Assembly (NCBI GenBank): GCA_965644295.1
Contig: CBFFRP010000089.1
Span: 62,001-126,000 of the forward strand
Source: Paraphysomonas bandaiensis
Lineage: Eukaryota; Protista; Chrysophyceae
Direction of reading: 5' to 3'
DNA: 64,000 nucleotides
Below are positions 1 to 64,000 of the stretch, piece after piece. The notes below the pieces were generated by a model, which was not told the DNA's origin, searched no databases, and saw only the letters and a program-made list of their open reading frames with translations. The stretch's first letter is position 1, and the number at the start of each line of letters is the position of its first letter. The translations under genes were made by a program, and so were the position numbers.

Positions 1-3000
1 AAGGAAGATATCACATCCTCATTTTCAGGACTCTCGTATATTGCCCAAGCTTCTAGAATTCTCGGCACATTGCGCTGCAAAATACCCGCCGAGATATTCT
101 CCGAAACAGTAACAAGATGTTCAACAAGTTTATACATGCACAACTGCCACGCTGGATCAGAACAAAATATGTCACGATTTCTTGAATTGTGCTTGATAAG
201 CGCAAGAAGGTCTTGGTACACTCTATCACGAATACTGTTAGACATATCAGGAATTAAATGAAAAAATGCCTTCAAAGCAGCAGGGTTCTGTATTTCAGAG
301 CTTTCATCAATACGTCTCAGTAATGTATCTGAGCCTTTGGATTGCAGTAATGTACGACCAGAAGACGATGAACAACCAATGGAAAATATGTTCAGGGCAC
401 TTGAAGATATCTGTGTTTCCGACGTGGTAGTCGTCAAAAGCATATCTAGAAGTGCAGTATACGTCATATCTGTGGCATTTACTTTCTCAGAGCCCAAATA
501 GTGGCATAACAACGACATTCCACCACACATTCGCAACAACTCCAACCCTTGCCCTTCCGCCATAGATGCGTACTTCTCTCGAGCTTTTGCTAATTTTAAA
601 CTAAACTTTCGACGAGCATAAACATTGAGAAGAGCAGGGGCAAGTACTTCAACCCGTAAATAGTAATGAGTTAACAGTGCGATTGCACTACATCGCAGGT
701 GTTCATACGAATGATTGATGAAGTTCGTGAGAACATAAGAGCCAAAGCTCTCTATACCCCTGGCAACTTCAGTGAGGGCATTGACTATTTTTCTTCCCTG
801 CTCCTTTACTATCAAACAGAGAAGTAGTTGAATAACTTCCTCCAGCACAACATGGTCCATACAGGTACTTGTAAAGTAATATATAGGTCGAATCTGTGAT
901 ACATTTAAGCCATTGAATACCATCACCATTACCATGGAGAACAAAGAATCACGAAGAGATTTTCTTTGGCACGCCGTCAGTTTAGTGACAGGATTATCTT
1001 GGTTTATGTCGTCAGATAACTCCATCTTTTTACTATTGTCTTCAGTAACTTGAGATCCACTTTCAGTTTCAGAATCATCACTATCAGTACAATCCACAAA
1101 ACGTTGAGATGAATCGAAATGGCAGCTTGTTTTCCTACTAATTTCTCGCACTAAAGGTACACGAGACTGACATGGCACCGGCCCTGAAGATCCGGACACA
1201 ACTTGTTCTGAAGTGCTTTCAACACCTGCAGAAAGTGCTGCATTTATATCAATTTCGCTCATACGCCTATTCACACTCTGTTTAAAGGATGCCGAAGATC
1301 TTGATGCCGATCGCGTTTTCTTGTCTAATGTCACAGTTCTCCCTGCTTCACCTTCTTTACTATCAATAATATCTGTCTGAGTGCTATTTCCCACACTGTC
1401 TAAATAGTAAGTGCTAACACTATCCAGAATTAACTGAACACCAATAACTCCCATAAACGCTTCTGTTTGAGCCTGCAAACTGGCAAGAATTACCGAATAT
1501 AGCGAACTTTGTAATGAGAAAGATGCACATGACCAAATTTTAAAATTACACAACAACTGCTTCGTCACAGCTGCTTCAAGAGGTGGGAAATCTTGAGTAG
1601 CAGAGCGCAATTTAAGTAAAGCCAGAATGCAACTTTCATCTTCTTCTTTCAAGATGTAAGCTCCCAATGGCATGCCTGTAAGAATGTATTCCACCATATC
1701 CACTCCCCCAAGGCGGAAAAAATCATTTCGGTTTACTCGGTGCTGATTTACACACCCAGCAATTATAAACAAGAGAAGTGCAATAGGCTTATCTTCTTGA
1801 AACTCATCCTTGTCACATACCAGAGCTTGAATAGTCTTGACGTCAAGTACATTGAGGATGTCATCCTCGCAAAGAACTTCGATAATTGAAGTTCCTAAAC
1901 CCACATTTGTGAATTGCATTGCGGGCAGTTGTCGTCTCTGCGCTGTCAAAGACATTCCATCATCTATAACCTCCCATATAGCTTTCCCCGAACCAACACC
2001 ATATTGTTTGATTACACTTTGACGGATATCTTCATTTTCGATTAACAACTTCGGAAAGAGTGGCAACAGACAAGAGATACCACCCAATGATATTAAAGCA
2101 TTACGAACTGAGTATACATGCCACACTCTAGTTTTAGGACTGAGTGAACCATTTCTGTTGTTATGAACATCAATTGCAACACCATCCGAACAGCGGAGAG
2201 GATGATAAACACTTAAGAGCTTTCCACTTAACGATGTTGACTTCTTATCAGGTGTCGTAATTAGAGGCACGAGATCGGGCGACGAGGCAAAAGGAAATTG
2301 ATCATTGTACCTCCCCGCATCTTGCCGTGCAATAACTTGAACAGTACTCTGTTGTACTACTTCCGACAGCAAACATATAGGGCCTATTTGCCCATTAAAA
2401 TAGCTACCAAGTGATGTATCACATGTAGAACTATCGCAGTGTGGAAAAGGAACAGCTTCCTGGCACACCAGTTGATGGTCGATGTGAACAGAGAGTTCAC
2501 TTCTGCCAAACATTGATATTCGAGGTTTCGTATGGGTTATGCATACATGATACCACACCGCAGGATAAAGCGGAAAGTCGTCACAATGAACTACAACGGT
2601 TTCACCAGCTTGGCTAGTGACGCTCACATGCAAAACCCGATCACGTAAAAAAACATCTAGACATGGACTGCTGTATCCAAAGGTAACAATACGCTGGTCA
2701 TGAGCTTCAGTTTGCTCGCAGTGCTCGATTCGAGCCCACAGCATTATTTGATATTCTCTTTGGAAAGGAAAGCGAAAAGGGTCAATACGAATACCTAACT
2801 CACAGCCCCCGAAATTGAAAAAAGACGGAGGCGATGCTTTCACAATGCCGTTATCCACATTCAATATTGACTTTAATACCTGCAGAAGTGAAATCGAGAA
2901 TTCGGATGGAACTTTAAGTAAACTCAGAAAAGATTTCAGGTCTGGTGGAGACACGCCGCCAGTACACACTAATCCTATCAACCGAATTATACGCTTGCCA

Positions 3001-3476
3001 ATTCCAATATCATGTATATCTCCACAACTTAACAAATCGAAGAGAATCTCCACGACAGTGTTATCATCACACTCACAGCACCGAAATCGAGATACATCGT
3101 AGATACTTCGATTAAGAATCAAGATTGACACATCCAGTATAGTCTTCTGGAGCTCAAGTGGCAGCGAAGTAAACAATGCCTTATTTGAAAAAAGTTGATA
3201 GAGTATTGCACTTCCACCAATCTTGAAAAGCGTAAAATGTCAGCCACACAACACTTGAAATTTCAATTACTACCTTAAGTGTAAAGTTATCAGGAAAATG
3301 GAGTCTGTCGTCGTCAATCCTAATCTAAATCACGAGTAAAACACAAGCCAAAAACACACCAAAGACCTCACCAGAGGAGAAAGCACATGTTCATATATTT
3401 GGACAACAGCATACAGCCAGTGCTGTGATTTAACGTTCAAACCAAAACACTCCTCGAAGGTGTCTCTCCAGTCCAT
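1..3476 (-). CDS. Neurobeachin/BEACH-family protein, N-terminal part (ConA-like/laminin-G plus DUF4704-like region); runs off the window start
   Basis: ATG at 3476 (MDWRDTFEECFG), short GT-AG introns, then a long minus-strand frame reading SFFNFGG...WYHVCITH...LSVHIDHQL...FNGQIGPICL...VYHP...ALISLGGISCLLPLF, the order typical of NBEA/LRBA-type N-termini. The BEACH domain itself is not in the window. Confidence 0.75.
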
Positions 3477-4144
3477 ATTGCGTTTTATTCACGCAAATTG
3501 ACTGCACTAATTTACCTGGCCGAAGTTCAACTCAGACAGTATGAGGAGCCAATCACAGACGAATCTTCATTCCATATCAATCTAAAGACCGACTACCCAT
3601 TAGTCATGGTTTACCATACCCTATAGGTAGTTACTATAAGTGGGAATACATGCAAGAGGAGGAGGATGCCTGCTATCTTTACTCAGATTCAATGAAACAC
3701 TACCATTTGTAAGGAGATGGTGTCAATCGCATAGCACAATAGCGCCTTCTTGTCAAAAAATGTACAAATAGGCGGTTTTTATGTACACTGGAGATGGTAA
3801 ATTACAGCACCATAACATATTATGGCACTATTCCTATTAAAAATGACAATTTTTACATCGAAATTGTCATATACATATCGAAAACTCCCCATTTTTGCTA
3901 TCTATAAATTATTCTCCATCATATTTTCAGTTTTCGAAATATACGTCGTTTCGAGATCCTTGATATTTCTATAATCTATACAATTCGCGAGTGTATTTTA
4001 GTTCCAGCCAAATACAGCGCTGATCAGTGTGGTGTATGTAGCTGATACTGTTGGAGGTGTTGATATTGGAACAGCTCATAGCATTAAGTAGCAAATAGGA
4101 AGGTCATTTTGTGTTGGAAGGGTTTCTAGCAACCAAATTTGTAG

Positions 4145-5297
4145 ATGGTGTCTATATCTGACCTCGATGAGCAAATCGAGAGACTTAAGCGCTGTGAATA
4201 CCTTAAGGAATCTGAAGTAAAAGCCTTGTGTGACAAAGCCCGTGAAATATTAATCGACGAGAGCAATGTACAGCGAGTTGATGCCCCAGTAACCGTACGT
4301 TCTTATTGTAGTAAATTTTTTAGTTTCAGTTTTTAACTTATGATGTAGATTTGTGGTGATATTCATGGACAGTTTTATGATCTTATCGAATTATTCAAAG
4401 TGGGCGGCGAGTGTCCGTATACCAACTATTTGTTTCTTGGAGACTTTGTTGATCGCGGCTATTACAGTGTGGAGACGTTTCTGTTACTTCTGGCTTTGAA
4501 AGTAGGAATATTATTTTTATATATGACGTAGCTAAGCGTTTGTAGGTCAGATACCCCGACAGAATAACTTTAATTCGAGGCAACCATGAATCCAGACAGA
4601 TTACCCAAGTATATGGGTTTTATGATGAATGCCTTCGAAAATATGGGTCTGTAAATGTTTGGCGATATTGTACTGAAATATTCGACTACCTCAGCTTATC
4701 TGCTATTATTGACGACAAAATATTTTGTGTTCATGGTGGTCTCTCTCCCGCAATAAATACATTGGATCAGGTAGACTTACATCAATGCACCGTTATTCCT
4801 CTTAGTATCGGTATTTTAGATTCGTGTAATCGACAGAAAGCAGGAAGTCCCTCACGACGGTGCAATGTGCGATCTGATGTGGTCAGATCCGGAAGATATT
4901 GAGGGGTGGGGACTCTCTCCCCGAGGCGCCGGATATCTATTTGGGGGAGATGTTGTTGCCAAATTCAACGAAGTCAACCATCTTGATCTCGTTGCGAGAG
5001 CTCACCAGCTTGTTATGGAAGGTTACAAAACTATGTTTCCAACTAAGGGAAGTGGTAGAGCTGGGCAGCAGCCTGTGGACAGCCTTGTAACAGTGTGGTC
5101 GGCCCCCAACTACTGCTATCGATGTGGAAATGTGGCCGCTATATTGGAGTTGGATGAGCACCTTGATCAACACTTTAAGGTCTGTACATATTTTGAATGA
5201 TACCAGCGTAACATACGTATTTTAGATATTTGAAGCTGCACCCCAAGAAGCACGAGGAGTTCCCTCCAAGAATCCTACTCCGGACTATTTTTTGTAA
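4145..5297 (+). CDS. PPP4C: Serine/threonine protein phosphatase 4 catalytic subunit
   Basis: Spliced exons give [36 protein letters not shown] and C-terminal DYFL-stop. N-terminus [25 protein letters not shown] is PP4-like. Confidence 0.93.
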
Positions 5298-5900
5298 ATG
5301 TCGCAGTATCTCTGGTATGGACTATTCTGTTATGGGTTGGTTGGATTGGTGTGTGTGTTCGTTGTGGAGTATAACAGTGATGCTGAAATGTGCATCACCG
5401 TATGTTCACGGTTGAGTATGAATATATTCAAACTTCGCTATTCAATTAACGTTCTATGCATGCACCGGCATATTTAATAACAAGCTTATATTATTTCTGG
5501 TATCCGTTTTATACACACTGTTAAGTTACCATAAATCGTAACTCATGTCGCCAACTTCACTAAATTTCAAATTTAATAAACTGGGCATTTGCATGTCACG
5601 GGATAAGTTGCAATATAACCTAGAGAACAGAGTATCACCCCTTGTTTCAAAAACATTGAGTGCGGGACAGTACACCCACCTCCTTAGGGTATATATTATT
5701 GGATCTATAGTCAAGTTGGTGTAATTTACTTGTCAATTGATGTAAAAACCTAGTAAAGTGGTTGGTGGCAGGGCCAGGTAAAAATATGTTGCAATATACA
5801 ATCAGTAATATTCTTACTACAATAAATATATAATAATATACACTGATATATATAGTTCATGCTTGTATGTCTTTAAAAATATATTTTATTAATCATAAAT

Positions 5901-6116
5901 CAGGGCGAAACTCACAAACAACGTTAAGAGCGGAAGTGGTCGCACCTTGGTGCTTACGGCGACGCACAAGCAGCTTCTGTAGCGTTAAATAGTAAGATAA
6001 TAGAATTTGTGCTGATTAGTTATGGGTAGCGGTCTATCTAGTATGTCTAGCATTCAACTAGCCACTATTTTGGTGCAGGTTTTTAACGCCTATTGCTAAA
6101 TAATAAGACTTTAATA
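5901..6116 (+). mobile_element. 5'-truncated non-LTR retrotransposon 3' end
   Basis: 14-bp TSD TATTAATCATAAAT (5887-5900, 6117-6130). Matches the 3' end of the 17206-17846 fragment, including AAACTCACAA.CAAC.TTAAGA.CGGAAGTGGT, and ends in the TAATAAGACTTT tail. Confidence 0.85.
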
Positions 6117-6253
6117 TATTAATCATAAATTACTCCTCATAATCACGTAACTCATCTGTTATTATTATATCGAACAATTCTGATAATTACCTTAACACTA
6201 TTCATGTCCGGTATTAGAATTCGTACTGTCTCTGTCAAGCTATATCTATAAGT

Positions 6254-6342
6254 GCCCTCAACAAAGTCGGACTCTCACCTTTTCGTGGTGTTCTGGGGGA
6301 TAAGTACCGGAGAGATTCTCTCTGGGAAACTAACGTGAGCCG
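6254..6342 (+). ncRNA. Putative HDV-like self-cleaving ribozyme at the 5' end of the retroelement
   Basis: P3 ACC/GGT around L3 TTTTCGT (6280-6286). P4 CCGGAGA/TCTCTGG. J4/2 C-TAA (C6330). P2 CTC.C/GTGAG. The 5' CCCTCA pairs with TGGGGG. Confidence 0.55.
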
Positions 6343-6738
6343 CAAACACAGTCAGCAGATATTCTTCTGCCCACTCATAGCCGAATGCTTGTGTGGTATA
6401 AGGGACACCAATAAGTGTCACTTGTGTAGACGTCTTTGGGCCCTGACGAATAAACAGGCATCCGGAAATGGGCCCACCTGAAGGGTAACCGGGGTATTGG
6501 GCTGCCTGCTGAAGTCAAGCATCCGGGATGTTCACCTTAAGAACTCAGAACGGAAGTGGTTGCACCTTGGTGCTTGCGGCGACGCACAAGCAGCTTTCGT
6601 AGCGCTAAATAGTAGGATAATAGAGTTTGTACTGATTAGTTACAGGTAGAGGTCTAACTAGTATGTCTAGCATTCATCTAGCTACTAAATCGGTGCAGGT
6701 TTTTAACGCCTATTGCTAAAAATAAAAGACTTTCAATA
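6255..6738 (+). mobile_element. Bipartite non-autonomous retroelement (SINE-like): structured 5' head plus LINE-derived 3' tail
   Basis: 13-bp TSD ATATCTATAAGTG (6242-6254, 6739-6751). Highly similar to 46376-46829, with a ~32-nt extra segment near 6395-6425. The last ~190 nt are shared with the LINE-like copies. Confidence 0.9.
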
Positions 6739-7914
6739 ATATCTATAAGTGGTTGGAATGGATCATCACGGACGACCTTCCTTTGTTGACAAATGTCTGG
6801 CCAGGTGAGAGCCAAGATTATTATGACACGCCTGCGACAAGGACCTCCACGATGCCTCGAACTTCTGCTGTTCCTTCGGTTCAACAAGCTCTTGTGGTCC
6901 GCGAAGACAATGCAACAGGTCATCGATGATGAGCAGTCCGGCCATGATGAGAATGAGGACGACAGTGATGAAGAGCTGAAATGCTTAGAGTACAAAAGTT
7001 TCTGCGTTGTTATTGGGTTTTCATCATCATCATGTATGTTGTAACCTCTACTAACTAGTTACTACCTATCGAGCTAAAATATAAGATGTTTTCTTCATCG
7101 CGCCCAAAATATAAAATATATATCAATATATTGCAATATCAACCCGAGATGGTTGGAGAATTTAGTAAATAGCGACTCATATTATTAAGTCCAGAGCTAC
7201 ATTACAAATTCTAGATACAACCGTTCTCATGTAATAATCAGACATTTCTATATATTATTGCTATATATATTTAATATTGGTCTTTAAAATATTATGATTT
7301 CTACTGGCACTATATTTCAATATATATATATTGTTATCGGGCCCTGGTTGGTGGAGTTCTGTCTATGATACTATATATCTCTTTTCTGTTCTCTAACTTT
7401 ACTATGACCTTAATCTATGTGGCGTTAGTTTGTAACCTGCTGTGTGACTGCAATGTTCTGTAATGCGTAGTTATATGCGAGTACAAGTTATGACTAGAGA
7501 CTTGTAATATATATATAACTAAAATTGACTAGTATGTATTTCCACCGAAAACAGTGTGACTAGGTTAAATAATATTTCCTCTTCTTAGTGCCTGTGCTTA
7601 AATAGATATATATAAAAGTGTAGTTATAAAATTTTCTTGTGGACTTGAGGAGGGAATTCGATCAGTACATGATTATTCGATCAGTGCCCCTATAAATATT
7701 TATTTATTATATATATTATTCCATAACAAATATTAGAAAATAAATTAATTCGAGAGTGTAATACGATGTAATATATATATATAATAAATATTGGTGCGCC
7801 ATATTAGCATATATGCATATATTGGATACTTATAATAGATAGCGGTGACACTTATAGGCAGTATATATTATCTATAGGTTGCAGGAACACTAAAATAGTA
7901 GGCTAACAAGTACT

Positions 7915-8024
7915 ACACCTATAGGTAAGTGTTTTAAAGCGATTATTAGATATAAAAAAATAGGACCACCTATAGCTGGTCTTGCCACCTGTAGGTGGTC
8001 CTGTATTTTAAACCCTATAGGTGT
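7915..8024. repeat. Nested imperfect palindrome (fold-back), possibly a MITE remnant
   Basis: Outer arms ACACCTATAGG (7915-7925) / CCTATAGGTGT (8014-8024). Inner 14-bp stem AGGACCACCTATAG (7962-7975) / CTGTAGGTGGTCCT (7989-8002). Confidence 0.6.
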
Positions 8025-8298
8025 TATACCTAGATAGCTTCATAGGAAATGTACATTTTCTGTTAATGCAGAATGACAGATTTACTGACTTGGTATCGTG
8101 TAACAAAAATGTTGTAATAATAAGGCATTTTGTAATAATTAAATTAAGACTACACGACACAAGCATCTTCGTTAAATGGTACACAGAATCATACTATATA
8201 AGACATATTGCTGCATGCAATTGTTCTGAATAAATTATGCAAGTGTTAACAAAGTGCGCGTCATACTTATCGAACAAATTCTATTCAAAGGTGGAAAC

Positions 8299-11200
8299 TT
8301 ACGTGCCATTTCCTGATGCATTAGGTGACGATCGAGAGCTTTTACCATTTTTCTTTGCTGTCATACTCTCAGAAACCCGACGATGCAATCGGGAAAACAC
8401 ATTCTTTTCCTTCGGGACCTCTTTTTCTTTATCTCTGTGCTGTGGGAATGACGCAGATCTAGGCGAGCTAACTGGGGGTGGTGGCGGAGGAAGATCACTA
8501 GTTTTTATAGTATCTGTAGATGCTCTGTCTCGGTTAATTACTCTTTTTGAGCTACGATTGGCTTGTTGCTGAGGTGATAGCTTTCCTTTTCCTTCATCAC
8601 CAGTTGTGGACCGCCCAGGGGAATCTGGAAGGTGTGTGCGACGGCGGTGAATACCAGTAAATTTACTCGGATTTAGCAGACGTGTAAATACATTCTCTTC
8701 GCCTTTTTGTCCAGATACTGTATCGGATCTGCTTCCAGGAGAAGAAGACACACGATCAGATTGAGGCTTGTCAGTTGGGCTATGACCACGATAGGAATTG
8801 CGCACACCCTCCCGTGATTTGGTCCGCGTTGTACTAGTCTCCGTCACACTAACGTCTTTTTCGTGGACAGAATGATCAGTTGGAACAGATAAACTAAGGC
8901 TATCACTGTGTAGGTCATCTGCTTCCTCTCCTGCCACTACAACCGAGTTCCCGCGGCTATCTTCTTTTCGCTTTTTATGCGCCAGAGAACCTTCTTTAAT
9001 TTGCTGTACCTTTGCTCTATTTGATTCTACATCTTTCTCAAAGATATTTTTCTGGGTGCCAGTGAAATTTGAAGGATTGGTCAATCGTTCAAATATGTCA
9101 TTTTGACCCATTGTGTCTGCTGGGCGCCCGTTAGATTTTTCCGTTATGCTCACCGAGCCAGTTCTAAGTATTTCATCTCCCAGTGTGGAAAACTCCCCCA
9201 AAAGTGCTGAATCAACAGTGTTGACTCCATCTGTTGATTCGTCCGAATCGGAATACTCATCAGCATCGCGCACCTCCTTTATGATCTTTTCCCCAATTCC
9301 ACCGTCAAGATTCTTCAGTCTCGTTCTGAAATCTTCTACCATTTCGCGCAACATGCGGCATTCATCTTCTAAAAATGTATTTTCTCGTTGCTTCGAATCA
9401 ATGTCTTCTTTCATTTGTTTTCGCTCTACCACATACTCATCAATACACCTCTCCAGCTCCCGCACGCGCGCCTCTTCTCTAGTCAAGTGCGATTTCAGCG
9501 ATACAGCCCTCTCGTGTGCTAGAGCAACCATTGCCTTATATCGGTCCTCTGTATTGTCACCAGATTGTCCAGCAGCACTAACTGCTCGAAAACTTCTCAT
9601 TCTCGACGACGGTGACAAAGGCTCAGCATTGAACGGATTGTCGGATGCCGCTGAATCCGTACGGAAAACTGCAGTCTCCCCAGACATTCGTGGGGACATC
9701 GACACACTTCTAGAAAGAGACATCTCGCTGTTAGAAGACTCCGAAGATATAACCTGTCCGAGGTTACTGTGATTAAACAATCCAGCTAGCTTCTCTTCAT
9801 AGTCTCTCTCAACTCTGGCAAGTTCTTTATCATGGTGTCTTAACGCAGAATTAATACGTGCTTGTGCGTCCTCAAGATCCTCTTGTAAACGAAATTCACG
9901 TTGACGGGACGCTTCAAGTTTTTCCTTGTTACTTCTCGCTGACTTCCTAGTGGAGACAAGGATATCAAACAGCAGGTGAATCAATTGATGTGCAGCAGGA
10001 AGTGAACTCGCTGAATTTTGCTTTAGCATTTCGATCGTCATCTGATGCGACTCTTCAGCATCCCGACTAGCCTTAAGTTTCTTTTCCATGCGTGCAATTT
10101 CAGCATTGCGAAATTTTAATTGACTTTCCAGTTTAGATATTTTCGCTTCCACATCAGCAAGAGCTTCCTCTTCGTCAGCAGTAAGCGCAACCTCTTTATA
10201 TTCACTACTACCCTCCTGACTGATGGAGAGTCTCTTAGCATTCACAATGACAGACCGCAATGGCTCCCGTAAATCCTCCAATTGCTTCTTTTTATTTATC
10301 AATGCTAACTGCTGCTCACATTGAAGCCTGAGTGCCTCTGCAGCATCTTCACGAGCAGCAATACCACGCACTTGCTTGTCCAACCACTTTTTTGTCTTAA
10401 GCTCTTCTTCTGAAAGTACACGACCACCAGACTTTGGTGTATTTCGTAATATTCGTCGTGTCTCACGAGAAGATAAGGTCTTCGATGATGTCGAATTCTC
10501 GGTTGGGCTACTACGCAGGGTGTTGGATGATCTACTTAATCGCTTCCGCCGCACAACATTGTCACGTATTATTTCCTTCACTTTTACCTCTGCTTGCTCT
10601 TTCTCCCGACCAAGCTTCTGTACCTTCGTCATAGCTCGCGACAGCTCTCTCCGGAGTTGGTCAATTTCCTTAGCTTTCTTATTCAGAGCAGACAAATGTT
10701 CTTTCTTCTCGAACTGCAACTTCCGTGCCAGCTCCACCCGCTGACGTTTCATTGACACTATGTCCGATTCGAGTTTACGGAGCTGTTCCGCCGATCGAGA
10801 TTGTACCTTGGACAAGTGACTCAGTTCAGCTTGTCGCTTTCGAAGTGCCTGCAATTCACTATCTTTGTCATGCAACTTTCGCCTCAATTGGTCTTCTCTG
10901 GCTTGCTTCACAGTAGCAATCTCGTTACGTAGTGATAATTCATGCAGTTCCTCTAGTACTCTCTGCTTTTCAGCCTCTTTTGTCTCCATTTGTTGGCATA
11001 ATGCTTGTAACTTTTCCTCATAAAAGGTTTTCATAGCAGCGTACTGCTTTTGACTGCGATGTAGTTGTAAAACAAGCTGCTCCTTGAGCTGTATGGAGTC
11101 GTTGAGCTCGCTGAATTCTGCAGCCATAATTTTCTGACGGCGTTGGAATATTCTATCTTTCTCCGCCATGTTCTCGTTACCACTCTCGCCACTAGTCAGA

Positions 11201-13480
11201 GCTTTAATATCATCATCACTGGTATCTCCATCCTCTCCATTTTCCAGCCTCTGAAGTAGCCTTTTCTCATGCAGAAGCTGTTCTTCTGTGGACGTTATTA
11301 CGTTTGCAACATTCGACAATTCGCCGTCCAATATGTCTGCTGCGCTACCATCATGTGATGACAGGTCATATTCATCCGCACCTTCAGCGGACGACATATT
11401 ATGTCCTATAGACATACGAATAGAGGGGGGGCGCTGATTCAATTCCAATTCTTGTTTCGCAATTTTTAGTTTCAAGCATTCAATTTCTTTAATATACGCA
11501 GCTATTACTCCTAACTGCCCATTTTTGTCTGCCTCAGTTGAATCAGTGCCTAGTTGCACACATGCTTCTTCCCATCTCATTTTATAGTAATCACGCTCGC
11601 TCTGAATAATAATCATCTGCTCAGACATCTCAGAAATATGCAGTTGGCTCCGTTTGTTCTTCTCGTTCAGACGGAGAATTTCCTGATCGCCGTCGTCAAC
11701 ACGAGATTTTAAAACAAGAATCTCCTGCTCGAGTTTGATTGTCCCCATATTGGTCTTTGAAGACTTCGTAAGCAACGAGCGAGCGGTTGAAGTGCTTGTG
11801 GTAGCAGAGGGAGATGACGATACTTCCCTACGAGACCTCGGAGCATTGCCGTGAGGAGAGGGAAGTCGTGCTTTCTGTTTGCCCAATGTAACATTCTTCG
11901 CATTCACCAGATCGGTGATGGTGCTGATGGGAAGGCAACTTCCAGGAGATGGTGATCGTCCTTCACGGAAGGCAAGTAGTTCCCTCGCAAGTACCTGTAT
12001 ATGACTATGTGAGGTATAGACTTTCTATACAAACACACCAACCTGAATCTGCCCTCTGAGCTCCATGATTAACATAGATGTTGGATCTATATTCACCACT
12101 GGTTTATTCTGAATGTTTCGGGCTCTGTTGGCGTAGCGAACAGCGTTCAGCGACTCATTATAATTGGAGTCAGCAGGTGAAACACAACAAATCATTTGTG
12201 TCTTTGAGTTTCCACCAAGTGAGTCCTGCAGCATACGTGTGAGCTTGCTGTCCCTGTAAGGCACATGCACTTTTCCTCTCTTTTGCTCGTCACCAAGAGC
12301 ACTTATTACATTTCCAAGAACAAGAAGACCTTTATTTATGTCAATTCCTTCCCGCAACCGCACTCCTTCAGCACCAGTTCTCTTAGCCCTTTCACTCCCA
12401 GCCAAGTCCACAAAGTGAAACTTACACTTTCGAACTTCGGGCTCGGCTCTTGAAAAACGATCTATAGCATCACCAGTGTCGTCCCCGGCAGTTGCTGTCT
12501 CGCCCTCGCTCTTCGAATCCACATCTCCACATTCACCAGCAGTATCCGTAGATGGGCTATGATCACGCTCAGTGCCACTACTAGAAGGGTAGTGTATTGT
12601 TCGCTCCAGGAGTATCGTAAAAATCGCTAATTGATACATAAAAATTGATATGAGTGCTGTGACATCCATACAAATCGATTTCTTACCGTGCGACCGTGAA
12701 GAGGAGTCGTTCATTCGGGTGGAGCCAGTGGTCCTACTCAATGAGCCCTTTTCCAGAGCAGCAAGCATCTCTTCCGATGATGTAACCAGCTCCTCTCTAG
12801 CGCCGGATATATACACGCCACCAGCAGGGGTCTCGCGAATGGTCACTTTCGCAGTGTTCGTCGGGTCCAGTAAATCACGGATTTCCTCACCATATATTTC
12901 TAAAAACTGAATACGTACACGGTATGTGCTGTTAGGATCATCGGTTTCCTGTTGTTCTACAGTGTCAAAGACATGATGAGCTACGCGCGGTATAATGCCA
13001 TATTCTTCTTCGGAGAGGCGCAGGTTTGAAGCTGAACCCATGGTGTAAGTTTTACCGCTGGATGTCTACAATTGTGCAATTAGAACAGGTATATTGCCGT
13101 GTGTAACCCAGTAAAAATATACCTGACCATACGCTAATACAGTGGCATTGAACCCCTCAAAGGTCGCTACACAAAAAATTAGATTGTTGCTGGAATCTAT
13201 TGAGGGATACACACCATCGACTAAATTAGAAACGCAAGCATCATATATTTCGCTTTGCATAGAATCTGTACCAAACACGAAGTCGAACGTAAAATCCTGG
13301 TCATTCCCGAAAGTAACCTACAATAAAGGTAATTGATTGAGGAGGAGATTTGATATGCGGGGATGTGACTACCTGAGGCTCATTCCCAACAACTCTCACA
13401 CATTGTGTACATCTTTCACGAATTTCAGAGTCGAGAAGAGGTCTTATCCTAACTGCTACTTTTACACTTGTATCATCCAT
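8299..13480 (-). CDS. Kinesin-4 family motor (KIF4/KIF21/KIF27-like) with long coiled-coil stalk
   Basis: [10 protein letters not shown], spliced P-loop [13 protein letters not shown], switch I NDSSSRSH, switch [56 protein letters not shown], ~1200-aa coiled-coil tail. Confidence 0.92.
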
Positions 13481-15129
13481 GGTCACAGCGTGTGTTATCT
13501 GTTAGTATAGGGTTCCGGGTAAGCATAACAACATATCGCACTATTTCACAGCTAGCGCTGAGCAGGTACAAAACAGGGGGACCTGCTGTGATTCAGAGTA
13601 TACTATTATCAGTCGACTGCTGAAGAAAATAATTCAGAGTGTGTGTCGTAATTTAATTACGATAGAATTGAAGTGTTTTAATTGGGCTCAAACCATCTCA
13701 GCTCACTTCACTTCGCTCGCTCATAACTATCAACAAAACAATAACAAGAATACTGTACATGTATATATATTTTATTATGACAAAAAAAACAATCTGAATA
13801 TAATTTTCGTAATATCAAGTCGAATTCTTTGTACTACAGGAAGAATACGTTCCGTAGTATGATTTCAAAATCTTAACTGCCGAGTGAGGGAACTGAACCA
13901 GACAGACGATGCTGCAATGCATATTAGCAACTTCGTATGTGAAAATGATAGCCAGAAGATCCATTAAAACTAATGCGTTCTACTGAGCATAGCATTACCT
14001 GTATGACAACTATGACTGTTATGTCCTCAGACAGTAAATTAGCATTATATATATATTTGTTGTAACTCGTTTGTGCAATACTGACTACAGAATAAAAATG
14101 GAGGTATGTACAATGTTTCTCAAGAGAACACGGATAGGGAACAATATATGGCTATTGAATTGAGAATTCTGAATTTATTATTACTGCGCAATACTTTTAT
14201 TATGTGATAGAATATTAATTTTAAAACATATCGTTGTTTAAGTGTTTAGAAGCTTGAATATATAAGCTCTAGTGGTAATCTAAATTTATTGTCTTCATCT
14301 AATAGATTATTATAAGATATAAAACGAAATAATATATGATTATATATTATAAACTTTAAGGAGTAGTTCGAAATGTACATCGTCATTTAGGTGAAATGTT
14401 AAATCAAAATAAATAATTTTACACCTTCGTATATCACAGAGTTAAGAAACTAACATGAATATATCCTTCACTAGCTCTGATGTACTTGTTAAGTTAGGAG
14501 TCGGGAGTGCTGAGTTCTGCTATATGAGCGAGAAATGAGTGGTAGTAGAGACAACATGAAATTGGTGAATGATAAGAGAGATACTGATTATAATTTATAA
14601 TTCTCAGCATTGAGTATAAGTTTACCTTTCAGTTGTTAAGTTGGTACTTCTCATATTTGATAGGGAGAAGTAGATTATCCCGAAAACTCTTATTTCAATG
14701 AGCCCACTCTCTCAATCTACAACTTTATGATTACGGCAGACATCTTTTACTCTCACAAATGTTACGCTCAAGTATCAATTATTGTACCTTTGTAAATTTG
14801 CGCAATGTAATGGATACATTGAATCCAGCGATGAAAGAGCAAAACTACTCATAAATGTTAGTTTTCAACTTTGTGCTAATTCGAATATTGGGTTAGCTGT
14901 AGTCAAAGTAGTCAAGTAGCTAGTACTTATAATCTTATAGTACATTCAAAAGTCAAAAATGACTTCGTCAAGGTACTGGACATGGTGGTATTATCACCAA
15001 AGGGACTTATATGGAAATGAGAAACAACACCACAACTATTATTACCTACAGTATACTATGAACTGGATAAAGTAGACTCCTGCCACTACATGCACATATC
15101 ATGACAAAGGAATTCCACGGACTCTACTT

Positions 15130-15867
15130 TCAATCCTTTAACTCTTTTCCCATGAATTTCCTTTTCGAAAATGCCTACAAGATAAAATTTATAATGCAAA
15201 CCTACATAGTGATAGCTTTCTACCTGCCACCACTTATTCTTAGACCCGTCGACGTCGAAGAGGCGGTCCAGTAAGCGGTTGCCAAGTTCATCGCGTGCCT
15301 GCTTGAAGTACGCCCTGAAGTTTTCTAATCCATGCAACATATTATACACACACGAATCACAAGAACTCATTAGTACCAGCTTCAGTTCTGTCAGCAGGAG
15401 CAGGAAAGAGTGTGCCCAGGGGCCATCCAGAGTCACCGGGAATTAAGAACTGTTTAATGGCTAGGTTGTGGAGCTCCTTTGCAGCTGTAGCCCGGTCTTC
15501 AATCCTTTCGCACTTCACAAGGCATTGATGAATATACAAAGTGAGATAGATTAATGTTCTATCAGAAGGCCCGCGGACGTCAAAGTTTCTGAAGAAAACG
15601 TTTGCTCTGAAGAATTGCAAAGCTTCATCGATGATGTCATCCTCATCTTCTCGGAACATGGTGTTACATTTAAATATAGGAGAAAAACTAATTTACCTGG
15701 AGGAGCAGACAGCGCGGGTCCGCGTATGTCCGTTTTTAGTGGACATAGCCCACAGGAGCAAGCCTCTGGCACAGAGCCTGGAGTATCTTCCCGACGAGAG
15801 TGATAAGCTGGCTGAACAAAGGTATCAGCGGCACTACATATTGCAACATTGTATAAGTACATACCAT
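15130..15867 (-). CDS. ARPC3: Arp2/3 complex 21-kDa subunit
   Basis: AYHS...ACSCGLCPLKTDIRGPA...DIIDEALQFFRANVFFRNFDVRGPSDRTLIYLTLYI...FRAYFKQARDELGNRL...KNKWWQAFSKRKFMGKEL across short introns. Confidence 0.95.
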
Positions 15868-17205
15868 TGCAATAATTCTTTTTCTGTGTGATGGAGGTTT
15901 ACTGCGGAAGATATTAATATATTGGTGGGAGACTGTGCTGAGCAACACTGCGCGCTGTATATATATGTACGCCATATGCGCACACATCATGCTGCTGTAT
16001 GCTACACTGCATCCGTGGTATACCATGATGCTGTACTGGTAGGTTGTGTTTGTAGTGCTGTTGTATATGTAGGGTTGAGTGCAGAACAAAAAATACACCG
16101 TAGTTTGGCTGTATTTGATGCACTGCTGTACGTACCAGATGAATACAAGTGCACTGAACCTTCCTTCGCACAGTATCTTGGCCATGATATTGATGATATT
16201 GTCAACACATCGTAGCAGAGCAAATACATTGTAAGTGCCTAGATATAACATTGTTCACCACATTAGGGGTAAGGGAACGCAGCTGTACCAGATGGCTACA
16301 GGGTGGAATCATTGAGATTGCTCTGGCTTGACGTATTGTTCGACCAGGGGTGCTGCTGTTTGTGTATTCTCTTAAGTCGCTGCGTATCCCTTGAATCGGA
16401 TAGTTGCTTTCCCTTTAATCAAACCAATTTATGAGAGCAGTAGTACTGAGTCTCTCTCTTTCCTCATGTGGCAGCCGGTGCTTTTCACAGTTTACATTCA
16501 GAATAGCCATTGCTTGGGTATTACTCGTTGCGTAGAACAAACGCTAGAATAAAGTTTAACCAGTGTGTTTACGACTGCAATGTACTATTTGTACAGAACT
16601 AATGGTCCACTTTATTATTGTAATGGAAGATTCTATGTATACTCATCGAACACAACCTCATGAGGTACAATGTATTCGCAAGATAACTTACAGGTACTAA
16701 ATTTACAATAATTCCCGGTAGCATACCGAGTTCCTATGTTCTCAGTAAAATAAATCACTCCGAGTGAATGTTATTTTATAATTATCGTATGTGTGTTGAC
16801 GAAATCGAACCAGCAACATTTATATTGTGCTTTCATACTAGCGGCGACACACATGTCTATAAATCTATAAATAATAATATAATATTTATTATATTTTAAC
16901 AGTTATCAATTGTTTCCTTCTATATTGAAACGGAGTACATGAGTGTGGCATGTCACATATTAAAAACAGATTTCATCGAATTTGCTTTTATTTGGTGCGA
17001 TATCATCCTACCAACCACATTATTTTAAATTTATACTATTTTTCCATTTATCACATTGCGTCCAATGAGTTCATTGTTAATAACATTCCCATAACCTAAA
17101 TGGTCTACGTAATCAACAGTTAAAAGGATTAGAAAGTTTTATGGTACGATTAGATGCATGGCCAAGCATATAAGTATGAACGTATGAACCAGGGCTATGG
17201 AACAT

Positions 17206-17846
17206 ATATATATTGAAAGTGTTATTATATAGCAGTAGGCGTTAAAAACCTGCACCAATGTAGTGGCTAGTTGAATGATAGACAGACTATTTAGACCTCT
17301 ATCCATAACTAATCAGCACAAACTCTATTATCCTACTATTTAGCGCTACAGAAGCTACTTGTGCATCGCCGCAAGCACCAAGGTGCAACCACTTCCGTTC
17401 TTAATGTTGATTGTGAGTTTTGCCATGATCGTGTGTCCCAGGACTCACTGGTGCGTGTTATCAGGGGGTCTTCCCTTGGGATCACAGGGCTTTGTGGTGG
17501 TATCGGGTTCTGTAGGAAGGTCCTGAGTGTACCGAGTGCTAGGTGTGTGGGCTGAGAGTTGGGTAGGGAGTTGAAATGTGAATGTGGCACTATCTCAGTG
17601 CACTGTTTAGGCCTCGAACATAGGTAGAGTTGCCGGAGACGGCGTCGTTGTCGAGGGACGGAGGGTTTTTTGCAGGACGGTGATATGTTCCTGGGGGTAT
17701 GATTGGTGGGTTTCGTGTGAGCGGTGGTCCAGTCTCGGGTCGTCTGCGGACTCCTAGTAATCGTAGCACCCTTGGGCTTTTCCATGACTGCCTACGTTTC
17801 TGATGCGGTCGCGGGAGTATCCGAGGGGGTCCGTATTGAGTATTAA
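17206..17846 (-). mobile_element. 5'-truncated non-LTR retrotransposon (LINE-like) fragment, ~640 bp
   Basis: The 3' ~200 nt match the shared tail. Upstream is a distinct GC-richer, Pro/Arg-rich decayed coding-like region ending ...KLTINIKNGSGCTLVLAA. Degenerate flanking repeat CTATGGAACAT / CTATTGGACAT. No RT motif is visible. Confidence 0.7.
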
Positions 17847-18290
17847 CTATTGGACATTTAAAACATACATGACAACAACATGACAATATATGTTGTTCAC
17901 GTCAACCACTACTCAGCTTTCGTATCTTGAATCGTCATGATACAGTACCCCACTTCAGTTTCACAATTATAGCTATATAGTATCTTTAACTACGTTTTAC
18001 TGTTTTTCACATTATATTTAACGTATTCTACAATCTTAGAGAAACATACGTATTCCAACAAAGCCCGGCATATTACTTTATCGCACTATATTAAATTTAA
18101 CGCCGCATTGGATACTAATAAGGCATGTTAATGTTATATCGAACTTTGAATCAATATATCACTCCATTTTATTAAACACGCAGACAGGTTACCTGACAAA
18201 CTAAACAGTAGAGTTATCAGTGACTGGAATTTAAAGTCCCAGCAATTTCAGCGAAACTTCCGCTTTGATAAAAATTCACAAACATACACA

Positions 18291-18932
18291 CTATGACATA
18301 TCTAACTTATAAAATGGTGATCCATAATAATCTCTCGTATCTTGATTGGAATCTTCACGAGTTATGCCGTCAATACACACTCTGCTCTTCTTTGAAACAC
18401 GGTAGCCAGGACTGTGGCTTTCCTTTTCGCGGTCCGTGATCTCATGCAAAGGCGGTGTGTTCATGCGCAACTTCGCCTCTCGAGATCTATCAAAAGTCAT
18501 GTCTCGAAAATCCTTGACTACTCCATCAGTTATGCAAGGTGGTGTGTTGAAATTTGCTATTGAATCAGGTGCGGGGGTTGTCACGGGAAATAAGTACGAT
18601 TCGGAGAACAGATTCCTGTGAGTGGTAGCTTGGCACTTAGCAGAACGGAATAAATAGGAATTTTGAAATTGCCAACGCTCTCCAGACGACGTCATTAGAT
18701 CAGCCAGCGAATCAACTCGAACTCTTTTCTGACACCCACCTGCAGATCTGTCCACACAAAGCGCGGCATCGTTATCTATCCCATTCTCAAAATTGTCGTT
18801 CAGTATTTTCGGAATGGGGTTCCCAGGTCGAGAGTTAGAATCATCTTCGTCATGCTCCACCCATGGCTCCATCTCAAATGGTAAGTCATCATCGCTCTCA
18901 TTTTCAGGATGCTGAATGGAGTTCCTGTACAT
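18291..18932 (-). CDS. Hypothetical protein (~213 aa, acidic/disordered)
   Basis: Uninterrupted ORF with coding-like composition. Likely start MYRNSIQ at 18932, though the ORF is open to 19037. No recognised domain. Confidence 0.55.
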   Translation of the reverse strand: MYRNSIQHPENESDDDLPFEMEPWVEHDEDDSNSRPGNPIPKILNDNFENGIDNDAALCVDRSAGGCQKRVRVDSLADLMTSSGERWQFQNSYLFRSAKCQATTHRNLFSESYLFPVTTPAPDSIANFNTPPCITDGVVKDFRDMTFDRSREAKLRMNTPPLHEITDREKESHSPGYRVSKKSRVCIDGITREDSNQDTRDYYGSPFYKLDMS

Positions 18933-19150
18933 GGTCACCACCACACCTGCACAAAATGTTCTGGTTGAAATAATAGTGGGTGGGTGTGTAGTCGATGATG
19001 GTGGTAATGCTACACAGAGAATAAACATGCATTCCAAAGCGAATCTTGCTACCCACAGGATACATACAGTACGTATATCAGCGTGTATTCCTACGTGATC
19101 TCATGCAAGTACGCTCTGTATTCCCATATATACTTATGTATTATATGTAT

Positions 19151-19152
<2 letters not shown>

Positions 19153-19182
<30 letters not shown>

Positions 19183-19895
19183 TGTATGTATGTATGTATG
19201 TATGTATGTATGTATGTATGTATGTATGCATGCATGTATGTATGTATGTATGTATGTATGTACGTATGTATGTATGTATGTATGTATGTATGTATGTATG
19301 TATGTATGTATGTATGTATGTATGTATGTATGTATGTATGTATGTATGTATGTATGTATGTATGTATGTATGTATGTATGTATGTATGTATGTATGTATG
19401 TATGTTTGTATGTATGTATGTATGTATGTATGTATGTATGTATGTATGTATGTATGTATGTATGTATGTATGTATGTATGTATGTATGTATGTATGTATG
19501 TATGTATGTATGTATGTATGTATGTATGTATGTATGTATGTATGTATGTATGTATGTATGTATGTATGTATGTATGTATGTATGTATGTATGTATGTATG
19601 TATGTATGTATGTATGTATGTATGTATGTATGTATGTATGTATGTATGTATGTATGTATGTATGTATGTATGTATGTATGTATGTATGTATGTATGTATG
19701 TATGTATGTATGTATGTATGTATGTATGTATGTATGTATGTATGTATGTATGTATGTATGTATGTATGTATGTATGTATGTATGTATGTATGTATGTATG
19801 TATGTATGTATGTATGTATGTATGTATGTATGTATGTATGTATGTATGTATGTATGTATGTATGTATGTATGTATGTATGTATGTATGTATGTAT
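19153..19895. repeat. (TATG)n microsatellite, ~740 bp
   Basis: About 185 tandem TATG units with only a few variant units (CATG near 19229-19236, TACG 19261, TTTG ~19405). Confidence 0.98.
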
Positions 19896-19955
19896 CTTTT
19901 CCTTCCTTGAGAAGGTTATATATAATTATTAACTCAGTGTAATAGCGCTTCCGGT

Positions 19956-21958
19956 ATGAAGTCAGTGCGCGAAATTGTTCAGGGGCGGTTCATCGAAGAT
20001 GTGATTGGAGCGGCAGCATGTAAGCCACCCTTGTATAATATGATGTCCTAATGCTGTATGAAGCTAATGGATCGGGCTGGATGGTGCTGGTTATGGACGA
20101 CGCTGCTACACGAGTGATATCATCAGTCCTTACCATGTACGATATAATGGAACAACGAGTCACGCTAGTGGAACAACTGAACAAAAATCGACAGCCCTTC
20201 AGGGAGATGGATGTCATCTATTTGGTGGATCCGACAGTTGCAGCTGCCAATAAAATAGCAGAGGACTTTCCTTCAGAGGCGAAGGCCAAATACGCTGGAG
20301 TTCACATATATTTTCTTGACGTGGTATGTGTAATATCAGGATAGCTGACTTCTTACTCTTAACTGAATAATTATTTATAGGCCAGTGATGAAGTGGTCAT
20401 GGCCATTCAGGCTAATGGCGTCCTCTGCTCTAGAATTCGTACTTTCAAGGAATTGAACCTTCACTTTGTCACTCCTGAACTGAATGTGTATCATTTTGAC
20501 ATGCCTTCCGCTCTGACCCGTCTCTACAGCGAGCCTGCGGATTCCACTTGTCCTATAGCGATTGCTGAAAAGCTCGCAACGCTGTGTATAACTTTGAACG
20601 AGTTTCCCTCAATTCGTTACCAGACATCTTCACCTACTGCTACTGAGATTGCTACGACTGTAGTAAAGATCCTTACTGACTTCAAGAGAAATAATCCAAG
20701 TTTCTGGTGCCATGGAGAGGATGCCCACCAGGACAGAGAGCGGGGGCAGCTCCTTATTTTGGACAGGTCCTTTGACCCTATTTCACCCCTCATGCATGAG
20801 TACACGTATCAGGCAATGGTCAATGATCTTCTACCAGTCCGAGATGGTGTTATCTCCTACAGCTCTGAAACTAATTCTGGTGCGAAAGTAGAGAAAGATG
20901 TTCTGCTAAATGAGTCCGATGAACTGTGGGTGGAGCTGAGACACCAGCATATCGCCAAAGTTATCGAAGTAATCAAAGAACGCATGAGTGATATCATAAA
21001 CAATAATCCTGGCGCGGCGCTTGCTAAGAATTCTGGTAGCGATATGAGTATTACCACTATGGCCGCGGCTGTAAAGGCCCTACCTGAGTACCGCGAAACC
21101 ATGGCGAAACTTAGCCAGCATGTACACATCGCACAGCAATGCATGGACTGCTTTTCTCGTACCGGATTGATGGACATCAACCAGTTAGAGCAAACTATGT
21201 CTACGGGTGAGGATGAGGAGGGGAAAGAGGTCAAAGGCCAGAAGCTTTTGCAACTACTTATTGATACCCTAACGCTTCCGGATGTTTCAAAGCAAATCAA
21301 AATTCGCCTAATGGCGATATTTACGCTCTCCCAATTGTCGCGTGGCGGGGCGACTGCTGAGGATCGTAGACGCCTTATCCAGGCGGCTGGATTGACTGGC
21401 CCGGAGCAGCAAATTCTTCTCAATTGTGAGAAGTTAGGTGCTGTGCTTCAACAGTCCTCCCAGAGTCGGCAGTCAGCTGGTGGACTTATTGGCATATTCC
21501 GCGGCCGTGCTGCCCCTAAGCATGCAGCTACACCAGAAGGCGAGTATGCTGACAGCCGTCACAAGTGCCGCCTGAGAGCCCTGCTCGAGGGTCTACTGGA
21601 CCCTGAGGCTGGAGGGGACGCCCTACCAGCCGACCAGTTTGGTACAATGGGTCCCGCTGTCAGCAGCGCCGCCCCCGTGGCTAAAAGCGTTCGCAAGTAC
21701 GGAAACAATTCGAGGTTCGGTAAAAATGCCAATCGAAGTATGTTCCAGTCTGCGCGGTATATGGTATGCATTGCCGGTGGCGTGTCTCATAGTGAACTGC
21801 GCACGGCCCATGACCTTATGATGCAGCATAGCAAAGAGGTGGTCGTTGGGGGCAGTCATATCATCAGTCCCAACGCATTCCTTGCAGATATCGCTTCTTT
21901 GAGTCCACGATCTGCAGATGCTGCATCACTTTTTGAGCTCTCCCCTGGAAAATTATAA
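19956..21958 (+). CDS. SEC1: Sec1/Munc18 (syntaxin-binding protein 1-like) SM protein
   Basis: WMVLVMD...VTLVEQLNKNRQPF..MDVIYLV, LCITLNEFPSIRY, LLILDRSFDPISPLMHEYTYQAMVNDL, LWVELRHQHIAKV, IAGGVSHSELR. Two short introns. Confidence 0.93.
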
Positions 21959-22414
21959 GGTTTGCTCCTTAAGCAGCTCTGTTCGGATGCATGCCACGAT
22001 TACTGGTCTAAATCGTAATAGCGATTAGTATTGATGTTGTGATACCTGTAGTATCTCGTATCCTATGTTTTTCTATCACCGTCATGATTTGGCTGCTAAT
22101 TTTATGATGCTAAAGAGCTATGAGTTGTGTTTTATAGTGTTATTGTTTTGAGGAAACCACTGGGTGTGATTTCGTGCATTATAGCAAAGTATCATTCTTA
22201 TATACTCGAAATTTGAAGTTAGGGGTACGACTCAATGATCAGGTAACGGCTAATAGCTTTTATTAAAAAGTAGTTTCTATTCATTCATAAGGTGGAAGTA
22301 TTTTCAATGTGTCAGTTGAATTGATGGCAAGGCAGTATTTGCTGATACACTTGTAGTTTTAAGACAGCAAAGTACGTTCTGCTGCAGCTTTATTCGTGAG
22401 TGGTATGCAGTATT

Positions 22415-22480
22415 CAGGGCTGCGTAACAATTAATTGCAATTAAATTGCAAAAAATTCAATTAATTGTTACGCAGCCCTG
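22415..22480. mobile_element. 66-bp hAT-type MITE
   Basis: Perfect 23-bp TIR CAGGGCTGCGTAACAATTAATTG. Exact 8-bp TSD GCAGTATT (22407-22414, 22481-22488). Confidence 0.92.
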
Positions 22481-22527
22481 GCAGTATTGCTACGGCATGT
22501 AAAATGGGGAGGAGGTGAATGCCTCGC

Positions 22528-22651
22528 AGTAGTGAATGTCTGATTATTAGAAATGTAGCAAACGTTAGTTTCCCGAAGAAACATCTCCGGTACTTATCCC
22601 CCAGAACACCACGAAAAAGGTGCGAGTCCGACTTTGTTCTCTGATGAGGGC
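22528..22651 (-). mobile_element. 124-bp mini retroelement: ribozyme-like head fused directly to the extreme 3' tail
   Basis: 11-bp TSD GAATGCCTCGC (22517-22527, 22652-22662). Minus strand reads GCCCTCATCAGAGAACAAAGTCGGACTCGCACC...CTAACG then CTAATAATCAGACATTCACTACT. Confidence 0.85.
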
Positions 22652-23186
22652 GAATGCCTCGCTACGTTTTTATTTCTTTTCAATTAATTTCACTCAATAT
22701 TGACTTTTTCTTATTTTATTACATAGATCGTTGAAGAAAAGCTAAGTCGTCAGACTAGATAGATTAGTATTGTGTCCACAATGTTTTCATTTCGCATAAA
22801 GGTCGTCATCAACATAATCTTAGCTAATCCAACATTAAATAATGATAATTTGAGTACATTATTATGACTATTATAACTATATATATATGATAAAATTACT
22901 ATATGTATACGTTTGGATTTCTTTTTGTACGAGACTGTTAATAAACTCAGTCCCTAGTAGCTACACATATATCAGCTAAGATACATTCTGCTATCGTATC
23001 TACTTTACTTTTTCTTACTATTTTTGGACATCTGCTCCCCGGTTAATGGTTCTTTGAGGAGTAAGTTATTACATGTATACCCCTCTTTCACTTATGTACC
23101 ATGTTGGTAGTATTAATTCAGTGAAGTTGTTGTACTTGGTGTAAGTTTCTAAATGTTTTTTACTTATATTGTCGCTATTATTATGC

Positions 23187-23264
23187 GACTCACGTTAGTG
23201 TCCCGTAGAATTATCTCCGGTACTTCTCTTCCAGAACACCACGAAAAGGTGCGAGTCTGAGGGA
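23187..23264 (-). ncRNA. Stand-alone copy of the HDV-like head (78 nt)
   Basis: Minus strand: TCCCTCA GACTCGC ACC TTTTCGT GGT GTTCTGGAAGAG AA GTACCGGAGATAATTCTACGGGACA CTAA C GTGAGTC. P2 GACTCGC/GTGAGTC is 7 bp. No clear TSD. Confidence 0.55.
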
Positions 23265-23709
23265 GTTTAAATATTATTTTTAATTATCCACGAAATGGAT
23301 TAATTTTTACATAGAACCCTTTAAATAATAATTAAAATGGGTAGCGAGGCATTCCCCTTATCCCATTTCTTTGGTATAATATAGGGATACTACGTTGTAA
23401 CCGCAATGTTTCAATAGAGCGAGCCCAATAGAATTATAGTTTGATCGCATTATGTCTCGTATATTATGTAAATGGCGCAACCGTTGAATATTGCATATAA
23501 GAATGCCTGATTATTACATGAGAACGGTCGTGTACAGAAACTACGTTGAATTGCAATTAATTGACGTATAGAGATAGATGTTAATGTAACATTAGCATGT
23601 ACGTAACACTGGTATATTATACGTATAATATATATACATAACACGCACATGAGACATAGTGTACAACAAATGAAACCAATACGTAGTTGTGAAGGGTGAA
23701 CATAGTTAC

Positions 23710-24426
23710 GAGGGATGCGTATCAATTAATTGTCAATTATAATTGCAATTACTACTTGTCTCAATTTCAATTATTACAATATTATATTAACTAAAAACTA
23801 CGTTACCTGTCAATAGAGCTACTCCAACAACTGTCATTTCATTTCAGAGGCAACGGTGCATGCTAATCAGTCATAACAATCTTAGCTCTACTGAAAACCT
23901 TTCCACAAAAGAAAAAGAAACCAGTGATACGCTTGCGGTGAAATACGCTCACCATATTTATCCATCGCACCACCACATAGCTGGGCAGTAAAAACTATAT
24001 CTTTTCATCCATCGTGTTTGATGGCATACTGCAACAGCTTGCTCCACCCATAACCCTTCTTTCGCTTCAGAATACTTTTCAGAACACTCTATATTATCAT
24101 TTATTTTCTCAAACAACACTTGTGCGATGACTTCTGGTACCAGTTTATCGCTCATATCACCAATTAATTAAATGAATAATAATAAGTAAGATAATCCTAT
24201 AGATATTATAGTCTTTCATCAATCGTCGAATTTATTGTAAGAATTGGATTTTCGAAATAAAAATGCCGTTTATAACAACTTTCAGTGTAAAATATGGCAT
24301 TTTTTATCAATTAATTGCAATTAATTGACAATTAACTGATGCAAGCTGGAGTCAATATAATTGCAAGTATCCCAAGTTCAATCACTGCAATTTCAATAAT
24401 TGACAATTAATTGATACGCAGCCCTG
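23710..24426 (-). mobile_element. Non-autonomous hAT element (717 bp)
   Basis: TIR GAGGGATGCGTATCAATTAATTGTCAATTA / revcomp CAGGGCTGCGTATCAATTAATTGTCAATTA. TSD ATAGTTAC/ATAGTTAT. Minus-strand remnant VER..FSRAKIVMTD near 23865-23905. Confidence 0.85.
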
Positions 24427-24741
24427 ATAGTTATAAAGGAAGTATATTCATGAATATGTCATGAATTGTTAAATTAATAATTATTATAATTATTCTCTGT
24501 TGAAAGTAGGTTGTGTGCAACAAAGCAAGCTGTTTAAGGCTTACTTTGGGATATATTTAACGTTCAATTCCAACAGTCGTTATGTAAAGAGAAAGCTCTA
24601 TTGATTCTCATTTGATGCCCTCTCATAGACATATTGATTACACATAGAAACAAAACTACTATTGAAAGCCTAATTTACGCAGGTTAAAAACTTAGTGCAT
24701 CTTTACAACGTACAATTCCACGAAATATAAGTACTTTCTCC

Positions 24742-27700
24742 TTAAAATATACCCCACTTCTGAGCATTTTTTCTCATTTTCTCCTTGTGGGCTTGAGAAT
24801 TGGCTTTGTATTTCTTCGCTTCAATTCCAAAATCTTCCATTTTTTTATTGAGTCTGTTTATTCTCTCGCCCCTTTCTTCAAAGTTCTGCCGCGTTTCATC
24901 TAAGGTCACCTTTGTGCGCGCAGCTGTTGATGACGCGTTTCGAGCCTCATCTCTCGATATTTTGTATCCTTCTTCTTCGCCTTTCACTTTATCGTTTTTC
25001 CGAGAATTAAAAAGCTCATCTTTTTGATGTTGCTCGTAGGTTTTGGCAAACAGCTTATCCAGGTCAACCGGGGAGCCCATGAGAAAACTAGCTCTTCTCT
25101 TACTTTTCCCCTTGTTTCCTACACTCTCAGACTCTCTCTGTACGTTCATTAGCTGTGCTGAGTCCGGTGGGCTCCACATGGTAGATGCCCGGGATGGGGT
25201 GGCAGCGGTTGGTAAATACTCCGAATTTAACGGGGCCGCGGAGAATATCATGTTGCCGCTACATCCAATAAAGGTATTCCCGTTCGCAAGGATATATGCC
25301 GAGTGTACATTGTATGGCTCGGTCATTACCTGGGGTAGTGCATCAAATCGACTTATCCCATGACCGCTCTGTAAAGAAAGAAAGTACATGTCTGCGGTTT
25401 CATCAACGCATGCGAGAGCACAAAGAGGTGAAGTCCAGAAGCGAGTTGCGTCTTCAATGTAAGATACCACAGAAGCAGTAACAATTGGGGCAGCAGCTAC
25501 GGGACGTGAATAAACCCCACCACATCCAGGTAGACTCAAACCAGTAGGAGTGGATCGACAAAACTGTGCGATCTCACATCTGCGCATTGACTTACCTTGC
25601 ACAAAGACGACGTACTTTGGAGCCGTTATGGGAGGAGGATCAGTGGGCTTTGTGTGGGGTGGCGCGGCATAAGTATCAGAGGAATTGCGTTTGAACTTTT
25701 TCATAAAGGACGACGCAGGAGGTGCGGAGGATATGGGAGCGCCACTCTTTCCACCCGATCCAGTAGAGCTTGCGGAGTCGTGTGCCGACACAGACGTCGG
25801 CTTTGACTTGGAGCCATCACCACACTTGGGAACATCAGTTATGACCTCAAACTTTGAGTTAATGACACACGCAAAAGGGACCCCATATTCAGTATCGTCA
25901 TCATCATCCGTGTCGTATACACAAGAAGAGACGGCCATAACCTCAAGACTAGATGAATGAAGTACAGCGACGTGACCTGATGCATACACTACATACACGC
26001 CGGGCTGAAGGTCGACATCCTTCCAATACGGCGCATGAAACATATAAAGTACACTACCACTCGCCCCGATGTGTTCTAACGCATTCACTCGCACAAGATC
26101 TGAGCTGTCCCAATTACATTTGGCAAACACAGCACCGTCACGTGTTCCAACAAATAATTCAGCACCAGCTCCACCCACCACGGCACATGTGACAGACTGG
26201 TTCACAGTGCTCCGCAACCGTTCTTGGGCAGATTTAGTATCAGGACTAGTTTGATCTGTATCCCACACTACCACACCACCACTATCATCTCCACATATGA
26301 GAAGCGAACCAGAATAACTGATGTACGTCACTTCTGCGTTCCCACACTTCAGAGCGGTAAGTGGGACCCAACAATTCCCCCTCGAGCAATCACCACTGTT
26401 TCGGGGTGGCAGACACACGCCCCATGCTATTATACTCCTATACAAAATATTACCGATACACATACCACAGTATATACATACGCACCCGTCAGCATGACCC
26501 ACAAACACAACGTCCATAGCATCTGTGTCTCCCCGCTCACCACTGGCAAGAGTTAGCTCCCAGGTTGCAGCAGTTTCTGCCAGTGTCTCAAAGTTGGTCA
26601 ACGTTACACACACGTCCTTAAAGAAATCACGGGCAGACAGACGCCGGGTAGAATTTCGGCTAGTGCTCGTTCTAGAACTCAAAAGTGCACCAGGTGCCTC
26701 GTCATCAGAGTCCGATCCCTCAGGTGGTTGGCAAACAGCTGGTGCTGGAACACTATCGCTGGACCGCTCCATCGAAGTAAACGCTGAAGCCAACGACGAA
26801 GAGGGGAGACAGGCCGAAATAAACTACATATTGCACAATACGTTATTAAAGAGTTCGTAATACAAAGAGCAGACTACCGTGACAGGGGCCTTTCCAGGAA
26901 GAACCTCCAGAGCGGGTCGGGGATCAGGAAGGATTCCCATCTCCAACTCCCATTCTGACACATTCCCAACCGGACACCTCATTACCATCAATTCACGAAT
27001 AAATTCACGATCCTCACACTCGCTCTCAGTTAAAAGCAGCAAGCCTGGAACCGCAGCTATCCGATTCGATGAGTTTGGAACGATAAATTGCAGCCAAAAG
27101 TACTCACCAGGCGAACTAGACTCTTTGTCCCAGGTAGGGGCTAGACGAAATCCCACGACCTCAGCGTTTGGTAGTGGCGGCACAGTAAATATTGTTTTCA
27201 TGTCTCCTGCACATGGACAATCACGTTATCAAATTGATAGTACGGCATCACTCCTACCGTGAGAAGATGGAAGCAAAGCAACGATGACACTCTTGGCATG
27301 ATCCATATCTGCCCCAAGGGATCCTAAAAGCAAACCAGTGCAGATCATGCCGCATGTCATAATTCACAGGAAAGTACATACCTATGAGCACGAAGAGGCA
27401 TCCTTCTTGCGTTGGTGACAGCGGCGGCATCCAATGCATCTTTCGCACTATCATAGTTTCATCTGCCCGAACATCATCATCACTGCCATCATCCTCCATC
27501 ATCTCAGATCGCGTATTCCAAACCGTGACGGAAGAAACTTTATCCAACCCTAATACGAGTACATCTCCAAGTCGAGTTCCAGCAAACAACATGTCGCCGT
27601 TGTGATTAAAAGCAGCTGTTGTAATTCCAGCGGTCTTGTAAACCCGATAACTTCTTCGTTTAGCTAAGTCATACACTACCACCGCCCCTACAGACTCGTC

Positions 27701-28615
27701 ATCCACTCCATCATACGCAATCAGTAGGTACTTCTCATCCTACAAAAACAGAAAGAATTAGAATAAAATGTTCAGCATATATTGGAATAAAAAGTAGTTC
27801 AAGGTATCGGTACGCTAAAGAAAAGTCGCAACAACAATCACCTTCGGGCATATCTGCAGGTCTGAGACAGCCATGTGCCCCCCAACTCCAGCATCTGAAC
27901 AGGTAATACAGTACTCGACTTCCCTAAATTCTGGAAGCACCTGAAGTACACGTACATACCCTTCTGTTGTTCCCAAATAAGCGTAATGTCTGGGGTGATA
28001 TTCATCAATGTGAATAGTAGTGATGTCGCCACACGCCTCATTTAGCCAGGAAGCAGGCAGGTGGTGAGAAAGGGTAAGGCTTGGGATCATAAACACAGAT
28101 AGAGAGTTGTCTGCAAACCTGACCAATATATTCTCATCGTACGCCGAAACAATGTGCGTGATGTCCATCTGTTCAGCAGCGGGTTGAACGTATTGGAACC
28201 CGTCACCATAAGCATACAGCGCCCCACACTCCGTGCCCATTACGATTAGACCCTGCACAGCAAAACATCAATGACCACAACAATAATTGACTTAGGATAG
28301 TATTACAGTAGGGTGATGATAAAGTACAACGTTTGCATCTGGCGGCCATCCCTTCCCGCCGCCCAACTCCACATCAAAAGACAATTCACTACATATCATA
28401 TGAGATATCAGCCGCAATAAGACTCCGAGCAGTTACATCAGTTTCTCTTCAACTATTTCATCTTCAACACTCTCTACTTTACTATTAGACGCACTCGTCG
28501 CTTCAACAACCGACTCATTAGAAGATTTGGTATCATTGTGTCTCTCTGCGGGTGTGTGTTTAGGCTCTAGAGGCCCTTTACCTGGACGCTGTTGTCCGCC
28601 TGGTTTATTTCCCAT
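24742..28615 (-). CDS. Tomosyn/Lgl (STXBP5/Sro7-like) WD40 protein with C-terminal R-SNARE-like coil
   Basis: Multi-exon WD40-like beta-rich protein (YHHPT|GLIVMGTECGALYAYG; DLQICPK|DEKYLLIAY; AAFNHNGDMLFAGTRLGDV). C-terminus LDETRQNFEERGERINRLNKKMEDF matches the tomosyn-type R-SNARE motif. N-terminal MG. Confidence 0.82.
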
Positions 28616-29218
28616 AATCTCACTCGATTAGATGTTCGACAGGTATATGATAATGTGGAGTAGTGTTATGGTGGTTGTATGACGGGGTATTGTCGAGTAA
28701 GAGTGTATGTGTGGGGAGGAGTATACTGATCTATGAATGATATTGACAGAGGAGCGAGTTCATGTGCTGCTCATGCTCATGTACAGCAGTACAAGTACAT
28801 ACATAGTACACAGTACTGTCTGTACATACACGTTCTACAGCAGTACAAGGGATGCCTGTATATACAGTATCCCATCAGCAACATTTCATATCGACACTTG
28901 TTTTTGTCCATATCAACATACAAAAAAAAGGTACAAGAATTATGTGTAAGATGGAATATACTTAATTCTCCGATTTTCTATTTCTTTAGTGTCAAAATTA
29001 CCTTCTTTGTGATATCCACAGTAAAAAACTAATAATGTCATGGTTTTGCAAGTTTAGAGTCTGGCATTTTATATAAATATTAGGTATTTTGTGGTCGTGT
29101 CATACTCCTGTATGTCGAAGACAACAAGCAGTGTACCTTGTGCAGTGAGGTGTGTCATGAGTGCTACATTATCAGCATCAGCTCTATCGTGAATGTGCGA
29201 TAGATAGTATAGAACACT

Positions 29219-32200
29219 ATGGTTAGTGTTGTTTCATTTATGTTTCATGTATTGCTCATAGCTGGTGTTGTTACTCTCACTGTAAACTGTGACGATGACA
29301 TCGAAACAGAGATACCGAAAACAACAAGAAATGAGTTCAATCAGTTCTTGTCCTCGATGCCTAATGGAGTATTGAGTGCTCCTTTAGAAGATGAAGAGAT
29401 ATTACTCGACTTGATTGATGCGTATAGTCGAGAGAAGAGCAATATATTTCCATATGAAATGTTCCATGTGCATGAGAGAGAGGCCAGTGCATGGTATTCG
29501 GATATTGAAGTTGATGTCCACACTGGTGTGGCTTTTCTTGGATTTCCAGATAATACACTTCCTCGATTTCGTGAGCTCTGGTTTAATGAGCTTATGCGAT
29601 CAGATAAGTTAGTTGGTTTAGTGGGAACCGCTGATGATATTATGCATGCGCCTGGTCGTGTCAGTGTCAAGCACCACTTTCATTTAGTAGATACTAGTTT
29701 TCATGCTGACGATGCTATCCAGAAGTACATAAGTAAAATTGCTAGAAAATCAGGGGACGACTTTGGCGCAGAATATTATATTAATGCGTGGGAAATGGAA
29801 CATGCCCTCCAATCGATGAAGGACATTATTCTCCGCCCTAACCATGGGCGTGGTGACGTAAAGGAGAAACCTTCTGTCATGATATTTGTCCTGAACCTAG
29901 CTGGAATACTGGATGGGGCCTCTTACACCTACGTAAATGGGTTTTCCCCTGGCGATATGGAGCTTCTTCGTCAATGCCCCGAATGTCGTGAGCTTGCTGG
30001 TCAGGTACTCCGCAGTCTTCCTGCTTCCACTAGGCGAGTGGTGGACGCAAACTCCACTCACCTGTCTCTTGGTGATCCGGTATCTCTTAAAGATTTAGAG
30101 CCAGCAGCTCCTGCTCCTGTTGAACCGAATTCATGGGACTATTGGGCGAATGAAGATCAGCAGCCAGAGAAAGAGCACGACGGAAAATTTGAGGTAAACG
30201 AAGTCCGCTCGAGTAAAGCGTGGGCTAGATCTTTTGTGGATAGTATGGACCGCAGTGAATATGTAAGATTTTGTTATTGTGTACGTATCTGAATTAATCA
30301 GTGTTTTCTAGAGTTTGGAGAAGCGAGTGCTGAACATACTCCGTAATAACAATGATGACCCTGTGTATGATATATACCGCCACGAACTCGCTCGTAGTAT
30401 AATTACTCGTGATTCTATGATCACGGATGTTCTTCCTCCTAATTCTTCAGGGAAAAAAACTTTTAGTAGTCATTGCACAGCGGGAACGTGGGCTGGGAGT
30501 TTGGGAAGTGTGTGGTTGGATCTTCAGGCAATTGAAGGTGAGGTGTTATTTCAAAGTATTTAGTGGTAAAGTACAAATGCAGATGCGCCTGTAGCGGATC
30601 GTGGAGGACTTCTGCATGCACATAATGTATCTCAGTGGAAAACTGCCCTTAGTGCGGATGAGCTTCAGAAACAGGGAAGCACAACTAATGCGCAAGGGTC
30701 CGACTTCCGCCCTCAGGAGAGTGCACAGGAGCTTGACGGTCTTCGTCGATCTCTGTCGCAGCATTTATCACATTGCAATACCCTATTAGAGCATCTACAC
30801 TGCTCTCACATACGGTCAGTTTCTGAGTTCTCTGTTTCTGCTCCTGCTGCCACCCGTTTGCAGCATTTTGTTGAAATCGCGGCTGTTGTTAGTGATAACG
30901 TCGAAAGCGGAGAATTACATGATCACTGTGCTATTCTAATTCTCCAAAAAGCTTTGGTGGAGATTGTTCTGGAGGTGTCCGCGCACCTGGAAGTCTTAAT
31001 TTCGGATAGTCTTTCTGCACAACATAACCAGGAGTGGGATGTATACTACAACGATGCAATAAACTTCCACAATAGGATACTTTCCGAAGCACTCGAGGTT
31101 TCGAATATGTTTGTTGGAAAAGGCCACTTTTCCAGGCTTGGGTTTGCCTCGGAGGAAACTAACCACGCTGTGGCACGTCTGGCGAATATTGTATTGCGGA
31201 CAACTCGACAACTAGTGTCACGCCCTGTGGACCTTCATCCGGCCCGCCAGTTGTTCAATTCTCCGCGACACGGTACGCTATACATTGTTAACCTATACTC
31301 GACCCAATATATGTTCACAGAATGGACACCTCCATCTCAGGCAGTAAAAATTGCAAAGACTGGTGGGCCTGCCAGTGATATTATGGACACTATTCATGCT
31401 TCACTCGCTGCTTCTCGCTATTCTTACAGTCTACCGTCTGGGAGTGACAAAGAAGAAAACCACGAAGACTGGAGAGTTATGCTTCCACCAGTATATATTC
31501 CAAAGCACATCGATGTCGAGGTCTTCGTTCTCGTCGCACAGGATTCCTATTCGCCCATTGGTATGGAAATTTTTATTGGTGCTTTATATAATGGAATTAT
31601 GGCTTACAGATGACATGGAGGGCTTCAATATGAGAATGTTTTCTGCACAAATCGAACGGTTAAAGCTCCCCAATCAGATGATGACCATCACTGTTCATTC
31701 GATATCTGCTCAAGAGGAACCGTCCGTGTACCTGGGCATATCCAGTTGTCGTCGATATAGCACTCAGCATGGCCTTGGAGAACATATGCATCACCTCTCC
31801 AGCGACTGCATTTGGCGGCACCTCCAGCACTCGGACGAGGTGGCAGAGAGTCTACACGAGGATAGTGGAATAAATGAGAAGTATCCGAATAAACAGCACC
31901 TGGTATGATTCCTGTGATTTGTACCCATATATGTATTGTGTAATGGAGACCGTAGGCTGTGTTTTTGATTTCGGTGGATTATGGGGATCCCATTTATTTG
32001 TCAAGCGAGGGGGACGATGTGCTGCATCAATCCGTTGCTTTCGGAGATTCTATCTTACTGGTACAAAACCCACACACCGCAGTGCCAGGTGGATACACGT
32101 GTCGGGGCAGACCAGTATATACGTCGCTTCGAAATCCTCTTGGTGTGGCACTGGAGTCAGTTGGCAGTGCAATATTAGGCCTGTCCGGAGGAGATGAATC

Positions 32201-32865
32201 TATAAACCCACTCTCCGGTGTTGGAGCGAAGCAGTCTAGCCATGATAGAACAGCACTGTCCTGTGGATCCTCCCCTTTCTTCAGAGGAACAGCGGGTGCG
32301 AGCCCGCAGTTCAGTGAATTTGACTTGGTATGCGCGTGATACTGTAGCAACTGTTTGAATTTTATTATATGTTTTAGATAAACGGACAGCGAATGCGAAT
32401 ATTACGCTCTATTGACTACATCGCCGATCTTGCCAATAGGAACTACATGGATATCGCTTATCATAGAGAGTACCGCCTGGGTGACGAAGACACACATGAA
32501 TTCATCACGAAGGTTTGATATGAATTTGACAACATGCTAGACTAGTGTTTTAAACAGAATTTTGTTCTGGTTAGGCTATCGAAGCTGTGCATGATTTTGA
32601 CTGGGCTAGAGCTGCTGCAATATCGAACTCGCTGCTGAAGAGTGTGGACAGCCACCGAGGAATTGTTGATGAATTTCTTAAACGCAATCTGAATTTTGCT
32701 GGTAGAGACGAAACTGCAAAAGCTACAAATGAAGTGTCTGGCACTTCTGCTGAGGCATGGAAGTTATTATTTGTATTGATAGCATCGACTGTAGGCTCGG
32801 GAGTAGTCACGTATGGCCTGTTGATTGTATTTAGTGTTGTTCTTCAGCAGACGAAACGGAAATAA
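29219..32865 (+). CDS. Large type-I membrane protein of unknown function (signal peptide, C-terminal TM helix)
   Basis: Hydrophobic N-terminus MVSVVSFMFHVLLIAGVVTLTVNC, several exons, TM LLFVLIASTVGSGVVTYGLLIVFSVVL plus basic tail. YTCRG..VYTSLRNP...CGSSPF recalls the plant At5g58100-like family (from memory, unverified). Confidence 0.7.
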
Positions 32866-32969
32866 TAATGTTATTAATGTTACGCTGTTGTTGCTCATGC
32901 AAGAACGATTGTAAGAATTGGACTGTGTTTGTGCATTAATATTACCACAATCATACTATATATATGTAT

Positions 32970-33080
32970 CAGGGCCTGGTAACCTTTAATGGTAATGCCA
33001 TTATAATTGCCGGGACATTTTTCATTAATGCCATTATAATTGACGGGAACTGGACTACCATTAATGGTTACCAGGCCCTG
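32970..33080. mobile_element. 111-bp hAT-type MITE
   Basis: 25-bp TIR CAGGGCCTGGTAACC(T/A)TTAATGGTA. Exact 8-bp TSD ATATGTAT. Internal direct repeat TAATGCCATTATAATTG(C/A)CGGGA x2. Confidence 0.92.
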
Positions 33081-33612
33081 ATATGTATTACTTTACTAGA
33101 ATTAGTACGAACTACTGCAATATGCAATGTAAGCAAAGTAAATTTTCTGGTTATGAGAATGTGGTGGTGTACACTTTCGCAATGAATGAACTCTAATGAG
33201 TGTAGTATGTAGGACACGTTATTAATGATTACCCGATCCAGCATTCCGTTGGTGTTAGGTGAACTATTGAATACGTGATAAGGAGTACACTAAATACTTG
33301 GTTATTTTTTTGTGAGTATTAGTATTAGAAGACGTCAAATTTTACATTTTGAGGCCCTTGTCCTACCTCTTCTAGGCATGAGTGGATTTCAATAGGTATA
33401 TAGTGGTTAAAGTGTAAAGGAATAGTGCTTCCAGATGGCTATATATATCAAATGATGACTACACTCAACGCGCTAGGCACTCTGCTTCTAAGGATACAAT
33501 AGTGGTATCTTAGCTAGGTCGAGTAAAGGGAGCATAAGCATTGTTAGAATTATTATAGTCAGCCAATGTCATCAAAATAATAGCTTCAACACTACCAACA
33601 CAGGGTATGTAT

Positions 33613-34051
33613 CTAGGACGCTTGCTGCTTCTGCTGTCTGCGCATCATTGCTTCCCTCTCAGTCTGGGTCATAATGCCATACTTTGCTTTGAATGCCTTT
33701 GTTTCAGCGTCTTTAGTCTTCAGATTATTTTCTAGAGTTTCAGTAATTTGAGCTATCTGTTAATTTAACAGTTATGTAGCAATGCATATGAAGTCATTAA
33801 CGTACCCCTTCAGCATTCCGCGTAACTGTCGGTAAAACTTCACCGACAGTTCTTTCAACGAGAACACCCCCTACTAACCGAAACGCCTTTCTTTCGGGCT
33901 CTAGTTTCGACAGAGTATCAATCACAAGTCGATGTTCGTCTTTCTCCAGGGTTAACTCTTGCAGCTTAGCAGATATTTGTTGGCACTCGGCATTCATCTG
34001 TTTGTACCTGTTCACAATTTCTTCCGGGTTCTGATCGTTAAATGCAGCCAT
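33613..34051 (-). CDS. PFDN2: Prefoldin subunit 2
   Basis: ISAKLQELTLEKDEHRLVIDTL...RKAFRLVGGVLVERTVGEVLP. One intron. Ends FKAKYGIMTQTEREAMMRRQQKQQAS-stop. Confidence 0.93.
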
Positions 34052-34302
34052 ATTTCTGAAAAATCTGGCTAACACACTCTGCGGAACTTTACAGGCTTCA
34101 GATGTATATAATGCCCAGTCTAGTTACTATTATCTCTATCAGTACATGTCTGCTCTATGCATTCACGCACTGCTCCATAAAAAACACAACCACTGACTAT
34201 GCGGTATACACATACACACAGCAGCAGTGTATTCCCTCTGTATTTTATGACAAACCATGACAAAAAAAACATACCTACACACACAGAGTACGAGCACGAA
34301 CT

Positions 34303-34328
34303 GAAAAAATATTAAAAAGAGACAAAAA
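34303..34328 (-). terminator. Pol III oligo-T terminator of the 5S gene
   Basis: Minus strand TTTTT immediately after the 5S 3' end, with two further T-runs. Confidence 0.75.
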
Positions 34329-34446
34329 CGGACAGTACCCGGACTTCGCACGTGGTCACCCACCGTACTACTAACCGGGCCAGATGCAACTTAACTTCCG
34401 CGAGCGGAACGAGAGCGGGTGCGGTTTGCATTGTATGACCGTCCAT
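34328..34446 (-). rRNA. 5S ribosomal RNA gene (119 nt)
   Basis: Minus strand ATGGACGGTCATAC...CACCCGCTCTCGTTCCGCTCGCGGAAGTTAAG...GGCCCGGTTAGTAGTACGGTGGGTGACCACGTGCGAAGTCCGGGTACTGTCCGT. Terminal stem pairs, box A/C present, followed by T-runs. Confidence 0.96.
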
Positions 34447-34706
34447 ACCGACTAGACCTGATTTTACATATAGAAATACAGTATTCCATGGTATTTGTAC
34501 ATAATATACTGTAGGGATACAGTATACTGCTGTATAATATGCAATCACTGTAATCTCAGTTTGTTGCGCTGTTTGATACACATGCATAACAAGCAGTCAG
34601 TCAACTCTGCCTATATCGCCTATATCGCCTATACTAGTCGAAAAACTTAGAGAGCTTTTGAAGCACTGTTGTTTTAGAAATACTATAGCAATTTTTCTTT
34701 TTACTG

Positions 34707-35069
34707 ATGACAGAAGAAGCTAAAATTACAGTTGCCGCGGCAAAACGCAGCCCGAATGATTTCTTAAAACAAGTTCTTGGCAGGCCTGTTGTTGTGAAAT
34801 TAAATTCTGGCGTAGAGTATCGCGGTATGTGGTTGGTTTATTCCCTATCCGTAATGTCACATATTAGCGGTAGGTATATTGGCTTGTCTGGATGGGTTCA
34901 TGAACATTGCAATGGAGCAAACAGAGGAGTATGAAGACGGACACCTGAAAGCTCGTTATGGGGACTGTTTCATCCGTGGAAACAATGGTACTCATTATTA
35001 TGATAAATTATTCTGGTGTAATGATTTTGTATAGTTCTATTTATAAGCACCGCCAAAACGAGGAGATAG
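34707..35069 (+). CDS. LSM6: U6 snRNA-associated Sm-like protein LSm6
   Basis: SPNDFLKQVLGRPVVVKLNSGVEYRG|ILACLDGFMNIAMEQTEEY...YGDCFIRGNN|VLFIS. Two introns. Confidence 0.95.
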
Positions 35070-36573
35070 TGTAGCGATGTCAGTGAAGGTTCCATCTCTG
35101 AGGTCGCTTTTCAGTTGCGCAATCGACCCAGTAGTGCGTAATAATCATAGCTTGTAGTTAACAGTGACTTCAAAGATAATTTTAATTAATTCGTTACATA
35201 TGTCATACTTTGTCGCAATCGATTGTTGTTAAGCTATTACCGCTGTGGCATTACATCGCCAAACATGTTGAGTAATCATTCTTATCTCTTACTATCGTTT
35301 ATTCGCTCAAGTATCACACAAGCTCGATTAAATGTCAACCCGGAAATATATACCAATCAACCATCAGTTTTCTACTTACATGTACTAGGTACTAGGAACA
35401 ACAAGGTACAGGGTGTATACGTTTATACAATTTTATTTTACTAGTACTTCGTCGTCTACATTCACGCTGCATTGATCGTTACATTAGTCGTTACGGTTGA
35501 CTCTACTCCTAGCAACTCTAGCAATGTACAAAGTGAGAAATATGTTGTAAGTTATATCCCCAATGTTATGATGCTATTCTTACTTTTGTACAATAAAAAT
35601 ATGCAACTGTAAACTGTAAATACGACTAGTTGAGATCGAAACGTGTAGAATAGGAGTCATGGTTTAATATGGTTGCTGTTCTGCATTTATTACCATTTCC
35701 ACAGTATAGAAGAATGCGCTACTTATTGATATCTGTGCTCAGTTGAGGACCGTACACTCTCGAATTCATTAATTGAAATTTAGTGAGAAGTTACTTATTA
35801 TTTGTACATGGTCTATCACTTTTCGTATTTACCCGTCGTGCTATTCATCATGAATTTAATGACATAGCATATCACCAATATATTAACAAAATCATGACTA
35901 TAACTAGTACGATAATTATGTAGAAGCGAAATAGGTAAGCACTCTCACACTCTTAATATTGCAGGCGAAATAATATACACTATGAACGTGTCACTATGCG
36001 TATTTTCTCTGAAGAAATATTGCTCCAAATATATATGTCCCTACTACTGTTACTATGATTAGTATTAATTTGTGGAGTTCGAAATCTCTCAGTAAACTCT
36101 TTCGATAGTAATCAATAACAACACCGTCCAGTCATTGAACAGCAGGGTTCAGTTACCAGGGAGACTGAGATATTTACTTTCTGCGGACATGATAGTAGGA
36201 AGAGAGTAGCTGCTCATACATCTAGACGCATGCTCCACATGATTCATATTCAAAATCCATTTAAAGTACATGTCAAGCTCTCTATACTGCACTTCAGAGA
36301 CTAGCTATATGATGATTCCTTTGTACAGGTTTGTAGATATTGATAGGCGCTTTTCAGGAATTTATGTACTGTTTTATAGGGTATTCTGATTTCTTACCTA
36401 TTTTGAACCAAAAAAACTACTATATATCGGCGATTTTGATGATCATATACAGCAGTATATGGTATATACAGGAACAGTGGATAGGCAGGTGATACCAGGT
36501 AGAGAGGAGCGAGGTGTTCTGCTGACATACTTTACGATAACAGGCACACTACTCTGTTGTTTGGTTGATTCTT

Positions 36574-37753
36574 ATGGGCGACACCATGAGCGGGACGGAA
36601 TGGAGTTTTGTTAAATATCACGGTCTCGGCAATGACTTCATTATGATCGATCACCGGCACACAGAGGCTCTTATGATATCTCATCAGCAGAGTGCAGCGC
36701 TGTGTGATAGACGACGCGGAGTAGGCGCTGATGGGGTCATATTTGCTCTTCCGGGATCGAATGTATGGCCCTTATGCATTCATAGAGCAGCGGTAGTGCT
36801 CATTTTGTCCTGTAGGGGTGCAAGTATACTATGAAGATGCACAATGCAGATGGATCTGAAGCCGAAATGTGTGGTGCGATATGACTTGTCCATGCTAATC
36901 ATGTCGATTAAATTTAGAATAGGTAACGGAATACGGTGCTTAGCCCTGTTTTTAAAGGATTTGGAGAAATTGGAGAGCGAGGAGGATATAACTTTTGACA
37001 TTTGGACACTTGCTGGAAGAATGGTAGTGCAGGTGAGCACATGTAAAGGTGCTTAGATTATATAAAGTGGATATCCCTAATGAAACACTACAATTTAAAT
37101 TGCGCTGTATTGAATTTTTTTTTTATCGTTAGATTGATTTACATGGCATGATCACCGTGGATATGGGTACACCGAAACTCAACCCGTGGAGTAAAAAGAC
37201 AGATATTTTTATAGACAGCTGCTGTAGTTTCCCCACGCATTTATGTCATGGTGAATATGCTGTAACGGATGTATCCATGGGTAATCCTCATGCTGTGAGT
37301 TCTTCGGCTTTACGCATATCTTATGTAACCATGCCTGTTTCATTAGGTTGTGTTTGTTCCTAGACTTGAGGCGTTTCTGCCCATATTTGAAAACGAAGGT
37401 CGTGCCCTTAGTGAGCACAACATATTTCCCGATGGTGCGAACGCAGAATTTGTGCAGGTGCTTTGAATAAAATGATTAATATATAGGGTAGCAGTGATGT
37501 CGTGGTGTAGGTTCATTCTAGACAACACATTGAGCTTGTCGTGTGGGAGCGTGGATCAGGCCGTACACTGGCTTGTGGTACAGGGGCTTGCGCTGCGGTA
37601 GTTGCTGCCGTAGTCAGGGGGTACGTCGATCGAACCTGCAGAGTCACCCTTCCAGGAGGTGATCTCGACATACACTGGAAAAATGAGGACAGCCACGTGT
37701 ACATGAAGGGCCCAGCGGTTGAAGTTTTCCGAGGATCGCTAAAAATACAGTAA
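36574..37753 (+). CDS. dapF: Diaminopimelate epimerase
   Basis: [70 protein letters not shown]. Both catalytic Cys are present. Five introns. Confidence 0.95.
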
Positions 37754-38271
37754 AATCATATTCGTACTATAGTTGTTTAATTATTTCTAGTAGAAGCCCT
37801 AAGTGTGATTCTTGTAATGTATTCCGTAAAAGATAAATTATATACAACGCAACATTTACTTGTGATTGGTTTTAGTTCTTGTGTCCTCTTTCATTCTTGA
37901 AGTCGAAATTGTTTACTAGATAGAAAGGTTTCGTTTGTCTAAAAATATCTTATCCACATTTAGTCTCAAAAAAAGCTTTTCGGCTAAACATAACGCTCAT
38001 ATTAGCACCGCGATATTATAGATTATAGACATTCAACTTCAATATTCGGTTCGAACACCAGAAACTCTCTTCTATGTTAATTATGATATTAGCAGCCATT
38101 GGTATATGACTTCATTGTAATACACAAATATAGAGAAACCACAATGGTGAGTCAACTATCAAATGTTGTTTTCATCCTTCTTCTTATGTAAAAGGTCATA
38201 ATGATCTTGAAGTCAGCAGATGTCAGGTATATCAACCTTCTACTTGCTCAGCGTTTGCTTTGAGTAACAGA

Positions 38272-38485
38272 GTAAAAGTACGAAAGTGGTTGCACCTTGG
38301 TGCTTGTGGTGACGCACAAGCAGCTTTTACAGCGCTAAATAGTAGGGTATCAGAGTTAAGCACTGACTCTTAAACGCCGATTGAGACGTTCACTACTATG
38401 ATACAAAAGTGCTAGTTAGCTAAATTGCAATGCTACATTAGTTCTGACTCTTAAACGCTTATTGTTAATAATAAAATCTTATTAC
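38272..38485 (+). mobile_element. Diverged 3'-tail fragment of the non-LTR family
   Basis: AAGTGGTTGCACCTTGGTGCTTGTGGTGACGCACAAGCAGCT...TAAATAGTAGG...TAATAATAAAATCTT. Boundaries approximate. Confidence 0.75.
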
Positions 38486-39091
38486 TGAGTGCATGGTATC
38501 ACCAGGTTAAAAAAAACACATTATATATATCATTATTCCGATACTGATTATAATGATGTCAGTGCAAGCGATCTATCTTCATAATCAGTACTTCAAACTC
38601 ATGTACAAATTTCAACACCTCGGGTTGATATGCCCTCAGTATTCAGTATCCTTCAGTCTTCTGTGGTAGGAGTACATTTGTTGTAGATATTATAGAAATT
38701 GAGGGTTTATTGTTTTGAGTTGATCTACTAGTGCAAATTGCAAACGCTATGCATTGTTCCCTAAGCATACTGCATGGTGTACATAACACTGTATAAGACC
38801 CTAGGGATAAAGAGTATAGTCCCATGTCTTAATTTTAGAACTTTGGCTTTTCGCCCTCGTTTTAAATGAGCGCGGGGCGATATATCCTCCTTATTACCCG
38901 TGATTAAATATAACTATATCATGGATACAACTACGATATTTCTTATATTAGCAGTAGTCAGCAATTAAACATGGACACATAGTGATGCCAATTTTGCAAA
39001 TAATTAATGACGGTATACTATAATTCAACCGTTATCATGTCAAGTATAAATATCAACGATAACAATATGTATAACGCTGCAACGAGCTAGC

Positions 39092-40995
39092 CTATTCTGA
39101 CAAATGAGAGCAGCCACAAGCAACACACGCCGAATTACAAGAATCGTTCAGCAATGTACAAACACCGCAGCTCCACTGTTCTCCTACATTACTAGCGGGG
39201 CCTGTTTGTCGATCTCTTCTAACCCGTTCATTGGCGTCACAATCTACATTTGGGCTTCCTGTATTACCTGTGCCGTGAGAGGTATCAGTTTCCCTCCTCA
39301 CCCCCTGTTGCCTCCCGGCAGTATTGTCTCCCAGCATCGAATAAAGAGCAGAGCGAACTTCCGCCTGCCTAGATGCCGTCATGCCTAGTCCCTCCTCGAA
39401 GTCGATACTGTCCTGCGAACCTGACTGTTCATCACCGCTCCTGCTTAAGTACATATCACCATCACCACCACTCTGCAGAGACGGTCAAAGATAGCTGTTC
39501 GCAATTCCAAATACGTACCATTATTGCCAACATTTCTTCGTAAGAAAGCTCATCAGTTGTCTGAAGAGAGCCCTGGCGACGAGCAGGAGTGCCACCAGCA
39601 GAAAATGAGGGAGTGGACCAGGGCACACGACCCCCACGGACAGCATCTGACCCCTCAAGCATCCAGTGCTCCGGAATCTGCATGTCAACAAGCCAGTGAG
39701 TGAATCACGTACCACTACGTAGCACAAGCAGCTGTGGCAGAATACACAGCCACCACAGTATAGATACGAATTGTACCTGCAGAGTACTAGCAAGAAATAT
39801 CCCAGCAGAATCGAACATGAACTGTGGGCGCATGGTGTTGTGGTCTCCGTCCACTATTATAATGTTTTTGTCACCCGCATAGCGGTCATAGATCTGCTGA
39901 CTGAAGATGGAAAACACGAATCAAAGAATGATGCAATAAGCAGTTGTAAACAGGAATACAGGAACTGACAAAGTGGGTACACATGTAGAGCATTGTAGTA
40001 CATACAAAAACAACAACAGCGACAGTAGACTACATTTGACGCACCTGTGATGCGAAGGAACGAAGTCATCGCCTTGCGCAGCCACAAATAGTGCCGGGAT
40101 ATAGCACCTTAATCACCAACTTATAACACTATAACGCAAGGATGACAGTCAACTGCTCACCTGTCAGCATGCTCTATCGGCGTTAAGTCGTTGATGTCGA
40201 AGTTCGCGGCCTTCTGCACTGATGATCGTATCCATCTGCACCACAAAATATAAGTTGGATGCATTGTTGGTAGGTGTTATGTCAGCTAACGCACCGTATT
40301 GCCAGCCTAACTACAAACCCGGGTACATTAAGCCCATGTTCTTTTCCTTTCTCAACCATCTCTTCAGCTAGCATATGCAGACTCGCAAAAGCGGAGTCCA
40401 AAACCATACCTGCTATAGATGGGTCCCTCTCACCATGCAGTAGAGCTGTTGCGGCACCCATAGACCGGCCCCACAAGGCAATGGTAGATGTTTTGCCATT
40501 GTTTCGTAAGTTCTCTATGACACAGTCGAGGTCGTCCTTTTCATAGTATCCTAGGGAAACATACTCTCCTTCGGACATTCCAGAGCCTGCAAAGTCGAAA
40601 GCTAGCAGTGTAGAGCCAAGGGAAAGCACAAGAGCCAACTGTGGCAAAGCTTCCACTCGCGCAGAGCTATTGCCATGCATATATATGACGCAGGGCATGA
40701 CTTCATTAGGCTTTTCAAGCGGCTCCCACATTGAACACTTTATCGTCAAACCTCTTTTATTCCGGAGATCATAGTCAAGCCGCTGAAAAGTTTTGCCACA
40801 GAAATCAAACATCTTCGGTCCTAAATGCCCTTCCTGATATTGACACCGAGGAGGACGGACAATAGCATTCACAAGTTCTTGATATCCGTGCTTTATCATT
40901 TGCCAATAGGACATCTGTTGCTCCTCTGATGCATCTGGAGGTGGTGGCGGAGGAGGATGATTGGCACTATTTTCACTTGATGCACGATTTCCCAT
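39092..40995 (-). CDS. Alpha/beta hydrolase (YqkD/ABHD-like) with C-terminal RanBP2-type zinc finger
   Basis: CVIYMHGNSSARVEA, FDFAGSGMSEGEYVSLG, nucleophile GRSMG, DGDHN, C-terminal WSCGVCTLLNDSCNSACVAC. N-terminal MGN. Confidence 0.88.
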
Positions 40996-41639
40996 AATAA
41001 TAGTGAGCTAATTCAAACAAATATCTGATATATAGAACACGATCTGACCACTACTATAACAACAAGTCGATTGAGCAGAGGTTAGTTACCCTGTGCATTC
41101 ATGTCGACCGTATGCTGCTTCAAATGGACTTCTTATACTATAAACTGCATAAAGAGGTTCTTGACTCTTCGATCCAGAGGTGGGTGGTATAACGTAAGTA
41201 CTTCTCAATGGAATCAGTCCTATTGTGACACTGACATCAATTTATTATACCTCCTCACAGTGTATACTGCACACACATACAGACATGTACATATATATAT
41301 ACGCAGCAGGTGGAGAATATCAGCAACACTTTTTTTTCTGGTTTTGGACATTTCCGTATGAAGATGCAGAGAAATACGTATATGGTATACGCTGCTGTAG
41401 GGTGTACTGCTGCACCTGTATATTCGTACTTCCAGAATAGAAAAAAGGAGTGAAGGGCTCATATTCACATGGCTTCCACCATATAACAACAACATTCTAC
41501 TATAGCGTCCGCTAGAGCAGATGATCTCGTTGCTTTCATCGTGAAGGTGAGTTATTTTTCTCTGTTTAGTAATTGAGGCGGAACTTGGATAGTGAATATA
41601 TTCCAGTATCCTGGAAGGTAGCTCTGTTTAGTCCTTGTA

Positions 41640-43952
41640 ATGCAGGCCATCATGACGTCCCCACTGGCTCTTCGGCTTACTGAAGCCGGAGGAGTGGCCT
41701 GTATATTCAGTTTCCTTCAAAAAAATAACATATCAAAGTTATGCTCATTTGAAAACGATCGCCTGAATGAGCTAGAGGCCTTTAAGAGGAATCTCGCATT
41801 TGAAGGCAATGAAATACTCGAGCATCTATCGCACAATTTGTATCTGGAGCTTCGATCTATCCGCAACAAACATATCGGTGAATCATCTTTACATAATGCT
41901 GACGCTATATACTCCTGGGTGGCCACGACGGCTGGTGGAAGCATACCCTATCTCTGCGATAATCCTCCAAAGCAAGATGAAAGGATCAACTCTAAGATAC
42001 GCTACTTGTCTCCCACTCAGCGTTCTGTAGTTAGATTATCGAATCATACCTTAATCCCTCAGGCACCGGTGGTAGCAATCACAAATGCAATCCGTGAATT
42101 TGAGGCAATTGAAAATGAGATTGTTTCGACTTTCACTGCGAAGCAAATCCAAACTAGTCGCCTCATTAGTTCAATTAAATCACGACTGTATGCCGAATCT
42201 ACTATCAGCAAGGTAGAGGTCCTGTTTACACCTTTAATGCAAATAGCGGGGTGCTCCTTTTTCCTCCACTGTATGAGGCAGTCTGTGGCACACATGATAT
42301 CCTCTGACAGCATGCAGCATGCTCCACTGCCAGCACGTTGGAAAGCGGCGCTTTATATGATTCCCCTATCTTATGCAGCGCTTGTACTAAGCCCGTTGGA
42401 TAATGCGGTCTCAGATGACATAAATAGTACTCCATCCCAAGGGAATTCACCTTCTCGTGTTTCCCCTCCGCCCCTTTACTCGCCACTGCCCTTCAGACGC
42501 CTCCCTCCTGACCCTTTCAGTGGAGTGGTTCTCCCTATTCATCGTCCCCTCACTACCCCTGAAGATCCGCTTACAATACCTGCGGTGTTCACACACTGTA
42601 TTCTCCGACCTTTCACTGAAGGTGGTATATTTCGGCACCTGCTGCTGCAATCTCTACTCTCTGCCCCTGCCCTCCTCTCTCCGCTGAAGGCCCATACCCT
42701 TACTTGTATCGCCGCGACCTTGTCGCAATTAGCTTCCGATATATCGTCCAACTCCTTCTCGTATTACGCCCTTCTTCCACGCCGGGATGAAGACGGAGGA
42801 TATGAGAATTACGATCGCAATGCCCCTCCTATCGCTTCTAGTACCTTCATCAGTTTACCGTACCGTCCGCTCCTTTTGCAAGCTGTATGTTTCTTGACAG
42901 GAAGATTTTACTTATCTGTACTCATGGACGCGTCCCTTAGCCTTGCCCATATGATGCGTGATACAGCTTTGCGGACAGAAACTATAGAGATTGGGAACTT
43001 GCAGCTGTATCGCCCCTCTTGTGAGGTCGCCGCCCTCGTGGACCACTTGATTACTTCTCTGGGAATAACAGTGTCTCGACTGATTGATGTGGTTGGCGGC
43101 CGTAGTGCGGATGATCTCGCGTATGATCAGCTGGTGGAAAGCTTAATAATGACTCAGCATCGTACTGCTCATGGTGGCGTAGATCCGAAGGAGGGGATTT
43201 ATCTGAGCACCGATGAAATGCAGCAACTGCTGGATGCAGTAGCACTGCATTCCAGCAAGATACATCAGCCACACAAAGATGTCATGCCACCGAAATGTGC
43301 TGAGGGAACTGGCAATACCAATAGTGAGTCTCTATACAGGCTAGATTTGTTTTTTGACGATGACATAACGACTGCACTAAAGGTGAACGAAGACATCGAC
43401 CGAATTGCCTTAGATCGATATAGAGGTGGTAGAATTGATCTCAAAACTGCGAAGTGGTGTCTGCAGGCTATCTTGCATGATCCACACGGGCATATACTGC
43501 AAAATTCTTCTTTGCAGCGGGAGCTTCGGCACCGGGTATTTTATTGGGACAAGCACGCATCGGAGGAAGATATCCTCGATCTGCTGCAGGAGTATAATGC
43601 TCATATGTTGGAAAAGATCTATAGGAGCACTGATGATTTTGTCTTCACTTCTGGACTGCTGCGAATGATGGAGCTTCAAGGAAAGGGTGATGTATCGCAC
43701 GAGGACTTAGAAGATTACTATGACAAGTTAGAAGAACATGTCAAAATGTCCAGGGATCGTGAGGAGGTTTTCTTTCTCTCCTTATTTGGACTTACTCACC
43801 ACAAGTTAGACACTATATTATACAAATGGGAGCTGCAGAGCTCCGAAATTAAAGATTTAATGAGTAGTTGGGACGACTTCTTTCGGAGTAGTGATTTTAA
43901 AGGAAAGTTAAGAGAAAAAGCAAACCCTATTCCTGTATTTCGCCGTTCGTAA
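41640..43952 (+). CDS. Hypothetical 770-aa protein with hydrophobic segments and a degenerate CPBP/CAAX-protease-like motif
   Basis: Long uninterrupted ORF. RPFTEGGIFRHLLLQSL resembles the CPBP motif P..EE..FR..L but lacks the second Glu. The true 5' end may include an upstream exon. Confidence 0.7.
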   Translation: MQAIMTSPLALRLTEAGGVACIFSFLQKNNISKLCSFENDRLNELEAFKRNLAFEGNEILEHLSHNLYLELRSIRNKHIGESSLHNADAIYSWVATTAGGSIPYLCDNPPKQDERINSKIRYLSPTQRSVVRLSNHTLIPQAPVVAITNAIREFEAIENEIVSTFTAKQIQTSRLISSIKSRLYAESTISKVEVLFTPLMQIAGCSFFLHCMRQSVAHMISSDSMQHAPLPARWKAALYMIPLSYAALVLSPLDNAVSDDINSTPSQGNSPSRVSPPPLYSPLPFRRLPPDPFSGVVLPIHRPLTTPEDPLTIPAVFTHCILRPFTEGGIFRHLLLQSLLSAPALLSPLKAHTLTCIAATLSQLASDISSNSFSYYALLPRRDEDGGYENYDRNAPPIASSTFISLPYRPLLLQAVCFLTGRFYLSVLMDASLSLAHMMRDTALRTETIEIGNLQLYRPSCEVAALVDHLITSLGITVSRLIDVVGGRSADDLAYDQLVESLIMTQHRTAHGGVDPKEGIYLSTDEMQQLLDAVALHSSKIHQPHKDVMPPKCAEGTGNTNSESLYRLDLFFDDDITTALKVNEDIDRIALDRYRGGRIDLKTAKWCLQAILHDPHGHILQNSSLQRELRHRVFYWDKHASEEDILDLLQEYNAHMLEKIYRSTDDFVFTSGLLRMMELQGKGDVSHEDLEDYYDKLEEHVKMSRDREEVFFLSLFGLTHHKLDTILYKWELQSSEIKDLMSSWDDFFRSSDFKGKLREKANPIPVFRRS

Positions 43953-44526
43953 TAATCAAACTTTGATATTTTTCTAGAAGGAATTTCAATCACTGCTTGC
44001 TGTATCGTTATGTCGATGCTGGACGAGATACAATTGCAGTAGTATGTTGTTGCCCAACTACTGGGTAGCCGTTTAATTTATAATGTGGCTTCGATAGATG
44101 AAATAGTTTTCACTGGCTGACAGCAATATTCTCTTTTTCTCAGTAAGTGTGGAGTTGATTGCTGGGAATAATCTAGCTTACAATACAGTTGTAAATTGCA
44201 TGTATTGCTCCCTTGACCTGGGATTGAAAGTTTGACGGAGTCTCAGTAGATTGGAAACAGTACAGTAGTAATATTAGTAAGGAAATTGTATGTAGAAATC
44301 GGTAATAAATTGTATGTAATGGGGTATTGAAGGCAGTTGTAAGTAAAACTTTTATTACTGTGACAACGTATTGTTTCACACACTTTCAGTTTAGTAGGAA
44401 CTACACATATTCAGTTCTTAAGTACATTACAGTTTATTACTATTTAAGACATGAATACAACTACTTGTTCTGTTATACACAATTCCCACAGCACTCTTAT
44501 GACTATAATTGTAACCACTGCACTCA

Positions 44527-44721
44527 CTATTTCGGACCAGATGTAAAACCAATCCTAACATTACGAGCGGCGCGTTCACTTTGAGCATCTTCATTAGCGC
44601 GACTCGGGGTGCCCTGATGTCGACGCTTTGATGACACTTTATGCCACGTGCTCTTCATTTCTTCATACTCTCTCATATCTTCTGATTTAAGCTCTATTCT
44701 TGTGGGTTGTGTGCGCAGCAT
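44527..44721 (-). CDS. CDC26: Anaphase-promoting complex subunit CDC26/APC12
   Basis: N-terminal signature MLRTQPTRIELKSEDMREYEE, 64 aa. Confidence 0.85.
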   Translation of the reverse strand: MLRTQPTRIELKSEDMREYEEMKSTWHKVSSKRRHQGTPSRANEDAQSERAARNVRIGFTSGPK

Positions 44722-45018
44722 TGTCGGAACTTGATAACACACTTGCGAGAAATAATGATAGAAGAGGGATGCATATGTGTATAGTATACATACACACACC
44801 TGTAGCTACACTATGTACAGTATGGTATACCGTGGTAGCCGAAGCCGGGATACACCAACCTACCTACCGAACTACCTACCTATTACCTACATATTATACA
44901 TGCATACGTACCTACCTACCTACATATACATGCATATATGCATAGCAGTCTCCTCTGCAAGGCACGACACCAACAAGAAGTTGCACTATATTTCGTGTTT
45001 CATCCTCTAAATATCGCG

Positions 45019-46017
45019 ATGACCGAGCTCCTTACCCAAGATATTCTCCAACTGCAGAATGCAGACACATCCACTGCAATTATTTCTCTGCTGAACGACA
45101 ATGACACATTTTTAAAGCTCAGTAAATTCGAGGGCGATTTGATATATAGCAGAGACATGGAGGATGATACGAAGCTTGCGATTGGTATCAAAATTGGTGT
45201 GGATCGCGGAACACTGTCAGCTGATCACAATGCGGAGCCCTATCATACGATTGACGTTCTCGGTAAAACCCCTCAAGATGTTGTCGATATTATCCTCTCA
45301 CATGTTGGCGAAAATGCCCAGTCTGGGGCTTTGATTGTGCTGTGTGGACTCTCTGGTACTGGTAAAGGAACCACTGCTGCCCTACTATCTCAAGTTCTTC
45401 CCAACTGTGTGACATGGTCGAATGGGAATATATTCCGGAGCATTACCCTTTTGGCCGTGACGTGGTGCGAGCAGAACGGTATGAGCGAATTCAATGCAGA
45501 GAGAGCTCTAACGGATGAAAATATTTGTCATTTTATGAGTATGATGACTTTCGAAAAAGTGGATTCGAAGTGGGATGTAGTAATAAGAGGATTGGGTATC
45601 GATACCACTGTTTCTGCTATCCAGAACACGGATTTGAAATCACCTAAAGTTTCCAAGAACATTCCCACTGTCGCTCAGCAGACTCAGGGAGAAGTTATTC
45701 TTTTTGCCCGATCGTGTCTTGAGAAAATGCGCGCTGATGGACACAACATACTCCTCGAGGGGCGCGAGCAAACTGTGAACTATGTGCCCACCCCTTTCCG
45801 CTACACCCTAACGATATCTGACCCATCCCTGGTAGGAAAGCGTAGGGCCGCGCAGAGACTTGCTGCAGCCACACTGTCGGAGGTTAAGAAGAAACTTGCA
45901 GTAGGAACCCCGCCTGAGGGAGATGTATCGGCTGATCTTAAGACGAATAATGACGAACTTGTGACATCCACTCTACTCCAGCAGCTTCAAGTTCTCACCC
46001 AGGAAGCTGGTCTATAA
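45019..46017 (+). CDS. Cytidylate kinase (Cmk)-like P-loop kinase with N-terminal extension
   Basis: P-loop GLSGTGKGTTA, WSNGNIFRSIT (cf. Cmk DTGAMYRA), VSKNIPTVA, ILLEGRE. Intronless. Confidence 0.75.
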   Translation: MTELLTQDILQLQNADTSTAIISLLNDNDTFLKLSKFEGDLIYSRDMEDDTKLAIGIKIGVDRGTLSADHNAEPYHTIDVLGKTPQDVVDIILSHVGENAQSGALIVLCGLSGTGKGTTAALLSQVLPNCVTWSNGNIFRSITLLAVTWCEQNGMSEFNAERALTDENICHFMSMMTFEKVDSKWDVVIRGLGIDTTVSAIQNTDLKSPKVSKNIPTVAQQTQGEVILFARSCLEKMRADGHNILLEGREQTVNYVPTPFRYTLTISDPSLVGKRRAAQRLAAATLSEVKKKLAVGTPPEGDVSADLKTNNDELVTSTLLQQLQVLTQEAGL

Positions 46018-46374
46018 TGAGTATCATAGCTACCTCACAAATGTTCTTCTGGTACTACTAGTGTTAGCCCATATGTTCACAACCAGACCTTGTTTCGTTC
46101 CATAGATATAGGGATTTAATAACTGATTGGGTTCATGTGGATAAATATTTTTTTCGTTGCATACATTATTTGCTGTCGCAATTAATTGACAATTTTGTAA
46201 TACTAAACTACTACGTACTTAAGTAGCTATACATTTGCTGCCAATATAGCTTGCTCAACTTTCATTTCATTCCAGTGACGACGATTCATGCGTGAACACA
46301 AGGAGTCATACTTCTGCGAAATCAGTCATAACAATCTAGAATCTAGCTCTACTGAATAATATTTCAACCTTATT

Positions 46375-46464
46375 GTCCCTCAACAAAGTCGGACTCGCAC
46401 CATTTCGTGGTGTTCTGGGTGATAAGTACCGGAGAGATTCTCCCTGGGAAACTAACGTGAGCCG
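46375..46464 (+). ncRNA. Putative HDV-like ribozyme head (copy with L3 and P1 substitutions)
   Basis: GTCCCTCA...CTCGC ACC ATTTCGT GGT GTTCTGGGTGAT AA G..P4..C(46452)TAA C GTGAG. Confidence 0.5.
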
Positions 46465-46829
46465 GAAACATAGTCAGCAGATATTCTTCTGCCCACTCAT
46501 TGCCGAATGCCTGTGTAGACGTCTTTGGGCCCTGACGAATAAACAGAGATCCGGGACAGCGCCCACCTGAAGGGTAACCGGGGAATTGGGCTGCCTGCTG
46601 AAGTCAAGCATCCGGGATGTTCACCTTCAGAACTCAGAGCGGAAGTGGTTGCACCTTGGTGCTTGCGGCGACGCACAAACAGCTTCCGTAGCGTTAAATA
46701 GTAGGATAAAAAGTGTGTACTGATTAGTTACAGGTAGAGGTCTAACTAGTTTGTCTAGCATTCATCTAGCTACTAAGTTGGTGCAGGTTTTTAACGCCTA
46801 TTGCTAATAATAAGACTTTCTATATATAT
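46376..46829 (+). mobile_element. Bipartite non-autonomous retroelement (second full copy)
   Basis: 10-bp TSD AACCTTATTG (46366-46375, 46830-46839). Same head and tail as 6255-6738. Ends TAATAAGACTTTC(TA)n. Confidence 0.92.
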
Positions 46830-47924
46830 AACCTTATTGGATGTGGCATTCAATTTCAAGCTGATAAGTCCAGTACAGTACGTGTTAAGACGTGCTCCTC
46901 AGTTATCACCAATCAAGCAATGCGATCTGTTGATTTCCAGAACTAGATCCTCGCTGTCATAATCATATTCGTTAAAATGTATTAATTTGATCCTTTTCCA
47001 TCCGAGAAAGTGAGACTTCGTTGCCACCTTGTATCTTCACGACTGTTTTTTAGAAAGCAGAGTTATGAATAATAGTAGCGTTGTCGCCCAGACGTTCGAC
47101 AACCAAGTGCATTGTGATGAGTACGCCGAACAATGTACGAAAGTCGTGGAGATCGAGGTAATGCTCACCGACACACATTAAAAGAAATTCAAGTCATATT
47201 ATAATTTCACCAACATGTCATGCTTCATATTACTTGGAAGTAGACAAATCATGTCAGAGCCAAACCCAATTGATTACAAAAAGCAAATAATAGCCAATCA
47301 TTGAAAGTGTAGAGCTCTGCCTGAAATTTTCATGAATGATTTCGGACAGCAGTACAGAGCTGAAATTCTGGCACATGTAGTCAATGACACTTTTTTCCAG
47401 TGGCATAGCGAATTGTATGTTCAGAATGAGCGCATTTAAGATTTAAACACAATGTAAGAGTCATATAGTAAGTTTGAACCAATAACTAGCTGTATATCGT
47501 TTGTACCGCTTATGATAATGAGTAATAATTATTATACGCACCCTAAATACTAAATATATCTTGCCATAGTCAAATTGATGGCTTTGGTGTTGCGACACAC
47601 ATATAGCTATGGTATAAATAAAAGTGTAAATTCCGTAATCTACCATGGTTAATTTCTTAGCAAGATATTGTATGTCATACAATTTTAAGACCAATTCATG
47701 TGTCGAAGTCAATCACCTGCGTACAATAGCGACCATCACATGTACACGCAGTCAAAATAAAATATAATTACAACGGCTATAGTATAAACTATCACTGCTC
47801 TCGGGAAAGCAGTGTGAATGCGCGCTACCCACACTTGAGAGTGTGATTGTTTGATCGTTCGGAAATTGCTACTTCATTTCTGTATACTTTCGTCATCACT
47901 ATTTACTAAGGCACAGTAAAAGTA

Positions 47925-48521
47925 TTATGAATTCATCATTGAGTGATACCGTTGCGAAGTAACCTTTAGTCAAATATAAGGGGTAAAAGTAGAACTACGT
48001 AAATGTTACCTTGCCAACTTCATAGGTGTCCCCAGCACGAAAAAGGGAAGATGCGTACGATTTCGAATACTGCGGCATCTCTTTGCTGCAAACCTGTGCA
48101 CCGTAAGATAAACATCTACTTTACAATTAGACACATACTCTAGTAAAATCCTCCTCAGTGATGTAACCTCGATTTCTTCTGTCAAATAGACGATACGCTT
48201 GAATTGAACTATAGCCTTCGCGCTCTGGGCGTAATTTCAATATAATGTCACGGAAAAGCTCTCTTGTTATCGAAACTCGCGACTGTGCGTCTCTATCGGG
48301 GCACACCTCATCCAAGAGTAGTAATATTTTATCCTGTGATTATGTATCACAGTAAGATTATATGAAACAATACGCGATAAGGTTCCCACCTTAGTCATAT
48401 CTATCCCGTGCATTGCGATGATACCACATCGCAGCTGAAACATATCCATTTCACGACTGCCCTCCTCATTGAGGGTACTGCACTTTTTAAATATATGGTC
48501 TATGTTCCATTCGATATCCAT
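47925..48521 (-). CDS. Small EF-hand protein (EFCAB11-like)
   Basis: Four exons. AYRLFDRRNRGYITEEDF EF-hand loop, LRCGIIAMHG, LFRAGDTYEVGKVT degenerate EF-hand. Confidence 0.7.
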
Positions 48522-48904
48522 ATGTATAGGTCCACTGCAACTCACACAATGAGTAATCACACGATCCATGAACAGTCAACCCGATTCAATGTACTGCAGT
48601 GCAGTGTACCAGTCTTCTAAATGGACGAGCGAGATAGATTTCGAGGAAACCCCAGATAGTGATAAAAACCCGAGTTTTATGAAGAAAAGGGGCAGAATTC
48701 CAGTATTTTATATAAATCTTTGTCCAGATTTTCTTGATACTGCCGTACAAATGTCAGCACTCCCACTGTGAACATTGCATTACACACACATATATATATA
48801 TACCAAGTGCTACTAGCAATATCCAGATATCTTGTCTATTGTTACCACAGCACTCGAACAACACACATTCCTTAGTCTCTACACCCCCAGCACTGCTCTG
48901 CACC

Positions 48905-49645
48905 ATGAAGGCGTATCCCTATTCAAGTAGCTCTAGTTCCCTGTATGTAGTGGGCGCAGTTGTGTTCACTGTGGTCGTTATAGTGCTGTTTTCCTCTCTC
49001 GGAAAATCAAACGGCTCTCTGGCCGTTACAAAGGAGTCGGAATTACCCGGAGTAGTAGAAACATTCCAGTCGCACTTAGGCCCGGTGTCAGTGAGGATAT
49101 TAGGAGACCGGAATAATGTACCAGTATTGTGTCTGCCGGGCATCAATCCCGCTCTTGTTAATGAGTGGGTGCCTGTGGCGCAGCTAGTAAGTCAGAAAGG
49201 TTATGCGGTATACATCGTAAATTTCCACAGTAATCCGAAATCAACACCGAGTATGATGTATGGTGGTGTGACTACTTCTGATGTGTCCATCATTATTAGC
49301 GACATCATTTCAAAATACTTAAAGGCAAATGATGTGCTACTAATGGGAAAGTCTTGGGGGGGAGGCCAGGCTCTCCAATTCGCCGCATCGCATCCAGGAA
49401 TGGTAAAGAAGTTGTGCCTCATTGCACCAGCATCGTCGGATAGTAGCCACATCAAGTCCCTCCGCAAACACAATATCCCTGTATTGCTCGCTTGGGCCAA
49501 GGATGACTTCATGATATCTTTCTCAAACACTAAGTCCTGGCAGAAGATTCTCGGTGATAATCTCAAGTTTGTTTCAGCGACGACAGGAGGTCATAAAATA
49601 CTGCTCGAATATGGTGAGGAAATAATCAGGTTCATCGAGGAATAA
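48905..49645 (+). CDS. Alpha/beta hydrolase (ABHD14-like) with N-terminal signal anchor
   Basis: TM VVGAVVFTVVVIVLF, nucleophile GKSWGG, LCLIAPA, LLAWAKDD, GGH. Confidence 0.85.
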   Translation: MKAYPYSSSSSSLYVVGAVVFTVVVIVLFSSLGKSNGSLAVTKESELPGVVETFQSHLGPVSVRILGDRNNVPVLCLPGINPALVNEWVPVAQLVSQKGYAVYIVNFHSNPKSTPSMMYGGVTTSDVSIIISDIISKYLKANDVLLMGKSWGGGQALQFAASHPGMVKKLCLIAPASSDSSHIKSLRKHNIPVLLAWAKDDFMISFSNTKSWQKILGDNLKFVSATTGGHKILLEYGEEIIRFIEE

Positions 49646-50532
49646 AATATTTCGTATCTTGTAAGTGACTTAGACTGAATTCCTGACGTATAGTGTTGTC
49701 AGGACGATTCATAAATGCGCACTATCAAAATTGTTCATAGTTATTTTAATATTCTCATCTATTGTACTTCTCCTTGGTAATCATGGCCATTTATATAGTG
49801 TTATACATATACATAAATTGGGGATAAAATAACAAGTTTGTTAAGTTTTTTAAAATTTGTCTATACCAAGTTTGAAAAGTTATTTAATAGCTATTGGTTT
49901 CTATCATCCAATTCCTTATTCCATAGATCATTGCTTTATGACAGACGACAGACACTGTGTTCCTTATAAGTCGTCTCTAACCTCAAATTAGCTCAATGGA
50001 ATGTAAGTGCATGTGTTGTGTATGCATAGCAATCATCGGTGGACCTCAGAAAAAGTACCTAATATGGCCCACCGATGACAGAGTCGTAGCAAAAGTGATG
50101 TTGAGAAATTACACCCGGGGGATTACATGAAGTAGAATAATGAAACTCCACTACAATCAGAGAAAATATATTACATTTATATTTAAGACGGTCATAGGGG
50201 ACGATGCTCCTAATACCGAGGTATACAAGAATCAACAACGCCAAGTTAATTAATATCGATGGTTTATTAATAATGCGAAGTTGATGGGCTGTCGTTGCGT
50301 GGTTTTGTATTATCTACCGGAAATATATAAGGCTATATTTTCCCGGAGGTGAAATGGGTGTTCTATCGAACTAACATATTTTCAAAAAAATACGGTGATA
50401 AAGGACTATTCCTGAAATTAAAAAGTTTCCGTGATAAAATTACTTAACATTTGATAATTACTTCAATCGGAGATACCTATACATCCATTAAGCACTATGA
50501 TATCCCATGCGAAGTATCGCGATGCAGACTGA

Positions 50533-52083
50533 TTAGATACGCTGCTGATATTCACCAGCCTTGGACATGTACCTCACCCATCTGCTTGTCTGGTACGAGC
50601 TCTTCTCGTACACCTTAAGGAATCGCACCTGCAAGAACAGTCAAATATGAAACTAACAATTGAAAATCACCCACTTGAACCCCCGACACGGCCACCATTG
50701 GAATCTGGAAGTCAACACTGATTGGTGGGCGAGTCCACTGCTTCTCGCGGGTAGAGGGGACGAGATCCACATCGGCACTGAAAGTGGCCTCCGACTTGCC
50801 TGGCATACTCGAAATTCGCCAGACCAGAGCCCTCTCTCCGGGCTCATACCTGGCGCGACCTCGGGAAACATTGATACGAGCAGAGGCTGTAGATGTCGGG
50901 ACAGGAAATTTGATTACCATACTGGTTGCCTTGCGATCTTCCGCAAAGTCCGCATGCAACTGTTAAAGCGTGACAAATATTACAAACTGACAAGATGAAG
51001 CATGATTAGGCCACCTTGAGATTAATCAACAGCTTAGTTTTCCCTTCTTCCTTAACAGTGGGAATCAGACGGAATGGTTGCTGTGCCTGGGTAACACGGT
51101 ATCTCATTAGCTCGAACTCGCCGTCTGGGGGGATGAAAGTTATAGTGCGCTCAGAGTCGAATTTACCCAAGCGAACACACCTAGGCAACATTACCACATC
51201 CAGATGATACAGAGAAGAGGAAAGACTTACCTATGGAAGGTGCAATCATCGATCTCCACAGCACTTATTTTCTTACCCGATCTGGTGATAGCTGTGGCTC
51301 CAGTTCCTTCCTTCTCCATGATAAGTTTATCATTTAGACCGAACTTACATTCGGGCATTCCAGTAAGGAAGGCCTTCATCATGACCTTCCCGAATACTTC
51401 AGTGCGCAGGATAGCCCCAGTCGCTGAAGTGAGCAGACTGACTGTCTCATGAAGGTCAATGTAGACCTCATTCTTGCGGTATCGAATTCCCTCTCGTCTC
51501 CAGTCAATGGCACCGGTGATTTGAGAGGTCAGGGCAGCGCCTTCTTTCGACACACCCTCCTGGATAACAGACCCCAGGTTGATATACAACCGCAAAACAT
51601 CAATAGAACAGTTCTGTGGATAGCCATAGTCCATTGTTTCATCTAGCAACTCATATATAAGAGTAAAGCTGCCTTGAACAGATTCATCGTTAAAATCTTC
51701 TCCCAAGTAACTTTTCATTATTCTAACTTTCTGGAGTAAATACTCCAGTATCATTGCTGCATTGGGGTTGCCGCGCGTTGCGGCGACAAGATATATATTA
51801 CTGTGTCTAATATACATAAAAGTCACTCCGTCCATGTTGATAACTGGAGCATTCTGACCGGTTGCCTTCGAAATAATGATCTGTTCGTATATGAGTTAAT
51901 TCCAGGCCGCTGGAGGAAAACTATAATCACCTTATTTCTAAATGAATCGATGCTTGTCTTGGGAATGTCGGTCCTTCATTCAAACATCAGGGCATATAAC
52001 ACGATAGTTGTGAACCAATACCTGAAATGTCTAGATATAACAGGCTCTCCTTTCTGGTTAATCATAAACACAGCAGACGCCAT
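50533..52083 (-). CDS. AP2M1: AP-2 complex subunit mu
   Basis: [116 protein letters not shown]. Confidence 0.95.
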
Positions 52084-53033
52084 TGCAACACACCACACCA
52101 ATCAAACTACTCAGTGATCAATAAAAGTGAGGCTGAAAGCAACACTACCAGTTGATTCCAGTGAAGCAAGTGATTACAATGCAACCTTCCCGAAAGGGTT
52201 TATGCCTGCCTGTGTTGATAATACATACACGCAGAGCACAGGAATACATGAATCCGTCTGCTCAGCTCATATTATCTTTTTTTTTACATGTGTTTCATTT
52301 TGTTCACGATTTTTTTTCTGGCGGATATAGGGATATATCCCGAATAGACAACACATGTTTTCAGTTTTCTATGTGGGTATTCATTATACAGCACAGTATA
52401 TGCTCCATGCTATGAGGTCACTCGTACATACCATACGTACATGGACTGTGTAGGTATCAAAGCACGCACTATGATATCCATGTATAGCTACGAGTATATA
52501 TCACTTGACGATATGGTGAGCTCTATTTGAAGGAATATATATCACGTGGTGTGAACTTCAACTTTATCTTTGTTTTTATTACTATCTAGAAGAGATGCAG
52601 AGACTGCAACTCCGGAGGAGTTAGTTCACATACCTCTGAGGGTCCTTCTACTATTAGGATCTGAAAGGAGTGTGAATGCACACACACACTGTTGATATAT
52701 GTAGCTCATCCCCTGCGATGAGTGGATATGTTACGCTGATCTTATCTGGTGTCAAGAAGAGCGGTCTCTAGTCCGTACCTCTCTCATCATGCAGATCTAT
52801 CCAGACAAGTAGATCTACATGAAGGGATTCACTACACTGTGGTCGTATTGTGGTAATGTATCCAGCACTTGTCTCTCTATATATAATCTACAGGGCTGTT
52901 ATGGTATATGTATTCACCCCCATGATCGTAGTCATGTGAAATGACCTGTGAAGTGACCAGGTCATACCTATGAATGTGTATAACAACAGTATATGATACA
53001 TACATCTATACATACCACACATATCTATATAAG

Positions 53034-55071
53034 ATGTCCGACGATAGCGACTCCTGTAGGAGCCAAGAGGTATTCACCGCTATATTCCGCCATCACAGGC
53101 TTGAGGGAGTGGCGGAGAAGTTGCACAGGGTCGGTGTCCATAGTCTAGAGGGCGTTGAGGCTCTGCTAAGTGAATCCTCCTACTCTGAGGCTCTATCGCA
53201 GATCAAAGAGACCCTCTCTGAGGCTGAGTACAGACAGCTGTGTTTGTTGGCTCGATGGGGACGGGGCGGGACGTATGATGCGGCTGAAGTGATGGAAGGT
53301 AGGAAGAGCTGCAGACACAAACGACATCGTATTAGAATGACCCGACAGAAGATAGCAGGAATTAAAAGTACGAGCATCGTTGATTATTTCTTTGATTATA
53401 TGTTGTGAAGGTGTGACAAGAAGTCTCCGCGAAGTAGCGTCACTTGACTTTTGCATTGTACTCGACTGTACCGGATCTATGGCGCCATACCTGGATGTTG
53501 TGAAGGATCATATCGAGAAAGTTTTGGAGGATCTGGAGTCAATTCATCCGGATGTAAACCTTCGGCTTGCATTCATAGGTTACCGAGATCACGGTGATGG
53601 ATGTAAAAACCAAGAGGTCTTCAAATTTTCAAGGGACGTTGCGCGGTTCCGGGAGGTGATAGGAAGACAGAACGCGACAGGCGGAAATGATATGCCGGAA
53701 GACGTCATGGGTGCTCTCTATCAAGCAACACTGCTTCGATGGAAATCATCTACACGTGTACTGTGTCACATTTGTGACGCACCTTGCCATGGTACAGCAT
53801 ATCAGGAGCCCGGCGTAATTGATTTTTATCCGGATGGAGATCCCTATGGCCTCACCCCTGAAATCATTCTGCCCCGTTTGCTTAATATGGAAATAATTTA
53901 TTTCTTTTTAAACCTCAGTCCTGTTACAAACAGAATGGTTGGAAAATTCAACGACATCATGAGAGTGTACGTTGAGGGAGACATGGAGTACATCCGAAAG
54001 ATATCAATATCTGATCCGAGTGTCATGATGACAACTGTAACTGAGGTTTTAGCCAGAACAGTGAGTTCAGCATTGTCTACTTCGACTTCTGTATCTATAG
54101 ATACCTCATCTTCCTTTTCCAGCTCCGCCCGATCATCGTTTAAGAGTATCAATGCCACTCCAGTAAGCCCTGTGAATACTGACTTGTCTAAGTTAGAGGA
54201 GCACGTTGTACACGTCTATGAAATGGTTATACCGGAGTCCATCACTCAGATCACCACTGCTGCTGCAACCTCATCTTCAGGAAGAGATTTAAATGTTCTC
54301 TCAACGAGGTACATCACGCAGGCTGTGCGCATCTCACCGGATCCGTTCGCAGCCGGGGCGTTTAAGGAGGCATATATGGCGGAAGTGCGGCCTTGTTGCA
54401 CATCGCACTACGTATCTCCTCCGGAATCTCCACCGTGTTGTAGTAAATCATCAATATCCTCGCCACTGCCTGTATCGCCCATTGAGAACGAATTTAACAT
54501 ATGCAATACTGAGCATGTTCTGAAGCGACTGAAATGCGGAGACAATTGCAGGGCAAGCTATGAGAGCGGCCTGTCAGCTCACCGTGTTGCCGTGTTTCTA
54601 TCTCGGCTCTTCAACGACAGCAAACCTCCAACCTTTCCAGCAGTAGTCTATCATCCCGTGTCGCTGGTGTGCTTTACAAGTAAGGAGGGTGGTTTCTTTG
54701 CTACACTCGAGCAGCGGATAAGAGGCGACTTTGAGAAGTACAACACGAATTCAGGATGGGTGCCATATGGACCGACGGTCCGGGGAACTGATCATACTGT
54801 GGTACAAGCCTTCACCCACTGGACCTATGTTGTGACCTCTGGAGAGCTCTTAGTTGTAGACTGTCAAGGGGTGTTTAGTCAACAAGACAACAGTTTCTAT
54901 CTAACAGATCCAGCCGTACATTGTGCGACCAGTCTTCTTCGATTTGGTGGGACTAACCTTGGACGGGAGGGTATCGCACGCTTCCTTCATACTCACAAGT
55001 GTACATCTTGCTGTGAGGCACTTGGACTGGACAAAATTTATCATATCTCTGTGGAAAGCGTGGGTGGATAA
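53034..55071 (+). CDS. vWA-domain alpha-kinase (eEF2K/MHCK superfamily, VwkA-like)
   Basis: MIDAS DCTGSM, FIGYRDH, GGNDMPEDV, DAPCHG. Alpha-kinase FAAGAFKEAY, FEKYNTNSG, QAFTHWTY, LLVVDCQGV, LTDPAVH, FGGTNLG, HKCTSCC. One intron near 53368-53410. Confidence 0.92.
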
Positions 55072-55649
55072 AATTATATTCACACTACAGTCTGTTTTTT
55101 ATCGGTGTTGCTATTTCAATCGAGCAATTTACATAGTACATCTTGTAGTTCAATGATACCCTCGTTGTGCCTTTGAATCATGTTATTAAACGAAGCCACG
55201 AGTATGAATTGTAATGATTAAGTGTCTCCTTTTTGGATAAGGATTTTTGTTAATTGCACATAATGAACATGTGCCGTTAGGTGCGGATAGTAGAATAGGT
55301 TTTTGAATGTGTCCTCAAAATTTCATTTAATAAAGTGTTCAGGCAAGTATTTATCCCATCTTACAGTATTGTGTAATATGTAAGCTACTAAAATTAGGAA
55401 GAAGACTACATCAGCAGTTTATTATTTCAAGTTCAGATCATCCGTTATTGAAGTACTCAATTCATTAACTAGAGGTATTGATATTTACACATTTACACCA
55501 ATTAGCAGGGGCACGTTTCTCCTATATCGCAAGTGGCAAGTATACCAACATACCTGCTGTTATTAGAATATGGATCTTATTCTAGTATATTCAGTATGTC
55601 ACTTGAAGACAATGTACAAGAATACAGCGAAATATAGTGATGTACAAAT

Positions 55650-56644
55650 GCTGATGGTACGTCCAACTGATGCACATGCATATATGAAACATAAACGCTA
55701 TTGCTAGGACCAGTCGAATGGTTATCCTTTCACCACTGGAGCAAACGTGGACTGCTCCTCCTCCGTTTTCTCTTGTAGATTTCCTAATGCAACCAGCCAC
55801 GCTTTATATTTAACTATATTCCCCAGAACATCTCTCTTCACCGCGTGCACGTACTTTGCTCGCACCAACTTCACTCCCCGTGGAGTCCGCACAATCTTTA
55901 AGACACGTCTCTTCAGCAGTGAAGTCTTCTCCACCTTCCGAGCTTGTCTCCATTTCTCGTACTGTGGAGATCTCTCTGCCTCGGCATACGAGTCCGGTAT
56001 CTTGATATCCTCTGGACTCAATTCTGCATGTTTTAGTTTATTAGCAGTGTATGCATCACGTACCTCTACCATATTTATTTTCCCCAATACCGATGCATTT
56101 GCCAACCTACGCTGCAGCCGTTTCCGCCGTACACGACCATCACCATCTAGTTTAATAGGTCGTCGAGGTATATACGAACCCACACCGCACGATGAGCACG
56201 CACATATTGGGCGAAATAAATATGGTAGAGGTACGTGATGCATACACTGCTAATAAACTAAAACATGCAGAATTGAGTCCAGAGGATATCAAGATACCGG
56301 ACTCGTATGCCGAGGCAGAGAGATCTCCACAGTACGAGAAATGGAGACAAGCTCGGAAGGTGGAGAAGACTTCACTGCTGAGGAGACGTGTCTTAAAGAT
56401 TGTGCGGACTCCACGGGGAGTGAAGTTGGTGCGAGCAAAGTACGTGCACGCGGTGAAGAGAGATGTTCTGGGGAATATAGTTAAATATAAAGCGTGGCTG
56501 GTTGCATTAGGAAATCTACAAGAGAAAACGGAGGAGGAGCAGTCCACGTTTGCTCCAGTGGTGAAAGGATAACCATTCGACTGGTCCTAGCAATATAGCG
56601 TTTATGTTTCATATGCATGTGCATCAGTTGGACGTATCATCAGC
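55650..56644. repeat. ~440-bp inverted repeat (arms 55650-56089 and 56205-56644, 115-bp spacer)
   Basis: The arms are reverse complements. The ORF track gives the same peptide on both strands, differing at K/R in LL(K/R)RRV. Confidence 0.97.
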
Positions 56645-58076
56645 GTTTTGTTCTGCCGAATCGGATCTAGAGGTGGATGTTTATATGGCACCTCCACGTG
56701 ATGAGGAATTGCCAGCGGGGTGGTGCTTTCAATTGATCAAGGCATTATATGGATTGCGGTCTTCACCGCGGCAGTGGAATAAACATATTGACAAGTTTAT
56801 CAAATCGTTACATTTTACTGCTTGAATTTTAGATACATGCTTATATATGAGATGGAGCAATGGGTAATTGCATTTATTATTGATATATATGTTGATGATA
56901 TTATCATTGCATCTGCTGATCTCACCTACTTAGAAAGTGTTAAACGTAGGTTCTGCGAAACGTTGAGATGCACGATCTGGGTGTGTGCAAACGGTTTTTG
57001 AATATCAGAATCACGAGAGGTGAAGACTGGTACATGTTAGGTCAATCTGAATATGCCAAGAATATTGTCAAGAAATTCAGTTCGTTTATGGAAAAGAGCA
57101 GTAATAAGAACAAGGAGACTCCACTACCTACCAATGTTCAGGAATTGTTAGCAGAGGGCAACGTGAGCTGACAGAGGAGCAGAAGCAGTGGGTTGAATCA
57201 TTTCCGTATAACCTATTAGAGGGGAATTATTGGAGCGGTGTTGCATTTTTGGCGATTCATAGACTAGACCTGATCTGGCCTATGCTGTGGGGTTATTAGC
57301 TCGATTTAGTACTTGTCCAACATATGCAGCTTGCAGATTAGCTATTCATTTGTTGAAATATTTACCTGGTACAGTTTTGATGAGGGCATCAGATTCAGTG
57401 GTAGTGAGTTTGATTTACATGTATTCAGTGATTCCGACTGGGCTGGTGATAGGATGACTCGGCACAACGGGAAAATCGTGTTTTTATGTGCGGGCGCTTT
57501 GGTATGGCAGTCCAAGCTTCAGACCACAGTTGCGACTTCAAGCATGGAATCTGAGTATATGGCGGAGTATGCGGCTATATGCAAGAACTGGTGTGGCTTC
57601 GGGGGGTGTTCAAGAAGTTCGGACTCTTAGTAGCGAAGCCGACTCCATTCTTTATGGATAGTAAGAGTGCAAAGGATCTTTCAGAGAATCCAGTGTATCA
57701 TGAGAGGTCGAAGCATATTGCCATCAAGTATCACTGGATAAGAGAACATGTTAATGGAAAATTTCCTACAGCAAAGTTGATTCATGTATCTACGGATGAT
57801 ATGGCGGCCGATATTTTTACAAAGGCATTGCCGTCATGAGAAAACGATTACCGGGGTTAAGAGGGGTGTGTCAACCAGAGTGGAGGAGCAGCAGAAGAAA
57901 CGACCCCGAAGAGGTTAAACGTGTGTTTTAGTGGTGGGTGAAAACCCCACATAACTGTATATCGAGTTAACTGCTAGTTATATATATGTATTTTACCACT
58001 GGGACTAGATAGTCATAGCTAAAGATTATTGTGATCACTGTTGTTTTGTCTCACTGCATTCTACATTGAGTGAGAG

Positions 58077-58352
58077 TATTAGAATATGGATCTTATTCTA
58101 GTATATTCAGTATAATGTCACTTGAAAACAATGTACGAGAATACAGTAAAATATTATATAGTGATGTACCAATGCTTTGATGATATTGAGAAACTGAAAT
58201 AGCTTGATCTTTCAAGATATGTTTAGTAACGAGAGGTTCGCATATGTAGGATATTATGCGTGGAACAAAATGAGTTTGTGTTGTTTATCAATCTATCTAG
58301 TCTTACGACAAATTCTCTCTGTGATCTAGTGAATAATGAGCAATTTTCAATA
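58077..58352 (+). repeat. 3' LTR of the copia element (TATT...AATA termini; right end tentative)
   Basis: The first ~95 nt repeat 55561-55655. Putative end CAATA is followed by ACTGT versus GCTGT before the 5' LTR (4/5 TSD match). Confidence 0.6.
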
Positions 58353-58948
58353 ACTGTGTTAGAAATTGACATAACTGAACAACTGAACAACACTTTCACT
58401 CTATGGTGACATTATAAATTAGAGGCATAAAGTAACATATAATAACCTTATAATCAATATCACTAATCATTCACTGTCAATCGCTAAACTCATCGTGTCT
58501 CGACTACCAATCATTTCCACACTATCTTAGATATCACGCCTTTATACGGTCTATATGTTTCAGTCTCACTGCTATGATTCATGACATTAGTTCTCATAAT
58601 ACTTACACTACAGGTAACAACTTCTGTATTCTTCCATTAACAGTCATAATTCAAATATCTTCGAACTACAACTCAAATATCTTCAAATATCTTGCTCTCT
58701 AACAGCTAACAGCAAAACTCAACATACAACATACTGCAAAATAGAAAATAATATTCGTAGTATTTTTATAGTTCACAGTGCATTGAGAGATGTTAAAATG
58801 GTAGATATGTAATCTACAGTCCACGCATTATATCAACGTAATAGTTATAAGTTACAAGGAAATGAAGATTCGTAGAAATAGAAATACCTACTTTGGGACC
58901 AAGATGAAATATCAATACTAAATATATTTAATAAAAGCAACCATGATA

Positions 58949-59890
58949 CTATCGATTGTTTCCACTGCGGTCCGGATATACGCGTAACGATTTCACGAAA
59001 AAAGGTGTTTCTGGAATACGCTGTTCTACAGAGAAATTGTTTGGCTTCAGTATGCTAGGTTTCACTCGTTCTAAATTCCAAGGATGTTCATTGTGGTTAT
59101 CATAGTCTTCATTATACCCGTCGTCTTGACTGATCCTCGCACGCCTCCGGCGCTCAGAATAATACCGTCTGTAAACGTATCGTTCTTTTTTAGTTAGTCG
59201 ATGCATTTCATGAATTCCAGACTCACGAACGTCCGCACTTACAGGTCTCTGCCTCGACGCAGAAGAAACTAAAGTTCTAGTGTCTGTTTCCTGTGATCGT
59301 GTGAGACCAACGCGCAACACAAAATTACTCCCTGCGGCTAACCTACCGAAGAATTTTTCTTTAAGCACTCATCACAGATATTATTGCGTTGCGTCTCTTT
59401 CTTAGCTTGGGCATTATTAAACTTTTGCTTCGCATGGGCATCCCTTATTTCCTCTCTAATAGCCTTTTCAAGACGATCTACATCATTCTGAGTAACATCG
59501 GTAACTTCATATGACAAGAAGACGCCAACGTGTTTCTTTATTAAATGCTCCCTCTTTCTGCGCAAAGTGTCAGCTACGCAATAATATAAGCACATGGAAT
59601 CAGTCAGTGTCTTACTGGCCAAGTTTAAGAAGCAATCTCTGCACTAAAATGCTTCCAATACGATTCGTTCTGATTCTAATATCCTCTTTTCGCCTTATCA
59701 TTGCAGCTCGATGTTTACACATGCCCTGTACGAATGCATCAGACGCCACACGGCCCTGTTGAATGACCCTACCATAATACTCTTCGAGCCGACACTGACA
59801 GCCACTGGAGGGCGCATATGAGTCGATGTGCAGCCTGCCACTTGAATGGAAGGCATTGATCGGGTAGAGTGCCAACAGCACCACCAGCAA
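58949..59890 (-). CDS. Hypothetical basic protein (three exons; start uncertain)
   Basis: Three consecutive minus-strand ORFs joinable by GT-AG introns (~59615-59573 and ~59345-59292). No recognised domain. Confidence 0.55.
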
Positions 59891-60446
59891 GTGGGGATGT
59901 TTAGTTCGGATGGATGTTCCTATGCGAGTATCTAATCAGTGCAGTGAGATATGCGTATGTGGAGATCCAGAATATATGCGTATACGTACAGCATACAGCA
60001 GCATATACGTACATACACAGGTACAGGTGCAGTTCACCATATGTTGGAACTATTCTGTAACCGCTGTAGCCCGTGCGTTTATACGCGTAACCCGTGCATA
60101 TATCTATGTAACCCTTTGTACTGTATTTGACCAGCGGTCCACCATATGTACAAATACCGTATTACAACCGTATTCACTGTATTATCCATTTCATTCAACG
60201 GTATTATAAGTGCGACCATCCATACCATCACACTGTATTAGGTGTATACAGCGGTATATACCGTACCTGAGGCGAGGCAGTTGTGCAGTACACTCACAGT
60301 GTTAAGATCATGAACACCCCCCCCCCTGGACACACATACATACATACATAACAATATCATGTACAGGACTATACTCTCATTAAACTCAATATGAATCACA
60401 TCCTCGATTAACCCCCTATAATACTGGTGTTTCGGGACTATCTGAT

Positions 60447-62416
60447 ATGAGTTCAGACTTGTGTTTACCTGCCATAAACCACAGATCTCGCTCAGGTAGT
60501 GTGGATAGAGGTAATAAGACAGATAGAACCCGCATCCTTCCTCGCTGTCTCACTAAGATAGATGGGGATGGTAAAGTCTTAGAGTTCAGAGGGTTTCCGT
60601 GCTCTCTTGAGTTTGATGTTGGGGGTAAATATGGTAATATTGTCGTGAGTTCACGCACTCCGACTGTCTTAAAGGGCTGGAGAATAGTCGCTGTGAACGG
60701 AGGGTACACTCGTTATGGAAACACACTCGCTGCTATATCTGCTGCGCGAATGAAATCAAGGAAGTTTACTGTCACTTTTCGTTTTGGAGATGAGATATTG
60801 GAAGACCGCACAGCTGTGTCAGGTATGGATAACGCTGTGTGTATATTTAAGTTTACCAAATAATTTCTATCAATAAAGATAGAAAACAACTAGCAAAGTT
60901 TGATAATGAAAGAGTAGATATTGAAAGTGATCGAATGAATAGTGAGAGATTAGAGAGGGAAAGATTAGAAAGGGATAGGATTGAGAGAGAGAGGCTAGAG
61001 AAGGAAAGACTTGAGAGAGAGAAGTTAGAATGCGAAAGACTTGAGAGAGAGAAACTAGAGAAGGAGAGACTTGAGAGAGAGAGGCTAGAGAAGGAGAGAC
61101 TTGAGAGAGAGAGGCTAGAGAAGGAGAGACTTGAGAGGGAGAAACTAGAGAAGGAGAGACTTGAGAGAGAGAAGTTAGAATGCGAAAGACTTGAGAGAGA
61201 GAGGCTAAAGAAGGAGAGACTTGAGAGAGAGAAACTAGAGAAGGAGAGACTTGAGAGAGAGAGGCTAGAGAAGGAGAGACTTGAGAGAGAGAGGCTAGAG
61301 AAGGAGAGACTTGAGAGGGAGAAACTAGAGAAGGAGAGACTTGAGAGAGAGAAACTAGAGAAGGAGAGACTTGAGAGAGAGAAGTTAGAATGCGAAAGAC
61401 TTGAGAGAGAGAGGCTAGAGAAGGAGAGACTTGAGAGAGAGAAACTAGAGAAGGAGAGACTTGAGAGAGAGAAGTTAGAAAGGGAAAGACTTGAAAGAGA
61501 GAAGTTAGAAAGGGAAAGACTTGAGAGAGAGAAGTTAGAAAGGGAAAGACTTGAGAGAGAGAAGTTAGAAAGTGAAAGACTTGAAAGTGAGAATGCTACA
61601 CGTGTTCGTGTGAAGGCTGTTCAAGAAGCCACTGGGCTTCCTGCAAGGTAACATAGTTTCGTTTGTTGTGTCTGATTTTGTGTGATACATGTCCATAGGT
61701 CCAGTGTTGGTGACCCAACTACAGTGCTGTTTGCAGCGATGAGTGGTATAATGAAGGCATTTCCTGAAGGTACTGAGTTGTCAAAGGATGATAAAAATGC
61801 AGGCCCTTGCGATAAGTGCGATGGCCCTCACCACGAGTCCGCATGCCCTCACTTTCGAGGCAAACGCGAGAAACACAGGGACGCCACGGAAATGTATGAG
61901 AGGAAAAAGAAGGGTTCATGTGATTTTGAAGATTCCGAAGGTGGAGTGGCTTCCGGTGATATGATTGTGCATAGGGCTAGAGTAGTATCACAGCCTGGTG
62001 ATGGAAGCTGTCTCTTTCATAGCTTGTCGTATGGTTTAAATCGCGTGAGAAGGGGCCGTAGAGACGGGAAGGGGACTGAAACTGCGAGAACCTTACGTAG
62101 GGATCTTGAAAACTATATTAGCACACATTCAACGGAGTGTATTGGAGGCACGCCAATTGAGGATTGGATATTATGGGAATCCCAAACGAGTGTGGAGTCG
62201 TACACGAACCGCATGCGAGAAAGCAATGATTGGGGTGGAGCGATCGAGATTGCAGTATGTGCACGTGTAATGGGTGTTACAGTGGACGTGTATGAGAGAA
62301 TGGGGTCATCATTCAAACGAATATCACATTTTACCACTGACAACAAGGATGCGGCTGTAATTAATGTCTTATATTGTGGAAGGTGTCATTATGATGCACT
62401 TGAAACGCTTCGTTAA
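60447..62416 (+). CDS. OTU-family deubiquitinase with ERLE(K/R) repeat stalk and CCHC knuckle
   Basis: OTU motifs PGDGSCLFHSL, WGGAIEI, HYDAL. CDKCDGPHHESACP. Three ORFs joinable by two short introns. Confidence 0.85.
60944..61590 (+). repeat. Coding 15-bp tandem repeat encoding (E-R/K-L-E-R/K)n
   Basis: About 43 pentapeptide units, e.g. GAGAGACTTGAGAGA / GAGAAACTAGAGAAG, with higher-order blocks (the TGC variant recurs at 61031, 61181 and 61391). Confidence 0.95.
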
Positions 62417-62630
62417 GATTAGAATCATGAGATGAGTGTAAATATTCATTATTACAATAAAAATTCAATGTGTTTGAATTATGACCGTTAACAGTATAAC
62501 TATGGATACTATAATAGTAATTACAGTAGTGAACATGAAATATTCTGACCTTGTAATATCGCATGAAATGACATGAATTTGGTGAATGGCAACGAATGAT
62601 ATGAGAGATATTTCATATAACATATAATAT

Positions 62631-62808
62631 ATTGAAAGTCTTATCATTAGCAATAGCAGTTAAGAATCAGCACCAGCTTTTAGTAGCTAGATAAAAACTA
62701 GTCAAGCTAGATATACGTCTACCTGTAACTAACTAGTACAAACGTACAAACTCTACTATTTTACTATTTAACGCTACGGTAGCTGCTTGTACGTCGCCGC
62801 AAGCACCT
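62631..62808 (-). mobile_element. Diverged 3'-tail fragment of the non-LTR family
   Basis: Revcomp GGTGCTTGCGGCGACGTACAAGCAGCTACCGTAGCGTTAAATAGTA...GCTAATGATAAGACTTTCAAT. Confidence 0.8.
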
Positions 62809-63015
62809 AGCTATATTATTGATGCATAATATACTAATAATTAATAATCGGTTGTGTGAAATAAATGTTGACATTGTTATGAGATAATATAAATGCGATC
62901 AGTAAGCACAACACTCTTATTAAAAGTGATAAGTCTATGAGCAACCATTCACTGCATCTTCTGCCATTTTCTATAATTCACATATTACTGCAGCACGTCT
63001 TAATGATAGTCCTAA

Positions 63016-63160
63016 TAGTGAGTGCCTGATTATTAGCAATAGGCGTGTAAGAGTCATAATTAATGTATCGAAACAGCAAAACAATTTAACTATGAGTAGT
63101 ACTTAACTCTGATATTCTACTATTTACCGCAAGCACCAAGGTGCAACCACTTTCGCTCTT
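63016..63160 (-). mobile_element. Diverged 3'-tail fragment of the non-LTR family
   Basis: Revcomp AAGAGCGAAAGTGGTTGCACCTTGGTGCTTGCGG...ACGCCTATTGCTAATAATCAGGCACTCACTA. Confidence 0.75.
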
Positions 63161-63595
63161 GATTGTTGTAATGTTGGGTAATATGACCATCATGTTTATT
63201 ACAATATATAATATATTAAAGATTAAAATCGATACAGGAAGCTCGACTTTAGTATCTTTAATAGTAAAACTGATCTTGAAGGGAGAGATATTTGTGCTGT
63301 ACGTAGATGCCGAGTTGATGAATCCAGCAAAACTTCATTTAGTGACAAGATTAGACATTAAGTATGTGCATTAATATTGAATATTAGGTAAAAGTATACG
63401 CGAAGTAACTTGTGAGTTTCAGTGTTGATTCTAAGAGTGAACAGTCAAATTAAATTTGATGTATCTGCGTGCATTATTTGTATGTTAATATTTGCACGTC
63501 AAATGTATATATATGACGACTGATTGGTGCCGTTTCTTGAAGAAGTTATATATATATCATCATTCTGATTGTTCACTGCGTTTGCCTTGAAGATA

Positions 63596-63735
63596 GAGCA
63601 AGAGTGGTTGCACCTTGGTGCTTGCGGTGACGCACAAGCAGCTTTTGTAGCGTAAAATGGTAGGGTATCAGAGTTAAGTACTAGTTAGTTGAATTATTTC
63701 TGACTCGCAAACGCTAATAATAAGTCATTCACAAT
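63596..63735 (+). mobile_element. Diverged 3'-tail fragment of the non-LTR family
   Basis: AGTGGTTGCACCTTGGTGCTTGCGGTGACGCACAAGCAGCTTTTGTAGCG...CTAATAATAAGTCATTCAC. Confidence 0.78.
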
Positions 63736-64000
63736 ATATCTTGCTACAGATTTCAATGGAGTGAAACCGGTAGGGATGGGCCTAATGCTTAATACTTAAT
63801 ACACGTATCTACCCACATCATGCGCATTAGTAGCACACACATATAGTGTCAGATAATAGAATAGCACAATGAATTTGCAATGCTGACATATATAAATATG
63901 AAAAATACTTGGGGATGATCACCATAGAGTAAATTAAATGAGTAGTAGATGAAGAAAAACACATATGTCAGTAGCATACTTATACAATTGATAGCAGTTG

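Follow-up and report, generated by a model that had tools for sequence, protein, structure and literature searches.

The head (positions 6255-6341) of a short non-coding retroposon found in the window, the whole 64,000-nt stretch of chrysophyte DNA analysed here, is probably an HDV-like self-cleaving ribozyme, akin to those at the 5' ends of the trypanosomatid L1Tc/ingi elements. On this reading, which is drawn from sequence comparison, the RNA would be made in longer transcripts, cut 5' of its first base (C1, position 6255) and copied by a LINE reverse transcriptase. In R2, RTE-type and L1Tc/ingi retrotransposons, and in their short derivatives, the 5' end is known to be set by HDV-like ribozymes. 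The role known for them in non-LTR elements (R2 with its SIDEs, L1Tc/NARTc/SIDER) is, as judged from the sequences, probably found here in a stramenopile, together with a non-canonical P3/P1 junction and a partner LINE that has no head. In the literature searched, no report of such an HDV-like ribozyme in a stramenopile was found.

The following course of events is proposed. The non-coding element would be transcribed within longer host or neighbouring transcripts, since it is without a polymerase III-type promoter, and it may also possess an internal promoter of its own. The head would fold into a nested double pseudoknot, in which C76 (6330) of J4/2 is the predicted catalyst of the cleavage 5' of C1. 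The released RNA would always have C1 as its first base and would bear a 5'-OH. The reverse transcriptase of an 11-kb LINE would recognise the borrowed 3' UTR/tail and copy the RNA to its end at C1, so that new insertions would begin at C1 directly after the TSD.

If this is correct, the role of these ribozymes extends to a chrysophyte, in whose 62.5-Mb genome one such family takes up a noticeable share. The family would provide a natural test of how far the P3/P1 junction and the P1.1 of the HDV-like fold can vary, and an example of a ribozyme head that a short retroposon did not take from the 5' end which its tail-lending LINE has at present. Given how nearly identical the catalytic blocks are to those of Pr77, one may ask whether the combination of promoter and ribozyme arose before the kinetoplastids. 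About a thousand such heads in or near genes could also cut host read-through transcripts.

Copies of the head and their common first base

A Sec1-family ORF of the window shows 91% identity to a transcript labelled Paraphysomonas, which points to a heterotrophic chrysophyte, or a close relative of one, as the host. The window holds four copies of the head, and all of them start at the C of CCCTCA, at 6255 (+), 46377 (+), 22650 (-) and 23263 (-). The 21-nt core CACCTTTTCGTGGTGTTCTGG gave 4 matches in the window at up to 3 mismatches, while 0 were expected from shuffled sequences. The original prediction had placed the common start at (G/T)CCCTCA, adjoining the TSD in three of the copies. The single common first base was confirmed, but it is the C; the G or T lies outside the element and belongs to the flank, to the TSD or to one extra base. 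The direct contact with the TSD was seen in the copy at 6255, where the 13-bp TSD ATATCTATAAGTG (6242-6254 and 6739-6751) adjoins C1. In the other two copies one additional base intervenes, namely a T at 46376 in the copy at 46377 (TSD AACCTTATTG, 10 bp, 46366-46375 and 46830-46839) and a G at 22651 in the copy at 22650 (TSD GCGAGGCATTC, 11 bp, 22652-22662 and 22517-22527). No TSD of at least 8 bp was found for the copy at 23263. The features of the window are collected in Table 1.

Table 1. Positions of the retroposon copies, of the parts of the head and of the LINE-derived sequences in the window; base numbers of the head are counted from C1 = 6255.
Feature	Position	Strand	Basis or remark
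Flagged full copy, non-coding retroposon of about 484 nt	6255..6738	+	13-bp TSD; near-identical copies genome-wide
HDV-like ribozyme head (probable)	6255..6341	+	Fold mapping; covariance model R1, 120.4 bits; pair counts
P1, 5' strand, CCCUCA	6255..6260	+	Pairs with 6294-6299 (UGGGGG); predicted cleavage 5' of 6255
P2, 5' strand	6270..6276	+	Consensus GACUCGC; flagged copy has U at position 21, one pair broken
P3 (ACC/GGU) enclosing L3 (UUUUCGU)	6277..6289	+	Invariant in young copies
Spacer GUUC between P3' and P1' (G36-C39)	6290..6293	+	Absent from relatives
P1' (UGGGGG) and A46	6294..6300	+	A46 is the proposed single P1.1 partner of U28 (6282)
P4 hairpin	6307..6325	+	C53-G71; paired in both young subfamilies; two pairs changed on both sides in family M
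J4/2, GAAACUAAC	6326..6334	+	Candidate catalytic C76 = 6330
P2', GUGAGCC	6335..6341	+	Pairing with the P2 5' strand
3' module from the 3' UTR of the 11-kb APE+RT LINE (LINE F)	6547..6737	+	89% identity over 189 nt to the sequence just 3' of the LINE ORF in L065
Second full copy, about 87% identical to the flagged copy, several pairs broken	46377..46829	+	TSD
123-nt copy: head to AACG, then the last ~25 nt of the LINE tail	22528..22650	-	TSD
Head copy without J1/2 (positions 7-15), two G-to-A changes in P1'	23183..23263	-	Sequence; no TSD
5'-truncated LINE F copy, no head	5901..6117	+	TSD ATTAATCATAAAT at 5888-5900 and 6118-6130; matches the LINE 3' end

The 123-nt copy is without P2' and carries a 7-nt insertion directly 3' of CCCTCA. 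It was considered as a minimal unit that would argue against ends defined by a ribozyme, but this use of it was dropped: no second copy of the form was found in the genome, and a template jump or a deletion between two AACG motifs fits this single copy equally well, which makes it neutral.

In the genome as a whole the family has in the order of a thousand copies, all beginning at the C of CCCTCA. The first genome search returned 1842 candidates, and all 40 of those that were scored were 99-100% identical. When the covariance model was applied to 150 candidates, the scores lay between 110.8 and 121.6 bits and every match spanned model positions 1-91. The TSD adjoins C1 without an additional base at 23 of the 26 fetched loci that had a detectable TSD. 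This bears out a check set with the original prediction, that the 5' ends would be fixed genome-wide and not scattered. In one sequencing run, probably of DNA, 6255 is the exact point of divergence for 115 contigs; the runs searched consist of assembled contigs, and breaks at repeat edges occur in DNA and RNA alike. One contig of a polyA metatranscriptome spans the predicted cleavage site, an assembled contig being of a kind that cannot show RNA ends.

In the first sample, 30 of 42 heads were identical. Two abundant young subfamilies differ in P4 only, and each keeps a different but paired stem. The head was found on at least three bodies, of 484 nt, of 1.2 kb and others. The 1.2-kb non-coding element shares the head and the roughly 200 nt that follow it, and has a distinct 3' region with the same end motif of the AATAATCAGA type.

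Identical 1.2-kb elements bearing the head were also seen in clusters, in the same orientation, 1-7 kb apart and with flanking sequence in common (L014-L016, G000:C421:70112-73370; G000:C169:171629-184458; G000:C148:53162-54354). They resemble tandem or segmental arrays and could be source loci for read-through. Two independent insertions of the element into older heads were observed as well (L002:1480-1680 (-) with L002:300-420 (-), and L017:1480-1680 (-) with L017:1000-1130 (-)). In both, the 3' junction lies within L3 (TT^CGTGG and TT^CGTAG) and the TSDs are 15 and 11 bp long; L3 may be a preferred target, or may have been hit by chance given the copy number.

Fold of the head

The consensus of the head, taken from more than 150 copies, was CCCTCAACAAAG. 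The order P1-J1/2-P2-P3-L3-P3'-P1'-P1.1-P4-J4/2-P2' of the nested double pseudoknot could be traced at 6255-6341, with a 4-nt spacer between P3' and P1' in addition. The helices that had been listed in HDV order were present as described, with three corrections.

P1 is formed by C1-A6 with U40-G45. It consists of 6 bp including one U-G and is followed by an A7/C39 mismatch. In an unbiased helix search the best P1 begins at element base 1. A P1 of about 7 bp directly after P3', as is usual in HDV-like ribozymes, was not found here: P1 has 6 bp, and P1' begins 4 nt 3' of P3'. Counted after GGU, the offset of P1' is 0 in L1Tc and in the two metagenome families M and T described below, and 3-4 in this head. 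Judged against the sequences of L1Tc, M and T, the GUUC spacer is a real oddity of this head. In structural terms it may either loop out, or C8-G36 may close a bulged longer helix.

The ancestral P1 of 11-12 bp that was originally suggested had been pieced together from two different copies, and TCCCTCAGAAC occurs in no copy. GAAC lies within the 7-nt insertion private to the single-copy element at 22650, and the G that follows CCCTCA in the copy at 23263 is the first base of P2, moved beside P1 by the deletion of J1/2. An A42 variant, which makes a U4-A42 pair, was found in 14 decayed copies, and only one of these also has G7. A perfect 7-bp P1 (G7 and A42) was accordingly rejected as a subfamily or an ancestral state, being present in one decayed copy only.

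In the consensus, J1/2 comprises positions 7-15. P2 pairs C18-C22 with G81-G85 (CUCGC/GUGAG, contiguous), and G16-C87 is added beyond an A17/C86 mismatch. The copy at 23263 reads GACTCGC/GTGAGTC, that is, a full 7-bp P2 in its own sequence. P3 pairs A23-C25 with G33-U35, and both the 3-bp P3 and an L3 of 7-8 nt ending in C-G-Y, which are HDV-like features, are present. P1.1, which in HDV-like ribozymes consists of one or two pairs between L3 and the bases 3' of P1', is represented by the single pair U28-A46. P1' had been described as followed by AA; the sequence there is A-U-A-A. The U-A pair as such is real as a column pair, though a single one, and it does not define a new class, since the P1.1 of the L1Tc ribozyme (L1TcRz) is already a single base pair (PMC3185411). 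With the long P1 unsupported and a single-pair P1.1 known from L1TcRz, the proposal that the two features mark an undescribed structural subclass was abandoned.

In J4/2, C76-U77-A78-A79 (6330-6333) provides the candidate catalytic C followed by N-A-A. It does not stand directly before P2', as had been stated, because an additional C80 (6334) intervenes.

A pseudoknot-free alternative fold, in which the P2 5' strand pairs with L3 and the spacer, was calculated at -25 kcal/mol. Pseudoknot-free folding of the consensus head gave no significant z-score, by a method that cannot represent the proposed fold. Among the Rfam HDV-type models no match was obtained at E up to 10 in 6150-6800. At the gathering threshold, Rfam recognised no ribozyme family in the whole window and reported only a 5S rRNA gene elsewhere (34327-34446 (-), 100.7 bits).

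Relatives of the head

Within the genome, the covariation first suggested as a check was not seen among the copies, because they are too young. Metagenome contigs were scanned for the core plus AGTAC, and 14 loci were returned. These relatives were picked by the core motif, and the complementarity of P1, P2 and P4 lies outside the selection. Two of the matches (L080 and L086) look like chance, being GC-rich and without P1 or P2, and three (L078, L081 and L084) are doubtful; none of the five was used.

Family M (two loci) matches the head from P3 to J4/2. Its P1, CACCGGC/GUCGGUG, stands directly after P3', its P2 is GUCCG/CGGAC and its P4 CCUGGGA/UCCCAGG. The P2 columns 18/85 and 19/84 swap C-G for U-A between the present family and family M. 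At the P1.1 column pair 28/46, family M has U-A like the present head, and L1Tc has A-U. The similarity of the two family-M loci (L082:341-435 and L083:1663-1757) extends for hundreds of bases to either side of the ribozyme stretch, which is itself the best conserved part; this stretch has 2 differences, one of which converts a C-G pair to U-G. With similarity reaching so far, the ribozyme is not at a repeat edge there.

Family T (seven loci) has the P1 CCUCCUC/GAGGAGG, or CCCUCC/GGGGGG followed by A. In CCUCCUC/GAGGAGG all 7 pairs are Watson-Crick (shuffle p = 0.004-0.006), and the similarity between the copies starts at the first base of P1. Two members of family T have the P2 helices GGUGUCUCC/GGAGAUACC (9 bp) and GUGCUGC/GCAGCAC (7 bp), which are unrelated in sequence; they stand at equal distance from P1', and each has C-N-A-A before it. 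One member of family T has an AP-endonuclease ORF downstream. The ribozymes of families M and T gave no Rfam match at E up to 1. A search of the present genome for other ribozyme families with the same core found point-mutated heads only.

In the model-guided alignment 93.6% of the cells were paired; sliding the partners by 1-3 columns lowered this to 41-57%. Changes on both sides were counted in 5 pairs, and the observed value was reached by none of 500 shuffles; these pair counts come from an alignment fitted to the model and from few independent lineages. Support for the helices from compensatory changes is found between families only, and at this level the covariation expected of the helices was obtained for P1, P2 and P4, which are kept by compensatory changes in the metagenome relatives.

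A second, canonical-looking HDV-like ribozyme candidate was noticed on another metagenome contig (L089:570-641 (-)), where the Rfam model HDV-F-prausnitzii gave 30.7 bits, under its gathering score of 44. Most of it is situated directly upstream of the ORF of a Mutator-like transposase (783-2759, minus), whose 5' edge it overlaps by a few bases.

The closest known counterpart of the head is L1TcRz, the 77-nt Pr77 of the Trypanosoma cruzi element L1Tc, whose activity as an HDV-like ribozyme, with cleavage 5' of C1, has been demonstrated by experiment (PMC3185411, PMC4035085); its sequence was taken as the oligo R77 (PMC1874656). The alignment of the head with Pr77 showed the CCCT start, CACCT-NNN-CGTGGTG, AGTAC before P4 and GAA-R-CTAA before P2' as common blocks. 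The trypanosomatid elements (L1Tc, NARTc, ingi/RIME, SIDER) resemble the present one in that their first ~80 nt are an HDV-like ribozyme, as is probable here, the element starts CCCT with C at +1, the P3-L3-P3' core is the same except for three L3 bases, AGUAC precedes P4, GAA-R-CUAA precedes P2', P1.1 is a single pair, and non-coding derivatives also carry the head. The differences are that their hosts are kinetoplastids while the present host is a stramenopile (chrysophyte), that L3 is UCAACGU and P1.1 A-U in place of UUUUCGU and U-A, and that the 7-bp P1 directly follows P3', whereas here P1 has 6 bp and the 4-nt spacer intervenes. P4 is longer here, and the LINE that lends the 3' tail is without the head.

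The HDV, CPEB3 and F. prausnitzii ribozymes (RF00094, RF00622, RF02682) have in common with the head the nested double pseudoknot, the 3-bp P3, an L3 ending in C-G-U and, in J4/2, N-A-A after the catalytic C, which in the head is a candidate. Both the L1Tc oligo and the Rfam HDV-F-prausnitzii consensus (aCC UCUaCGU GGu) have this P3 and the L3-terminal CGU, and both have C-U-A-A before P2' (GCUAAG in L1Tc, GGCUAAG in the consensus). The head differs from the three in that P1.1 is not C-G, in the spacer 3' of P3' and in matching no Rfam model.

As regards the elements themselves, the R2 ribozyme and the R2 SIDEs of insects (short internally deleted elements; PMC3414825, PMC3774820) show that a 5' HDV-like ribozyme together with a LINE 3' end suffices for processing from a co-transcript and for mobilisation of a non-autonomous element. 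R2 and its SIDEs are site-specific in 28S rDNA (PMC3414825, PMC3774820), whereas the insertions here are dispersed and have TSDs of 10-15 bp; SIDEs come from internal deletion of a ribozyme-bearing parent, whereas the parent LINE here has no head. A small self-cleaving RNA is also built into the non-autonomous Sm-alpha hammerhead elements, into twister variants in Schistosoma non-LTR elements (PMC8501958) and into retrozymes (PMC7761336), but these ribozymes are of another class and, for some, the position and the mode of replication are different.

The partner LINE and the function of the head

The retroposon shares its 3' end with a partner LINE, has TSDs and occurs in dispersed copies, as SINEs do. 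The partner, LINE F, is 11 kb long and has AP-endonuclease and reverse-transcriptase domains; the end motif common to it and to the retroposon is AATAATCAGAC. In addition to the 5'-truncated copy in Table 1, 17212-17401 is also a 5'-truncated LINE F copy without the head. The start point is one and the same for more than a dozen identical LINE F copies and for a 70%-diverged subfamily; the sequence there is unrelated, and neither the head nor an Rfam match was found at this mapped 5' end. Two other LINE families had no head where their 5' ends were expected, these ends being guessed and not mapped. The hallmark of Pr77, a 5' signature of about 77 nt common to the autonomous LINE and its derivatives, is therefore not seen in LINE F, the donor of the tail, which begins with unrelated sequence.

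The original proposal, that an HDV-like ribozyme sets the 5' end of short non-autonomous retroposons, appears to be the best reading of these data, on account of the order of the fold, L3, J4/2, the fact that P1 and the element begin at the same base, the L1Tc blocks and the compensatory changes. Several departures from the canonical fold count against it: the 6-bp P1 with its U-G, the A/C mismatch, the 4-nt spacer seen in no relative, the extra base in J4/2 and the mismatch in P2. The lack of an Rfam match and of covariation within the genome, the pseudoknot-free alternative fold, the polyA contig across the cleavage site, the headless partner LINE and the existence of inactive L1Tc-type ribozymes (PMC4035085) were counted on the same side. 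These departures would be understood if the head descended from an HDV-like ribozyme that no longer cleaves because of its 6-bp P1 and 4-nt spacer, and were kept for another need or by hitch-hiking, with the 5' ends set otherwise. The P3'/P1' junction does depart from that of every relative, and some L1Tc-type ribozymes with an adequate fold are inactive in vitro (PMC4035085). Such a loss of activity is improbable, however, in a young and extremely successful family with exact 5' ends, in which both master subfamilies retain a paired P4 and no other mechanism that would set the ends is evident. The exact ends could also come from transcription, if the head were only an internal polymerase II promoter with initiation fixed at C1 by a downstream element as in Pr77, the ribozyme-like fold being incidental or vestigial. 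In Pr77, transcription starts at +1 and CGTG at +25 to +28 is the essential downstream promoter element (PMC4748587). In the present head CGTG stands at +30 to +33, inside the block conserved with Pr77, and a promoter of this kind would explain how about a thousand copies are expressed without an upstream promoter of their own. As the sole function of the head it is nevertheless doubtful, for it leaves unexplained the complementary, co-varying P1, P2 and P4 of the relatives and the C-N-A-A before P2'; moreover, almost no copies have an extra 5' base, while capped templates often leave an extra G, as in L1. Since both functions coexist in L1Tc, a promoter is more likely an addition to the ribozyme than an alternative to it.

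That the head is a structured 5' module with some other job (binding of the LINE protein, RNA stability or export), its HDV likeness being convergent, would agree with its presence on elements with different bodies and with the lack of an Rfam match. We regard this as very improbable, because a likeness that extends block by block to a proven ribozyme, and to the catalytic positions of the F. prausnitzii consensus (C-G-U of L3, C-U-A-A of J4/2), is hard to obtain by chance. The SINE-like build, with a unique head, a body and a LINE-derived tail, and the exact 5' end would also suit an ordinary SINE head with a polymerase III promoter. A polymerase III origin of the head is unlikely, since there is no tRNA, 5S, 7SL or snRNA similarity at E up to 10 (Rfam, 6150-6800) and since TTTT at positions 26-29 and several more T runs in the 1.2-kb variant would terminate polymerase III; as an account of the family the SINE reading is hardly tenable. 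A bolder form of the ribozyme reading is possible, and we offer it tentatively: the head may be a free-standing, portable module of ribozyme and promoter, joined to the LINE tail independently of the LINE's own 5' end and serving in place of the polymerase III promoter of a SINE. The likeness to Pr77 would in that case reflect an ancient module across eukaryotes and not convergence, and the spacer would be a working architecture outside the current HDV-like descriptors.

Two further observations concern the LINEs. In LINE F (L064, G000:C433:106500-116499, minus; related copies for example at G000:C132:273948-282703) a SET domain, which is histone-methyltransferase-like, stands just before the AP endonuclease and the reverse transcriptase in one long ORF (Pfam SET, 2.3e-08). 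Three LINE families (3' ends of L066 and L067; window 6555-6590) have in common a 36-nt stem-loop-like block (GGTTGCACC..GGTGCT.GC) directly 3' of the stop codon and, at the very end, the AATAATCAGA motif. From their sequence, the block and the motif are likely a recognition signal for LINE reverse transcriptases.
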